From positions 13,333-77,332 of the forward strand of contig CAZOYD010000011.1 of assembly GCA_964583985.1 (NCBI GenBank): a stretch of 64,000 nucleotides of DNA, written 5' to 3'. Position 1 is the first letter of the stretch, and each line of letters starts with the position of its first letter. Shown here piece after piece: positions 1 to 64,000 of the stretch. The notes under the pieces are model-generated. The model was not told where the DNA came from. It ran no database searches and saw only the letters and a program-made list of their open reading frames with translations. Origin of the DNA: an uncultured archaeon. Lineage in GTDB: Archaea > Asgardarchaeota > Lokiarchaeia > Sigyniarchaeales > SOKP01. The position numbers and the translations under genes were made by a program.

Positions 1-311
1 TACATATTAATCCTTTGATTGCCAAAACCTCTTTTTTCTAAGATATGATTCGCAAACTCAACATGTTTTTGAGCGGTAAAATTTCCGACCTTAAATTGGC
101 ATTCATCTGGTCTTCATCCGACAACCATCACGCCATCAGCGCCATGGTTTATAGAATGAAGCATGTATTTGACGTCCACCCTTCCAGTACATCTCACTTT
201 TATAATTTTTACTGATGGGGTATATTTCATTCGAGAGACGCCAGCTAAATCGGCTGCTCCGTAACCTCATTTAAGACATGCAAACATTATGATCTTGTAT
301 TTGTGTTCCAT
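1..311 (-). CDS. mvhD: MvhD/VhuD [2Fe-2S] hydrogenase delta subunit, selenoprotein with 2 in-frame UGA (codons 15 and 66); runs off the window edge
   Basis: Manual translation from ATG 311: MEHKYKIIMFACLK-U-GYGAADLAGVSRMKY...VRCTGRVD...GADGVMVVG-U-RPDECQFKVGN. TGA at 267-269 and 114-116 align with Cys in the MvhD CxxC and GCH motifs. Absent from the ORF track. Confidence 0.92.
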
Positions 312-316
312 CTTGT

Positions 317-2260
317 TTAACCTCCTTCCAATATTCCATTAATTTCAGCAAATAATTGATCATCCCGATAATATCGAATATCGATTGCTTGTGTCGGGCA
401 GCATGTTGCACAAATTCCACATCCATCGCAATTTATCTCATCCACGACAGCACCTATAGATTCAACGACTTTAATCGCTCCTTTTGGGCATTCCTTTTCA
501 CAACGGTTACATGATATGCAGAATTCCTTTGTAACTTCCGCTACAATTAATTCCAAATCTATTTCTCCAGCAGAGGTTAACTCTGCAACCTTACTTGCTG
601 CAGCTCTAGCTTGAGAAACGGAATAAGCTATATCTTTTGGTCCTTGAGCGAATCCTGCGATAAAAATCCCTTTTGTTTTCGTTTCTTGTGGCATTAATCC
701 GAAATGAGATTCTGTTAAAAAGCCGTTTTTATCAGTATCCAAATTGAGAATCTTAGCAATTTGTTGAGTTCCTTTTGATGGCAATGCTGCAGTAGAAAGA
801 ATGACTAAATCGGCGTTAATTTTAATGATTTCATCAGTTAATGATGAATACACCCGAATTTTTACATCCTTCGTCTCGGGATCTTCAGAAAATTCACCTA
901 CTTTTCCGCGAATCATGCGAATGTCAGAATTCTTAGCTCGTTGATAGTATTCTTCAAATCCCTTTTCATTCGTTCTGATATCAATATAACATATCGTGAT
1001 GTTTGCATCCGGAAACTCTTCCTTGAGTAATTTTCCATTTTTAAGCGCTAACATGCAACAAACACCTGAACAATAGGTACGCTCCGTTTCCCTACTCCCT
1101 ACGCACTGTATAAACACGATTTCTTTAGGTATCTTTCCATCCGATATTCTACTGACATGACCATCAAGAGGTCCATTTGGTGCAAGTATTCTTTCCAACT
1201 GAGCTTGTGTTATGACGTTTTCGAATTCTCCATAACCATATTCCCCGAAGGGCTCATATATGTCCCAACCAGTGGCAATGATTATCGTGCCTACTTTAAA
1301 ATTTACCTCCTCCGGAATTTGGCTGAAATCAATGGCATGCAATTCGCAAGCTTCAACACAATTGAAACATTCAACACAAGTTTCACGGTTAATATCATAA
1401 AGAAATGGGACCGCTTGTCCAAATGAAATATCTATTGTTTTCCGAGCGCCTAAATATTCATCAAAGAAATTTGTTGTGTAGGTGGGGCACATTTCTGAAC
1501 AAGCTCCGCAGCCATTACATTTTTCAGGATCGACGAATCTTGGTTTTTTCTCGACCGTTATCTCGTAATTACCCACATATCCCTCAACGCTTTTCACTTC
1601 ACTATAGCTTAAGATCTCTATGTTTTCATGGCGATTCACATCCAGCATTTTCGGTCCACAAATTCAAATGCTACAATCATCTGTTGGGAAGGTTCGGTCC
1701 AATTGTGCCATTCTTCCTCCAATAGTTGATTTTTGCTCAACCAAATAGACTTTAATTCCTTGGTTTGCTAAATCTAACGCAGCATTCATACCAGCAATGC
1801 CTCCACCAACCACCAGAGTCGCTTTTTCAACCGGCACGGTTTTGATGGGAATTACTTCTAATCGTCTTACTCGTTCAAGCCCACCCTTTATAAGAATTTG
1901 TGCCTTTTCAAGAGCGTCCTCATTATTTTCAGTACACCAACTACATTGCTCACGTACATTAACCATTTGGAAAAAATATGGGCTTAAGCTAGTCTGCTTT
2001 ATAGACCCCCGATATACTGGTTCATGAGTTCGAGGGGTTCAAGCAGAAGCGATAATTCGATCCAGCTTTTTTTCCTCGATATCTTTTATTATCTCATTTT
2101 GACCGCTTTCAGTACATAAGAATGCATGAGTCTTTGCTACGACCACGTCATCAAATTGTTTTGCGTATTCCACTAATTTATTGCAATCAACTTTACTTCG
2201 TATATTTATACCTCACTGACATGCATAGTATCCAATCCGATGCTTTTGGGTTTCTTCCAT
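317..2260 (-). CDS. hdrA: Heterodisulfide reductase subunit A (~647 aa), selenoprotein with 3 in-frame UGA
   Basis: ORFs 317-1648 and 1664-1966 and the upstream sequence are one frame from ATG 2260: RIGYYACQ-U-GINI, IIASA-U-TPRTHEP, TFPTDDCSI-U-ICGPKM (TGA at 2213-2215, 2039-2041, 1664-1666). Has the GGGIAG FAD motif, QCVGSR/YCSGVCC and ferredoxin motifs; GAGGTGA upstream. Confidence 0.95.
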
Positions 2261-2346
2261 CCTTTTTTCACACTCACCTCTAATTTCTACAAAACTGTAT
2301 TTTTTTTAATTTAATTATTCAAAAAATAATACTCTCAATCCTCCAA

Positions 2347-2386
2347 ACTCAACATCAATAGTTTCGAAATCTATTAATTTTTGAAT
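2347..2386 (-). promoter_or_regulatory. Hairpin in the putative 5' leader of hdrA-mvhD
   Basis: Minus-strand AUUCAA-AA-AUUAAUAG...CUAUUGAU-G-UUGAGU pairs with two G-U pairs; lies downstream of a TATA-like TATATAAA at ~2426-2433. Confidence 0.35.
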
Positions 2387-2808
2387 ATTTATTTTACTTT
2401 TACTTTGACTTTAAATCTATTTATATTTATATATTTATCGCATTGACCGATATTAATAATTCTTGACAATTTAATTATCAAATTAGCAATTTTAATTCAT
2501 ATTGAAAAAAAAATGTTGATTTGTTAAGGAAAATAATAGAAAAAGGATTAAAAATTATGGGGTTTCCAAATTAAATTTTAATAATTAAATAATTCTTGCT
2601 GGAATAGGAAATTATTAAAATTTTTTAAATGCTTATTCTATAAATATCGAGATGTAATTGTGAAAAAACGTTATGATTTTTCATATTGAATCAAAAATGA
2701 GTCAATATGGTTTTTTATTTTAATGGAAAGAACAGAAAAAATTTTTATAAGTTAAAGTTCTATAAGGTAAATAATTAACAAATATAATAGCATTCTTAGA
2801 TTTCAGAT

Positions 2809-4413
2809 ATGTGGGAGCCAAACCTTCATCCGGAAGAAATATTTCAAAAACGAGACCAATTGGGTGCGAAAAACTCCATTAAGATGCTTACTGAACTATT
2901 AGACTCCGCTAAAGAGAAATCAAAACGAATAAGTGCAATAAAATATTTAGGTTTGGTTAGTGAAGAAAATCCACAAATAAGCACGGAATGTTATGAATCT
3001 TTAGAAAATATCTTGATATCAGATGAAGCTATTGAGATTAAATGTGAAGCCGCAAAAGCTCTTGGAAAATTAAACCTTGAGAAGGCATTAAAACCATTAA
3101 ATTGGATCTTAGATCAAGAATCAACCGATCTAACTATAACTCTTGCAGTATTGGAAGCAATATCTAATATTAGATTTGAGGAGCCTGAAATCAAGCTTTT
3201 TATTAAAAATATTGCCGCGAAATATACTGATATTAAAAAATTCGCAAGAAATCAGTTACTTGATTTAATGCCCGATGTTTTGATAAAATACCTTTTAGAA
3301 TCTTTAAAAAATGAGAATTTTTCAAATGAACACAAATCTGAAATCTTTAAATTAATAGGCTATGAACTGTCCAGCATTAATATTTCGTTTGAGGATGTGA
3401 GTTATCTTAAATCCAAGTATCCAGAAGTAATAACGAATCTTATAAAACATAAAAATATTGTACTTGATGAAATAACTCGAGTTTTAAAGGAAGAAGATTC
3501 TGAATTGATGAATTCAATAATTGCAATTTTAAAATTATTAGGGGATGAGATTAAGGACGATCTCATAAAGCTTTTACTCACTGATGATTTTATTGTCAAG
3601 AAAAACGCAATTATCATAGCAGGTAGACTTGGAATAAAAGAATCCCTAGATTCGTTATTTAATAATTTAGACAGCTTATATTCTGAAGTCACTATAGCTT
3701 CTATTGAAGCATTAGGTCAAATAGGAGACATTTCCGCTGTACCTCAACTTTTAGACATTTTAAATATTGATGATGTCAGTTTTGAATATACTGATATTGA
3801 TATGAAATTTCAAATTATTGATGCCATCAAAATGATATACCTTCATAATGAAAGTGTTCCATATAACTATTTATTCACCTATTTAGAAAAAGAAAATGAT
3901 ACAATAAAGGAAAGTATTGCTTTCATACTAGGAGAACTTGGAAAAGAAGAATTTAACGAAACTTTAATTGAGTTACTCAATGAACGAAACTTGGATATTA
4001 GGAAAAATGCCATCATTGCTCTAGGAAAAATAGGACAGATAACATCATTAGAAACCTTAATATCTCTATTAAATAACGATTCAACCTATTGGTTACTCAA
4101 GAAGGTTGCTGCTGATGCGGTTTATAATATATTTCAAAAAAATTGGTTCAGATTTAAGGCTTCTAAAAATGAAGCATGGCGCAATCTAAATCAGTATTTT
4201 GCTCAATTGATTGAATACTTGAAATCTGGCGAAGACGAAGACTTCAAGGTTAAATTAAGCATGATTAAAATATTGGGAACTTTTGGAGATAAAAAAGCTA
4301 TAAACGCGTTATTATCCCGAGTGAATGATTTCCATCGAACTGTTAGGATTCATGCTTCAAATGCAATAAAACGGATTGAGGAACGACTCGAATTAGAGGA
4401 AGAAAAGCAGTGA
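2809..4413 (+). CDS. HEAT (PBS-lyase-like) repeat protein
   Basis: Repeated AA/AIxALGxIG...L..LL helical units. Confidence 0.85.
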   Translation: MWEPNLHPEEIFQKRDQLGAKNSIKMLTELLDSAKEKSKRISAIKYLGLVSEENPQISTECYESLENILISDEAIEIKCEAAKALGKLNLEKALKPLNWILDQESTDLTITLAVLEAISNIRFEEPEIKLFIKNIAAKYTDIKKFARNQLLDLMPDVLIKYLLESLKNENFSNEHKSEIFKLIGYELSSINISFEDVSYLKSKYPEVITNLIKHKNIVLDEITRVLKEEDSELMNSIIAILKLLGDEIKDDLIKLLLTDDFIVKKNAIIIAGRLGIKESLDSLFNNLDSLYSEVTIASIEALGQIGDISAVPQLLDILNIDDVSFEYTDIDMKFQIIDAIKMIYLHNESVPYNYLFTYLEKENDTIKESIAFILGELGKEEFNETLIELLNERNLDIRKNAIIALGKIGQITSLETLISLLNNDSTYWLLKKVAADAVYNIFQKNWFRFKASKNEAWRNLNQYFAQLIEYLKSGEDEDFKVKLSMIKILGTFGDKKAINALLSRVNDFHRTVRIHASNAIKRIEERLELEEEKQ

Positions 4414-4540
4414 TTCTTGATAATTTCCCCCTCTTTCTGATTTTTTGATATTGATTTGATATCATCAAATAATTAATTCCGTATATTTAATTTTCAATTG
4501 AAGATTAATAATTCTAACTATCAATTTGAGTTAATTAGTA

Positions 4541-5992
4541 ATGAAAGATATTGAACCAATTGTATTGACAAAAGAAGAATTGGAACGCATTCCCGCTGGA
4601 ATTAATGAGGAAGACTTATTAGAATTTGAAAAACATAGTTTAAATTCCTTTATTGAACCCTTAATTCCTATTGAAGCAAAAGAACCTGGTTCTGCCTGGG
4701 TAAAAGTAAGAGATAAGGAAGGAAAAATGAAAGAACTAATTGATGTTACATCCATGAATTGGACTCTCTCATTAGGTTTTGCTCATCCAGATATTAATTA
4801 TGCGGTATATCAGCAGATGTTAAAATTGACACACGTAAGATATAACACTTTGACACCTTCAAGAGCTAAACTAATAAATAAGCTTGCTGAACTTGCTCCT
4901 GGGAAGCTTAAAGGAGGAAGGGTATCAATTAATAATGAAGGAGGAGGGATAGCAAATGAAGCAGCAATGAAGTTAGCATTGATGACATCAAGAGGAGCAG
5001 ATAATTTTGGTGTATTTTGGGGAGCATATCATGGAAATTCATTAATTACTGGCTGTGCCTCTCAACCTATTCATTCAGTAAATCGATTTGATTATTTAGG
5101 ACATGGTTTTTTTACTCGAATGCCTTATCCATATTGTTACAGGTGTTTATGGAAGTATCAAGGAGGGATTCGAGGTAAAAAAGATCCTGACTGTAATTTA
5201 GAATGCTTTGATTTAGTTGATGGATATATCAAGGGGATGGCGCCTAAACGATTTGCAGGCATTATGATCGAGCCAAATCAAGCAGGAGGAGGTCAAATTC
5301 CCGCACCTGTCGAATTTTTAAAGAAACTTAAAGACACTTGTGAGGAAGAAAGTGTAAATCTCATTTATGATGAATGTCAGACATGTTTCTGGAGAACTGG
5401 AAAATATTTCACCCTTACGGAGAGATATGAGAAAGAACAGAATATCGATGTATCTCCTGACATGATTACATACACGAAAGGAATTGGAGGTGGATTTCCT
5501 TTAGGTGTTTTAATCGCTTCCCCTAAAATTAGGAAAAGATTTGGGCCCTCTGAAGAACATACAACTTTCAGTTCCAATCCCGTATTAGCTGCTGCAGGGT
5601 TAGCTGCATTACGCGTGGCAGAGGAATCCAAATTAGGGGAAAACTGTGAAAAAATGGGACAAAAGATGACAAAAAGATTTTTAGAAATGCAAGAAGATTA
5701 TGAAGTAATTGGAGATGTTCGAGGAGAAGGATTATTCATTGGAGTAGAATTAGTAAAAGATAAAGATACTAGAGAGCCATTTACTGAATTATCCGAAGAA
5801 ATGGTTTTAATAGCTCCAGAACACGGGATGTATTTAGGAGAGTCAATGCCGATTCTCACAATGCGGGGGCAGATATTACGTAGAAATGTCATAAAGATCA
5901 AACCTCCTTTGATCATAACAGAAGAAGATGCGGATTTTATATTGGAAAGATTCGAGGATGTACTAAAGGAAGGAATCAACAAATTAAAATAA
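4541..5992 (+). CDS. Class III PLP-dependent aminotransferase (GabT/ArgD-like)
   Basis: YHGNS, IEPNQAGGG, DECQT, TKGIGGG (PLP Lys), DVRGEGL, KIKPPL motifs. Confidence 0.88.
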   Translation: MKDIEPIVLTKEELERIPAGINEEDLLEFEKHSLNSFIEPLIPIEAKEPGSAWVKVRDKEGKMKELIDVTSMNWTLSLGFAHPDINYAVYQQMLKLTHVRYNTLTPSRAKLINKLAELAPGKLKGGRVSINNEGGGIANEAAMKLALMTSRGADNFGVFWGAYHGNSLITGCASQPIHSVNRFDYLGHGFFTRMPYPYCYRCLWKYQGGIRGKKDPDCNLECFDLVDGYIKGMAPKRFAGIMIEPNQAGGGQIPAPVEFLKKLKDTCEEESVNLIYDECQTCFWRTGKYFTLTERYEKEQNIDVSPDMITYTKGIGGGFPLGVLIASPKIRKRFGPSEEHTTFSSNPVLAAAGLAALRVAEESKLGENCEKMGQKMTKRFLEMQEDYEVIGDVRGEGLFIGVELVKDKDTREPFTELSEEMVLIAPEHGMYLGESMPILTMRGQILRRNVIKIKPPLIITEEDADFILERFEDVLKEGINKLK

Positions 5993-6157
5993 CAAATTCT
6001 CCTTTTTTTCTTTAATTATCTTAGTATTCTTTAGATGATTCCATGAATAATTTAACATGAAGCTTAAATTGTCCTTTCAAATTAATGTTAAGTTAAAATA
6101 AAAGACTATTTTTAATGTACATTATTTCCTCATTTAACTTCAAAAGATATATCTAAA

Positions 6158-7660
6158 ATGACAAATATGTCTGACAATAACATTATTCATACTTTTCTCA
6201 ATCCAAAATCAGTAGCGGTAATTGGAGCTTCCAAGAATCCATTAAAAGGAGGAAACAGGATTGTTAACAACTTAGTTTCTAACAATTTTAAAGGCAACGT
6301 GTTTCCTATTAACCCAAATACGAAAGGACAAGTTTATGGGCTAGAATTTAAAAATAGCATCCTAGATATTGAAGAAGAAGTTGATATTGCGATTTTTTAC
6401 GTGCCAAATCGAATGATACCAGGTTTACTTAGGGATTGTATAAAAAAGGGAGTAAAAGGTGCAATAATCGAAGCTTCTGGATTCGAAGAAGTGGGAGAAG
6501 CTGGGTTAGCGCTTCGGGATGAAGTTTTAATGATAACTGAGAATTTTACTAAAATCAGGATTGTAGGCCCAAATTGCATGGGTTTAACTAGGTTTGACGA
6601 GAGTAGCTCCTTAGAAAATAAGGGAGGCTTCTTTACCAGTTTTGGAGTCTTTTCTTATTATAATCGTGGAAATATCGCAATATTGAGTCAATCTGGGATG
6701 TTAAATGGAGGTTATTTAATGCATGTTTTCCATCAATATCCAAATATTGGAATTAGATATTCTTGTTCAATAGGAAATAAGATGGACATTGGAGAGAATG
6801 AATTTCTAGAGTATTTAATTGATGATCCAACAGTAAATGTTATAGCTATCTATTTAGAATCATTTAAAGATCCTCGCAAATTCATAACACTATGTAGAAG
6901 AGCCATGACAAAACAAGACAAGACTATCATCATGGTGAAAGGTGGCACAACTTCATTAGGACAAAAGGCATCACATAGCCACACTGGAACGCTTTCTGAA
7001 AGTATCAGATTGATTAAAGGAATTATGAAACAAGCAAACGTAATTCAAGCCAATAGCTTTCATGAACTATTTCAATATGCAAGGACTTTTTCCATGATAT
7101 ATAATACTCATAAAACACTTCCAATCAAGGGAAATGCGACAATGGTTGCGGGTTCTGGAGGAGCAGGAACCATAACTGCTGATCTTACACATAAACATGG
7201 ATTGAATTTTCCGATTCTAAGTGATAAAACGTACGAAACACTCTTGAGTGTATTCCCGGAGTGGATGCCTCCAAACCGATTTGGATTTGTTGATATTTGG
7301 CCAGCAATGGAAAAAGCAATGATGAATAATATTCAACCAAAAGTTGTAATGGCTAAGGTTTACAGGGCATTGATTGAGGATCCAGAAGTAGAAGGGATTT
7401 TTAACATGCTTTTTTGTTCTAAACTATATAGAGGGTTCAATGACATAGATGATATAATAGAGGAGCTTCGAAATGCACCAAAACCTTTTTTTTATTGGTT
7501 AGTCGGAGAATCAAAAGAAGTAAAACGAATGTCTAAATTTTTAAGTAAGAATGATATTCCCGATTTTCCAAGCTTGGAAGAAATGGTAAAAAATCTTGAA
7601 ATTTTAGTGCTTGAAGCAAGGCACAAAAAATCTAGAAAGGAATTTACGGTTCCACTATAA
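6158..7660 (+). CDS. acdA: ADP-forming acyl/acetyl-CoA synthetase alpha subunit
   Basis: PKSVAVIGAS, GPNCMG, SQSG, GNKMD, YLES and SHTG phospho-His motif. Confidence 0.85.
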   Translation: MTNMSDNNIIHTFLNPKSVAVIGASKNPLKGGNRIVNNLVSNNFKGNVFPINPNTKGQVYGLEFKNSILDIEEEVDIAIFYVPNRMIPGLLRDCIKKGVKGAIIEASGFEEVGEAGLALRDEVLMITENFTKIRIVGPNCMGLTRFDESSSLENKGGFFTSFGVFSYYNRGNIAILSQSGMLNGGYLMHVFHQYPNIGIRYSCSIGNKMDIGENEFLEYLIDDPTVNVIAIYLESFKDPRKFITLCRRAMTKQDKTIIMVKGGTTSLGQKASHSHTGTLSESIRLIKGIMKQANVIQANSFHELFQYARTFSMIYNTHKTLPIKGNATMVAGSGGAGTITADLTHKHGLNFPILSDKTYETLLSVFPEWMPPNRFGFVDIWPAMEKAMMNNIQPKVVMAKVYRALIEDPEVEGIFNMLFCSKLYRGFNDIDDIIEELRNAPKPFFYWLVGESKEVKRMSKFLSKNDIPDFPSLEEMVKNLEILVLEARHKKSRKEFTVPL

Positions 7661-9080
7661 TTTGATTTGCAATTCTTTTACCTCTCAAAAATGAAAGAAG
7701 AGCCGCAATAAAACAAATTATTGTTGAAACAATTAATGCTATTTGCATACCCATGGTAAATTCCATTTTGACCAACGGATCGGTTATTACAGCTGGATTT
7801 GATAATATTGGATTCAATAGGGTAATAGGGATAAAATTTATCAATATTGCACTTAATAACGCTACACTTATGGATTGCCCTACAACACGCATGGTTGAGA
7901 GCGTCCCCGCAGCTATTCCATGATCTCTTGGTTCTACTGCATTCATAATTGCTGAATTATTAGGAGATGAGAAAAATCCAACCCCCAACCCCACAATAAA
8001 TTGGGTTATAATTATGAGCATTAATGGTAAAAAACCAATAACTATAATTGAAAGGATAAATCCCACCCCCATGATAATCATGCCTAATGTTGTTAAGATC
8101 CTCGTTCCATATTTATCAGAGAGTCTACCACTTATTGGCGCTACAATTGCCATTGTAATGGCTGTTGGGAGTAACAATAAAGCCGTAAAAGCAGGCGATA
8201 TTCCTAATATTGATTGAAAATAAATTGACAATAAAAAACTTATCCCCGAAATCGCAATGTAGTTCAATAAAGCTGCAAAATTAGCAAAAGAAAAGATTCT
8301 ATTTACTCTAAACAAACTAAGTTTAATTAAAGGATATTTCGTTTTGCTTTCAGTATAAATAAAAAAAGTCATACTTGATATAGAAATGATAAATAATAAA
8401 AGAACTTCAAACGAAAGCCATCCCACGCTATTTGTAAAAGTTAGCGCTAAAAGAAGAGAAGATAAGAACAATCCGAATAAAATAGTCCCCCGAATATCAA
8501 AACTTTCTCCCTTGATTCCTTGATCAACTTTTTTTAATTTAAACCAGCCAATAATAATAAGTAAGATTCCGATTGGAACATTAATAAAAAAAATGAGTCT
8601 CCAAGAAGAAAATTGGACAATAAATCCACCTAATACAGGTCCTATTACTAATCCAGCATAAATGGTCGCCACATTAATTCCTAAGGCTTTCCCGGTTTCT
8701 TCACGAGGAAAAATATCTGTTATCATCGAAGGAGCGTTTGCTGCAATAAATGAACTTCCAATTCCTTGAATTGCTCGAAAAATTACAATTATTATCCCTG
8801 AAGTTGCAAATGTAGTTAAAAAGCTTGATAAAGTAAAGAATAAGATTCCGAGGAGGAAGAAAGATTTCCTTCCTTTTAAATCTGACAACCTCCCAAATCC
8901 TATTAGAGACACAGCCATTACTAACAAATAAATAATAGGAATCCATTGCACGACTTCAAATGATGTACCCAAATCCTTTGAAATTGAGGGAATTGCAATA
9001 TTTACGATACTACCATCTAAAGAAGACATGAATACTCCAATGGTGGTTATAGCTAATACCTTCCATTTATATTCTGCCAT
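7644..9080 (-). CDS. MFS DHA2 (EmrB/QacA-like) transporter
   Basis: LDGSIVNIAIP, GRLSDLKGRK, GPVLGG and many TM segments; overlaps the acdA 3' end by 17 nt. Confidence 0.9.
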   Translation of the reverse strand: MAEYKWKVLAITTIGVFMSSLDGSIVNIAIPSISKDLGTSFEVVQWIPIIYLLVMAVSLIGFGRLSDLKGRKSFFLLGILFFTLSSFLTTFATSGIIIVIFRAIQGIGSSFIAANAPSMITDIFPREETGKALGINVATIYAGLVIGPVLGGFIVQFSSWRLIFFINVPIGILLIIIGWFKLKKVDQGIKGESFDIRGTILFGLFLSSLLLALTFTNSVGWLSFEVLLLFIISISSMTFFIYTESKTKYPLIKLSLFRVNRIFSFANFAALLNYIAISGISFLLSIYFQSILGISPAFTALLLLPTAITMAIVAPISGRLSDKYGTRILTTLGMIIMGVGFILSIIVIGFLPLMLIIITQFIVGLGVGFFSSPNNSAIMNAVEPRDHGIAAGTLSTMRVVGQSISVALLSAILINFIPITLLNPILSNPAVITDPLVKMEFTMGMQIALIVSTIICFIAALLSFLRGKRIANQIIVEP

Positions 9081-9244
9081 TAGAATATGTGCTATTTTAA
9101 AGAGTTATAATATCAAGATTCTTCTTGGTTAAAAAGATTTTTATAATGAATTATTTATCGTTTACTAGAGGTAAAGCATATAGAATTAATTAATAACACC
9201 TTCCAGTAGATTTTTCATTTCTCTTCTAAAATAATAAGTCTTAT

Positions 9245-9673
9245 TTAATCGAGTGACATTTCTGCCGGAAGTATCCATACTGGAGGTTCTCGTCTAAGAC
9301 CTTTACTTTTCAAGTATTCTAAATTTTTTTCATATTTTTTAAAAAATACTAATCCATACAAACATTTACCATGATCGATAGCATCAAGAATGGATACTAC
9401 TCCTTCGTAAAACATCTTTTCAAACTCATCTGGTGTGTAGCAGAAAGCGTCGATACCTAATCCTAAATGAATATCAAAATTTTCAAGAACGATCGAAGAA
9501 CGATTGATAAATTTATCTAGAAAATCACCAACAAAGATTATATCTATGTCACTATGAAGCGTGTAATCTTTCCGTGCTCTTGAACCAAAAAGAATAACAC
9601 ATCTTAAAGGGATTGATTTACCAACTTTATGAATTAATACGTTTAGAGCCTCTAAAATATCTTCATTGTTCAT
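9245..9673 (-). CDS. Minimal nucleotidyltransferase (MNT) of a HEPN/MNT pair
   Basis: LFGSRAR...SDIDI motif; overlaps the HEPN gene. Confidence 0.88.
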   Translation of the reverse strand: MNNEDILEALNVLIHKVGKSIPLRCVILFGSRARKDYTLHSDIDIIFVGDFLDKFINRSSIVLENFDIHLGLGIDAFCYTPDEFEKMFYEGVVSILDAIDHGKCLYGLVFFKKYEKNLEYLKSKGLRREPPVWILPAEMSLD

Positions 9674-10076
9674 TTTTTTTACCTTTTTCTATCTCCTTCT
9701 TTACGAATTGGATTAATTTATCAGCTTGCTCGATTGCAATTTCTGCTTCTTGGTTATTATATGCGTTATGAGGAGCTAAATCTGGAAGTGCATCTGGATA
9801 TCTTGTGGTTATATAGTGCTTATCTAAATTCAATGCATAATTGCTTAAATCATCGAGATCTAACTTTTTAAGTTCTTTATATTTTTCAAGTAATGTAAAG
9901 ATTGAATGCCCCCATCCATTAATGTTATTAAAGTATAATACAGCTTTTAAAGCTTTTTCTGCGGCTTGTTGTGAATGGAATACTACAGTATTATATCTCT
10001 TATTTTTAAGCAGAATTTTAGCATTTTCAAGATCCCATTCTGCTTCTTCTAGCCAATTGTTTGATTTGTTATTCAT
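9663..10076 (-). CDS. HEPN domain protein (COG2250-type)
   Basis: WLEEAEWDL, FHSQQAAEKALKA, GH, YITTRYPD. Confidence 0.88.
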   Translation of the reverse strand: MNNKSNNWLEEAEWDLENAKILLKNKRYNTVVFHSQQAAEKALKAVLYFNNINGWGHSIFTLLEKYKELKKLDLDDLSNYALNLDKHYITTRYPDALPDLAPHNAYNNQEAEIAIEQADKLIQFVKKEIEKGKKNEQ

Positions 10077-10209
10077 AGGATAATTATTTTAGACGAATAT
10101 GGTTACCTTAGATAAATATATTTTATTCTTTATAAATACTTTATAGCAAGAATTTTAATGATTTTTCTTATTATCTTAATCATTATCAAAAATAAACTTC
10201 AAATAAAAT

Positions 10210-12018
10210 TTGATGGTCAGTACCATAATGAATGACGACATAATTGAATGGGACTTAAGCGATTTTTATGATGGACTCAATGATCCTAAGATTACGGGAG
10301 ATATTCAAGAGATCACTACCCTGGCTGATACTTTCAAAATGGAAGTTAAGGGAAATCTTCAAGATCCCATGCTTAAATCTGAAATTTTACTCGACTGGTA
10401 TAAAAAATATGAGAACATTTCTGAAAAGTTATTTTACTTACAGAGTTATTCTAATTTAATTTATTCAACCAATAATTTAAATGATGAAGTAAAAGCATTT
10501 TACTCAAAAGTAGAGGATTTTTCTGTAAAAATTCAAGAAAAATTAATTTTTTTCAATTTAGAGTTAAATGAGATTTCTGACGAGAAATTTAGAGAACTAA
10601 TAAATTCTCCCCAATTAGAAAAATACAAAAATGCTTTGAATAATAATCGTTTGAGAAAACCACATCAACTATCGGAAAAAGAAGAGCAAGTTATTTTAAT
10701 GAAAGATATAACAGGAACGAGTGGATTCTTAAAGCTTTATAATGAACTTAAAAGCAATTTTACTTACGATTTTGAAGTTGAGGGCGTGACAAAAACACTA
10801 ACAGAATCAGAATTATTCTCATACTTATACCAAGGAGACAACAATATTCGGAGGAGAGCTTTAGGAGCTATTGTTAAGAAATACAAGGAAAATGAAATGA
10901 TATTTACCCATATTTTTACGAATATATTAAAAGATTGGGACTTAGGATCAAAAAAAAAGAATTTTAAAAGTCCAATTTCAAGAAGGAATTTAGCGAATGA
11001 AGTTAGTGATGATATTGTTGAAGTTTTGGGGAAAGTAACGTCTGAGAGTTATAAAGTCGTAGAAAGATACTATAATCTTAAAAAAAGAATTTTACAGCTC
11101 CAAGAATTACACATGTCAGATTTATATTGTCCGGTTGGTGAGATATCGAAAAAATATACATATGAAGAAGCAATGGAACTAATCAAAAAAGTTGATGAAC
11201 ATTTTTGTCCTGAATTTAAAGAGATCATTCAAAAGACCCATGAGCTGCAGCATATTGATGTCACTCCAAGAAAAGGAAAAAATCGGGGAGCTTTTTGTGA
11301 ATTTGGAAAATTAAAAAAATATGCTTTTGTATTTGTCAATTTTACAAATACGGTTGATTCATTGCTTACTTTAGCACACGAATTAGGTCATGCAATTCAA
11401 GCATTCTACATTCAAAGAGACCAAAACTTCATCAACTTAGGTTTGTCACTTGCAATTGCAGAAATAGCTTCGGTTTTTAATGAAATTTTAATGTTCGATC
11501 ATTTAATGGAAATGGATCTGTCTAAAGATGAAAAAATCGCATTATTAGCGGTTTTTATGGAAAATAATTTCTCCACTTCATTCAGACAAAACGCATTTTA
11601 TAATTTTGAAACAAGAGTACATGAGTTGATAGAACAAAAATTACCTACGACTGAAGAGATAAAGAATATTTTTGCTGATGAGATGGAAGCGATGTTTGGG
11701 AATTCGATGACTGATCTCCGGGAAGAATACGCAAACTATTGTTTTGTGGTTCCCCATTTCCTCCACACTCCATTTTACGTTTATGCATATAACATGTCGA
11801 ATTTACTCGTGATTTCATTATATCAATTATATCTTGAGCAAAAAGAGAAATTCGTCCCAAAATACGTAAAATTACTATCATTCGGAAGCTCCATTACTCC
11901 TGAAGAAATGCTCCAAAACTTAGATATTGATCTGAAAGATCCTAATTTCTGGAAGAAAGGAATTGCATATTTGGAAGAAAAGCAATCGGAATTAGAAACT
12001 TTAGTCGAAAATAAATGA
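10210..12018 (+). CDS. pepF: Oligoendopeptidase F (M3B); true start probably ATG 10228
   Basis: WDLSDFY, RKGKNRGAFC, HELGH zinc motif, AEIAS, PHF..PFYVYAY. Confidence 0.9.
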   Translation: MMVSTIMNDDIIEWDLSDFYDGLNDPKITGDIQEITTLADTFKMEVKGNLQDPMLKSEILLDWYKKYENISEKLFYLQSYSNLIYSTNNLNDEVKAFYSKVEDFSVKIQEKLIFFNLELNEISDEKFRELINSPQLEKYKNALNNNRLRKPHQLSEKEEQVILMKDITGTSGFLKLYNELKSNFTYDFEVEGVTKTLTESELFSYLYQGDNNIRRRALGAIVKKYKENEMIFTHIFTNILKDWDLGSKKKNFKSPISRRNLANEVSDDIVEVLGKVTSESYKVVERYYNLKKRILQLQELHMSDLYCPVGEISKKYTYEEAMELIKKVDEHFCPEFKEIIQKTHELQHIDVTPRKGKNRGAFCEFGKLKKYAFVFVNFTNTVDSLLTLAHELGHAIQAFYIQRDQNFINLGLSLAIAEIASVFNEILMFDHLMEMDLSKDEKIALLAVFMENNFSTSFRQNAFYNFETRVHELIEQKLPTTEEIKNIFADEMEAMFGNSMTDLREEYANYCFVVPHFLHTPFYVYAYNMSNLLVISLYQLYLEQKEKFVPKYVKLLSFGSSITPEEMLQNLDIDLKDPNFWKKGIAYLEEKQSELETLVENK

Positions 12019-12111
12019 GATCTACTTTTTTAATAAATTTTTTTTATGGTATTCCATTTCTTTAACTTAAGTTTTCATTAAAATTCATAATTTTAAATTA
12101 AAGCAAAAAAC

Positions 12112-13602
12112 ATGACTGAAAATCAATCTGGTGAAAATAAAAAACAATATGATTATTCATTTGATTACATTCAAGGAAAGCTTGAAGGCAAGAAAGATTC
12201 ATTCGGAATGCTCATGAAAGAGATCGTTCGTGCGGGTATATGTACGGAATGCGGAACCTGCGCGGCGGTTTGTCCCGTGCTTGAATGGGATCCACTAATC
12301 GGGCAACCCAAATTGATTGGAAAATGTACAGGATGTGGGATTTGTTACAACCAATGTCCCAGAACCATAACAGATCCGATTCAACTCATGGGTGAATTTA
12401 AAACCGGTTATGTCGGAAATACAAATATTCCTGAAGTTATTGGGGGTCAAGATGGCGGAAGCATTACATCACTCTTGTGTTACTTATTTGATGAACATTT
12501 AATCGATGCTGCCGTGGTTACCATGAAGGATCCTAAGAATCCTTGGCATCCAATTGCTCAAATCATTACAACTAAAGAAGATGCAATAAAAGCTTCGGGT
12601 TCCATTTATTCTCATTCCCAAACCGTAGAAGCTTTAATGGATGCTATTAGACAAGATTATAGGTCCATAGCTTTTGTGGGTACTCCTTGTAACATCGATG
12701 CTGTTGATAAAATGATGAGCAGCCCAGCAGGTATGTTAAAATACTTCATGAGAGCTCATGTACTAAAGATTGGTCTCTTTTGCATGGATTCCTTCGCACC
12801 AGAAGCAATTTATTCCTTCTTTACCAAAGAAGGTATCGATTTAACCAAAGTAGAAAAGATGGATATCAGTAAAGGCAAGTTTCATATATATGAAAAAAAT
12901 AAAGATGAGCCCGTGAAATCATATACCATTAAGGAGCTTGATAAGTTCAAATCATCAAGCTGTAATTTTTGCACTGATTTAACTGCTGAGAATGCAGATA
13001 TTTCCGTTGGGTCCGTTGGAAGTGGTCCAAAGAAGAATACCATATTTGCTCGATCGGGAATTGGAACCGAAATTATCGAGGATGCTGCTAAAAAGGGATA
13101 TCTAACCATAGAACCCTTTAATGCCATAAACTTAAATGCGGTTCTATTCTTAGCAAAACTAAAGAAAGTTTCTCAGTACAATATCCAAAAAAGGAAAGTT
13201 TTTATCGTTAGAGATTCTGAAGAAGAACCTCGAATCAAAACTGAACCCGAGTCAGATCAAACACCAGCATCTCCAACTCTTGGAACTCGAAAAGTCTTGA
13301 GTGTATCAAAGACTTTAAATGAAGGTGAGAAAGTACTCAATATTTCTCTAACTAATAGCTTGGGTCAAGTTTTAGAAGATATAAAAATAAGGATCGTCAG
13401 TATTGAAGAATTATTTGAAAAAAGACCTTGGATTACCACGATAAAAGAATTATTTCCATATGAAACGATCGAAATTGGATATCCTCTGGAAGTTGAAGAA
13501 GGGGAAATCAAATATGAAAATGTCTTAGTTGAAGCATCTACCGATGAGTTTGGTAAGATTTTTTCGAAAACTTTTAAATTAGAACCACCAGAAAAAAAAT
13601 AA
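12112..13602 (+). CDS. FrhB/FdhB-family F420-binding subunit with N-terminal 2x[4Fe-4S] and an extra ~130-aa C-terminal region
   Basis: CTECGTCAAVCP/CTGCGICYNQCP, QDGG, VGTPC, IGLFC, CNFCTDLTAENADISVGSVGS; beta-rich tail beyond the FrhB core. Confidence 0.85.
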   Translation: MTENQSGENKKQYDYSFDYIQGKLEGKKDSFGMLMKEIVRAGICTECGTCAAVCPVLEWDPLIGQPKLIGKCTGCGICYNQCPRTITDPIQLMGEFKTGYVGNTNIPEVIGGQDGGSITSLLCYLFDEHLIDAAVVTMKDPKNPWHPIAQIITTKEDAIKASGSIYSHSQTVEALMDAIRQDYRSIAFVGTPCNIDAVDKMMSSPAGMLKYFMRAHVLKIGLFCMDSFAPEAIYSFFTKEGIDLTKVEKMDISKGKFHIYEKNKDEPVKSYTIKELDKFKSSSCNFCTDLTAENADISVGSVGSGPKKNTIFARSGIGTEIIEDAAKKGYLTIEPFNAINLNAVLFLAKLKKVSQYNIQKRKVFIVRDSEEEPRIKTEPESDQTPASPTLGTRKVLSVSKTLNEGEKVLNISLTNSLGQVLEDIKIRIVSIEELFEKRPWITTIKELFPYETIEIGYPLEVEEGEIKYENVLVEASTDEFGKIFSKTFKLEPPEKK

Positions 13603-13679
13603 TTAAAATAAATTTTATTAAAAAATTAAATGGAATAAATTATTATAAAAAGCAATAATAACAAAATAGGTGAATTAAC

Positions 13680-14588
13680 GTTAAAATATCATTAATTGGG
13701 TTAGGAGGATGCGGAAAAACCTCACTCTATTCCGTGGCTTTTGCTGAGAAAAGCCCTGAAGATACAAAGGGCTTAAGCCCTACGATCCTTTATGAAACTC
13801 GAAGACATCCCTTTTTAGGATTACAAGTAGGCATCTTTGACTTCGGTGGGCAAGAAGAATATAGGAGAGAATACATGGATAAACCGGAAATCTTTCGCGG
13901 TACAGATATCCTTATACCCATTGTGGATCTTCACGATCCAAAGAATTTTGAACAAGCTAAGGAATACATTAAAGGGATATTAGATATTTATCGAAAGAAT
14001 AACGAAAAACCAAAAATTTTCTTGTTCTTGCACAAGTATGACACGGAGAAATATCAAAAAGAATTGCTTGATACTAATGTAAAGAAGGCAAAAGATATCT
14101 TTTTAGACATGTTTAAGGAATATGATTTCAATTACATGCTTACAAGTATTTACCTACAAGACGAGCTAGCTAAAATATTTCGAGACATTCTGATATCCTC
14201 TTATTCCAATTTGAAGGCACACGTGGAAAAAGCTGAAGCACAATTAGAAGAAATAAAAGCAAAAATCATCATTTCAGATGTTTCAGGAAATGTAATTGTT
14301 CACAATGTTCAAGGTGTTAGTAGTGGATTGACATTAAGGGGAGATTTAAGAGATTTCATCAATGCATGCAATACTGTAAGAGAAAATATATTCATGTCCG
14401 ATTCTGCAAATTTTAAAGGACGCAACGAAGAAGGTAAAGAAATTGAATTGCACATTTTCAAGTACATCATCACAGTTTTAGTGATGAAATCTGGAGAAAT
14501 CGACGGAGAATCTCAGAATAAACTCAACACGTTATTAAAAGACATGAATCTATTTGCAGATCTAATTATAAGTGCTCATACGGATTAA
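13680..14588 (+). CDS. Rag/Gtr- or Arf-like small GTPase with C-terminal roadblock-like domain; non-canonical start (GTT 13680 or ATT 13674)
   Basis: The frame upstream of ORF 13734 reads (INV)KISLIGLGGCGKTS (P-loop) after an in-frame TGA. G3 DFGGQ, G4 HKYD, C-terminal IISDVSGNVI. GGTGA lies 6 nt before GTT. Confidence 0.82.
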   Translation, partial: VKISLIGLGGCGKTSLYSVAFAEKSPEDTKGLSPTILYETRRHPFLGLQVGIFDFGGQEEYRREYMDKPEIFRGTDILIPIVDLHDPKNFEQAKEYIKGILDIYRKNNEKPKIFLFLHKYDTEKYQKELLDTNVKKAKDIFLDMFKEYDFNYMLTSIYLQDELAKIFRDILISSYSNLKAHVEKAEAQLEEIKAKIIISDVSGNVIVHNVQGVSSGLTLRGDLRDFINACNTVRENIFMSDSANFKGRNEEGKEIELHIFKYIITVLVMKSGEIDGESQNKLNTLLKDMNLFADLIISAHTD

Positions 14589-14805
14589 AAAATTCTTTTT
14601 CATTTCTTTTTATTTTGAATCTCTAAATTCGATGCTATGAGCCATTTTTTGTTGTTTGTGTTTTTTTAAAACACAATTTAAAATGGTTTCATTTGAATAT
14701 TCATTCTTCTATGTTTCTCAAATTGAAAATTGGACTATAGAAAAAATATAAAGTGTCTTATTTATTTTATTTCATAATCTGCATTCATGTAAGATATATA
14801 AGAAA

Positions 14806-15642
14806 ATGGTGAAATCTTTGCCTGATAATGATTTTTATAGATTATGGAACGAATTTGGAAGGAACATGAATCTTGTAGCCATTTTAACACTTTTGACCAT
14901 TGTCACGGGCATTACTGGTTTTGTAGCAATTATTTTTGTCTTCATATCACTTGGAAATATTAGATTAATTAATAATAATTTGAAAAGTTTGTACCTTTAT
15001 GATTTTCGATCAAAAATGATTTCCTCTTTTATTTATAAGTTAATTTCTGTTTGTCTTTTAGCAGGAGGTATCGTTGGAATTGTATTTTCCTCATATTTTT
15101 GGGTTCATAACGAAAATCCTAATTACGCTGCATTGAGTGTAAATATTATTCTTAGTTGTTCTCCTGCTCTGATCGGGCTAATTCTTTTTATAATAGGTTT
15201 TTCAATTGAAATGAAATCGTGGGAAAATTTAAAATTGTACATTGTAGAAAACAAATCAATGTTTCCAGAATATATTGCACGTGAAACTATTGATGGAGCA
15301 GAAAAATTAAGAACATCAGCATTAATGTATGCACTTGGATTCTTAATAATCCCGATATTCATTGGATTCATCTTGCAAATTATAGGATTCTTTAAGTTAG
15401 CAAAATTTAATACCATGATTGGTTCAGAATATTTAGAAGTAAATATGGCCCCTCGATCACCAGTCCCCCCTCAGCCACCAGTTCCTCCTCAACCACCGAG
15501 TCTGCTACAAGTATCTTCAGTGAATACCATTTCAAATGTAAATCGAGTGGTTGGCATACGCCCTAAATTCTGTCCTAATTGTGGCGCTGAAATTTTGGAA
15601 GAAGGCAGTTTTTGTCCTGATTGTGGTTCTTCATTCTCCTAA
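14806..15642 (+). CDS. Membrane protein with Pro-rich linker and C-terminal zinc ribbon
   Basis: About 4 TM segments, PVPPQP x2, CPNCG...FCPDCG. Confidence 0.75.
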   Translation: MVKSLPDNDFYRLWNEFGRNMNLVAILTLLTIVTGITGFVAIIFVFISLGNIRLINNNLKSLYLYDFRSKMISSFIYKLISVCLLAGGIVGIVFSSYFWVHNENPNYAALSVNIILSCSPALIGLILFIIGFSIEMKSWENLKLYIVENKSMFPEYIARETIDGAEKLRTSALMYALGFLIIPIFIGFILQIIGFFKLAKFNTMIGSEYLEVNMAPRSPVPPQPPVPPQPPSLLQVSSVNTISNVNRVVGIRPKFCPNCGAEILEEGSFCPDCGSSFS

Positions 15643-15791
15643 CCTGAGATTACATTTATAACATTTTTTTAGTCTCATTTTGAAAAATCATATTTTAATG
15701 CATTTTATGAGTTCAATTATGATGAGTAAATTATAAACAAGAAGATTAGTAATTGATTTATGTGATAAAAATTTCAAAATTATGACCGATA

Positions 15792-16352
15792 ATGGAATGG
15801 TTTAAATCGCTTCTAACTAAAAGATTGGCTGAAACTCTAGATGATTTGAAAGATGATTCTAATTATTATCAAATGAAGCTTCCCGTGAAAAAGGTAACGA
15901 GAGAATTTGAAAATAATTTAAGAAACATGGTAAGTCACGGTGTTTTACAAGCTAATATACGAATAGCTAATTTGGATGATATTGAAAGTTTTATGAAATT
16001 ACATGAGGAAGCGTGGAAATCAACAAAAATGCAATACAAACCATTCTCAAGAGAATTATTAACTGAATTAATTAATGACCAACATATTGTTTTTTTAATC
16101 GCTAAAGTGAATAACACAGATCGTGGATTTGCTATCATGTATTTCACTGGTGAGAATAAAGATATTGGAGTTATTACAGCTTTGGGGGTAGTTCCCAATT
16201 TCCAAGGAAAAGGTTTAGGTACGATGCTTGTTATTCAGATTTGGGAATACTTTAAAAAAAATGGTGCTGAAGAATTGCGATGTAGAGTGGAGAAGGATAA
16301 CATAAAAGCGTACAATTTTATCAAAAGCCTTGGATTTGAGGAGGTTAATTAA
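15792..16352 (+). CDS. GNAT acetyltransferase (tandem paralog 1)
   Basis: LGVVPNFQGKGLG motif A; N..AYNF..LGF. Confidence 0.85.
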   Translation: MEWFKSLLTKRLAETLDDLKDDSNYYQMKLPVKKVTREFENNLRNMVSHGVLQANIRIANLDDIESFMKLHEEAWKSTKMQYKPFSRELLTELINDQHIVFLIAKVNNTDRGFAIMYFTGENKDIGVITALGVVPNFQGKGLGTMLVIQIWEYFKKNGAEELRCRVEKDNIKAYNFIKSLGFEEVN

Positions 16353-16353
16353 A

Positions 16354-16938
16354 TTGGGCCGTTTTAAATCATTTTTTATCAAAGTATATACGGATATCAA
16401 AAATCCATCACACAAAGAGCTTGATTTCATTCAAATGAGATTACCAGTTTCTAATATTTCAGAGGATTTTGAAAACAAACTAAAGGAGAAAATTGAAGGA
16501 TCTCTTATTAATGCAGAAATACGTGAGGCAACGAGGGATGATATCGACCATTTAATCGAACTTCATGATCGTGCTTGGCATTCCACTCCCATGCCTTATA
16601 GACCACTCACCAAGGAAAAGATAATTACCATGCTAGATGATGAGAATAATATATTCCTTATTGCTAAAATAGATGGTGAAGATAAGGGTTTTGCTTTGAT
16701 TTATTTTACTTCTAATAATCTGGTGGGCGTTATTGCTGGATTAGGAATAGTTCCAGAATTACAGCGAAAAGGATTGGGAACTATTTTAGGCATGGCAAGC
16801 TGGAATTTATTTAAGAAAAAAGGAGTAAAAGAGCTTCGTTGTAAGGTATATAGAGACAATAAAGCGTCTTATAACTTTATCCGCGGTCTTGGTTTTGAGG
16901 AGTATGATGAGAATTTTGTAACATGGAAATTATTGTAA
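16354..16938 (+). CDS. GNAT acetyltransferase (tandem paralog 2); start moved to TTG 16354
   Basis: LGIVPELQRKGLG; GAGGAGGT SD upstream of the TTG; colinear with paralog 1. Confidence 0.85.
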   Translation: MGRFKSFFIKVYTDIKNPSHKELDFIQMRLPVSNISEDFENKLKEKIEGSLINAEIREATRDDIDHLIELHDRAWHSTPMPYRPLTKEKIITMLDDENNIFLIAKIDGEDKGFALIYFTSNNLVGVIAGLGIVPELQRKGLGTILGMASWNLFKKKGVKELRCKVYRDNKASYNFIRGLGFEEYDENFVTWKLL

Positions 16939-17100
16939 TTCCAGGATCACAAAAATCAAAATAACAGCATCTTAATTTTAGTTATTTAAAGTTTTATATT
17001 CTCGCACTTTTTACTGTACATGTCCATGAATTTTGTCGATTTGAAAAACTTTATAATCAATTAATGACGCTATTAACTCAGTTTAGATTACTTCCTTATT

Positions 17101-17256
17101 ATGGTTAGTCTAATGGATGATCAAGATTCCGAAAAAAAATCAGAAATATGGCTTAAATATTGCGAAGATTGCATAAATTCTAAAATTAGAAGCGAAGATC
17201 GATCTCAATGCGATGCCTTTTGTACACACAATAAAGAAGATCCTCTCAAATCTTAA
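17101..17256 (+). CDS. Small Cys-rich protein (47-51 aa), possible metal-binding microprotein
   Basis: (MVSL)MDDQDSEKKSEIWLKYCEDCINSKIRSEDRSQCDAFCTHNKEDPLKS*; BRE/TATA-like GAAAAACTTTATAA at 17043-17056; T-tract after the stop. Confidence 0.55.
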   Translation: MVSLMDDQDSEKKSEIWLKYCEDCINSKIRSEDRSQCDAFCTHNKEDPLKS

Positions 17257-17291
17257 ATCTTTATATTTTTTTGATTTTTTTCGATAGTGAA

Positions 17292-17449
17292 TTTTACTTC
17301 CAATCACCTCCCTCTCATTAAAGAAAACTTAACTTTTCTAAATGATTGCTCGTTACTACCAGTTTGCACTCCTTCTTTACTTTTAATCACCTCTCTTTCA
17401 TAAATAGATAAGGTCCTATTATTTTTACTTTTAGTTACCCCTCCTATAT
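17292..17449. repeat. Three degenerate 27-nt direct repeats with an ATCACCTC (anti-SD-like) core
   Basis: 17292-17318 ttttacttccaatcacctccctctcat; 17375-17401 ctttacttttaatcacctctctttcat; 17423-17449 ttttacttttagttacccctcctatat (copies 1 and 3 are 22/27 and 20/27 identical to copy 2). Confidence 0.65.
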
Positions 17450-17861
17450 GAAGTAATTATTAATTTTACAATTATGGAGGAAATTTGGATTAGGATAAGT
17501 CTATTTGCAATTCCCGAATATAAAAAAACCAAAAATGTGTATTAAAATTCCCTTTAAATGGTTTAACGAATCATAGATTGACCAAAAAATCCACTCATTC
17601 AATAAGATAAGATCAATGATTGTTCGTATATATCTCTATTTTCGCAATTTACAATAAGTTTATAAATCAGAAGTGCTATTTATGTTTAATATCTTAATTA
17701 TCTAAAACTATTTTCTTATTAAGATCTAATACTATATGATAATCTATTCAGAGGAAATTTGCATAAATAATAATAAGTGTAAATGAATATTGAGAAAATA
17801 TCTTTAATTATAATTAAATATATGAAAATCCAATCCATCGCTTAAGATTAAGTACAAAATC

Positions 17862-19247
17862 ATGAAAAAGATAGAATTAGTGTTTAGGACTATAGGTGAA
17901 AGAACTTCTGATATTGCTCTTGAATTAGCTCAAAATAACATTCAACCATGGAAGACACACGTGATAAGAGATATCAAACCCTTTACAAAAGCCATGGAAG
18001 AAATAATGAAGATTGAATATGACCCTGAGACCGAATTTGTTGTTTTTGTGGATGCCGATTGCTTGATTTTTGAAGATTTAAGACCTTTTCTTGAAGAAAA
18101 TGACTTAGCATATATTGACTGTTATGTCCTTGACAAATTCAGGGGTTATGTCCACATGGGAGTGCATATTACAAGACGTGATGTGGTAGAAGAGATGAAA
18201 AAAGTCTCGCTATCAGATGAAAACTTATTATATGTTTTAAAACCGGAAACGGCTATTAGAAATGCTGCATTTAGCAATCTAAAATTGAAGAAGAAATATA
18301 AGCGATTTAAAATATTGCACGATTTTCACCAAAATTATGAACATATTTTCATTAAGTGTGCGATTAGAGAGTTAAGAAGTAGAGAAGATTATCCTAAAGC
18401 CAAACTCCAATCTGCTATTGATAATTGGAAATATAAAGATAAAGATTTTGTTGTTGCTATTGAAGCAATAAATTATGCAAGGAAAATGATACCCTCTGGA
18501 GAATCTTCTGTTGATATTGCAAAATTTATTGAAAATTTACCAAATGTCGCTCAATTTATGATCCAAGATCTAGGAATTGAAGAAAAACAGCCTTTGAAAA
18601 TGGAAATAGTACAAGAACTCAAAGCTGCTGCAAATATCATGGGTGTATTTGGTGATGAATCGAAAAAGGTTTTTTGTCTGGGTTTAAGCAGAACAAGCAC
18701 GAAGAGTTTGACAAAAGCACTAAATATTCTCGGTATTAACGTAATCCATTATCCCGTGGATAAAATAACTCATTTTGAATTGATTCATGGTAATTATAAC
18801 TTTACAATCCTGCAAGATTATGATGGAATCTCAGACATCACTGTAGCTCCATATTATCGAGAATTAGATCAATTGTTTTATAATAGCAAATTCATTCTAA
18901 CAATCCGAGAAAAGGAAAAATGGTTGGAATCGCTTAAACGCCATTGGGAAGATAGACCTCCATACGATGATCCTGAACAATCAGAAACACATTTAAAAAT
19001 CCGTCGATTTCTCAGGGCAAGCGTGTATGGTGTGTTAACTTTCAACAAGCAGAGATTATCCAACGTGTATGATCTTCATCATAAAAACATAATGGAATAT
19101 TTTAAAGATCGACCAGATGATTTATTAGTGATAGATATTACGAAAGGTGAAGGTTGGGAAAAATTATGCCCTTTTTTTGATAAACCCAAGATAATTTCAG
19201 CATTTCCTCATGTAACTGATGAGGAAGAACTCACAGAGCTTTTATAA
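17862..19247 (+). CDS. GT-A-like glycosyltransferase domain fused to a P-loop sulfotransferase-family domain
   Basis: N-terminal VVFVDADC (DxD); C-terminal KVFCLGLSRTSTKSL, KFILTIR..W..S, GWEKLCPFF..FPH. Confidence 0.7.
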   Translation: MKKIELVFRTIGERTSDIALELAQNNIQPWKTHVIRDIKPFTKAMEEIMKIEYDPETEFVVFVDADCLIFEDLRPFLEENDLAYIDCYVLDKFRGYVHMGVHITRRDVVEEMKKVSLSDENLLYVLKPETAIRNAAFSNLKLKKKYKRFKILHDFHQNYEHIFIKCAIRELRSREDYPKAKLQSAIDNWKYKDKDFVVAIEAINYARKMIPSGESSVDIAKFIENLPNVAQFMIQDLGIEEKQPLKMEIVQELKAAANIMGVFGDESKKVFCLGLSRTSTKSLTKALNILGINVIHYPVDKITHFELIHGNYNFTILQDYDGISDITVAPYYRELDQLFYNSKFILTIREKEKWLESLKRHWEDRPPYDDPEQSETHLKIRRFLRASVYGVLTFNKQRLSNVYDLHHKNIMEYFKDRPDDLLVIDITKGEGWEKLCPFFDKPKIISAFPHVTDEEELTELL

Positions 19248-20097
19248 TATAATCATGTTGATCTTGCATAAAAAGGACTTAAGAGAAAAGATATGTTTCA
19301 TTACTGGAGCAGCACATTCAGGTTCCACTCTGTTGGGATTAATTTTAGGAAGTCACAGTAAAACATTCTTTATGGGAGAAGCAAACAAGGTTACTTACTT
19401 TTCAGACCCAAACTTCGAACCTGAAAGAAAATATTGCCGAGTCTGCGGTAAAGAATGCAAAATTTGGAGTAAAATAGATCCAGATAAGGATAATGTATAT
19501 GAACAACTGTTTAATTTAACAAAAAAATCCATTCTAATTGATTCTACAAAGAATTTGGATTGGATTAGTAGACAATTAAAAAACATAAAAAACGTCAGAA
19601 TATCGTCACTTATGATTTTTCTGAAACGTGATTTAAGAGCAGTGATTAACTCAATGGCTCGTAAGTATCCAAATAGGACTCTAGAACGCTTGATTAATGA
19701 TTGGATTAATCAAATTACAGAAACGAAAAAATTTTATAATTCATTCCAAGGAAAGAAAATTGAAATCTTCTATGAGGATCTGACTCTAAATCCAGATAAG
19801 GTGATTCAAGACTTATGTCATTTTTTGGAAATTTCCTATGAACCAGGAATGAAAGAGTTTTACTACAAAGATCATCATGCAATAGGAGGAAATATTGGCA
19901 CTCATTATCTACTCATTAAAGCAAGGAATTCCGAAGATAATTGGATGTTGACCGAAAGAAATGAATACTACTATCGTGATCACCCCTTTTCAATTCAATT
20001 GGATGAGAGATGGAAAACTGAATTGGATCCTCAAGATCAAGAAAAAATAGCTTCAAAAACTAATTCCCTGTTTAAAGAATTCTCGTGGTGCTATTGA
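19219..20097 (+). CDS. Sulfotransferase family protein (true start probably slightly downstream)
   Basis: FITGAAHSGSTLL PAPS loop, GE, CRVCGKEC, IDSTK, RDLRAVINS, YEDL..P..LC.FL. Confidence 0.8.
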   Translation: MRKNSQSFYNIIMLILHKKDLREKICFITGAAHSGSTLLGLILGSHSKTFFMGEANKVTYFSDPNFEPERKYCRVCGKECKIWSKIDPDKDNVYEQLFNLTKKSILIDSTKNLDWISRQLKNIKNVRISSLMIFLKRDLRAVINSMARKYPNRTLERLINDWINQITETKKFYNSFQGKKIEIFYEDLTLNPDKVIQDLCHFLEISYEPGMKEFYYKDHHAIGGNIGTHYLLIKARNSEDNWMLTERNEYYYRDHPFSIQLDERWKTELDPQDQEKIASKTNSLFKEFSWCY

Positions 20098-20148
20098 GAA
20101 TCATTATCACAATGAAATCATAAAATTATAAATATTGCAGATACTTTT

Positions 20149-21330
20149 TTGATAATAATGAACTCAAGAGAACGAATACAAGCAGCCTTAAAATTTACTA
20201 ATCCAGATAAAGTGCCTATTTTTGACATGGTTTCTGGTGATCTCATGCCACTTCCAATTGTTCATTCTAAAAAATGGAAACCAGGCTGGAATGAAGGCGA
20301 AGAAGGATTGTTTCCACACGTGAGAGGGGCATACAATTGGGATAGACCTGATTGGGCAAAGGAAAATCCGGAATGTGAAGGAAATAATTGGAAAAGAATT
20401 AAACATGAAGAGATCGATCAATGGGGATGTATTTGGAATATGAAAGGAAATGATCAAGATATGGGACATCCCGGAAGGCCATCTCTCCCCAATTGGGATG
20501 ATTTTGAGAATTATATTTCAAAATATACGCCTGATGCGACTGAAGAAACCAGGTATGAACCAGCGCTTCAACTCAGAAATATGGTGGAAAATGATAGATA
20601 TTTTACTTTAAACTTGATTAGCCACGGACCATCTCAAGTTGTTGCAGCGATGCGTGGTTTTAATACTTATCTTATAGATCATAAAAAGCACCCAAAAGAA
20701 TTGAAAAGAGCATTACAAGTAGTAGCAGATTATCACGTAGATATAATGCGATATAGCAAAAAGTATGGTTTAAAAGCAGATGGTATTTGGGTTGTGGATG
20801 ATTTAGGTGAACAAAAAGGTCCATTCTTTAGTGCGCGAACTTTCGAAAATTTATACGAGGATTCTTATAGAACAATCATAAATGAAGCTCATGATTTAGA
20901 TTTGGATGTCCATCTTCATTGCTGTGGTAAGATTGATCCATTGTTAGAGCCATTAATAAAATGGGGATTAGACGCAATCGAATTAGATAGCCCACGAATG
21001 AGCGGATATAATGATTTACGACCATATCGCGGAAAGATAATGTTCTGGGGTTGCGTTAACATTCAATCTATTTATACACAAGGAACTCCAGATGAAGTAG
21101 AACGTGAAGTGTGGCACATGATGAGGAATTTGGGTACTAAAAATGGAGGATTTGGTGCTTATTTCTATCCTACTCCACGAGATCTCAATACACCTCGGAA
21201 AAATATAAAGGCTTTTGAAAAAGGATTGCAAAAATATGGAAATTATTCTAAGATTCCAGAATCTTGGTGGGAATATCCTGTATCAGAATCCTGGGATTCC
21301 AATTTCGTCCCTTCTCTCCCTCAAAGTTAA
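20149..21330 (+). CDS. Uroporphyrinogen decarboxylase/MtaA-family protein
   Basis: MNSRERI..A..PDKVP, DQWGCIW, DDLGEQ, HCCG, GTPDEV. Confidence 0.75.
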   Translation: MIIMNSRERIQAALKFTNPDKVPIFDMVSGDLMPLPIVHSKKWKPGWNEGEEGLFPHVRGAYNWDRPDWAKENPECEGNNWKRIKHEEIDQWGCIWNMKGNDQDMGHPGRPSLPNWDDFENYISKYTPDATEETRYEPALQLRNMVENDRYFTLNLISHGPSQVVAAMRGFNTYLIDHKKHPKELKRALQVVADYHVDIMRYSKKYGLKADGIWVVDDLGEQKGPFFSARTFENLYEDSYRTIINEAHDLDLDVHLHCCGKIDPLLEPLIKWGLDAIELDSPRMSGYNDLRPYRGKIMFWGCVNIQSIYTQGTPDEVEREVWHMMRNLGTKNGGFGAYFYPTPRDLNTPRKNIKAFEKGLQKYGNYSKIPESWWEYPVSESWDSNFVPSLPQS

Positions 21331-21510
21331 TAATTTTTCAATATTGTGAGGTTTAAGAATAGATAACTATTTTTTCTAAAAAAAAATCATAATAAAAATG
21401 ATCAAAAAAACACTCGTTTTCTTTTCCTAAAAATTAGGAGATGTATGTCACTAATTTTGTCGGTAGAAAGATTTAAATTCCCATTTATTATAATATGAAC
21501 ATAGGGCATA

Positions 21511-22848
21511 ATGAGAAATAATAAGATCTTAATCATAGTGATTTTTTCAACATTGGGGATAATCTGTTCATCCATTTTGATGGTATTGTTAAATAATTTT
21601 AATTCCTCTTGGAATTATTTTCTCACTGATGATCCAAACGAACAATATTCCACTTGTGCGATGTCTGAAAATGGTAAGTTCGTGGTGGTTGGTAGTGGTA
21701 ATAACTTCCTATATTTATTCAAAGATGACATGCAAATGTCTTTATGGAGTTATAAAATGAAGGATGATGTTGTAAGCGTGGATATTTCTGCAGATGGAAA
21801 TTATATCGTTGCTTGTGATGCTGTAGGAAATGTGCTCGTGTTTACAAGACAATATCCTGTTCCGATTTGGAGCTATAAAGGATTTCAACATTCCGTAGCA
21901 AAAATATCTGCAAATGGTAAATACGTTGCCTTCTTAAATCGAGGTAACCTATATTTATATAGTAGGGAAGAAGATCTAATTCTCTGGTCATACAATTTTA
22001 ATGGAATGGATTTATGCATAGATATTTCTGCTGATGGTAATGAAATTGTTACTTGTATTGATGGAATTTTATATTATTTTGAAAAATCTAGTTTTTCTCC
22101 ACAATGGCAATATAAAATTGGAAATGTAATGAATGATTTGGTCATATCCCCTTCTGGAGAACTTATTGCATTAGGAGGACAAAACAATCGTGTTGATTTG
22201 TTCTCCAATACAGATCCAGTACCCATTAAGAAATATAACACTGGCTTTAATGTCCATTCAATTTCAATTTCAGAAGAAAAATCAAGCATTGCAGTTGTAT
22301 GCGCGGGGGGATGCTATTTATATAATACAAATTATGATACTTGTTTATGGAGTTATTCAATGGAACCTGATTCTTCCGAAGTAGCGCTATCTTCAGATGG
22401 TAACTTCATAGTGGGAGGAGATATGAACTATGATAAGGAACGATATTTTATTCATTGCTTAAATAAATACCAAAATGTTCCACTCTGGTCAATCAGAGTA
22501 CAAGGAACTATAAACAAGCTTGCAATCTCTAATGATGGTGAATCCATAGGAGTTGTCACTCAAAAATATTTTTATTTTATCGATCGTTCAAATCCAATAA
22601 TTTATGATTGGTATTCATTTTTGCTTTATTTGAATTATGTGAGTCTTATTCTTTCAGTGGGATTTACAGTCGTCTCGGGATTATTGTACACGTATAATAT
22701 ATTAATACCTAAAAAATTAATTAAAGATATTGGGATGGATCGAAAAGAAGAATTTCAAATTACTATGAAATATTGTCCTAATTGTATGTTATCCTCAAGA
22801 CAGAAAGAGCAAATTTATTGTGAATTTTGTGGTTCTAAACTTATATAA
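21511..22848 (+). CDS. Membrane-anchored WD40/PQQ-like beta-propeller with C-terminal TM and zinc ribbon
   Basis: N-terminal TM, repeated ISADGxxI...W units, TM, CPNC...CEFCG. Confidence 0.78.
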   Translation: MRNNKILIIVIFSTLGIICSSILMVLLNNFNSSWNYFLTDDPNEQYSTCAMSENGKFVVVGSGNNFLYLFKDDMQMSLWSYKMKDDVVSVDISADGNYIVACDAVGNVLVFTRQYPVPIWSYKGFQHSVAKISANGKYVAFLNRGNLYLYSREEDLILWSYNFNGMDLCIDISADGNEIVTCIDGILYYFEKSSFSPQWQYKIGNVMNDLVISPSGELIALGGQNNRVDLFSNTDPVPIKKYNTGFNVHSISISEEKSSIAVVCAGGCYLYNTNYDTCLWSYSMEPDSSEVALSSDGNFIVGGDMNYDKERYFIHCLNKYQNVPLWSIRVQGTINKLAISNDGESIGVVTQKYFYFIDRSNPIIYDWYSFLLYLNYVSLILSVGFTVVSGLLYTYNILIPKKLIKDIGMDRKEEFQITMKYCPNCMLSSRQKEQIYCEFCGSKLI

Positions 22849-22912
22849 GTATTTTTTTTCTTTAGAACTTGATTTATTATTAATTTTAAATACTTCTAAG
22901 ATAATAAGAAGT

Positions 22913-25615
22913 TCAAAAAGATACTTTCCAAGATATGGGTTCAAGAGAATCTTTTCGTCCTTTAAATATTATTGCATTGGCTTCAATTAAAGTGGCTTTA
23001 ATTTTTTTTCCATTTACCTCAATTTTATTAATTGCTTCAATTTCATCTCTGGGGAGTATTAATTTAATTTGATATTCGCCTTCTTTTTTTGGAGAGTAGC
23101 TCCCTTGATAGCAATTCAATGTCCTTTCAAAACTAATAACCGGCGACTTAATTTGGTATTCCTTTTTAGGAAACTTAGGATTCAATTCTATGCCATTTTT
23201 TGTAAATCTCAACCCTATTAGATGAAAAATGTTATATAAAGACCATGCGTGAGGATGGAGATTTAAAACGGGGAAATCTGTCCAATTAATTCCCATTGAA
23301 AGTAATCCTTCTTGTTTGTCCTTTGGATTTTTAGTCAAATAAAATTTATCAAATAAAGTTTGCCCAGGATATTCTGAATATGACGAATTCCACGTATCTG
23401 GTCCACTCCAAATGCCATACCATATATCAGGGTATATGGATGATTTAAGAGCAAAAGTGTTTTTCTTCCATTCATCATAAGCTAAATTACCAGAGAATTT
23501 ACTTAAAGCCCATATTAAAGTACCATTGATTGATGGCCAGATTCCTGCATTAGTGGCGACTCCAGCCGTTTCTACTTGATTGTCTATTGTCTTACTAAGT
23601 ATTATTGCTCCAATTGGGGAGGGTTTTCTATTTAACTCATTTATGTTCTTGATTAAAGTTTCTGCTTGAGGTAAATCCAATATTTCACTAATAAGTGCCC
23701 AAGGTTGTGGTTCCAACCATAACATGTCATTACCAACCCATCCCAGTTCCTCAGAGAGCCAGGCTCGTTTGAACCATTTTCCGTTCCAGTGATCTTTTAA
23801 TGGTTTGATTAATGAAACCATAAATTCTCTAATTTCGTCTGATTTTTCTATCATTCCAATAAAGGATAGCATTTCAGAAAACTGAGAAAGAACATATATA
23901 GCCATTGCAGTGTTCAATATACTTTCTCCAACTTTTTTAACTTCGTCTTGTTTATTCTCTGGAACAAAACCAGTTATTACCAAATCATTCCAATCACAGC
24001 TAGTAACCCTTAATAGACCGTGCTTTCCTTTTCCAATCACTTTAACAAAATAATCATAAGTTAGAAATAGTACATCCTTTATTGTTTTTTTTTGTACTTT
24101 TCGACCATAAACGGGATACATTGAAATTTCTTCATTTATAAAATCGGAATCCCTTGTTAGGAGGATATAATCACTAATTAGCCAAATCAACCACAATTGT
24201 AAATCACTTGGATCCCATAAGGAGGGCATTATCATTCCGTTTCCAGTGATCCCATAGGGGATTTTTCCATCTTCTTGTATTTCTTTCAAGGTATACCTTA
24301 TAATTTCTTTAACAATACGAGGCTCTATGAAGAGAAATGGCAATGCATGTTGTAATGGATCTCGAGCAGCACCTTGAAACCCAATAATGTATTGATACAC
24401 GTGACCTTGAGACAGTATATGCTCGTTAAAGTAATCATCGTAAGTTAAGGCTCCTCTCAAGTAATAATAATTCCAAAAAAGCTCTCTGTCAATCCATAAG
24501 TCCTCATTCATATCGAGTTTGATCCGGTTTTCTTTCCATTTATTGCAGGATAAATTGAAGAGATTTGGTAGATTATCTTGATATTTTTCGATTAAATCAT
24601 TTAATTCAAATCCCTCGGGGACGTATCCATATGCAAAATAAATTATTTTTGAAGTCTTAGGTGGAATTTTCACCTTACGTTCTATAATTAAACAAGAGTT
24701 AAAATCACTAATTTCTTCATTAAATGCTCCGTTAAAATTAAGACCATCTGGGTTTTGATTACCTCCTTTTCCAAAGAATAAGGACCCATCATTTTGTACC
24801 GCTGTTGCCTTATCGTCTAAAGAAACCAAGAAAATTGGAGGGGGATTTTTGTCTTCAAATGAAGCTTTTTTTCTTTGGATTGGTATCCCTTTAATTCTTT
24901 CCTCAAAATTTAATTGTTCCTCCAATTTTGATGATTTTTCGTCATATTTTAGATTAACCAATCCACGACCGTTATCTAAAACTATAGATTTATTTTTATA
25001 ACTTTTTTCTAATTTTATCCGGTAATTTTTGAGTGGGTCAACTTTCTTCTCTTTAATTGCATCTAAAACTGCTTGGAATGAAAACTGAAAATTAAAGCAG
25101 CCCCAATATTCAATCCATTTTAAATCTATAGTTTGAAGTATATTATTGTAAATTTCTATTTGAGAAATTAAAACGGGATCATCTCCAAATGGTGCAAAAA
25201 TAGTTTGATTTACTTTATAGTTTTGGTTAGAAACTCGCTTGGAAATATAACCGATACCAAATACTCGTTCAAAATTCGAGTTTTGACCATTATAATAAGT
25301 AGAAATCGAGCTCTTCCCATCAGTGAGGTAGCCAAATCCACCTGCGTATTGATTAAGCCCTGGGTCGTGGTAATTCAAATATTTTGGAGCCCCCTCATCT
25401 TGTCTTACCATAACATATCCATAATTAGAAGCTAATCCAACAATCCTGTCATTTCCTACTAGAAAAATATGATCGGTAGGATCTCGCCACATATCGTTCA
25501 TGGGAGTAATTGCTTTAGGATCTTTGATTTGATTGCAAGTATATTTATATGCAGGCAATCCATTTTCATCTTCAATCCATTTTCCAAAATAACCATTTCC
25601 AAATTCAGATTTCAT
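22913..25615 (-). CDS. GH94-like glycoside phosphorylase/hydrolase
   Basis: GAARDPLQH, DWND catalytic motif followed by GES, W.G.WF.RA, EPQPWA, NAGIW. Confidence 0.7.
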   Translation of the reverse strand: MKSEFGNGYFGKWIEDENGLPAYKYTCNQIKDPKAITPMNDMWRDPTDHIFLVGNDRIVGLASNYGYVMVRQDEGAPKYLNYHDPGLNQYAGGFGYLTDGKSSISTYYNGQNSNFERVFGIGYISKRVSNQNYKVNQTIFAPFGDDPVLISQIEIYNNILQTIDLKWIEYWGCFNFQFSFQAVLDAIKEKKVDPLKNYRIKLEKSYKNKSIVLDNGRGLVNLKYDEKSSKLEEQLNFEERIKGIPIQRKKASFEDKNPPPIFLVSLDDKATAVQNDGSLFFGKGGNQNPDGLNFNGAFNEEISDFNSCLIIERKVKIPPKTSKIIYFAYGYVPEGFELNDLIEKYQDNLPNLFNLSCNKWKENRIKLDMNEDLWIDRELFWNYYYLRGALTYDDYFNEHILSQGHVYQYIIGFQGAARDPLQHALPFLFIEPRIVKEIIRYTLKEIQEDGKIPYGITGNGMIMPSLWDPSDLQLWLIWLISDYILLTRDSDFINEEISMYPVYGRKVQKKTIKDVLFLTYDYFVKVIGKGKHGLLRVTSCDWNDLVITGFVPENKQDEVKKVGESILNTAMAIYVLSQFSEMLSFIGMIEKSDEIREFMVSLIKPLKDHWNGKWFKRAWLSEELGWVGNDMLWLEPQPWALISEILDLPQAETLIKNINELNRKPSPIGAIILSKTIDNQVETAGVATNAGIWPSINGTLIWALSKFSGNLAYDEWKKNTFALKSSIYPDIWYGIWSGPDTWNSSYSEYPGQTLFDKFYLTKNPKDKQEGLLSMGINWTDFPVLNLHPHAWSLYNIFHLIGLRFTKNGIELNPKFPKKEYQIKSPVISFERTLNCYQGSYSPKKEGEYQIKLILPRDEIEAINKIEVNGKKIKATLIEANAIIFKGRKDSLEPISWKVSF

Positions 25616-25669
25616 CTAATAATTACCTTACTTTCACAATTTAAATTTAGAATTCAATTAATATAAAAT

Positions 25670-26371
25670 TTATAAGAGAGGTAATAAATCCTTTAATTCC
25701 CCTTGATATGTTGGTGTTGGAGTAGTGGACTCTAAATTTGTATTATTACTTGGAACCAAGAATGTCTCGCATCCAAATTTACTTGCCACCATGTCTTTAT
25801 TTTCATCTCCTACCATCAAGCATTCACTTGGTTTAACACCTAACATGTTAAAGATCTGGGTAAAGTAAATCTTATTTGGTTTATTAGCTCGCATATTTTC
25901 AATGGTAGTTATAAATTTGTAATTGAAATCACCTACACCTGCCCAGTCAAGCCTTTGTTGGATTGCGGTTAGGGGAATCACTGGTGTTGTAGCAATTACC
26001 ACATCATACCCGCTCTCAAAAGCTTTGGAAACTACTGATCGAGCATCTTGTTTAATTTTTGTATAGATTTTTAATTTAATAAATTCAGTATTATAAAAAT
26101 CATCAAAAAGGTAATCTACTTCTTCTCTTGAATGACCATTGAGAGGAAAAAAAATATGCTCAAAAATTTCCTCATTTGTCATCTTGCCATCATTTTGATC
26201 AATTTGATTTGAAGCTTCTAGTAATAATGATATAAATTTACTTGGACGAATAAGGTGCTTGAATTTTTCTGAAAGAAGTTCCATATAGCTAGGAATAAAT
26301 CCTTTTAAATCAACATCAATAAGCGTTCCATCAAGATCAAACAAAATAGCTTTAATTTTTTTTAGAGTCAT
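25670..26371 (-). CDS. HAD-superfamily phosphatase/phosphomutase
   Basis: FDLDGTL, KP, MVGD..KD; start moved to ATG 26371. Confidence 0.85.
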   Translation of the reverse strand: MTLKKIKAILFDLDGTLIDVDLKGFIPSYMELLSEKFKHLIRPSKFISLLLEASNQIDQNDGKMTNEEIFEHIFFPLNGHSREEVDYLFDDFYNTEFIKLKIYTKIKQDARSVVSKAFESGYDVVIATTPVIPLTAIQQRLDWAGVGDFNYKFITTIENMRANKPNKIYFTQIFNMLGVKPSECLMVGDENKDMVASKFGCETFLVPSNNTNLESTTPTPTYQGELKDLLPLL

Positions 26372-26425
26372 ATATTTTATCCTTTTAATTATTTTATAAC
26401 ATAACTTCAATAAGAGAATATATTT

Positions 26426-27949
26426 TTAGATTTCCTTCAATAACTTCAAGATAGCTTTTCGTGTTCCTGCAACCACTCCTGCTACGCCACCACCAGATTC
26501 ACTCTGTGCTCCAATATACCATAAACTTTGAATGGGGGTAAGATGCTGGGGATTTTGCTGATTCATAATTGGGGCTAATCCTCCAAAACTATGTCGTTCA
26601 ACGAATATGCGAGCTTTAAAGTCTAATGGAGTCATGATCACCTTTGTTTTAGCGTGTTCCCGAAGACCGGGAATTATTTTTTCAGCTTCTACGAGTAGTT
26701 TATCTGCAAGTTCTTCTCTGCGCGAAGCCCAATCGCCCTTGTAGAGCTCAAAAGGTGCAATGGTATAAATAGTTATCGCATGATGATCTTGCGGAGCCAT
26801 TGTGGGAGAATGCAATGAAGGAATATATATTAAAAAACCTTCTCTTCCCTCATGATAATCACCTGACCTACACCGATTGACTGCTCCTTCGATATCATAA
26901 GTCCCATAGTAATAGCATAAAGCTGCGCGTTGGTAAGGAGTTGGATCAAAATCAATACCTAAATGGACCATCAATACAGATTCCATGTGAACTAAATTAT
27001 CAACTCTTTCTACAAATTCGGAAGGTAAATTTTCCTTCCCAACTAAATTAAAAAAAGTCTTGTGAGCTCCACCACTAGCAATTACTATATCAGCTAATAA
27101 TTCTTCTCCATTTTTAAGTTTAATTCCAATAGCTTTATTACGTTCTATTAAAATTTTTTCAACTAAGCTATTTGTATGAATTTCTCCACCACATTCTTTA
27201 ACATAATTCGCAAAAGCACTTACTAATTGCTCGCAACCATTTTGGATGTAATGATATACAGGTAACTTTCCACCCTTAATTTCAAGTGGTATGCGCTTGT
27301 CAAACGCCGTTTCAACATTTGAAACAGGTACTCCTAGTCCTGGAAACTCACTTGGTTTTACCACAAAATCTGCAAGGATTCCCATAAAAACTGCTTTTAA
27401 TTTTGGATCCCTAAAAAAAGAATCCATTATTTCAGAAGCACTCTTATCAATATATTTCTTTATTTTCATAAATTTTGGGAAGATCTTTATTTTCAACCAA
27501 ATGGATTTTAAACCTGTTGTCCATTCTAACTGATTGCTAATAGCCATAAGTGTCATTACTTGATCATAGTAGCGATAATATCTATCTAATCCTTCACTTT
27601 CAGATGGAAATAGTTCTTTGAAGTATTCTCTTCGCCAGTACTTCCCTTTATACTCTTTTGGTTTCCATATCGCAAAATCTGGAAGTACTTGACCTCGATC
27701 TTCATTGATGATGCTTACTCCGTCAGAGATTCCTAATTCAGATAAAATTTTTCCCACTTTTTCGTGAGGTGCTAATCCTTCCAATAAGAGAGGTCCAATA
27801 TCCCATGAATATCCATCTTTATGAATTGTAGCAGTAACCCCTCCAATTTCTGAATACTGTTCATATATTATTACATCATGACCTTCTCGACACATATAGG
27901 AAGCGGCAGTCAGACCAGCTAAGCCGGAACCAATAACAATTACTTTCAT
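26426..27949 (-). CDS. Phytoene desaturase/RetSat-like FAD oxidoreductase (paralog A)
   Basis: VIGSGLAGL, E..IGG, TPLDF, TPIQSLWYIGA..GGGVAGV. Confidence 0.8.
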   Translation of the reverse strand: MKVIVIGSGLAGLTAASYMCREGHDVIIYEQYSEIGGVTATIHKDGYSWDIGPLLLEGLAPHEKVGKILSELGISDGVSIINEDRGQVLPDFAIWKPKEYKGKYWRREYFKELFPSESEGLDRYYRYYDQVMTLMAISNQLEWTTGLKSIWLKIKIFPKFMKIKKYIDKSASEIMDSFFRDPKLKAVFMGILADFVVKPSEFPGLGVPVSNVETAFDKRIPLEIKGGKLPVYHYIQNGCEQLVSAFANYVKECGGEIHTNSLVEKILIERNKAIGIKLKNGEELLADIVIASGGAHKTFFNLVGKENLPSEFVERVDNLVHMESVLMVHLGIDFDPTPYQRAALCYYYGTYDIEGAVNRCRSGDYHEGREGFLIYIPSLHSPTMAPQDHHAITIYTIAPFELYKGDWASRREELADKLLVEAEKIIPGLREHAKTKVIMTPLDFKARIFVERHSFGGLAPIMNQQNPQHLTPIQSLWYIGAQSESGGGVAGVVAGTRKAILKLLKEI

Positions 27950-28017
27950 AATTATTAGAATAAAAAAATTTTAAGATTCAAAAAGTTTAATGGAATTAAA
28001 ATATTTTTAAAATCGAT

Positions 28018-29568
28018 ATGAAAATTGTCATAATAGGATCAGGAATAGCGGGGCTTACATCTGCAGCGCTTCTTGTAAAAGAAGGACATTCTGTAACCGT
28101 ATATGAACAACATGAGAAAATTGGTGGAGTAACCGCAACGATTGAGAAAGAGGGTTACAAATGGGATTGGGGACAAATGTTAATTCCGGATATGGAAAAG
28201 GGTGAACCTGGAAGAGATATTCTTGAGAAATTAGGTATTTCTGAAAAAGTGAAAACTTTCAAATCCTATAGAGAAAACTACTTCCCTGACTTCAGGATAA
28301 GCAAACCAAAAGAGTTCCAAGGGATCTATTGGAGAAAAGAATATTTAAAAAATTTTTTTCCCGAGGATGCTAAAGGGTTGGATAAGTATTTCAAAATTTA
28401 TGAAAGAATTCACGATGTAAGTGCACTTTTTAATAAAAAAGGTTTTCTTTCTAAACTCAAATTATTTTTAACTTTCCTGCCAATCATGAGAAAAAAAGGA
28501 TGGAGCGCTCAGAAATTAATGGATTATTGTTTTACAAATAAAAAACTCCAAGCAGTATTCATTGCTATTTTAGCTGATTACGTAGCATCTCCTGAAGTAT
28601 TTCCGGGTTTAATTGTGCCAACGATTAATGCAGAATCGCAATATGATGATCGGATACCCTTAGATTACGGAGGACACCAACATAGACAATCCTGGAGTTA
28701 TATAGAAAATGGTATGGAAAGCCTTGTCAATGCGCTCGCTGGATATATCAAAGATAATGGTGGAAAAATCCTTACTAACATTAGCATAGAAAAAATCAAT
28801 TTAAAAGAGGAAAGAGTTAAAAGCGTGCTCTTATCTAATAGAGAAGAAGTTGAAGTTGAACTCGTCATTGCAAGTGGGGGCGCAAAGGAATTATATTTAG
28901 ATCTCGTAGGACGTGAGCACCTTTCAAAAGAATTTATAGAGACTTTTCTAGATCCTCTTTTCATAACTGAATCAGTATTCATGGTACATCTAGGAGTAAA
29001 TTATGATCCCTCTATTTATCAAAATAACGCAGCATTATGTTATTATTATTTCACCTATGATATTAATGGAAGTATAAAAGAATGTCAAAAGGGAATTTAT
29101 CACGAAGGAAATGATGGTCTTTTAATATATATCCCTTCATTGCACTCTCCTGAAATGGCTCCACCAGGGCATCACGCTGTAACTATTTACACCATTGCTC
29201 CTAATAATCCTATCAATGGTAGTTGGAAAGAAAATAAGGAAGATTGGGCTGAAAAACTCTTGGATTTAGCAGAAAAATTTATTCCTGGTCTTCGGGAACA
29301 TTCTCAGACAAAAATAATTCTTACTCCAGAAGACTTTAAAAAACGAACATATCTAAAACATCACGCTTTTGGAGGAACTGTTCCGCATCTTAATGTTCCA
29401 CCTCCTCAACACAAGACCCCGATAAAAGGTCTTTGGTTTGTCGGAGCTCAGAGTGAAAACTTTGGTGGGGTTGTGACGGGAATGGTAGGAGCAGAAAATG
29501 CCGTAAAAATGGTATTAAAAGAAGGAGAAACAACAACTAAACAAACTTTTAAGAGTCTTTCAAAATAA
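28018..29568 (+). CDS. Phytoene desaturase/RetSat-like FAD oxidoreductase (paralog B)
   Basis: IIGSGIAGL, TPEDF, TPIKGLWFVGAQSE; shares long blocks with paralog A (e.g. AALCYYY, IYIPSLHSP). Confidence 0.8.
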   Translation: MKIVIIGSGIAGLTSAALLVKEGHSVTVYEQHEKIGGVTATIEKEGYKWDWGQMLIPDMEKGEPGRDILEKLGISEKVKTFKSYRENYFPDFRISKPKEFQGIYWRKEYLKNFFPEDAKGLDKYFKIYERIHDVSALFNKKGFLSKLKLFLTFLPIMRKKGWSAQKLMDYCFTNKKLQAVFIAILADYVASPEVFPGLIVPTINAESQYDDRIPLDYGGHQHRQSWSYIENGMESLVNALAGYIKDNGGKILTNISIEKINLKEERVKSVLLSNREEVEVELVIASGGAKELYLDLVGREHLSKEFIETFLDPLFITESVFMVHLGVNYDPSIYQNNAALCYYYFTYDINGSIKECQKGIYHEGNDGLLIYIPSLHSPEMAPPGHHAVTIYTIAPNNPINGSWKENKEDWAEKLLDLAEKFIPGLREHSQTKIILTPEDFKKRTYLKHHAFGGTVPHLNVPPPQHKTPIKGLWFVGAQSENFGGVVTGMVGAENAVKMVLKEGETTTKQTFKSLSK

Positions 29569-29593
29569 AGTTTCTTATTGAAAGAGGTAATTT

Positions 29594-30550
29594 TTGATGT
29601 ACAACTTCGAATTCTATCCTGCAAAAAAACCAACTTTTTATTATATCGGAGTTACAACAACAAAATCATCAATAATGCGAGTTTTTCCTAAATGGGCAGA
29701 CTATTTAGGAATTGGAGGTACACCGATAGTTGGAATTAATTGTAAAATTCATGATGATCCTAAAATTTACAGGAAAATCGTAGAATTTATAAAAAATGAT
29801 AAGAATTCATTGGGAGCATTAGTAACTTCTCATAAAATTGATTTATATGATGCTGCAAGTGATTTATTTGATCACATAGATTTTTATACTAAATTACTTG
29901 GAGAGCTAAGTTGTATATCTAAAAGTAATGGAGAACTCTGGGCACATGCTAAAGATCCAATAACAAGTGGTTTATCTTACGAATCTTTTATCCCTAAAGA
30001 TCATTGGAAAAAAAATGAAGGAGAGATTTGCATAATGGGTGCCGGTGGAGCTTCATTAGCTCTCACGACATATCTAATAGAATCAATGGATAATAAAAAT
30101 TTGCCTTCTAAAATTCATGTAACTAATAGAACCATTCCCAGACTTGAAAAAATGAAAAAATTACATTCACAAATTAATCAAAAAGCAAAATTTGAATATC
30201 ATCATTGTCCAACACCAGAAGATAATGATCAAATTGTCAGTAATTTAAAGGAGTATTCTTTAGTTATCAATGGGACAGGTGCAGGAAAGGATTTTCCAGG
30301 ATCTCCTATATCCGATTCTGTTGAATTTCCAAGAAATGGATTTGCTTGGGATTTTAATTTTAGAGGTGATTTGTTGTTCTTAAAACAAGCTCATGCTCAA
30401 GAAAGAATGAAGAATTTGCATGTGGAGGACGGATGGGTTTATTTTTTACATGGATGGCAAAGAGTTATAGCGGAAGTTTTTCACTTAGATATCCCCACGA
30501 AAGGTCCCGAGTTTGAAAGATTATCACAAATTGCATTGCAAGTGAAATAA
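29594..30550 (+). CDS. Shikimate-dehydrogenase-like NAD(P) oxidoreductase
   Basis: GALVTSHK, IMGAGGAS, VTNRT, INGTGAG, D.N.RG, EDGW. Confidence 0.65.
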   Translation: MMYNFEFYPAKKPTFYYIGVTTTKSSIMRVFPKWADYLGIGGTPIVGINCKIHDDPKIYRKIVEFIKNDKNSLGALVTSHKIDLYDAASDLFDHIDFYTKLLGELSCISKSNGELWAHAKDPITSGLSYESFIPKDHWKKNEGEICIMGAGGASLALTTYLIESMDNKNLPSKIHVTNRTIPRLEKMKKLHSQINQKAKFEYHHCPTPEDNDQIVSNLKEYSLVINGTGAGKDFPGSPISDSVEFPRNGFAWDFNFRGDLLFLKQAHAQERMKNLHVEDGWVYFLHGWQRVIAEVFHLDIPTKGPEFERLSQIALQVK

Positions 30551-30555
30551 AATTA

Positions 30556-31143
30556 TTGAGGATTCTCATGAAAGATTATAAGTCATTTTCAATTAAATTT
30601 AGCTTGAATGATGGGCATTCTCCAAATCGAAATCCGACAAAGAGGATGCTTTCGGATATGAAAGGCATGTATTTAGACAATAGATCATTTGAAAAAATCC
30701 TTGAACAAGGAAACATTTGTGTTTATGAATTCTATGAACTAGAAATTCCAAGAAAATCAAGCGATTTATCATTTGGCACAACAATAATTTATTCAGGAAA
30801 AGTTGGTACTGAATATTTTATGACTAAGGGACACTTCCATGAAAAACTTGAGACCGCTGAAGTTTATTATTGTACAAAAGGACACGGATTTTTACTTCTT
30901 GAAGATCCTGAAGGAAATTCTGAAATACAAGAAATGACTCCAGGAATTTCTGTATATGTACCTCCTAATTTTGCCCATAGGAGCATAAATATTTCTAATT
31001 CCGAGCCTTTTGTAATGTTTTTTGTGTTTAGAGCGGATGCCGGACATAATTATAAAACTATAGAAACAAAAGGATTTCGAAAATTAATCATTGAAAAAGA
31101 TGGAAAGCCAATTATAATCGATAATCCAAAATGGAAAGATTAG
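30556..31143 (+). CDS. pgiA: Cupin-type glucose-6-phosphate isomerase (start probably ATG 30568)
   Basis: GKVGTEYFMTKGHFH, AEVY, YVPP..AHRSIN, DAGHNY..IETKGF. Confidence 0.85.
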   Translation: MRILMKDYKSFSIKFSLNDGHSPNRNPTKRMLSDMKGMYLDNRSFEKILEQGNICVYEFYELEIPRKSSDLSFGTTIIYSGKVGTEYFMTKGHFHEKLETAEVYYCTKGHGFLLLEDPEGNSEIQEMTPGISVYVPPNFAHRSINISNSEPFVMFFVFRADAGHNYKTIETKGFRKLIIEKDGKPIIIDNPKWKD

Positions 31144-31164
31144 TAAGATAAAGTGAGATAATTC

Positions 31165-32097
31165 GTGAGTAAAGTATATATTGGGTCAAGAACATTAACT
31201 CTTAATGGTCACCCTGCATTGCAGAGATTAAAAAATGCTGGTTTGGAATTAATTTTTGGACCTCCAGGTAAACAACCTACTGAAGAGGATCAACTAAAGA
31301 CATTACCCGAATGTATTGCATATTTAGCGGGAACTGAGAAAATCTCGGAGAAAGTATTAAAGACGGCCAAGTATCTAAAGGTTATTAGTAGAAATGGCGT
31401 TGGTACGGAAAATATTGATGTTAAAATTGCTAAAGCTTTAGGCATTACAGTAACAATCACTCCAGGATCGAATGCTCAAGGAGTAGCAGAACTAACAATT
31501 TCTTTAATGCTAGCTGCGGTTCGTTCTATTCCAAATCAAAATAGAGATTTAAAGAAGGGGCAATGGAACCGATTCAAAGGAATAGAGATAGAAGGAAAGA
31601 CTCTCGGTATTATTGGTTGCGGGAATATCGGAAAACGAGTAACAAAAATGGCATTGGGATTAGGGATGAAAGTATTAGGATTTGATCTTTGTGCAGATCA
31701 ATCATTTAATCCTTCAAATGATTTTAAGTATGTAAACCTATCAGATATATTCAAATTTTCTGATATTATCAGCCTCCACGCTCCGCCAGGCGATAAACCA
31801 ATTATAGATAAGAAAGCTTTATCCATGATGAAATCTGGAGTATGCATCATCAACACCGCTCGCGGAGAAGTTGTAGATGAATTAGAATTGGTCAAAGCTT
31901 TAAATTTAAACAGAGTTCAATATTATGCCACTGATGTATATAGAAATGAACCTCCGGAAGTTGATGATCTAATTAGTCATCCTCGTACAATATGTACCCC
32001 CCACATAGGTGCTTATACAGAAGAAAGTATAAATCGTGCAGTTGAAGCTGCAATTGATAACATTTTGATGGAGTTAGGATTAGATGCCAAACATTAA
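31165..32097 (+). CDS. D-isomer-specific 2-hydroxyacid dehydrogenase (SerA-like, no ACT domain)
   Basis: SRNGVG, GIIGCGNIG, SLHAP, INTARG, DVY.EP, TPHIGAYTEE. Confidence 0.85.
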   Translation: MSKVYIGSRTLTLNGHPALQRLKNAGLELIFGPPGKQPTEEDQLKTLPECIAYLAGTEKISEKVLKTAKYLKVISRNGVGTENIDVKIAKALGITVTITPGSNAQGVAELTISLMLAAVRSIPNQNRDLKKGQWNRFKGIEIEGKTLGIIGCGNIGKRVTKMALGLGMKVLGFDLCADQSFNPSNDFKYVNLSDIFKFSDIISLHAPPGDKPIIDKKALSMMKSGVCIINTARGEVVDELELVKALNLNRVQYYATDVYRNEPPEVDDLISHPRTICTPHIGAYTEESINRAVEAAIDNILMELGLDAKH

Positions 32098-32953
32098 TAT
32101 CACTACCGAATTTATTGAAAATTTAGAGTTATTTATTGAAAGTAATGCACTCTCATCACATGAAGTTCAGCTTGCTTGGATTGGTCAAGCAGGATTTATT
32201 TTTAAATTCAAAGACAAGTTATTATTAATTGATCCTTACCTTTCGGATTACTTATCAAGGAAGTATAAAGGAAAATTATTTCCACATATTAGATTAATGG
32301 AACTTCCAATAGAGCCTCAGAAAATTACAAAAGTGAATTATATCTTGTGCTCACATGCGCATTCTGATCACATGGATCCTGAAACAATTTCAATTCTCAG
32401 TGAAAAGAATCCGGATGTAAAAATAATTGTACCTGCTGCAGAAATTGAAGAGGTCATTAAGAGAGGAGCGAAAAAACTTCAAGTCATTGGATTAAATGAT
32501 GGAAATACGCTTTTATTAGAAAAAGGAATAAAAGTCATGGGAATTGCTGCAGCTCATGAAAATCTAAAAGTTAATGAAAATGGAGAGCACCATTTTTTAG
32601 GATATGTATTTGATTTTGAAGGCGTAAGAATCTATCATTCAGGAGATTGTATTCCCTATCCGGGATTAATAAATAAGTTAAAAGATTTAGAAATTGATTT
32701 AGCTCTGTTGCCGATTAATGGTCGGGATGAATATCGGTTGAATAATAATATTGCGGGAAATTTTTTAATTTCCGAAGTTTTAGAGATATGCAAATCTGCC
32801 AAGATTGAAGCACTCATTGTTCATCATTTCGGCATGTTCGCATATAACACGGTAACAGAAACAGAATTAGAAAATTTAAGAGCCGCTGATTTCTCGCAAC
32901 TCCAAATATTTGTCCCAAAAATTAAAACTATTTATAAAGTTAAAAAGAAATAA
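32084..32953 (+). CDS. Metallo-beta-lactamase-fold lactonase (UlaG-like)
   Basis: WIGQAGF, IDPYLS, SHAHSDHMD, YHSGD, LPING. Confidence 0.8.
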   Translation: MPNINITTEFIENLELFIESNALSSHEVQLAWIGQAGFIFKFKDKLLLIDPYLSDYLSRKYKGKLFPHIRLMELPIEPQKITKVNYILCSHAHSDHMDPETISILSEKNPDVKIIVPAAEIEEVIKRGAKKLQVIGLNDGNTLLLEKGIKVMGIAAAHENLKVNENGEHHFLGYVFDFEGVRIYHSGDCIPYPGLINKLKDLEIDLALLPINGRDEYRLNNNIAGNFLISEVLEICKSAKIEALIVHHFGMFAYNTVTETELENLRAADFSQLQIFVPKIKTIYKVKKK

Positions 32954-32969
32954 TGCATAAGGTCTAATT

Positions 32970-33605
32970 ATGGATATAATTGATAAAATCAAAAATTTAA
33001 AAATAGTTCCAGTTGCAGTAATTGAAAACTCAAATCATGCCCTACATTTAGCAAAAGCTCTCATAGATGCAGGTCTTCCAATAATTGAAATTACATTCAG
33101 AACTGATGCGGCGGCAAAGTCGATTTCCATTATAAAAAAGGAATATCCAGAAATGTTAGTAGGGGCAGGAACTGTTCTAAAGATCGACCAAGTTAAGGAG
33201 GCTGTTAAGTCGGGTTCTGAATTTATTGTTACTCCGGGATTTAATCCCACTGTTGTTGATTATTGTATTGAGAATAAAATTATCATAATCCCGGGTCTTA
33301 ATGCCCCCTCATTTATAGAATGGGGTTTAGAAAGAGGGCTGGATTTTTTCAAATTTTTTCCAGCAGATTTATCTGGAGGATTTAAAATGATTAAATTGCT
33401 TTCGGGACCGTATCCCAATGTCAGATTCATGCCAACGGGTGGAATTAACGATGAAACGCTTGCAGATTACCTTAAATTAGATAATGTTATAGCGTGTGGT
33501 GGAAGTTGGATAGTAAGTAAGAACTTAATTTCATCTGGTAATTTTGAAGAGATTAAAAGACTAACGAAAAGAGCACTATCTTTAATAAAATCTGACATGG
33601 AATAA
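32970..33605 (+). CDS. eda: KDPG/KHG aldolase
   Basis: EITFRT, VGAGTVL, VTPG, KFFPA, FMPTGGI, GGSW. Confidence 0.92.
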   Translation: MDIIDKIKNLKIVPVAVIENSNHALHLAKALIDAGLPIIEITFRTDAAAKSISIIKKEYPEMLVGAGTVLKIDQVKEAVKSGSEFIVTPGFNPTVVDYCIENKIIIIPGLNAPSFIEWGLERGLDFFKFFPADLSGGFKMIKLLSGPYPNVRFMPTGGINDETLADYLKLDNVIACGGSWIVSKNLISSGNFEEIKRLTKRALSLIKSDME

Positions 33606-33638
33606 TTTCTTTTTGCTAAAAACACTAATCGAATTTAG

Positions 33639-35129
33639 GTGAGACCGTTTACAAACATTCTTGCTATTGATATAGGAACGCAAAGCATCCGAGCAGGTAT
33701 TATCAATACGCACGGAAAAATTTTGGCTGTTTCACAACTCCAACAAGATGTATTCAGCCCATTTCCAAACTGGGCTCAACAGAAACCGAAAATCTGGTGG
33801 GATTTGACAAAAAAAGTCATATCTAATCTAATTAACGAGTCAGAAATTGATGTGGATACGATTAAAGGAATAAGTACTTGTGGACAGATGCATGGTCCAG
33901 TGGGAATTGATGATAACGGCGAAATTACTACAGAATGGACTCAAATATGGATGGATAAGCGTTGTGAAGATATCTGTAATACGGTACGAAAAAATTTTGA
34001 TGAATTAAAATTGAGTAAAATTACTGGTAACCCAATTACAACTGGGTGGTCAGGATTTAAAATTAAATGGATAAAAGAGAACCAACCTGAAATATATCAT
34101 AATACAAAATGGTTCCTCGTCCCAAAAGATTTCATTAATTATCAACTTACGGGTGTCGCAGGTACAGATCCTAGTGAAGCTTCAGGAACATATCTCTATG
34201 ATTTTAATACTGATAAATATTCAAATTACATGGCTGATGTTTTAGACATCGATCTTGATAAAATTCCACCTATTCACCGTTCCTATGATATTATTGGAAA
34301 AATTCGAACAGAAATTTCAAAAGAACTAAGAATTCCCGATGACATTCCGGTTATAGCTGGTGGGGGAGATTTCATTGTTTCTTTATTGGGAATAGGGTTA
34401 ATAATGGAGGGAACTGCTGTTGATATGACGGGGACGAGTACTCTCTTTGTCGTTCAAAAAGATAATCCGATAATAAATCCCTCAGTGCAAAATTTAAGAC
34501 ATGTAATAAAAGGATGGATTCCATTCACTATGCTCGATACTGGTGGTTTAAGCATGAAATGGTGTAAGGATTTCTTAAATTCTGTTAATTCTGGAAAAAT
34601 CTCATACGAACATATGATTAAAATGGCAGAAAAAATATCCGTTGGAAGCGAAGGTTTGATTTTTTACCCCTACTTGTTAGGTGAACGCAGGCAAGAAAAT
34701 GTTACAGCAAAAGGGTGTTTTTTTGGATTAACTTTAAATCATAAAGCAGGGCATGTAGCACGATCCGTAATGGAAGGTGTTGGTTTAGCTCTAGGAAAAG
34801 ATATTCAAACTTTTAAGAAGATGGGAGTAGACATCCATCAAGTATTTTGCGTGGGAGGAGCAACTCGAAATAAGTTGTTATATCAAATAAAAGCGGATAT
34901 CAGCCAAATCCCCCAAATTTTAACTGAAGAACCAGAGGCTAGTTTAAGAGGTTGCGGTTTACTTGCAGCTTATGGTTTAGGATTTATAAAAAATTTCAAG
35001 GATAATATTGTTGATAGCGATAAAAATTACTCCATTATCCAACCCGATAAAACAAAGGAAATTGAATACAATAAATTACAATTGAAATTTAATAGAATGT
35101 ATGATCTTCTGTTAGGATATTGGAAATAA
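33639..35129 (+). CDS. FGGY-family carbohydrate kinase (xylulokinase-like)
   Basis: IDIGTQS, GQMHG, W.D.R, PKD, GGGD, GTS, PYLLGER, VGG. Confidence 0.88.
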   Translation: MRPFTNILAIDIGTQSIRAGIINTHGKILAVSQLQQDVFSPFPNWAQQKPKIWWDLTKKVISNLINESEIDVDTIKGISTCGQMHGPVGIDDNGEITTEWTQIWMDKRCEDICNTVRKNFDELKLSKITGNPITTGWSGFKIKWIKENQPEIYHNTKWFLVPKDFINYQLTGVAGTDPSEASGTYLYDFNTDKYSNYMADVLDIDLDKIPPIHRSYDIIGKIRTEISKELRIPDDIPVIAGGGDFIVSLLGIGLIMEGTAVDMTGTSTLFVVQKDNPIINPSVQNLRHVIKGWIPFTMLDTGGLSMKWCKDFLNSVNSGKISYEHMIKMAEKISVGSEGLIFYPYLLGERRQENVTAKGCFFGLTLNHKAGHVARSVMEGVGLALGKDIQTFKKMGVDIHQVFCVGGATRNKLLYQIKADISQIPQILTEEPEASLRGCGLLAAYGLGFIKNFKDNIVDSDKNYSIIQPDKTKEIEYNKLQLKFNRMYDLLLGYWK

Positions 35130-35268
35130 ATGTTATTATTTAGTTTATTAAAAAACACAACATTCCGTATAAACTAAGTTTTTTTTATACTGAGAATTAA
35201 TGATTATATATAAGAATAAAGTTAATAACCAAATGTTAGGAAATATACATATACATTAAAAGAATATA

Positions 35269-37884
35269 TTGGAGTTCAATTGTATGGCTGAAACTGCTAC
35301 CTTGGAAATGGTTGATAACGCGAGTGATAGGATAAAACAGCTTCGCAGGAGGTATCTTGATGAAAAACCCTTTATCTCGATCGAAAGGGCTAAATTTTTC
35401 ACGGAAAAATGGAAAGAAACTGAAAACATGAATATATCTAATAATGTTCGTGTTGCTTTATCAATGAAAAATGTGTTCGAAAAAATGCATTTTAACTTTG
35501 ATCCAGATGATAGAATTGCTGGTACATGGACAGAAAATTTCTTGGGGATACCAATCGACATTGAACGGGGGTTATTTAATAGAGTATTTGAGGTGGAGCT
35601 TGATATAAAGTCAATGAAAAAATTTGCTAAGGAGAGTAATAAGGCGTTCATGGCATACATGATAAATAAATATGGTTCTGAGGGATTACTAAACATTCTG
35701 GATCATTCTAAAAAGATTGGAGTTGCCATGCCTGAATTAGGGACAGATACTTTAGATAGAAGGAAGATAAACCCTTACCAAATTAGAGAAAAAGATAAGG
35801 AATTACTACTTAAAGAATTGCTTCCTTATTGGAAGGAAAAAACAATAGCCGACAAGTTAGCAAGAGCTTTCATTGAGAATAAAATATATCCAGGAGAATT
35901 CGGAGAATTCATTCAAAATTTGCCTAGATCAACAGGTCAAGGTGATATGGTTACTTCAATTGGATCTGCTCTTGGGGTTTGGCAAGGACATCTAATCTTG
36001 AATCATGAAAAGCCAATTCAAAAAGGTCTATTATTCATGAAAAATGAAGTACAAGAATTAATCAACTCTAATAATAAATTTTCAAAATCAGAACAAGATT
36101 TTCTTGAATCCGTTAACATTGCTCTTGAAGGAGTTATGATCTTTTCGAGAAGGTTAACAGAAAAACTCGAAAATGAATTAGATAGGACTTCAGATGAATC
36201 TACAAAAGTAATACTAAGACAAATGCTTAAAACTTGTCAGAAAGTTCCGCTGTATCCTGCCGAAACATTTAGGGAAGCCGTTCAGTCATATTGGACAATA
36301 AAAACCGCTGTTGAGATTGCGATGCCATTTAATGTCCATTCACCCGGTCGTCTTGATCAAATTTTTTATCCCTTTTTTAAGAGAGATATTGATTATGGAC
36401 GAATCAGTAATGAAGAAGCTCGAGAACTTTTAGAGGAATTATTTTTAAAAATCATGAGTCACAACATGCGTCCATATTCCAATGCTTCCAGTGATTTTAG
36501 CCAACGATATGAAGGATCTGAACCAGTTACATTAGGAGGATTAACATTTAATGGGAGAGATGCAACTAATGAATTAACATATTTAATGCTTGAAGCAGCT
36601 GATCGATCTAAAGCTTCTTTAAATTTTGCGGTTCGTATTCATAAAAATAGTTCCGAAGAACTACTAATGAAAATAGCAGATTTGCATTATCATGGAGTTT
36701 CTAGCGTATCTTTAATGAACGATGAGATTTGTATTCAATCTCTATTAAATAGAGGATTTACTAAAGAAGATGCGAATGGATATGCCATTACGGGGTGTGT
36801 GGATATGTGCAGCCCAGGAAAGACGGGAGGAGAAGGATTTTCTTCGATATTATTATGTCGAACACTTGATTTAGCAATTAGAAATGGAGACTCACAAACC
36901 TTGGTCGGATTAGTAAAGAATGCAGGGCTAAAAACGGGGGATCCAGATAATTTTGCTGATTTTAATGAGTTTTTAGAAGCTTTTTTTACCCAATCTGACT
37001 TCATGATTAAAAAAATTGTTGAGGGCTCTACAATTCGCGATAAATTATTTGCTGAAATTCTCCCCGCTCCATTTATATCTGCTTTTATCGATGGATGCCT
37101 TGAGAATAAAAAGGACATTACTGAGGGAGGTGCTATTTATGATTGTGAAGGAATTCTTTTCATGACTAGTATTGCCAATTCGATTGATTCATTATATGTT
37201 ATTAAAAAATTAATCTTTGAACAAAAGAAATTCACCTTTAAAGAATTGATTAATGCAATTGATAATAATTTCAGTAATGGATATGAACACATTCATGAAT
37301 TAATCTTGGATTTAGATGGAAAATGGGGTAATGGAAATCCCGAATCAGATGAACTTGCGAGAAAAGTAACTTCTCACATGTTTAATGAGACTTACAAATA
37401 TAGAACTTATAAAGATGGATTTTACGCGCCTTTTATTAATAGCATGACAACCCATACATATGATGGAAGAATTTCCATTGCAACTCCAGATGGAAGGGTT
37501 GGAGGAAAGCCATTTGCAGCTAGTTGTAATCCGTATAACGTTGAAAAACATGGTCCTACTGGAGTATTACGCTCTGTATCAGCATTAGAATATGAACATG
37601 TGATGGGGTGTGCGGTAAATATTCGAATGCATCCATCGGGAATTGGAAAAAGCAATGAGGCCAAGAAAAAATGGATTTCATTGATAAAAACTTACTTCCA
37701 ATTAGGAGGGGAACAACTCCAACCCACTGTTGTATCCACGGATGTTTTAAAAGCAGCGCAGATTAATCCTGAAAGTTATCGCAACATAATAGTCAAAGTT
37801 GGAGGTTATAGTGCATATTTTACTGACTTGGGAAGGGAGATTCAAGACGAAATAATTTCGAGAACTGAACATACCATGGTTTAA
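35269..37884 (+). CDS. Glycyl radical enzyme (PFL2/eliminase superfamily) with atypical motifs; start probably ATG 35284
   Basis: GRLDQ, TLGG, TGCVD Cys loop, KWGN, ATPDGR, C-terminal VKVGGYSAYF Gly loop. Confidence 0.88.
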   Translation: MEFNCMAETATLEMVDNASDRIKQLRRRYLDEKPFISIERAKFFTEKWKETENMNISNNVRVALSMKNVFEKMHFNFDPDDRIAGTWTENFLGIPIDIERGLFNRVFEVELDIKSMKKFAKESNKAFMAYMINKYGSEGLLNILDHSKKIGVAMPELGTDTLDRRKINPYQIREKDKELLLKELLPYWKEKTIADKLARAFIENKIYPGEFGEFIQNLPRSTGQGDMVTSIGSALGVWQGHLILNHEKPIQKGLLFMKNEVQELINSNNKFSKSEQDFLESVNIALEGVMIFSRRLTEKLENELDRTSDESTKVILRQMLKTCQKVPLYPAETFREAVQSYWTIKTAVEIAMPFNVHSPGRLDQIFYPFFKRDIDYGRISNEEARELLEELFLKIMSHNMRPYSNASSDFSQRYEGSEPVTLGGLTFNGRDATNELTYLMLEAADRSKASLNFAVRIHKNSSEELLMKIADLHYHGVSSVSLMNDEICIQSLLNRGFTKEDANGYAITGCVDMCSPGKTGGEGFSSILLCRTLDLAIRNGDSQTLVGLVKNAGLKTGDPDNFADFNEFLEAFFTQSDFMIKKIVEGSTIRDKLFAEILPAPFISAFIDGCLENKKDITEGGAIYDCEGILFMTSIANSIDSLYVIKKLIFEQKKFTFKELINAIDNNFSNGYEHIHELILDLDGKWGNGNPESDELARKVTSHMFNETYKYRTYKDGFYAPFINSMTTHTYDGRISIATPDGRVGGKPFAASCNPYNVEKHGPTGVLRSVSALEYEHVMGCAVNIRMHPSGIGKSNEAKKKWISLIKTYFQLGGEQLQPTVVSTDVLKAAQINPESYRNIIVKVGGYSAYFTDLGREIQDEIISRTEHTMV

Positions 37885-37892
37885 AGAGTCCA

Positions 37893-38801
37893 ATGAACGG
37901 GATTATATTTGATGTTCAAAATTATGCTATTTATGACGGTCCTGGTATTAGAACAATTATTTTCTTGAAAGGGTGCCCTCTTAGTTGTCGGTGGTGCCAG
38001 AATCCTGAATCTCAAGAATTAAACCCTCAAATGTCTTATTTCGAAGAAAAATGTGTGGGTTGTGGCAAATGTGTCGCCGCTTGTCCGAGTAATGCTTTAA
38101 CCCTAATAAATGGAAAAATAAAAAGAAATTCTAATTTGTGTACTACTTGTGCAATCTGTGTAAGGGCCTGTCCTAATGGTGTCATGGAAAAAATCGGAGC
38201 AGAACGAGAAGTGGATGAACTAGTAGAGATTATATTAAGAGATAAGCCTTTTTATGATAATTCTGGCGGGGGAGTGACCATTTCAGGAGGGGAGCCTACC
38301 ATGCAAATTAATTTTCTTCTAGAACTGCTCAAGGCATTAAAACTACAAGGAATTCATACTGCAATAGAAACATGTGGATATTTTAATGAAAATTTAATTA
38401 GTGATTTAGTTAAATACGTGGATTTATTTCTATTTGATATTAAATTGATTGATACTAAAAAACATGAGCAATTTACTAACGTGAATAATGAAAAAATTCT
38501 AGCAAATTTCTCTAAAATCTTCTTTAAAGTTGGGAATGAGAGAATAATACCTCGAATACCTTTAATACCGGGAGTTAATACAGATTTACATACGATTCAA
38601 CAAATAATTAATTTTTTACACGAGATTGATTATAATGGTATAATTCATTTAATGCCATATAATAAATTAACAAAAACAAAATATGAAAAAATTGGAATGG
38701 AAGACTTGCATAAGGATTTTGGAGAATTGACTGATGGAACTCTTGAGGAAATAACACGGTTATTTCAACAGCATTCCCATGAAGTTATTATCAATCATTA
38801 A
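37893..38801 (+). CDS. Glycyl-radical activating enzyme (radical SAM plus 2x[4Fe-4S] insert)
   Basis: DGPGIRT, GCPLSCRWCQNPES, two CxxCxxCxxxC, SGGEP. Confidence 0.92.
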   Translation: MNGIIFDVQNYAIYDGPGIRTIIFLKGCPLSCRWCQNPESQELNPQMSYFEEKCVGCGKCVAACPSNALTLINGKIKRNSNLCTTCAICVRACPNGVMEKIGAEREVDELVEIILRDKPFYDNSGGGVTISGGEPTMQINFLLELLKALKLQGIHTAIETCGYFNENLISDLVKYVDLFLFDIKLIDTKKHEQFTNVNNEKILANFSKIFFKVGNERIIPRIPLIPGVNTDLHTIQQIINFLHEIDYNGIIHLMPYNKLTKTKYEKIGMEDLHKDFGELTDGTLEEITRLFQQHSHEVIINH

Positions 38802-38961
38802 ATGTGTCATTAATTGATTTTCATTGGAAAAAGAATTTCACAAATCTTTGAAGAATTATGATAATACTAAATTGTCATAAAACGTTGAGTAGTTAAAAAG
38901 ATCAATAATAAATATTATTAAAATCCGTTAATTTATAGTTATAGAAACCTTCGTCAAAACC

Positions 38962-40164
38962 ATGAAAATCGAGCTAAAAGATTTAAATAATGGTTCCGTG
39001 TATATTGGAGATAAATTAAATGTTAGTTCTAAGTTCATCTTTGAAGAAGATTCTTCTATTATGTGGAGTGGGCTTCAACTAATAACTAGTCCTCCGTGTT
39101 TAAAAGAATTACAGATTGCTAAAGCTGAGATTTTTTCCAAGGGAAATTTTGAATCAGGAGAATATATTCGGAATAGAACAATGCTCATTAAAAACAATGT
39201 GGTCCCGACCATAAAGAATCGCAAATTGGAATACCAGATCAAGCTTATCATGAGGCAACCTCATCCCATAAATCCAGATGAGGACATTTTCATTAATCGA
39301 ACTCAAAAAATAGAAATAAAATCAAAAAATCAAGGTATACAAACTAAAAAGTCGAATCCAATATCGTTTTCTTTGTCTGGATTAACCATTAACCTGTCAA
39401 AAGATGTTTTTAAACCAGGAGAAACAATCAAAATCAATTTTTCCGGAGAAGATCTTAAAGAAATAGAAATACGACTCTTACAAGAAGCAAACTTGATATG
39501 TTATTGCGATAGCTACGGTCAAACTTGTAGAAAAGTAGAAAAGCTTCCGCCTGCCATTGCGGGAGATGCAAAAACAGCGAACATAGAAAAAGGGTTTTTA
39601 TTCTTGAAAATTCCTGAGATCGCGGAATCCTCACATAATTACGTATGGGAAGCCCAAGAAAAGGAACAATGGGGATTTAAGTATGGAGATTATACCCGTT
39701 GGTCATTAAAAGTAATTGGTAAATCCTTGGTGAGTCGTGATAAAATGAAATTTAATATCCCAATTACCATAGTATCGAAACACGTTGATGAAGCTAAGAT
39801 CGGTGTTGATCTTTTTGCTGGGCAAAGTTCAGGAGCACCCACCTTATTTGAAGGTCTCTCATCAAAACTTCAAAAAGTATTTAAGATTGTATCAATCGAT
39901 TCAGACATTGATAAATATACAGTAAAAATCAAAAATATATCAAAAGATAAACTCAATGGTGTAACAGTTAAACTCTCAGGATTACTTGAAGGCTTATTTG
40001 AAACTCCCCCGACAATAGAAGGGTTTAATAAGTGGAATCCAGGAGAAGAAAAAGAAGTGTCATACGAAACAAAACAAAATGTCTCTAGTCTTGTCACGAT
40101 TTTAGAAGATAATCAACAGAAAAATATTAGGCTCCAGACGTCTGTTTCTGCCGATTTTTTCTGA
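38962..40164 (+). CDS. Arrestin/Vps26-like two-beta-sandwich protein with an extra C-terminal Ig-like domain
   Basis: GEY...VVPTI...LEYQIK (arrestin-N-like) and LSKDVFKPGETIKI (arrestin-C-like); pattern recognition only. Confidence 0.55.
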   Translation: MKIELKDLNNGSVYIGDKLNVSSKFIFEEDSSIMWSGLQLITSPPCLKELQIAKAEIFSKGNFESGEYIRNRTMLIKNNVVPTIKNRKLEYQIKLIMRQPHPINPDEDIFINRTQKIEIKSKNQGIQTKKSNPISFSLSGLTINLSKDVFKPGETIKINFSGEDLKEIEIRLLQEANLICYCDSYGQTCRKVEKLPPAIAGDAKTANIEKGFLFLKIPEIAESSHNYVWEAQEKEQWGFKYGDYTRWSLKVIGKSLVSRDKMKFNIPITIVSKHVDEAKIGVDLFAGQSSGAPTLFEGLSSKLQKVFKIVSIDSDIDKYTVKIKNISKDKLNGVTVKLSGLLEGLFETPPTIEGFNKWNPGEEKEVSYETKQNVSSLVTILEDNQQKNIRLQTSVSADFF

Positions 40165-40191
40165 TTTCCTTCGCAGATCTTTAAAGTAATA

Positions 40192-40809
40192 TTACTTCAT
40201 TTTCATTTCTGGAAAGACTTCTGGAAACATTTCGGAATTTTTCCACATATTTAGGAAAATTAATCTTAAGATATCTTCAAAGCTACTCAATATATTCTCT
40301 CCATTAACCGCAATGGTGTGTTTTATCTCCTTATTTTTATAAGATTTGTAATGGATTTTCTTTAGGAAAACCTCAGTTCTGAATTTGTTTGCTAAATCTT
40401 GCTTATTAAACGCAATCACCAAGGGGAGATTTTCAAAATTTTCGTTAAAATATCTTTTTAACTCATTCCAAGAAACTACGTTCCGATCAAAAGCTGAAGC
40501 TTGAGAATCTGCAACAAAAATAATACCATCTACACCTTTCAAAGTTATGGGACGCGTCACAATATAGAAGTCTTGACCAGTACACGAATACAAATTAAGT
40601 TTAAGCAACCATTCTTCGTTCTGGAAAGAAATTATCCCATAATCAAAAAACAAAGTCCTCCGTACAGTACTTTCTATACTGCATAACTCTTCCTTTTTTC
40701 CAAAGTGGTTAAATAAGTTCTTGATTGATGTCGTCTTGCCAGATAAAGCAGGACCATAGTATACAATCTTGAGTTGAATTGTCTTCTCTAATGCGTCTAT
40801 TATTATAAT
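40192..40809 (-). CDS. MglA/Arf-like small GTPase; non-canonical start (ATT 40809 or a following ATA)
   Basis: The frame extends upstream of TTG 40653: IIIIDALEKTIQLKIVYYGPALSGKTTSI...RTLFFDY, TGQ, GVDGIIFVADS, NKQDL. In-frame TAA at 40819-40821, with no ATG/GTG/TTG before the P-loop. Confidence 0.85.
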   Translation of the reverse strand: MIIIDALEKTIQLKIVYYGPALSGKTTSIKNLFNHFGKKEELCSIESTVRRTLFFDYGIISFQNEEWLLKLNLYSCTGQDFYIVTRPITLKGVDGIIFVADSQASAFDRNVVSWNELKRYFNENFENLPLVIAFNKQDLANKFRTEVFLKKIHYKSYKNKEIKHTIAVNGENILSSFEDILRLIFLNMWKNSEMFPEVFPEMKMK

Positions 40810-40898
40810 TGTATCACTTTATAGCTTATTTTTAATACTTCTAAAAATAAGTTTAAAAAATCCGAGGTTTTTGATAATCGTCTTTTAGCAAACAGATT

Positions 40899-41282
40899 TT
40901 ATAATTTGAGCATGTTTCCTTTAAATTCGATGGAAATGATCCCTCTTAAAACCAAGATCTCCAGCTCTCTTCTCAAGATTGGTTCTTCTAATGAAAGTTT
41001 ATCCTCATGTTTCAACCGTTCGTTAAATTCTGCCACTGAAATCATCTTAGTATCTTCATTAATCGAATTTATTCTTTTTAAGATGATTTGTTGATTATAT
41101 AATGAACGTGTATTAGAATCAAGTTGATATAATTTGTGCGTTAAATTATAATCAAAATCCGAGGTCTTATCGAGTTCTTTGAGATCATGAAGAATTTGGA
41201 GCGCTTCCTTATACTTTTCCTTCGCCATTAAATCTTGAACTTCATTCAATCTATCAGCAAATTCATTTGGTTTCATATGCAT
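40899..41282 (-). CDS. Hypothetical helical protein with a C-terminal winged-helix (PCI-like) pattern
   Basis: Helical hairpin then ISVAEF...LRRELEILVLRGII.IEF. Confidence 0.6.
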   Translation of the reverse strand: MHMKPNEFADRLNEVQDLMAKEKYKEALQILHDLKELDKTSDFDYNLTHKLYQLDSNTRSLYNQQIILKRINSINEDTKMISVAEFNERLKHEDKLSLEEPILRRELEILVLRGIISIEFKGNMLKL

Positions 41283-41329
41283 TATTCTTTTCTTATTATG
41301 TTAATAATGAGTTTTAGATGGAAAAAATA

Positions 41330-41356
41330 CTTTTTCATTCGATATGAATGAAAGAG
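41330..41356. promoter_or_regulatory. Inverted repeat between divergent genes (possible operator or hairpin)
   Basis: CTTTTTCATTC-GATAT-GAATGAAAGAG, 11-bp stem with one G-T. Confidence 0.35.
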
Positions 41357-41502
41357 CACTCATGATTAATAACAAGCGTGTTATATTTCATAAGAAATTA
41401 TAATGATTTTATAGCATTCCTCCATTTTTTATTAAGAAACGCTTTATATAGGAACTCTTACTTATTATTATAGGAAATTATTAAAAATTCACGTGATGTA
41501 AA

Positions 41503-41733
41503 ATGGACAAAGAAAAAGTTAAACAAGTAATTGATAAAATTCGACCTCAGCTTCAAGCTGATGGGGGAGATATCGACTTAATCGAAATAACTGACGATGG
41601 AGTTGTGAAAGTACGCTTACTCGGGCACTGTGCGGGATGCATGCATGCCCAACAAACTCTAACATTCGGTGTTGAACGAACCATCAAGCAGTTTGTTCCC
41701 GATATCGTTCGAGTAGAGAACGTTCCTTATTAG
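41503..41733 (+). CDS. NifU/NfuA C-terminal domain Fe-S carrier
   Basis: IRPQLQADGGDI, GHCAGC, TL.GVE. Confidence 0.9.
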   Translation: MDKEKVKQVIDKIRPQLQADGGDIDLIEITDDGVVKVRLLGHCAGCMHAQQTLTFGVERTIKQFVPDIVRVENVPY

Positions 41734-41918
41734 ATATAACCCTATCATTTTTTATTATTCTTTTTTTAGTATATAATATTCAAATTTTACTATGTATTGG
41801 TTTAAAAAACAAGTAATATCCATCATATCGCTTTTTATAAAATAATTTCAGATTTAATCAAAAAGTTAATTATGTTTGCATAATTATTCACCATATTCTA
41901 TTAATTTAATGAGAAATT

Positions 41919-43178
41919 ATGACTGAACAAGAAAATAAACCGAATGCGGATGCTGATTCTTCTGGAAATCAAGAAAGAGAGTCGAGACGATCACGAAGAC
42001 CAGCAAGAAAAACACAAGCGCAACTAATCCAAGAAGCATTAGGCATGAAACAAGTAGATATCGTTGATATTGAAGAGAAATTATTCATTGCTCGCTTTTT
42101 AGACTATTTTTCTGAAGAAACACTCGATTTCATTTTCAAGGATAAACAAATAAACAAGTACCTCGAGAAACTTTCTTTGAAAATCGAGAATTTAGGCATT
42201 AATGAAGATGATAAGTTATTAAAAATGAAATTCGAGGAAAGAGAAATAGATAACTTGGTACGCCAAGTAAAAGCACGAGCAGAAGAAACGGCGACCGAAA
42301 AGGGATTTAACACCTCTGCTGATAAGCGACTTCGCAAATTGAGTATGCTAATCACGATTCCTTTATTAGTTGTCATAACAATCTTAGCATTTTTACCCGC
42401 CATTGAATATACATTCATGTTTCCTATCTTATGCGTATTTTGCATGCTTCCACAATTTTTAAAAGGATCAGTACTGAGAAAATGGAATAAATTTAAAGAG
42501 GAAAACCGTGATGATATCTATACAGAAAATCGTGATGATATCGCCGTTTTGAAAAGTTATGTTCAAGAAGTTCTTAACAATATAAGAGATAAACTTTTAG
42601 AATTAAAAGTTCCATTACAGTTGATTAAATTTGTACTCCATAGCGCTGATTATGAAAATTTAGATTTAATCAACCAAAAAGCGTTTAAAGGATTAACGCA
42701 ATACTACTATACCTTTGCCTATCCTCCAGGGATGGAACCAATACCAATTCCTGAACATTTACAGCAACTCAATCAGCCAGTATCGCCTTTACTTAAAAAA
42801 CCCGAAGAAGCTGAACAAAATTTCATAGTATTAACTGATATGAAAGCAAAACAAGGGGTAATCGAAGAATTTACTCCGCGATTGAGTAAAAAGGTCGCAG
42901 ATCAAATTAATAAAATGTTAAATGAATCTGATTTTGTGAGTGCACCAATAGATTTCACAAAAATCATCCCAACTTATGGAAAAGCCCTGAATGTTTATTG
43001 TGAATGCGGAGAAGCCGTTGAAATCATAAACGTGCAAATTTGCACTTGGAAGAAGGAATTTCAGTATTATCTTTTTGAAAGTGCTCGATGTAATTGTGGG
43101 GAGAAAGTATACATTCTCTCAGTAATTGACGATACAGATACAGTTCCTGAAGAATTAAGAGCTATTTTTTCAAGCTAA
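41919..43178 (+). CDS. Hypothetical 2-TM protein with C-terminal Cys cluster
   Basis: Long ORF, two hydrophobic helices, CECG...CNCG. Confidence 0.7.
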   Translation: MTEQENKPNADADSSGNQERESRRSRRPARKTQAQLIQEALGMKQVDIVDIEEKLFIARFLDYFSEETLDFIFKDKQINKYLEKLSLKIENLGINEDDKLLKMKFEEREIDNLVRQVKARAEETATEKGFNTSADKRLRKLSMLITIPLLVVITILAFLPAIEYTFMFPILCVFCMLPQFLKGSVLRKWNKFKEENRDDIYTENRDDIAVLKSYVQEVLNNIRDKLLELKVPLQLIKFVLHSADYENLDLINQKAFKGLTQYYYTFAYPPGMEPIPIPEHLQQLNQPVSPLLKKPEEAEQNFIVLTDMKAKQGVIEEFTPRLSKKVADQINKMLNESDFVSAPIDFTKIIPTYGKALNVYCECGEAVEIINVQICTWKKEFQYYLFESARCNCGEKVYILSVIDDTDTVPEELRAIFSS

Positions 43179-43246
43179 TTTCCTTTCTTTTTTCTTATTT
43201 ATACAATCTCATTAACCATGTTCTGATTTCAAGATGAGCTATCTTA

Positions 43247-44596
43247 TTATTTGCCTTTAATTTTAGAATACCAATCAAATAAAAGCTTGTAACCACGAAC
43301 AGCCCTTTCTACTTCATTTTCAAAAACGGGAATCTTGAGTTCTGAGGCCGTTTTTATAACCCTTTTTGATCCATCACGTTCAGCTTGAATTAAAACCGTT
43401 ATTATCGGTTTATTTGGATAAGATTCCTTTATATTTTCAAAGATATTAAAATCAAATTCAATCTCTACAAAGAATTCTAAGGCTAAAATCAATCCATCAA
43501 CGGAATCATCTTGTAGGAGAGCATGTGATGATGTATTATAGATGCCACATATTTTGGTGCCAACAAATCGATCTGGAGGCCAATAATCAACAGGGTTTCC
43601 CAAATTGCATGTAGATCCTCCAACTTTATCCAAAATGATTTGTTTGTTTTCATTAGTCAATTTTGCTATTGATAATCCTTGCTTGCGCATTTCTTTAATT
43701 ATAATATAAATCGCGCCAGAACTGGGTCCGATGATTCCTAAATTAGGTCCTCTTGGTTCAGGGCACCATAAAAAAATTTTCGCAAATTCAAATAATTCCA
43801 TGTAATTTTGTACCACCATTCCCCCAGCATCATTTAATTGCTTCTCTCTTGAGAGATCCTTACCCACGTAGAAAAATAACACGGGTTTAATTGGAGAAAT
43901 TTGTTTAACAGCTTCAATTATTCTATCGGTAATCTCTCTGAGAAAGAGCAAGATAATTTGAGTAGATTCATCTTGTTTAAAGTACTCCAAGACATCCGCA
44001 TCGTTGATATTGAATCCATACCCTAAATGAATTACTTTAGATATAGGTATGTCTTGAGAAGGCGCCCACCAGCCCATTGCACCAGCTAATCCTCCAGATT
44101 GAGCAATAAAACTAACTCCAGCCTTAATTTTTCTATGCTTCTGCATCAAATATTGCCGTACGGGTATGATCGACGTGGTAAAGTTATTTATGAAATTAAT
44201 AATACCAATCATCGAAGGTCCCATATAAGCTACATTATATTCCAAACTTATCTTGTTTAATCGTGCTATAAGATCTGCATCTTCGGTATCTACACGCAAT
44301 TCCGATTCGATGGCTATATTTTTCACCCCAAATTTGGCTAATTTTTCAAAAAGAGACGCAACATTTTTGCTCAAGACAATAACGGCGAGTTCGGGTACTT
44401 CCGGTAATTCCTCGAGCGAATGGTACGATTTAACACCTAAAATCTCATCAGCATTTGGATTCAGTACAAATATTTTCCCCTTATAAATTACCTCTAATAA
44501 ATTTTTTAGAATTGTATATGAAAAGGTATACGTCTTCCGTGATACTCCTATGATTAGAATGCTTTTGGGATGAAAAAAGGGATCCAAATTTTTCAA
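43247..44596 (-). CDS. Acyl-CoA synthetase (ADP-forming) alpha-like paralog lacking the phospho-His loop
   Basis: PKSILIIGVS, GPSMIG, AQSGG, NPVD; no SHTG segment. Confidence 0.75.
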   Translation of the reverse strand: MKNLDPFFHPKSILIIGVSRKTYTFSYTILKNLLEVIYKGKIFVLNPNADEILGVKSYHSLEELPEVPELAVIVLSKNVASLFEKLAKFGVKNIAIESELRVDTEDADLIARLNKISLEYNVAYMGPSMIGIINFINNFTTSIIPVRQYLMQKHRKIKAGVSFIAQSGGLAGAMGWWAPSQDIPISKVIHLGYGFNINDADVLEYFKQDESTQIILLFLREITDRIIEAVKQISPIKPVLFFYVGKDLSREKQLNDAGGMVVQNYMELFEFAKIFLWCPEPRGPNLGIIGPSSGAIYIIIKEMRKQGLSIAKLTNENKQIILDKVGGSTCNLGNPVDYWPPDRFVGTKICGIYNTSSHALLQDDSVDGLILALEFFVEIEFDFNIFENIKESYPNKPIITVLIQAERDGSKRVIKTASELKIPVFENEVERAVRGYKLLFDWYSKIKGK

Positions 44597-44747
44597 TTTA
44601 TACTCTCTAATTGCATTTTTTAAGTTATATTAATAAGAAATTGCTAAGATAAAAATTATGAGGGTAATTTACATACCATTTAAAATGAGAGTTGAGTTAC
44701 CTAAGAATTTAATTTATTCCGATAAATTCAGAATCTTTTCTTGAGAA

Positions 44748-45374
44748 CTATACCGTGACTACTTCATAGATTGGGATCTCCTTCCGTTTAGCGGCATCGT
44801 ACAGCGGAAGCCCCGTTCGCTTTAAAATCTCTTCAGTTTTATATTTCAATACCACCACTTGACCGCTGCAAGAAATCTTCATACTGGCGACTCTTAATCT
44901 ATCTCGCACGACCTCCAAGTTTTTTAAATGCGTTCCAACATCTACAATGATGGATCCCGCTCGAACTCGAGCGCACATTCCCGTGGAACGGCCAAAACTA
45001 TTACGCATACCTGATTGCACACGATCTGCGCCTGCAAATGCCAACATTCGATTTTCTCGATATTTTTGGAACGGTTTGGAGCGAACTCTCATGCGATAAT
45101 TAGTTCGTCCTAATATTTTCTGCAATGGTGAATTTACAGTAATTCTTATCGCTTCCAGTGCATTAGATGATACTTGAATCTGTTTGGCCACCCTCAGTCC
45201 TAATACAATTTCCCAATCATCCCAATCAACTTCCATATTTCCCCCCCAATAACGTGTAATTTTTGATTGAGCGCCTCCTCTTGCATATTCTCTTCGATGG
45301 TTAGCACTACGTTTATGTTGATAAGGACGCCTATTCCATTTACTATAACAGTGCCATGGTCTTTTATGAGCCAT
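44748..45374 (-). CDS. rpl10e: 50S ribosomal protein L10e/uL16
   Basis: RPWHCY, ALEAIRI, RENRMLAFAGADRVQSGMRNSFG. Confidence 0.93.
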   Translation of the reverse strand: MAHKRPWHCYSKWNRRPYQHKRSANHRREYARGGAQSKITRYWGGNMEVDWDDWEIVLGLRVAKQIQVSSNALEAIRITVNSPLQKILGRTNYRMRVRSKPFQKYRENRMLAFAGADRVQSGMRNSFGRSTGMCARVRAGSIIVDVGTHLKNLEVVRDRLRVASMKISCSGQVVVLKYKTEEILKRTGLPLYDAAKRKEIPIYEVVTV

Positions 45375-45684
45375 TCCAATTCACCAATTTATATAAAAAT
45401 CTATGTTGTATCTATAAAAATAATATTGATAATTAGATGGTAAAGTATATTATTTTTAATAAACTTTATCCTAAAGCATAAAGAAGGGGTTATAAATTAG
45501 CAAAAGCAAAGAAACACCTATGAAAATATTTACAATAATATTTAACATTAGGATTATATAAAATTAGAAGTTTTCAATAATTAGTTTATTTAAAATAAAA
45601 AGTAGAAATTTAAGAGAATCAATTCTTTATAGCAATAGAATAAGTAGAATATATTGAGAGGAATCGATTTTTCACTTCATTGAT

Positions 45685-46821
45685 ATGGTAAAAATTAATA
45701 CAATTTTTGAAAAGAAGACTGAACTTTTATGCAACGGACTATTTCTTAGTGAGAAATTAGTGGACCATTATCTCAAACAAGGAATAGAAATTGATTTTGG
45801 AAGGAAAGGCGGGGCAGGTCCAAGCGGAGGGAGATATTTCTTATTTGAAGATAATACTTTGGTCAATGTTGCACTATGGGATGATAACAAGCGAACTCCG
45901 TTAGTCTTAGGGGAAAAAAAAGGTGAGAATTTTCAAATTATTAATAATCAAAATAAAGAGGTATTTGCAGATTTAAGGTTAGTTGCTAATCCGAAATATT
46001 ATAGCCCTTCATGTGTGACCTCAGATGGGATCCCCATGAAAAAAATTGCCTTAGTACACGGAATTGACTGCCTTTCAAGTACCATTTATCAAAAATGCGT
46101 GTATTGGGCATGCCAAGAAGCGTGCATGTTCTGTGGGTTAGAATTAAGCTTGCAAAATGATTCTACAATACTTGAAAAAACTGCGAAACAAATGAATGAA
46201 GTTATTACTGTTGCTAAGAAAGAAAATCGCTGTTCTCACATGACATTAACGAGCGGTACTGATTTCACGCCTGATAAAGGGGTTAATAGATATGCTGAGA
46301 TGTTACGAGGAATTAAAAAGGAAAATCCTGATTTACCACTCCACGTTCAAATTGAACCATTAGAAGATTTAACTAAAATCGACCAACTAAAGGATGCGGG
46401 TGCAGATACGATTGGAATCCATATTGAAATCCTCGACGAAAATCTTCGAAGGAAAATTACTCCCGGAAAAGCCCACATTCCTTATCGATCCTTTGAAAAA
46501 AATTGGGCACGTGCGATAGATGTTTTTGGAAAGAATCAAGTGGAATCTTTTATTCTAACTGGATTGGGTGAATCCAAAGAAGAATTAATTAAGGATATTG
46601 AAAAGATTATTTCAATTGGCGTGATCCCCTTCATAACACCGGTGAGGTCTATTCCAGGAAAAACCAATTTTCCTAAGATGAAAGTGGCAACCCTGATCCA
46701 GATCTATAGAGAAACTGCGAAAATGATGAAAGCAATGGGAGTAAATCCCTTAGAACACAAAGCAGGATGCGTTAAATGTGGCGGATGTTCCGCTATTAAT
46801 GAAGCTTATAAAACGATGTGA
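45685..46821 (+). CDS. Radical SAM protein resembling the MSMEG_0568 family
   Basis: GRKGGAGPS, KIALVHG, CVYWACQEACMFC, C-terminal AGCVKCGGCSA. Confidence 0.75.
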   Translation: MVKINTIFEKKTELLCNGLFLSEKLVDHYLKQGIEIDFGRKGGAGPSGGRYFLFEDNTLVNVALWDDNKRTPLVLGEKKGENFQIINNQNKEVFADLRLVANPKYYSPSCVTSDGIPMKKIALVHGIDCLSSTIYQKCVYWACQEACMFCGLELSLQNDSTILEKTAKQMNEVITVAKKENRCSHMTLTSGTDFTPDKGVNRYAEMLRGIKKENPDLPLHVQIEPLEDLTKIDQLKDAGADTIGIHIEILDENLRRKITPGKAHIPYRSFEKNWARAIDVFGKNQVESFILTGLGESKEELIKDIEKIISIGVIPFITPVRSIPGKTNFPKMKVATLIQIYRETAKMMKAMGVNPLEHKAGCVKCGGCSAINEAYKTM

Positions 46822-48188
46822 GATCAGATAACATGAAACAGGCTCAATCGAAATTGCCAAACATTATTATTATTCTCACTGACCAACAAAGGTTTGACTC
46901 ACTTGGTTGTTACGGACAAAAGTTGGAAGTTTCTCCTAATTTAGATAAATTAGCAGCAGAGGGAGTTCAATTTGAATACGCTTTTACAAATCAACCGGTA
47001 TGTGGTCCCGCAAGATCGATCCTTCAAACGGGGAAATACGCTACTGAGACTGGGTGTTATAGGAATGGGATTGCTTTGTCTATTGATGAACAAAGCTTAG
47101 CAAAGTCTTTTTCTCATGCAGGATATGAAGTCGGATATTTAGGAAAGTGGCATTTAGCTAGTACAACTGGAAGATCTAAAGAAATGAAACTTGAAAAAGT
47201 GAGAAACACGATTACACCCATACCAGAGAATTATAGGGGTGGGTATAAGGACTATTGGCTTGCTTCAGATCTCTTAGAATTTACATCTAATGCATTTGAG
47301 GGTCATCTCTTTGACAAATTTAATAAACAAATCAATTTTAATGGATATCGAGTCGATTGTTTGACAGATCTTGCGTTAGATTTCTTATCATCCCGAAATA
47401 TTTCAAGACCCCTATTTTTTTTCATCTCATTTTTAGAACCTCATCAACAAAATGATCAAAATGCAATAATTGGCCCGATTGGAAGTAATGAAAGGTTTAG
47501 TAAATATGACATTCCAGGAGATTTAAAAGGAATAGGAGGAGATTGGAAAAAATTTTATCCAGATTATTTAGGTTGTTGTAATAGCATAGATCATAATGTG
47601 GGTCGTATTGTTAGTAAAGTTAGAGAATTAAATATGGAAGAAAATACGATACTTATTTTTACCAGTGATCATGGGTGTCACTTTAGAACAAGAAATGTGG
47701 AATATAAACGTTCATGTCACGAAGCATCAATACACATCCCACTTATTATTAATGGCATAAACTTCAAAGGAGGAAAGCGTATCAATGAGCTTGTAAGTTT
47801 AATAGATTTACCACCCACTTTGCTAGATTGTGCTAAAATTCCAATTCCAGAATTTATGAAAGGAAAATCATTGCAATATTTATTAAATGAAAATTCAGAT
47901 GAATGGTCAAAGGATGTATTTATCCAAATAAGTGAGACTCAAGTTGGAAGGGCTATACGAACTCATAGATGGAAATACTCAGTAGAAGCTCCAAATAAAG
48001 ATGGAATTCTATATTCAAAAAGCCAAATATATAGAGGAACATTTCTTTACGATTTAGAAAATGATCCTTATGAAAAACAGAATCTAATTAATTTACCAGA
48101 ATATAATGAGATTAAGAAGAAATTAACTTTAAGATTAGTACAAAAAATGATAGAAGCTGGGGAAAAACCTCCTAATATTCTTCAATAA
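46818..48188 (+). CDS. Formylglycine-dependent sulfatase (start probably ATG 46833)
   Basis: PNIIIILTDQQR, CGPARS (CxPxR), GKWHL, SDHG, LYDLENDPYE. Confidence 0.92.
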   Translation: MRSDNMKQAQSKLPNIIIILTDQQRFDSLGCYGQKLEVSPNLDKLAAEGVQFEYAFTNQPVCGPARSILQTGKYATETGCYRNGIALSIDEQSLAKSFSHAGYEVGYLGKWHLASTTGRSKEMKLEKVRNTITPIPENYRGGYKDYWLASDLLEFTSNAFEGHLFDKFNKQINFNGYRVDCLTDLALDFLSSRNISRPLFFFISFLEPHQQNDQNAIIGPIGSNERFSKYDIPGDLKGIGGDWKKFYPDYLGCCNSIDHNVGRIVSKVRELNMEENTILIFTSDHGCHFRTRNVEYKRSCHEASIHIPLIINGINFKGGKRINELVSLIDLPPTLLDCAKIPIPEFMKGKSLQYLLNENSDEWSKDVFIQISETQVGRAIRTHRWKYSVEAPNKDGILYSKSQIYRGTFLYDLENDPYEKQNLINLPEYNEIKKKLTLRLVQKMIEAGEKPPNILQ

Positions 48189-48421
48189 ATTTTCACTGAA
48201 TTTACCCAATTAAGAAGTAGTTGGATTAAATATAATACGCCCTATTTTCTCTCGATCTTCTTTAGACACAGTTAATTGGAAATTAATCTTTTTACAGGTT
48301 AAAGACAATTGTAGTTTTAGGAAAAATCCAACAGATTTAATTACTCTATCATCTTACATCATAATTTGTACAGAAATGTACATATTTATACATTCGAAAT
48401 CCAAAAAGGTGGAAAAAGAAT

Positions 48422-48745
48422 ATGCCTTATATAGTAGTGACGACTTGGGCTCCACTAGCTAAAGGGAAACAAGTCGTAGAAATTTACGCAAAGGTAAGAC
48501 AGAAGATTCCCGTGGATAAGACTTTAACCAAAGAACTCATCCAAGGGATACTTAAGGTAGAAGGAGACAAGTCAAAAAGCATATCCATCAGTAAGGTGAA
48601 GGAAGGAATGATGGATAAAGCACTCCTTCGCCAGCAGGAAGCCATGGTCATGTTCCACGACATCGAGGGATTTGAATACACGATTGACGTGTATTTTGAT
48701 TTTCCCGAAACCTTTAGCATGCTTGGAATGCAAGCACCTGATTGA
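48422..48745 (+). CDS. Hypothetical protein
   Basis: Clean 107-aa ORF with AGGTGG SD; visibly more GC-rich than its neighbours. Confidence 0.7.
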   Translation: MPYIVVTTWAPLAKGKQVVEIYAKVRQKIPVDKTLTKELIQGILKVEGDKSKSISISKVKEGMMDKALLRQQEAMVMFHDIEGFEYTIDVYFDFPETFSMLGMQAPD

Positions 48746-48881
48746 ATTGAGTCAATCTGAAACATATCAATTAAATTATAACTCTTTTTTTTTTAATTAC
48801 CATATCTTACACCAATTTAAAGTTAATTCATTACTACTCCTTTTATTATTTTCTAAGCGTATCTAAGAGATTTAGTGGTTA

Positions 48882-49010
48882 ATGCCAAAAAAAGCCGTAC
48901 CAGAATTCATTGATATTAGAAAGGAAGTATCATCATTATTACAATAAAGGATGATAGAAGCGGGCGAATTAGCAACAATTATCATTCCTCAAGATCCTTT
49001 AGATATTTAA
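48882..49010 (+). pseudogene. Relic of a sulfatase 3' end
   Basis: PEFIDIRKEVSSLLQ*RMIEAGELATII aligns with the sulfatase C-terminus PEYNEIKKKLTLRLVQKMIEAGEKPPNI; internal TAA at 48945-48947. Confidence 0.6.
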
Positions 49011-49116
49011 ATTCATCAATGGAAAAAGATTAATAACTTTCTAACCTTAACAAAAAGTAGAATAGCTCAATTATTTAGAGAAATAATAATAAATTTAACT
49101 GAGTTGAGTCAAATTA

Positions 49117-50751
49117 ATGACTGAAATTGATGAACAAAAAACGTTAAAACCAAAGAAAGGAGAACGTTTAGAGTCATTTAGAAATTTATCAGATATCGAA
49201 ACTAAACGTTTATACACTCCTGAAGACATTAAAGATTTGAACTATGAGTTGGATTTAGGAGAACCGGGAAAATTTCCATTTACGCGAGGAGTATATAGAA
49301 ACATGTATCGGGGTAGATTATGGACGATGCGACAATTTGCAGGTTTTGGTACTGCTGCACAAACCAATGAACGTTATAAATTTCTTTTGGAACATGGACA
49401 AACTGGTTTAAGTGTTGCTTTCAGCTTGCATACTATTTATGGCTATGAAGCAGATAATGAACATGCTTTGGGGGAAGTAGGAAAAGAAGGAGTAAGCATA
49501 GATACTTTAAAAGACATGGAGACTTTATTCAAGTCCATTGATTTATCTAAGATATCAACTTCAATGACTATCAATGCACCTGCATCAATTTTACTTGCAA
49601 TGTATATAGTAACAGCAGAGAAACAAGGTCATACTCCCGATTTATTAAGAGGAACCATACAAAATGACATACTGAAAGAATACATTGCCCAAAAGTCTTG
49701 GATATTTCCTCCTGAACAATCGATGCGTTTAATTGTAGACACTATAGAATATTGTACAAAACACGTGCCCCAGTGGTACACGATTTCCATAAGCGGATAT
49801 CACATTAGGGAAGCAGGTTCTACAGCAGTTCAAGAACTCGCTTTCACTCTTGCTGATGGTTTTGCTTATGTTGAAGCCGCAATGGATAGAGGGCTCAATG
49901 TTGATGATTTTGCTCCACGATTATCCTTTTTCTTTAATGCTCACAATAATTTTTTTGAAGAAATATGCAAATATAGAGCTGCAAGAAGAATATGGGCCAA
50001 ACGGATGAAAAATAAATACGGTGCTAAAAAACAAGAATCCCTGCGAATGCGATTCCACACTCAAACTGCGGGCGTCTCTTTAACAGCTCAAGAGCCAGAA
50101 AATAACATTGTGAGAGTAACTTTACAAGGATTAGCGGCGGTATTAGGAGGAACGCAATCACTTCACACCAATTCTTTTGATGAAGCTTTATGTTTACCGA
50201 CTGAAAAAGCAGTAAAAATTGCATTGAGAACACAACAGATAATTGCACACGAATCAGGAGTTGCAGATACGGTTGATCCACTCGCTGGTTCCTATTATGT
50301 TGAATCGTTAACAAACAGAATGGAAGAAGAAGCAGAAGCATATTTCGAACAAATTGAGGAACTTGGAGGAGTAATTCCGGCCATAAAAGCAAACTTCTTT
50401 CAAAAGGAAATTGCAAATGCGTCCTACAAGTACCAACAAGAAATTGAAAAAAACCAAAGGATTATTGTCGGAGTTAATGATTTCCAGTTGCGAGAATCTT
50501 GTTCTACCCCACTCTTAAAGATCGATGAACAAGTCTCAAAAGAGCAAATCGATCTCTTAAATAAAATTAGGAAAGATCGAGATAATGAGATGGTAAAAGC
50601 AAAGCTATCGAAATTAAAGATTGCTGCAAAAGGTTCAGAAAACTTAATGCCATATATTATCGAATCTGTAAGGGAATATGCATCAATAGGAGAGATTATT
50701 GCAACCTTAAAGGAAGTATTTGGGACATATGATGAGGATTCAATATTTTAA
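49117..50751 (+). CDS. icmA: B12-dependent acyl-CoA mutase large subunit, isobutyryl-CoA mutase type
   Basis: WTMRQFAGFG (Phe) and QNDILKEYIAQK (Gln) replace the Tyr/Arg of methylmalonyl-CoA mutase; SISGYHIREAG. Confidence 0.8.
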   Translation: MTEIDEQKTLKPKKGERLESFRNLSDIETKRLYTPEDIKDLNYELDLGEPGKFPFTRGVYRNMYRGRLWTMRQFAGFGTAAQTNERYKFLLEHGQTGLSVAFSLHTIYGYEADNEHALGEVGKEGVSIDTLKDMETLFKSIDLSKISTSMTINAPASILLAMYIVTAEKQGHTPDLLRGTIQNDILKEYIAQKSWIFPPEQSMRLIVDTIEYCTKHVPQWYTISISGYHIREAGSTAVQELAFTLADGFAYVEAAMDRGLNVDDFAPRLSFFFNAHNNFFEEICKYRAARRIWAKRMKNKYGAKKQESLRMRFHTQTAGVSLTAQEPENNIVRVTLQGLAAVLGGTQSLHTNSFDEALCLPTEKAVKIALRTQQIIAHESGVADTVDPLAGSYYVESLTNRMEEEAEAYFEQIEELGGVIPAIKANFFQKEIANASYKYQQEIEKNQRIIVGVNDFQLRESCSTPLLKIDEQVSKEQIDLLNKIRKDRDNEMVKAKLSKLKIAAKGSENLMPYIIESVREYASIGEIIATLKEVFGTYDEDSIF

Positions 50752-50762
50752 GAGGAAAAAAA

Positions 50763-51164
50763 ATGTCAAAAAATAGAAAGATCAAAGTGTTAGTCTGTAA
50801 GCCTGGTCTTGATGGCCATGATAGGGGAGCAAAAGTTATAGCTAGAGCCCTCAGAGATGCAGGGATGGAAGTTATTTATACCGGAATCCATCAAACCCCT
50901 GATGATGTAGTGAATACCATTATCCAAGAAGATCCAGATGCCGTGATGCTTAGCATTCTAAGTGGAGCCCATAATGCCTTGTGTCCTTTGATCATGGACA
51001 AGTTAAAAGAAAAGGGTATTGATGATGTTTTAGTTGCCGTTGGAGGCATCATCCCTGATGAAGATAAACCAATTTTAGAAAAATACGGTTTAAAAGGATT
51101 TCAAGGTCCTGGAACGGAGTTAAAGGAGATCGTTGAATTCGTAAAAACAAATTTGAAGAGATAA
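50763..51164 (+). CDS. icmB: Cobalamin-binding small subunit of the acyl-CoA mutase
   Basis: KPGLDGHDRGAK, SILSGAH, VGGIIP. Confidence 0.88.
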   Translation: MSKNRKIKVLVCKPGLDGHDRGAKVIARALRDAGMEVIYTGIHQTPDDVVNTIIQEDPDAVMLSILSGAHNALCPLIMDKLKEKGIDDVLVAVGGIIPDEDKPILEKYGLKGFQGPGTELKEIVEFVKTNLKR

Positions 51165-51171
51165 AGAGAGC

Positions 51172-52164
51172 ATGGGATACGAATTATTAATCGATCGCCT
51201 CTTGAAGGGAGATGCTAGAGCTGCAGCTCGACTTATCACCATAGCTGAAAACGATATCGTTGCTGCTGAGGAAATCATAAATTCTATATATAAATACACG
51301 GGTAAAGCATATATCTTAGGGATTACTGGAGCGCCAGGAAGTGGGAAATCCACGTTAATTTCAACATTGACTACTATTTTTGTCAAAGAAGGGAAGAAGG
51401 TGGGTATTATTTGTGTGGATCCAACCTCCCCATTAACCGGTGGGGCTTTATTAGGGGATCGAATTCGCATGAAGAAACATTTCACAACCGATAACGTGTT
51501 CATAAGAAGCATGGCAAATAGGGGCCAATTAGGGGGATTAGCAAGGGCAACAGAAGATATCATTAAAATTTTAGACGTTTATGGATGCGATATAATTATT
51601 ATAGAGACCGTGGGAGTGGGTCAATCAGAAGTAGACATTTTCCGCTCCGCTCAGAGCGTTCTTGTGTTATTAGTTCCAGAGATGGGGGACGAAATACAGG
51701 CCATTAAAGCCGGTATCATGGAAATTACTGATATCTTTATTGTCAATAAGATGGATCTACCCGGTGCAGATAGAAAAGTATCAGAGATAATGCAAATGCT
51801 CGAATTGTCCATGAACTTTAAATATGATCATGAAACCACTAAAAAAGAATATACTAAAGCTCTCAAATGGACTCCAAAAATAGTAAAAGTAAATTCTAAA
51901 ACAGGGGAAAATTTTGAAAAGTTGCTTGATATTATAAACGAACATAAACTTTTCCTAAAGGAAACTGGAGTTATTGAAAATTATAAACTGAATAGAATTA
52001 GAAATGAAACACTCCAAATACTTAAGCATAAACTAACAAAAAGGATTGAAGAATTGCTTAATTCCAATTCACAGATTGATGAGTACATTAGATTAGTAAT
52101 GGATAAAAGCATCGATCCATATTCAATGGCAAACTTAATCATACAATTACTTGGAATGGAGTAA
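51172..52164 (+). CDS. meaB: MeaB/ArgK GTPase chaperone
   Basis: GAPGSGKST, VDPTSP..GGALLGDRIRM, ETVGVGQSE, NKMD. Confidence 0.92.
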   Translation: MGYELLIDRLLKGDARAAARLITIAENDIVAAEEIINSIYKYTGKAYILGITGAPGSGKSTLISTLTTIFVKEGKKVGIICVDPTSPLTGGALLGDRIRMKKHFTTDNVFIRSMANRGQLGGLARATEDIIKILDVYGCDIIIIETVGVGQSEVDIFRSAQSVLVLLVPEMGDEIQAIKAGIMEITDIFIVNKMDLPGADRKVSEIMQMLELSMNFKYDHETTKKEYTKALKWTPKIVKVNSKTGENFEKLLDIINEHKLFLKETGVIENYKLNRIRNETLQILKHKLTKRIEELLNSNSQIDEYIRLVMDKSIDPYSMANLIIQLLGME

Positions 52165-52192
52165 AAACTAATAAAAAAAGGGGATTTCAGAA

Positions 52193-52444
52193 TTATTTTT
52201 TCTTTGGATTAATCCATTCCGAGTAAATTTCTTCAATTATCAAAACGTTATCCTTGTTGCATTCTTCGCATTTTTCATCTGAGACTTTTTTAAAGGTAAA
52301 ATCCCCTGGTTTGAATGGACGATTTGATTTTACATTACAATTGCTACATTTAAGCACTGTAGTAATCTTTTCAACCATCTTATCTTTTCTGTCAAGGATC
52401 TCGCCTATATCGGGTATAAAGGGGAGCTCCGGCTCTTCACTCAT
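52193..52444 (-). CDS. Small zinc-binding protein
   Basis: CSNC...R.FKPGDF.FK...CEEC..I..IY; GGAG SD. Confidence 0.75.
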   Translation of the reverse strand: MSEEPELPFIPDIGEILDRKDKMVEKITTVLKCSNCNVKSNRPFKPGDFTFKKVSDEKCEECNKDNVLIIEEIYSEWINPKKK

Positions 52445-52729
52445 TCTTGCATCAATCTCCTTTGCGTTTTTTCTTTTTTAAGCATACTATTTATTTATTT
52501 GAACAGGATCAAGAAAATCGGGAATGGTACATCTGCCAATCATTTGATACTTATAATAATACAATATCCCTAATATTCTTTATTCTATAGAATTAAAAGT
52601 CTTAGTGGATTATATAAGAAATATTATAATTTTAATCCAGTTTTAATCTGAAAATTTAAATCTTTGAAATCCAAATTGAAATGATTGGTCCATAGGATTT
52701 TTTTCTTTAGATTTGTGTAGGAATACATA

Positions 52730-53149
52730 TTGAAGCTTATAGCAAAAAAGAAAGAGGATATAAGTAAAGCAGCTATCGATTTCTTTAGTTTTGGGCATCT
52801 ATTAGGAGGTTATTTTGCTTTCATTATATTAAATGCAATATATCTAGTTTTATTCGGTAATTTTATCATTGAAATAGGTATTTTCACTGTTTTTCTATGT
52901 GGAGTTATTTGGGAAATCGTTGAAAATACATATTTTTTCAAGAAGAATATTAAATTTGGATATCGAAGAGATAGTTTTCTTAATTCTTCGATGGATGTGT
53001 TCATGCTTACTATAGGAGGCTTATTTGCATCATTTTGCCTTGAATTAAACCTTGGAACTTTCTTAATCACTACAACATTTTTTTTAATAGGCAACATTCT
53101 TTTAATGAGCATTTATGCTAATAGAATTATTGCAGTATTTAGTAGTTAA
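52730..53149 (+). CDS. Small membrane protein (DUF2585-like)
   Basis: D.FS.GH, WEIVEN, DS..NS..D pattern; TM helices. Confidence 0.6.
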   Translation: MKLIAKKKEDISKAAIDFFSFGHLLGGYFAFIILNAIYLVLFGNFIIEIGIFTVFLCGVIWEIVENTYFFKKNIKFGYRRDSFLNSSMDVFMLTIGGLFASFCLELNLGTFLITTTFFLIGNILLMSIYANRIIAVFSS

Positions 53150-53185
53150 ATAAAAAAAGTAAAGAAAAAAGAAGTTAGTTTTTTT

Positions 53186-53929
53186 TCAACCACCACCATA
53201 TGCCTTTCCTATAACTATAAGGAGTGGAGAAAAGATGAATAATAATATAAAAAACATTCCAAACATTGCCCAGAAGGTCGTGATAGGTAGATCGTTAATA
53301 ACACAAATTGATGCTGCGATTAAGAAACTTGCTATGAGGACTCCAATACAATACCACATGAACCGCTTTGCAAAACGTTTACCAAAATATCCCTCGTCCT
53401 TGGTATGAATATGGTCTTTTTTTAACTTTTTCACTTCCTCTTTTGGAAGCTTTGAAGTTACTCCAATGTCAAATCTTTTTAAATTATGAAGGTTCTCAAT
53501 TCCTTTAACTTCAGTAATGTTATTACCCGCAATGTATAAAGCATTTAAATTACTTAAATTATCCAACCCTTTAATCTCATTGATTTTATTTCCATTTAGA
53601 TAGAGAGTCATTATGTTTTTAAGAGATTCCAGTCCTTTAATCTCTCGTATTGAGTTAAAATCAAGCCTTAAAAATCTCAAATTCCTAAGATTATTCAATC
53701 CTTTAATTTCAGTAATCTCATTGTTAGAAAGGTTTAGATTATATAGATTTTCCAGGTGATCAAGACCGGAGATTTCTGAGATATTATTTTTCGATAAATC
53801 CAATTCTTTTAAAGCTGGGAGATTTTCAAGTCCCTTTATTTCAGAAATACTAGAAATTCCTTTATTTTTTAATGTTAATTTCCCTTTTTTAATCTTGTAT
53901 GGTTTATCTCTAATGATTACAAAAGACAT
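53186..53929 (-). CDS. SDS22-like leucine-rich repeat protein with two C-terminal TM helices
   Basis: 22-aa repeats LxxLxLxxNxIxEIKGL. Confidence 0.88.
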   Translation of the reverse strand: MSFVIIRDKPYKIKKGKLTLKNKGISSISEIKGLENLPALKELDLSKNNISEISGLDHLENLYNLNLSNNEITEIKGLNNLRNLRFLRLDFNSIREIKGLESLKNIMTLYLNGNKINEIKGLDNLSNLNALYIAGNNITEVKGIENLHNLKRFDIGVTSKLPKEEVKKLKKDHIHTKDEGYFGKRFAKRFMWYCIGVLIASFLIAASICVINDLPITTFWAMFGMFFILLFIFSPLLIVIGKAYGGG

Positions 53930-53954
53930 TTTATTTCACCATTTTATTTTCAAT

Positions 53955-54626
53955 TTAATTTTCCATTTTATTTCCACAATTCGTACAAAATTCAACCCCT
54001 TTAGGCATTATGCTTGCGCAAGACGGACAAGAATTCCCCTTTCGCAGTTTTTCGGCAAATTCATCGCAAATTTCTTCAATCCGATTCCAATCACGAAAAT
54101 CATTAACGCCCTTGTATTCAAACTCTAATCCTGTTTCTTTTGCGATTAACTTGGCACTGTCTTTTAGCGAACTTCTGTCTTCGTGTTTTAATTTCGAGTT
54201 GTGAGAAAAATCAAGAACAGGTCCGAAATCTTCATAAAAATCAGGAATGAAATTACAATTTTTTAATATACTTTTGCCAAATTTTTCTTTCGTCTTTACC
54301 GGATCTAAGAGACCTTGATATGCCCACGGATCACTCCTAAAAAATCCGATTGCTTTTTCTTTTTCGAAAGGACTTATATAAAGAGTGGCAAATTTTTTAG
54401 CTTTCTTGTTCCAAAATGTCCACATCTTATTCTTACCAGAAATTAATATGACACCATTATAATCATTAATGGTTGGCCATCGCTTTTGCTTCGTGCGTTC
54501 TAAATCTACAGTATCAACTGTTAAACCCAAATCTATTAATTTTTTTGACATGTTATCTGCAATTTCACTAATATAACCATAATTATCGCTAAATGTCACT
54601 AAAACTTTGTGTTTTAATTCATTCAA
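53955..54626 (-). CDS. Flavodoxin (HemG-like) fold plus C-terminal zinc ribbon, duplicate copy 2
   Basis: KVLVTFSDNYG, DFRDWNRI, CPSC...FCTNCG. Confidence 0.75.
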   Translation of the reverse strand: MNELKHKVLVTFSDNYGYISEIADNMSKKLIDLGLTVDTVDLERTKQKRWPTINDYNGVILISGKNKMWTFWNKKAKKFATLYISPFEKEKAIGFFRSDPWAYQGLLDPVKTKEKFGKSILKNCNFIPDFYEDFGPVLDFSHNSKLKHEDRSSLKDSAKLIAKETGLEFEYKGVNDFRDWNRIEEICDEFAEKLRKGNSCPSCASIMPKGVEFCTNCGNKMEN

Positions 54627-54754
54627 TTCATTTTTTCGCCAAAAATGTAATTATGTAATATTATTTAATTTCTTATATAAATTTATATAGACTAAAATTC
54701 TACATTAAAAACTTAGATTAAATGAAAATCAAATTATAATAAAATAGAAATAGG

Positions 54755-54830
54755 ACTAGGAAATATAATCAATCGTGTTATTATCCTTATCTTTCCCGCT
54801 CTTTTCATTTGTCTTAGATTGTTCTTGAAC
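54755..54830 (-). pseudogene. Degenerate copy of the grpE 3' end (duplication junction)
   Basis: actaggaaatata...tcatttgtcttagattgttcttgaac resembles 55801-55873 actaggaaatata...tcattgtctttggattgtccttgatc. Confidence 0.65.
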
Positions 54831-55002
54831 AAAATCTAAACAATCTACTTAAAGCCCTTGTCCGTTTAATATTTCTGATATTTTTGTAATTATTTCTTCT
54901 ACATATCCATATTTTGAATTATAAGCGACTAATACCCGTTTATTCTAACCAGGAATTACTTTCACCTCAGATTTACATGATTTTTTTTAATATCCCTATA
55001 AA

Positions 55003-55665
55003 TTACAATTTTTCTCCACAATTGGTGCAAAATTCGGCTCCTTTAGGTATTACACTTGCGCAAGATGGACAAAGTTTTCCTTTTTGCAATATTTCAGCAA
55101 ATTCATTGCATATTTCTTCAATTCGATTCCAATCACGAAAATCATTAATGCCATGATATTCAAACTCCAATCCTGTTTTTCTTTTGACGATTCTGGCAGC
55201 ATCTTTTAATCGTCTTCTGTCAGGGTGCTTTAACTTTGAGTTACGAGAAAAATCAAGAACAGGGCCGAAGTTCTCATAAAAATCAGGGATGAAATCACAG
55301 ATTTTTAAAATAACTTTACCTAAAGATTCTTTCGCCTTCACCGGATCTATGAGAATAGAATATGACCAAGGATCACTGCTGAAAAATCCAATTATTTGTT
55401 CCTTTTTATACGGTCCTACATGAAAAGTAGCGAATCGTCTCGCTTTTTTATTCCAAAAATGATAAGCATCTCCGCTGGAAATTACCATAAGACCCGCATA
55501 TTCATCAATGCTTGGCCATTGATTCTCTTTCGTGCGTTCTAAATCCACGATATCAACTGTTAACCCTAGATCTCGTAATTTTCTTGACATTATATCTACT
55601 ATTTCGCTAACATAACCATAGTTATCACTAAAGGTCACTAAAACCTTTTGAATAAGGGTATTCAT
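55003..55665 (-). CDS. Flavodoxin (HemG-like) fold plus C-terminal zinc ribbon, duplicate copy 1
   Basis: Colinear and highly similar to 53955-54626; identical 22-nt upstream sequence (54633-54654 and 55670-55691). Confidence 0.75.
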   Translation of the reverse strand: MNTLIQKVLVTFSDNYGYVSEIVDIMSRKLRDLGLTVDIVDLERTKENQWPSIDEYAGLMVISSGDAYHFWNKKARRFATFHVGPYKKEQIIGFFSSDPWSYSILIDPVKAKESLGKVILKICDFIPDFYENFGPVLDFSRNSKLKHPDRRRLKDAARIVKRKTGLEFEYHGINDFRDWNRIEEICNEFAEILQKGKLCPSCASVIPKGAEFCTNCGEKL

Positions 55666-55801
55666 TTCATTTTCGCCAAAAATGTAATTATTACTATAAT
55701 ATTATTCATTGTTGTATTTAAAGCTATAAGGACTAAAAATATGACTTAAAAACTTGGAATAAATTATTTAAAATTAGAAATAAATAAGAAAGCAAATGGT
55801 A

Positions 55802-56566
55802 CTAGGAAATATATTCATCTTGGATAGTATCTTCAGTTCCATCCTTCTCATTGTCTTTGGATTGTCCTTGATCTTCATTTTCTTGAGTGACTGTCTGATC
55901 GGTTTCTTGAACGGATTCTTCCTCCTTTTCTGGTTCTGGAGGTTTAGGTTCACGAGATACGATCACCTTAGCGTATCTAATGACAATGTTATCTAATTTC
56001 CATCCATCTTGGATAACTTCAATTATCGTATTATTCGGAACGTCATCTCTTTCCACTGAATTTAAAGCTTCGTGATAATTATAATCAAAGATATCATTTA
56101 CTTTCACATCCATCGGAATTGCTTTATAGGATTTTAAAACGTTCATGAACTGGTCATAAAATCCTTTAATTATTACATGACTTTTGTCAGAATTCTCCAA
56201 AGCTTTTTTAAATGAATCAAAAAGAGGAAGAAAACTTTTTATCGCATTAGCCGTATATTCGGTTCTAAGATTTTGTCGATTTTTATTCCATCGTTTCTCA
56301 GCGTTTTCAAATTCTGCTTGCAAGCGAGTGTATTTAGATTTCCAATTTGAATTTTCTTCATTACTTTTAGTTAAATCGTTAACTTGCGTTTCCAAGGATT
56401 TAATTTTTGCTAGCAGTTCTTCTTTTGAATAGAATTCTAGTTTATATTGCTCTTTTCCTTCAATTAGTTTGGTTTCTTCTTTTAATTCTACTTCTTCAGA
56501 TTCTGGGAGCTTTTCTTCCACGATTTCCTCTTCTTCTTTCTTTTTTGGCGTCATGATAGGGTTCAC
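55802..56566 (-). CDS. grpE: GrpE nucleotide exchange factor (start probably ATG 56554)
   Basis: RLQAEFEN..KR, LP..DSF.KAL, FD.NYHEA, IEVIQDGW...VIRYAKV.V. Confidence 0.92.
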   Translation of the reverse strand: MNPIMTPKKKEEEEIVEEKLPESEEVELKEETKLIEGKEQYKLEFYSKEELLAKIKSLETQVNDLTKSNEENSNWKSKYTRLQAEFENAEKRWNKNRQNLRTEYTANAIKSFLPLFDSFKKALENSDKSHVIIKGFYDQFMNVLKSYKAIPMDVKVNDIFDYNYHEALNSVERDDVPNNTIIEVIQDGWKLDNIVIRYAKVIVSREPKPPEPEKEEESVQETDQTVTQENEDQGQSKDNEKDGTEDTIQDEYIS

Positions 56567-56806
56567 TTATAAATTATAATTATTTGCGTTATTCGACCTT
56601 AAATTCACGATTAATGATGATTTAAGTTTATTTACCAAAATGCATATTGTAAGTGATATAAAAAAGGATAAAATAAAATTTTAATCATTTTTATGACTAA
56701 CACTTCATTAAATAAGAAAAATTAAAAAAGTGGGTTTAATTATATTCTTATAGTTAAAATTCATGTAAATATAACATTGATAAACAAAACATTACAAAAA
56801 TAATGA

Positions 56807-58831
56807 GTGAGAAGTACGATGAGTGAAGATACTAAACCAGCAAAGAAGGAAAAAATCATTGGGATAGACTTGGGCACGTCAAATAGTGCTTGTGCAGTTC
56901 TTAGTGCCACAGGACAACCTGAGATTATTCCTGCTGCTGAAGGCAGGACATTAGGTGGAAAAGCTTTTCCTTCATATGTGGCCTTTGATGAAAAAGGACG
57001 AAAAATAGTAGGAGAACCAGCACGACGACAAGCAGTCTCAAATCCTGACGGAACTATCTATGCCATCAAGAGAAAAATGGGGACGTCTTACAAGGCAAAA
57101 GTAAAGGTGGGTAGCGAGTGGCAAGAATTCACTCCTGAAGAAGTTTCGGCAATGATCTTGAAGAAGATTAAAAACGATGCCTCGGCATATTTAGGTGAAG
57201 AAGTAAAAAAAGCGGTGATTACGGTTCCAGCGTATTTTAATGACTCTCAAAGAACATCCACTAAAAATGCAGGAGAGATAGCGGGGCTAGAAGTCGTACG
57301 GATGATTAACGAACCGACCGCTGCTTGCTTAGCATATGGTCTCGATAAAGATACCAAGGATAAATTATTTAAAATAGTCGTATTAGACTTGGGTGGTGGT
57401 ACATTTGATGTGACGCTCATGGAATACGGAAGCGGGGTTGTGGAAGTGCTTTCGACAGCAGGAGATACTCAATTGGGAGGTACTGATATGGATAATGCCA
57501 TTATCGAATGGCTTGCCTCAGATTTCGAGAAGAAAGAAGGAATTGATATTCGAAGTGATAACAAAGCAATGATTCGGTTGAAAGATGCGGGAGAAAAAGC
57601 CAAAATAGAGCTCTCAACAACAGTTTCAACACAAATTAACCTTCCCTATCTTACTCAAAAAGAAGGTAACCCCCTTCATTTAGAAGTAGAATTGACGAGA
57701 GCAAAATTAGAACAGTTAATCGAGCCAACGTTAAAAAGATTAGATCCGATAATGGCAAGAGCAGTTAAAGATGCTAAGATCTCAACTGCTGAAGTAGATA
57801 AAGTAATTTTAGTCGGTGGGCCAACAAGAATGCCTTCGGTTCAAGATAGGTTCAAGAAATTTTTTGGTAAAGAACCTGAGCACTCAGTTGATCCAATGGA
57901 ATGCGTCGCGATCGGTGCTGCAATTCAAGGAGGGATAATAGCAGGAGATGTAGAAGATCTTCTTTTATTAGACGTTACCCCTCTTTCCTTAGGTGTGGAA
58001 ACTTTAGGGGGCGTGAGTACCAGATTAATCGAACGAAATACCACGATACCAACTGAAAAGAAACAAACTTTTAGCACAGCAGCAGACAACCAACCCGCAG
58101 TTACAATTAATGTTCTTCAAGGAGAACGAGCAATGGCTAAAGACAATATTACTCTCGGGATGTTCCATTTAACTGGCATTCCTCCAGCACCAAGGGGCAT
58201 TCCTCAGATTGAAGTTAAATTTTCGATTGATGCTGACGGCATCGTTCATGTAACTGCAAAAGATCTTGGAACCGGAAAAGAAACGGGTATTACGGTTACT
58301 GGAGCAAGGGGTCTTTCTGAGGAAGAGATCCAAGAAAAAGTTCGTAATGCAGAAGCTTTTGAAGAAGAAGACAAGAAAGTAAGAGAATTAATTGAATCAA
58401 AGAATCAAGCAGATTCAATGATATACCAAACAAGAAAATTAATGGAAGATAACAAGGATAAAATCGAAGAGAAAGAAAAAACCGAAATCGAAGCAGCAAT
58501 TAAAAGCCTAGAAGAAGACATTAAAACCGATGATCTTCAAAGAATTAAACTTGGAGTGGAAAATTTACAGAAATCGATGTATGGCTTCTCTCAAAGAATT
58601 TATGCCCAACAAGCTGAGGGTAATGCATATCAACAAGCAGCAGAACAAGCTCAAAGAGCAGCAGGAGGCATGGGTGATATGCCTCCAGGGGGCATGGGTG
58701 GAGTTCCCCCGAGTGATATGGGGGGTGCTGGAGCAGGTGGGGCATCTTATAAGTCCAAGAAAGATGAAAAAGATAAGGATAAGAAAAAACGCGTCGTGGA
58801 CGTTGAATGGGCAGAAGATGAAAACGATTAA
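56807..58831 (+). CDS. dnaK: DnaK/Hsp70 (start probably ATG 56819)
   Basis: [34 protein letters not shown]. Confidence 0.97.
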
Positions 58832-59087
58832 AATTAATCTCCTTATTTAGTTATCATATTTTTTATTTTTTACTTCTTTTTGATTTAACCTTAAATTTTT
58901 TATGCAAAGATTTAAATTGTAAAATCCTATGAGTCTTGGTAAAAAAAATCAAATGCGTCTACAAAAAGTTGCAACGTAAAAGAGTATGTCATATAATAAC
59001 CTAAAAATTAAAATTTTATAAATAATTTTAATGTGTAGCTAAAAAATAAAGACACTTATTAATAGAAATTTAGGCAGTTGAAAAGAA

Positions 59088-60245
59088 ATGAGTTCTGGCA
59101 AAAAAAGAGATTACTATGAAGTACTAGGAGTGAGTAAAGATGCATCAGAGAATGACATTAAATTAGCTTATCGTCGATTAGCGAGAAAATTACATCCTGA
59201 TTTAAATAAGACTGATCCCAAGGCCAAAGAAAAATTCATTGAGCTCCAAGAAGCTTATGAAGTGTTAAGTGATGATACTAAACGTAGGAATTACGATCAA
59301 TATGGATTTAGTGGCGTGAACATTGATATGAGTGATTTCATGCGTGGAGGAATTCCAGGAATTGATGAGCTTCTTCGTTCTATTTTTGGAGGTAGTGGTG
59401 GAATTTTTGGGGGAGACGATGATTTTGGTTTTGGAAGTTTTTTTGGATCACGAGGTGGAGGGGGGAGGAGATCGGAACCTCGCAGAGAAGTGGGTCAAGA
59501 TATTGAGGATTACGTAACAATTAGCTTTGAAGAAGCAATGTTTGGGATTAAAAAGGAAATAGAAATTGAACGGTATACTCCATGTGATACTTGTGAAGGA
59601 ACGGGGGCTGAAGACCCATCGAGCATTAAAACATGTCCAACTTGTGAAGGTGCTGGTCAAGTAAGAACTATGACACGCCAAGGATTTAGTACCATTATTC
59701 GAACTGCCAATTGCTCGGCTTGTGGTGGAACGGGTAAGATCATTGGAAAGAAATGTAAGACTTGCCATGGAAATAAAGTAGTTTCAGAAAAGAAAAAAAT
59801 TAACGTCAATATACCCGCGGGAGTAGAAAATGGAGTACATCTTCGAGTTCAAGGAGCAGGACATATCCCATCTACTAATGCTATCCCAGGTGATCTTTTA
59901 TTAGGAATTCGGGTAGAACAAAATGAAAACTTTATTAGACGCGGGAATGATCTTTATACTCCAGTCGATATCGATTTTGTCACCGCAATATTAGGTGGTA
60001 GAATCATAGTACAAACTTTAGATCATAAAAATCAGAGTTTAATGGAAAAAGAGTTGATGATCCCTCCAGGAACTCAACATGCAACGGAATTTAGAATAAA
60101 AAATCATGGAGTGGCCTATCTACAAGGGAAAGGGAAGGGAGATCAATATGTTATCATCAACATCATTATCCCAACAAAGATTTCAAAAGAACAAGAAGAA
60201 CTTCTCTTAAAATATAAAAAAATTGATAAAGCAAGCGATACCTGA
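59088..60245 (+). CDS. dnaJ: DnaJ chaperone
   Basis: J domain HPD, G/F region, four CxxCxGxG-type repeats. Confidence 0.97.
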
Positions 60246-60324
60246 AATGAAAATTTTTTTTCCAACTTTTTATATGAAACAGACGATACTAACGTATTGA
60301 ATTATTTTTGTATAGGTAATAAGC

Positions 60325-60450
60325 ATGAGTTGGAAATGTGATAAATGTGGAAAAACATTTGATTACGGGGATATTCCCAAAAAATGTCCAAAATGTAATT
60401 CTGAAAACGGTACGTTTAGTTTAATTGATAAAAAAAGTCAGAAAAAATAA
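60325..60450 (+). CDS. 41-aa rubredoxin-like zinc-ribbon protein
   Basis: MSWKCDKCGKTFDYGDIPKKCPKCNSENGTFSLIDKKSQKK*; AGGT SD; below the ORF-track cutoff. Confidence 0.78.
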   Translation: MSWKCDKCGKTFDYGDIPKKCPKCNSENGTFSLIDKKSQKK

Positions 60451-60471
60451 CTCTCATCCTTCCAATTGCCT

Positions 60472-60762
60472 TTAAATTTCAGCTCCACAAGATGAACAGA
60501 TTTTTTCTTCAAATGAAACTCTTGCACCGCAATATGAACAATATTTAGTGAGATCTTGTGTATCTGGTGCTTTAGGGGTTTTAATACTACTTTTTTGAGA
60601 TATTGTCTCAACTTTTACCCAACTTGATCTTTTAGAATTGACATTTGAATTGAGAAATTTAATTACTAAAATGATGATGACCACAAATACGACAATTACA
60701 ACAATCAAGATAAAAACAAACAACGTGGTAAAGTGATCAAAAATGGTATTAATGAACAACAT
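60472..60762 (-). CDS. Single-TM protein with C-terminal zinc ribbon
   Basis: Hydrophobic N-terminus; YCSYCG...CSSCG. Confidence 0.72.
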   Translation of the reverse strand: MLFINTIFDHFTTLFVFILIVVIVVFVVIIILVIKFLNSNVNSKRSSWVKVETISQKSSIKTPKAPDTQDLTKYCSYCGARVSFEEKICSSCGAEI

Positions 60763-60955
60763 TATTTCTTGTTTTAATTATTATTATATTTTTTAATTCT
60801 CAAGTGATCATACAAAACTAACCTTAAAAAATTATGCCAATATCGATTTAGAAAAACCATAATTTCCTCAATATAGATCTCTATTGACAACATTTATATA
60901 TTGAATTAACCATATCTCTCTTGAAATTCTAATTTAATCCAAAAGGAAGAAAACC

Positions 60956-61729
60956 ATGATAGTTCAAGAATTTGATCCATTTTTCATCATAATACCCGCT
61001 CTTATTTTTGTTATAATCATATTCAGTTGTTGGTTTTTAGCGGGATTTAAAGTGATTCTGGAGTATGAAAGGCTTGTTATTTTTAGATTGGGAAAATACA
61101 AACGCACAATAGGTCCTGGTGTTGTTTATGTCCTCCCTATGCTTGAAAAGTCTCGGAAGGTGAGCTTAAGAATTATAACCGCTGATATTCCTCGTCAAGA
61201 AGTGATTACTAAGGATAATATACCCGTTTTAGCAAATACGGTAGTATATTATAAGGTGGAACGTCCTGAAGATGCCGTGATAAAAATCGAGAATTTTGCG
61301 TTTGCTGTAACACAGTATACACAAGCAGCATTGAGAGATGTGGTAGGAAACATGGAATTAGACAGTGTTTTGACTGAAAGGGAAGTTATAGCAACGGATA
61401 TTCGTAACATTGTAGATCAGGAAACAAATGAATGGGGAATTGACATTAAAAGCATTAAAATTCAAGAAATCGAATTGCCTGCAGAGATGAAGAGAGCAAT
61501 GGCAAAACAAGCAGAAGCAGAACGTGAGAAGCGAGCAGCCATAATTGCTTCAGAAGGAGAAGTTGGAGCTGCTGAGAATCTCTCAAGAGCAGCTACGATA
61601 ATGGCGAGTCAACCGGGCGCACTTCAAATTCGAACCTTACAAACTATTAGAGATATATCACAGGATCCATCTGAAAAAATCATCATTTTCATGCCGGGAG
61701 ATCTGGGTAATATATTAAAGAAATTATAG
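60956..61729 (+). CDS. SPFH/Band 7 stomatin-like protein
   Basis: EYER.VIFRLG, GPG, QEVITKDN, AEAEREKRA, ALQIRTLQT. Confidence 0.92.
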   Translation: MIVQEFDPFFIIIPALIFVIIIFSCWFLAGFKVILEYERLVIFRLGKYKRTIGPGVVYVLPMLEKSRKVSLRIITADIPRQEVITKDNIPVLANTVVYYKVERPEDAVIKIENFAFAVTQYTQAALRDVVGNMELDSVLTEREVIATDIRNIVDQETNEWGIDIKSIKIQEIELPAEMKRAMAKQAEAEREKRAAIIASEGEVGAAENLSRAATIMASQPGALQIRTLQTIRDISQDPSEKIIIFMPGDLGNILKKL

Positions 61730-61746
61730 AGTGTGGGTGAAAACTG

Positions 61747-62424
61747 ATGAGTAGACTCTTAGAAAAAAACATTCGATACGTTCAAATTGCTTTTAATCAT
61801 ACAACTAATGATGTAGCACGCATATTACCACAAATTCCTCACGATCCAAGAATTTTAATTGAAGCGGGAACGCCTTACATTAAAAGGGAAGGAGCAGCGG
61901 GAATAAGATTTATTCGAAGATTTTGGCCGGGAATTATTGTTGCTGATCTTAAGGTTACAGATGGGGCATACGAAGAGGTTAATTTTGCTTATCACTCAGG
62001 AGCTAATGCCGTGACAGCTTCAGGAACAGCACCGATAGAAACTCTCGACTATTTTAACGAGACGTGCAAACTTTTTAAAATTCATTCAATGATAGACATG
62101 ATTGGTCAAGAAAATCCACTCAAACATCTAATAAAACTTAAAACTAAACCAAACGCGATAGTAATACATAAGGGACGTGATGAAGAAGTTAATCCAAGAA
62201 ATATTATTAGGTATAAAGATATTAATAAAATTCGTTCAAAATTCGATGTACATGTTTCTGTAGCTGGTGGATTAGATCAAATGAGTGTAAGAAAAGCTTA
62301 TTTTAACGGTGCTGACATTGCTATTTTAAATATCGTGAAACCATCAGATAATAACAAGGGCATACTCGATACAACCAATTTTCGAATAGCAGTTCCTTCG
62401 ATCCTTCAAGAAGTTGGATCCTAA
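61747..62424 (+). CDS. 3-hexulose-6-phosphate synthase-like (OMPDC/HPS fold) protein
   Basis: QIAF, EAGTPYIK..G, ADLKVTDG, HKGRDEE, VAGG. Confidence 0.72.
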   Translation: MSRLLEKNIRYVQIAFNHTTNDVARILPQIPHDPRILIEAGTPYIKREGAAGIRFIRRFWPGIIVADLKVTDGAYEEVNFAYHSGANAVTASGTAPIETLDYFNETCKLFKIHSMIDMIGQENPLKHLIKLKTKPNAIVIHKGRDEEVNPRNIIRYKDINKIRSKFDVHVSVAGGLDQMSVRKAYFNGADIAILNIVKPSDNNKGILDTTNFRIAVPSILQEVGS

Positions 62425-62442
62425 AGATGATCCTTTTTTTTT
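62416..62442 (+). terminator. Short hairpin plus U-tract at the end of the hps-like gene
   Basis: GGATC-CTAAAGAT-GATCC followed by T9; convergent with rnpB. Confidence 0.45.
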
Positions 62443-62503
62443 ATTCTAATTTTTTTATTTTTAGTTTATCTTAATTAATTTAGGATAATTCAATAAAAGA
62501 AAA

Positions 62504-62836
62504 GTGACATCTGAGATATATACCCGCCTTTCTGTCAGATATCCGGTCACCCAGGTATCCGTGAGGCATCAAACTATGCGGTCTACCTAAAGCTCGTTCC
62601 AAACACTCATCACTTTCATTTGACCTTGCACCAAAGGTTTTAGCTCGTTCCAACCATTCCCTTCTTCAATTTCTTTGGCTTATATCCAATTCATCAATAT
62701 GCGAAAAAGGGCAGTGTCGTTTCAGTTGCTAAAACATGGTTTTCACCATGGTAGTTCTCTACTCCTTCTTTGGAATGGTGAGGCGAGGTTCCTCAGCAGG
62801 TCAAGCCTACCGTCAGCCTCATATCTCATGTGTCAC
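62504..62836 (-). ncRNA. rnpB: RNase P RNA
   Basis: Terminal P1 helix GUGACA-CA-UGAGAUAU / AUAUCUCA-GA-UGUCAC; CR-I GAGGAACCUCGCC (62782-62794); GCAAC-GAAAC, UGCAAG; CR-V ACAGAAAGGCGGGUA (62521-62535) pairs with CR-I as P4. Confidence 0.9.
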
Positions 62837-63107
62837 GTGAATTTGTGAAGAAATTATCATTTAATTATTTTTACTTTTCAAGATCTGGGAAATTAAAAAA
62901 TAATTATTTGAAAAAAAGGAAAAAATTGCCAAAAAGAGGTTCTGTTGCCACGAAAGAACAGCTATGCTAATCTTTTTAATATCACTTTGATCTCAATATA
63001 ATATCATGGATTTTTCATGAAATTGTTTATTAATTTATCTTCTTCAAAAATTTTTATCCAATGCTTCATATATAAAAAATATAACTCTCAAAATTAGGTA
63101 TCAAAAG

Positions 63108-63551
63108 ATGGAAAAACAATCCGAAGGGTTACCTAAAAATCCAATAGAAGCACAGGGCATGTTAATTAAAGATTTTTATGAAAAATTTGGAAAGGATGCA
63201 TTACCAATTATAAGAGAGAATTGTAAGAAACAAGGTCGTTCTCTCGCTTTAAAGATTGAAAAAAAGTTGCCAAATAATAGACTCTCAACAGTTGCAGCAA
63301 CATTTACAAAAAGCTATGATCCTGCCAATATTAATGTTATCGAAATTTCTGATAAGAGGTTTCAAATCCAAGGTAATAAATGTCCATTTGGTTTAGAAAA
63401 TACTTCAAGAGAATTATGTGAAGCCGTGATGGAAATCGATGCTGAATACTTTCGAACAGCAGTAAATGAAAATTTAAAGCTGCGGATAATTAAAACCGTT
63501 GCTGGCGGCGATGATTGCTGCGATACCATTTACGAATTTAGGAGTGAGTAA
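63108..63551 (+). CDS. V4R/ATC-hydrolase-like small ligand-binding protein
   Basis: CPFG...LC..., KT.AGGDDCC..IY. Confidence 0.6.
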   Translation: MEKQSEGLPKNPIEAQGMLIKDFYEKFGKDALPIIRENCKKQGRSLALKIEKKLPNNRLSTVAATFTKSYDPANINVIEISDKRFQIQGNKCPFGLENTSRELCEAVMEIDAEYFRTAVNENLKLRIIKTVAGGDDCCDTIYEFRSE

Positions 63552-63782
63552 ACGAACTACATTAGGCTTAAGGTTTTTTCATTATTAAGCTAATTGTTAA
63601 CTTAAAAAATATGAATTAAATAAATTATTTCGCTTCCTTCGATTTTTATGTAACATTTCGTAAGAATAGAGATAACTATGCATACCGCTTTAAATCGAAA
63701 TTACATAAAAAGATTAAAAAAACAAAATGTTAAAAAATTAAATGAAAAAAATAAGAAGATTTTATTTAAAATAGTTTGATAA

Positions 63783-64000
63783 TTAGAGTACTATTAAACC
63801 TGCTCCCCCATTAATTAATAGGAGTATGTTCATGAAAATGGAGGCTGTTAAACTCATCACAACCAACAAGGTATTGATGCTTGGACCTGCTGTATCCTTG
63901 AATGGGTCTCCAACCGTGTCTCCAGTTATTACTGCTTTATGAACCTCTGTTCCCTTTCCTCCAAGGTTTCCATCCTCTACATATTTTTTTGCATTATCCC
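63783..64000 (-). CDS. hppA: Membrane H+/Na+-translocating pyrophosphatase, C-terminal part
   Basis: Manual translation [44 protein letters not shown]...*; starts outside the window. Confidence 0.92.

Follow-up and report, generated by a model that had tools for sequence, protein, structure and literature searches.

The 64,000-nucleotide stretch of DNA analysed here (hereafter the window) belongs to a 3.8 Mb archaeal genome, with homologues labelled Promethearchaeota or Lokiarchaeota. At 12112-13602 (+ strand) it encodes a 496-residue FrhB-family Fe-S flavoprotein, FrhB-Ig, made up of a 2x[4Fe-4S] ferredoxin part, an FrhB_N/FrhB_C core, a linker and an Ig-like tail. The ferredoxin part contains two CxxCxxCxxxC motifs, identified from the sequence (12241-12360, +; residues 44-82), and the core (12439-13122, +; residues 110-337) contains QDGG, GTPC, LFC and CxxC motifs. 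Both PF04422 and PF04432 scored above their cut-offs, and FrhB_C ends at residue 337, after which ~150 residues follow. The best PDB matches were F420-dependent reductase modules. All twelve cluster cysteines and the flavin motifs are retained, and the hallmarks of the FrhB/FdhB family (both Pfam domains, [4Fe-4S] cysteines and FAD-binding motifs) are all present.

FrhB-Ig shares its ferredoxin part, core, cluster cysteines and flavin motifs with the F420 modules FrhB, FpoF and Fsr-N (PF04422, PF04432), but is by curated cut-offs not a canonical FrhB or FpoF: it reached neither the frhB equivalog nor the FpoF threshold (TIGR03289, 168.9 against 331.5; NF040616, 121.6 against 475), and also stayed under those of PRK09325/6. 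It differs further in its additional tail and in being encoded with a GTPase, not with frhA/frhG or fpo genes. The Ig-bearing FrhB proteins form a subfamily of their own with a GSIY and PCN signature, and of the eight FrhB-like ORFs in the genome only the one at 12112-13602 has the tail. Tail-less FrhB proteins from Theionarchaea nest inside the Ig-bearing clade; these are 48-49% identical and lie on Theionarchaea/Thermococci-labelled contigs (L113-L115:4959-6014), and either transfer or tail loss is a possible origin. The host genome contains cofE; F420 ligase was considered as a marker of carriers and rejected, being present in 285 of 300 genomes and therefore not discriminating. The region 10-20 kb upstream of FrhB-Ig contains HdrA-like genes, an mvhD-like gene and two frhB paralogues without the tail, as seen in the window (317-1966, - strand) and in locus L083.

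Directly after the FrhB gene, the sequence-only reading had placed a Rag-like GTPase. This gene was confirmed ~77 nt downstream (13680-14588, +), and encodes a 302-residue Rag/Gtr-type GTPase, as judged by PF04670 (63.9 bits, cut-off 22), PDB profiles (best named matches RagA/Gtr1, E 6e-22) and alignment. The Gtr1_RagA G-domain motifs (DxGGQ, HKxD, TSI) occur as DFGGQ, HKYD and TSIY, with the G3 glutamine intact. The C-terminal domain is of a size fitting a roadblock domain, and the PDB alignments reach into it, to position 206-229. Orthologues from distant lineages are 49-63% identical; the gene scored 562 bits on its own orthologue profile, on which no other GTPase of the host exceeded 90, and such genes occur once in the module and mostly once per genome.

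The P-loop of this GTPase lies upstream of the listed GTG start, and the start that aligns with the orthologues is a near-cognate GTT at 13680, six bases after GGTGA (13669-13673). Near-cognate starts recur among the orthologues (window 13669-13682; L002-L030, L072), with GTT in two genomes, ATT in seven, ATA in two, and TTA and ACG, at the position where other relatives have ATG, TTG or GTG and mostly a few bases after GGTGA. These starts may possibly indicate low or regulated translation.

The second gene of interest (38962-40164, +) encodes a 400-residue arrestin/Vps26-like protein with an Ig-like tail, arrestin-Ig. Arrestin_C was found in 27 of 37 family members, below cut-off, Atlas feature matches (0.83-0.89) fell entirely within the arrestin clan, and the PDB profile match had an E-value of 0.06; this evidence, sub-threshold but concordant, points to a two-lobed arrestin-like fold. 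Relative to the arrestin clan (Arrestin_N/C, Spo0M, Vps26), with which it shares the two-lobed sequence features, arrestin-Ig differs in its sub-cut-off Pfam scores, a third, Ig-like domain and a four-cysteine site. The cysteines (46, 180, 182 and 189) are invariant in 46/46 sequences; a single one belongs to the first lobe and the other three to an insert within the second, and together they suggest a metal site. No Vps29 or Vps35 genes were found in the loci examined. Directly upstream of the arrestin-like gene are a glycyl-radical enzyme and its activase (35269-38801); in L089 a homologous pair adjoins the cluster, and L117 has a PFL-like gene there.

As had been read from the sequence, an MglA-like GTPase gene (40192-40806, -) converges on the arrestin-like gene. 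It starts apparently at an ATA near 40806, where most relatives have ATG. In the host's own family, 22 of 30 loci have this GTPase close to the arrestin gene; none of the loci examined from other families does. It was rejected as a core partner because the adjacency was seen in own-family loci only, and it is probably not a core part of the module. The proposed picture of two GTPases, one for each tailed protein, calls for correction: the conserved neighbour of both FrhB-Ig and arrestin-Ig is one and the same Rag-type GTPase. The 127-residue neighbour upstream of the MglA-like gene gave no roadblock (MglB) match in Pfam, and three more MglA-like paralogues (>220 bits) are encoded elsewhere in the host genome.

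The tails of the two proteins (FrhB, 13288-13584, +, residues 393-491; arrestin-like, 39871-40149, +, residues 304-396) had been proposed from alignment by eye to be a common C-terminal domain. For each family, members were collected by their N-terminal parts and aligned, and the tails were then compared by HHalign. FrhB tails (n = 31) matched arrestin tails (n = 31) with 96.9% probability (E 1.7e-10, 56 columns), compared with 0.3% for a reversed control and at most 1.4% for 59 column-shuffled controls. The boundaries and essentially the register of the original alignment were upheld; of its residue pattern, the initial KV is not conserved over 72 tails. All sequences in the 72-tail alignment have N23 and E44, and almost all have F43 and E59. 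Pairwise BLASTP of the full-length proteins gave no match between the tails, nor did tblastn within the genome, and family profiles are therefore needed to detect the homology.

An AlphaFold2 model of the FrhB tail (pLDDT 93.6) is a seven-stranded β-sandwich with a long hairpin (E29-40/E43-55), at whose tip the model and the tail alignment place the conserved acidic/aromatic motif, EELFE in FrhB-Ig (13405-13419, +). Searches against solved structures gave Z-scores up to 10.8 (WxLIP, transglutaminase, GH2), with no match standing out. Transglutaminase C-terminal, GH2 Ig, BBS1 GAE, CARDB/DUF11 and FixG_C domains share the fold (Z 9-11, rmsd 2.3-3.1 over ~91-99 residues) at 5-15% identity to the tail, no family ranking above the rest. 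The C-terminal Ig region of BBS1 (Z 9.2) is among some 60 Ig folds with Z of at least 8, and Pfam GAE_BBS1 matched weakly (E 0.05) in only 2 of 72 tails. Adaptin ears are absent from the 50 best fold matches. A likeness to RhoGDI/PDE-delta/UNC119 (Foldseek E ~1e-3, TM 0.53-0.59) was set aside, standing amid many unrelated Ig folds. The suggestion of an Ig/appendage-like domain thus survives in its first half, the Ig-like sandwich; an adaptin-ear or GAE identity is not specifically supported because the fold matches are generic Ig sandwiches. Pfam, NCBIfam and PDB sequence searches returned no family for the tail, and no Pfam model spans the domain. As modelled, the tail is best described as an unnamed Ig-like module; its identity as an adaptin ear is not established.

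In the ESM Atlas, the best three structure matches to the tail were a cluster of FrhB tails, an unnamed cluster of 344 residues and an arrestin-like cluster of 402 residues (TM 0.76 for the arrestin tail), corresponding to three families of carriers: FrhB, longin and arrestin. A profile of all tails, searched against 1.84 billion representatives, gave 133 matches: 35 longin, 18 arrestin and 9 FrhB proteins, 33 fragments, most of them short and a handful unclear or chimeric, and 38 longer proteins, almost all of which matched weakly through repeats in surface proteins. The three carriers are the only clear full-length architectures among these representatives.

The longin carrier was found in distant relatives as a 350-residue protein or as a 640-residue form fused to four CBS domains, and its tail is homologous to both other tails (HHalign, 99.4% and 98.1%). 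The survey of domain architectures suggested earlier yielded the GTPase linkage described below. It also brought up two things that the sequence-only reading had missed: a third carrier, the longin protein in its forms with and without CBS, and a CBS gene next to it. The host genome has two longin-Ig copies, on contigs C39 (3199-4260; L081) and C16 (40809-41849; L082). In the C16 copy the arginine loop described below is shortened and the tip reads FVE; downstream of the C39 copy comes a GNAT gene, an arrangement shared by L069, L071, L072 and L101. Pfam, NCBIfam and PDB sequence searches returned no family for the longin protein.

A model of the C39 copy (mean pLDDT 70.5) showed an N-terminal longin fold (residues 20-198), followed by a linker and the Ig domain, with no C-terminal DENN lobe. 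Its best structure matches were tied between the folliculin complex (6nzd_H, Z 10.6) and GATOR1 (8fw5_B, Z 10.3), both at rmsd 3.3 over 145 and 136 aligned residues; the longins of Sec22 (Z 10.1) and VAMP7 tie with these, which counts against a likeness specific to GAPs. The loop between strands E85-94 and E111-120 (β4-β5) carries R98 in 51/65 and R102 in 50/65 sequences, which may correspond in position to FLCN R164 and SMCR8 R147. Before strand 2 the protein has Gly in 63/65 and then His in 45/65 sequences (G-H), in place of the GP motif that PMC12290439 describes for eukaryotic GAP longins. In family f27 (L092-L100) longin-Ig genes occur in tandem, one with the arginine loop and a second, divergent one in which the loop arginines are missing, recalling catalytic/non-catalytic pairs such as FLCN/FNIP. 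Further Rag-like GTPase genes lie 3-6 kb from these tandems, with oxidoreductase genes on the other side.

Gene order was surveyed in loci from ten families of several Asgard lineages. FrhB-Ig adjoins the Rag GTPase in 32/33 loci and the Rag GTPase adjoins arrestin-Ig in 22/26, longin-Ig lies within 3.5 kb of FrhB-Ig in 23/25, and in 22/22 the longin gene has a small CBS gene directly beside it; the genomes are related, so these counts are not independent, and the eight own-family loci (L073-L080) were picked for closeness of FrhB-Ig and arrestin-Ig. The sequence-only reading had staked its proposal beforehand on conserved linkage to GTPases in other genomes, and such linkage was found, to one Rag orthologue. 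A GTPase neighbour alone would be weak evidence, because the host has 36 GTPase-like ORFs among ~2,900 ORFs of at least 150 residues; it is the recurrence of the same orthologue that carries weight. Typically the genes run CBS, longin-Ig, (a C25 peptidase insertion or CBS), FrhB-Ig, Rag and arrestin-Ig; SUPS01000053.1 and CP147778.1 are examples of a contiguous cluster. The window is atypical: ~24 kb of other genes separate Rag from arrestin-Ig, the widest gap among the loci. In f13 and f24 loci (L086-L090, L098, L099) the gene between longin-Ig and FrhB-Ig is a co-oriented, gingipain-like Peptidase_C25 gene, and a small TPR gene lies near the cluster in six loci (L061:316-726, L062-L064, L073, L074).

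Co-occurrence was examined in 300 genomes across the phylum using one profile for the Ig domain and one for the GTPase C-terminal domain. The Ig profile was found in families f1, f5, f6, f13, f18, f23, f24 and f27 and the GTPase domain in the same families except f18, making seven shared, one Ig-only and none GTPase-only. An Ig-profile match in f19 was a DUF58 protein and was treated as false. In f18, FrhB-Ig occurs alone. In the f27 genomes searched, arrestin-Ig was not found and the rest is kept, with two longin-Ig genes; genus g3 has neither FrhB-Ig nor arrestin but retains the GTPase, and G005 also the longin; and none of the searched f2 genomes (0/13 and 0/7) yielded the module. Named carriers include Freyarchaeia/Jordarchaeia, Helarchaeota- and Sigynarchaeota-labelled homologues, and genomes deposited as Heimdallarchaeota (e.g. 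bin6 CP070695), the last probably being Hodarchaeales. CBS, longin-Ig, FrhB-Ig, the Rag GTPase and arrestin-Ig constitute an old Asgard gene module, in which the carriers share homologous tails of Ig-like fold, restricted to three architectures, and a gene order and co-occurrence with one GTPase orthologue.

The FE tip of the hairpin is kept in 27/27 arrestin tails and in 35/36 FrhB tails outside f18 (62/63 together), and is absent from all four f18 FrhB tails, f18 being the lineage in which the GTPase was not found; the f27 longin tails keep the Phe and not the Glu. The loss in f18 is a single evolutionary event, yet it is what a docking surface would be expected to do once its partners were gone. 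Within the host's family the tail is 71% identical, compared with 87% for the FrhB core and 56% for the linker. These data bear on the idea that the domain was merely copied among neighbours in an old operon and gives stability, self-association or a common surface, with shared regulation and no complex. Such copying would suit a generic Ig fold with weak CARDB/DUF11-like relatives, and has a precedent in FixG_C, an Ig domain ending an Fe-S protein (with weak Pfam matches to the tails); it would also suit the tail-less Theionarchaea proteins within the clade and the break-up of the cluster in several lineages. We nevertheless consider it unlikely, given that the tail is better conserved than the linker, that three unrelated proteins have retained an exposed tip which is gone where partners are absent, and that distant lineages share the linkage to a single GTPase orthologue. 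A complex prediction for the three tails of one contiguous cluster (median 0.18; runs 0.00, 0.37 and 0.18; mark 0.32) is evidence neither way.

We hypothesize that the module is a Rag switch with a longin GAP, a CBS sensor, an F420-type redox module and an arrestin adaptor, joined through the shared domain; on genomic and modelled grounds we give this a probability of roughly 50%. The Ig domain would dock the three proteins, by its acidic/aromatic hairpin tip, on the Rag GTPase or on each other, and the longin would act as GAP by bringing an arginine finger of the β4-β5 loop to the site of the intact G3 glutamine of the GTPase. The FrhB part would exchange electrons between F420 and Fe-S clusters and either report the redox state or be governed by it, the CBS domains would read adenylates, and the arrestin-fold protein with its four-cysteine site would be an adaptor or output. 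The net effect would be to couple the nucleotide state of the GTPase to the redox and energy state of the cell. Tail homologies, gene order, co-occurrence, Rag motifs, longin fold, loop arginine, tip loss and redox neighbours argue for the hypothesis. Against it stand the looseness of the module (arrestin 24 kb away and longin genes on other contigs in the host, with losses in some lineages), the longin G-H in place of GP, the tie in Z with Sec22 and VAMP7, and the tip loss being one event.

The direction could also be reversed, and this is the main alternative: the GTPase and arrestin would place or switch a metabolic enzyme. FrhB-Ig would then be the subunit through which F420 electrons enter an Hdr/Mvh-type complex encoded nearby, and its tail would act as an address tag that directs where the enzyme is localised, or its assembly or turnover. 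Within ~10 kb, 25/36 loci have a second frhB, hdrA/mvhD (Hdr-type) or further oxidoreductase genes, the cofactor motifs of FrhB-Ig are intact as in working enzymes, and arrestin-fold proteins serve as cargo adaptors in eukaryotes. However, the neighbouring Hdr clusters already have their own tail-less FrhB genes, and an enzyme tag explains neither the same tail on longin and arrestin nor the fixed CBS genes. We regard this reversal as possible but tentative, well short of an even chance. The redox-enzyme neighbourhood, together with the four invariant cysteines, could also indicate metallocofactor maturation, in which the GTPase and the arrestin-like protein would deliver metal or Fe-S clusters to FrhB/Hdr. 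GTPases adjoining redox enzymes are frequently maturases, but the present one is of Rag/Gtr type and not of HypB/UreG type, the arrestin gene was not found in the searched f27 genomes, which keep the rest, and the longin and CBS parts would be left unexplained; maturation is in our view highly improbable.

The Rag-switch hypothesis invites comparison with the eukaryotic Rag/Gtr GTPases and their regulators FLCN-FNIP and GATOR1 (NPRL2-NPRL3), and with C9orf72-SMCR8 (Arf). Common to these systems and the module are a Rag-type GTPase with a roadblock-sized C-terminal domain, a longin-fold partner with a conserved loop arginine and, in one lineage, a longin pair with and without the arginine. The module differs in having one GTPase gene and no RagA/RagC pair, an Ig domain where the DENN lobe would be, and G-H for GP; the FLCN/GATOR1 complexes have no counterpart of the FrhB, CBS and arrestin proteins, and there are no Ragulator genes in the cluster. 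By analogy, the module would work like the FLCN/GATOR1 systems, but with no DENN lobe, no strict GP motif and a single Rag gene it does not belong to them. A stronger version of the hypothesis, which we consider rather unlikely, would make it an ancestral Asgard hub in which three partners dock on one Rag GTPase through a private Ig domain: FrhB as a sensor of F420 redox state, the longin as a GAP (joined in one lineage by a twin that is not catalytic) and the arrestin with its metal site, CBS supplying the adenylate input. Such a hub would be a prokaryotic, redox-and-energy-sensing forerunner of Rag/FLCN/GATOR1 signalling.

Among Asgard systems, the closest described is the operon of Liu et al. 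(bioRxiv 10.1101/2020.10.19.343400), likewise a conserved one that joins a small GTPase to a longin/DENN-type regulator. According to its main text, that operon consists of a roadblock protein, a Rab-like GTPase stated not to be Rag, and a DENN protein, whereas the GTPase here is Rag-type and the gene set is different; arrestin and CBS do not appear in that main text. No description of an Asgard FrhB/arrestin/Rag/CBS module was found in the literature covered, largely openly accessible papers, with Liu et al. covered by its main text. Tran et al. (PMC10933270) note that genome layout hampers the matching of Asgard GTPases to GAPs or GEFs. They also state that the GTPase genes of MK-D1 generally do not share operons with genes for longin or roadblock proteins. 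PMC12290439 raises the question of which GTPase is the target of the Asgard GAP-like longins. The module is real, ancient and testable: it singles out a Rag orthologue, a longin whose loop arginine is a catalytic candidate and, through the rare domain that they share with it, two more partners, and so opens the question of Asgard GTPase partners to bench experiment. FrhB-Ig, arrestin-Ig and longin-Ig can be tested as partners of this Rag GTPase, an archaeal relative of the nutrient switch of eukaryotes; if the hypothesis is true, the module would tie a eukaryote-type switch to archaeal F420 metabolism.

Elsewhere in the window, a promoter/terminator scan, of a kind not suited to archaea, gave results at chance level. 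RNA sequencing runs yielded nothing beyond short contigs from relatives, at low depth. A HEAT-repeat-like protein is encoded at 2809-4413, and its orthologue lies upstream of FrhB-Ig in the own-family loci L075, L076, L077 and L080. Nucleotidyltransferase and HEPN-like genes, recognized by eye at 9245-10076 (-), resemble an MNT-HEPN toxin-antitoxin pair.
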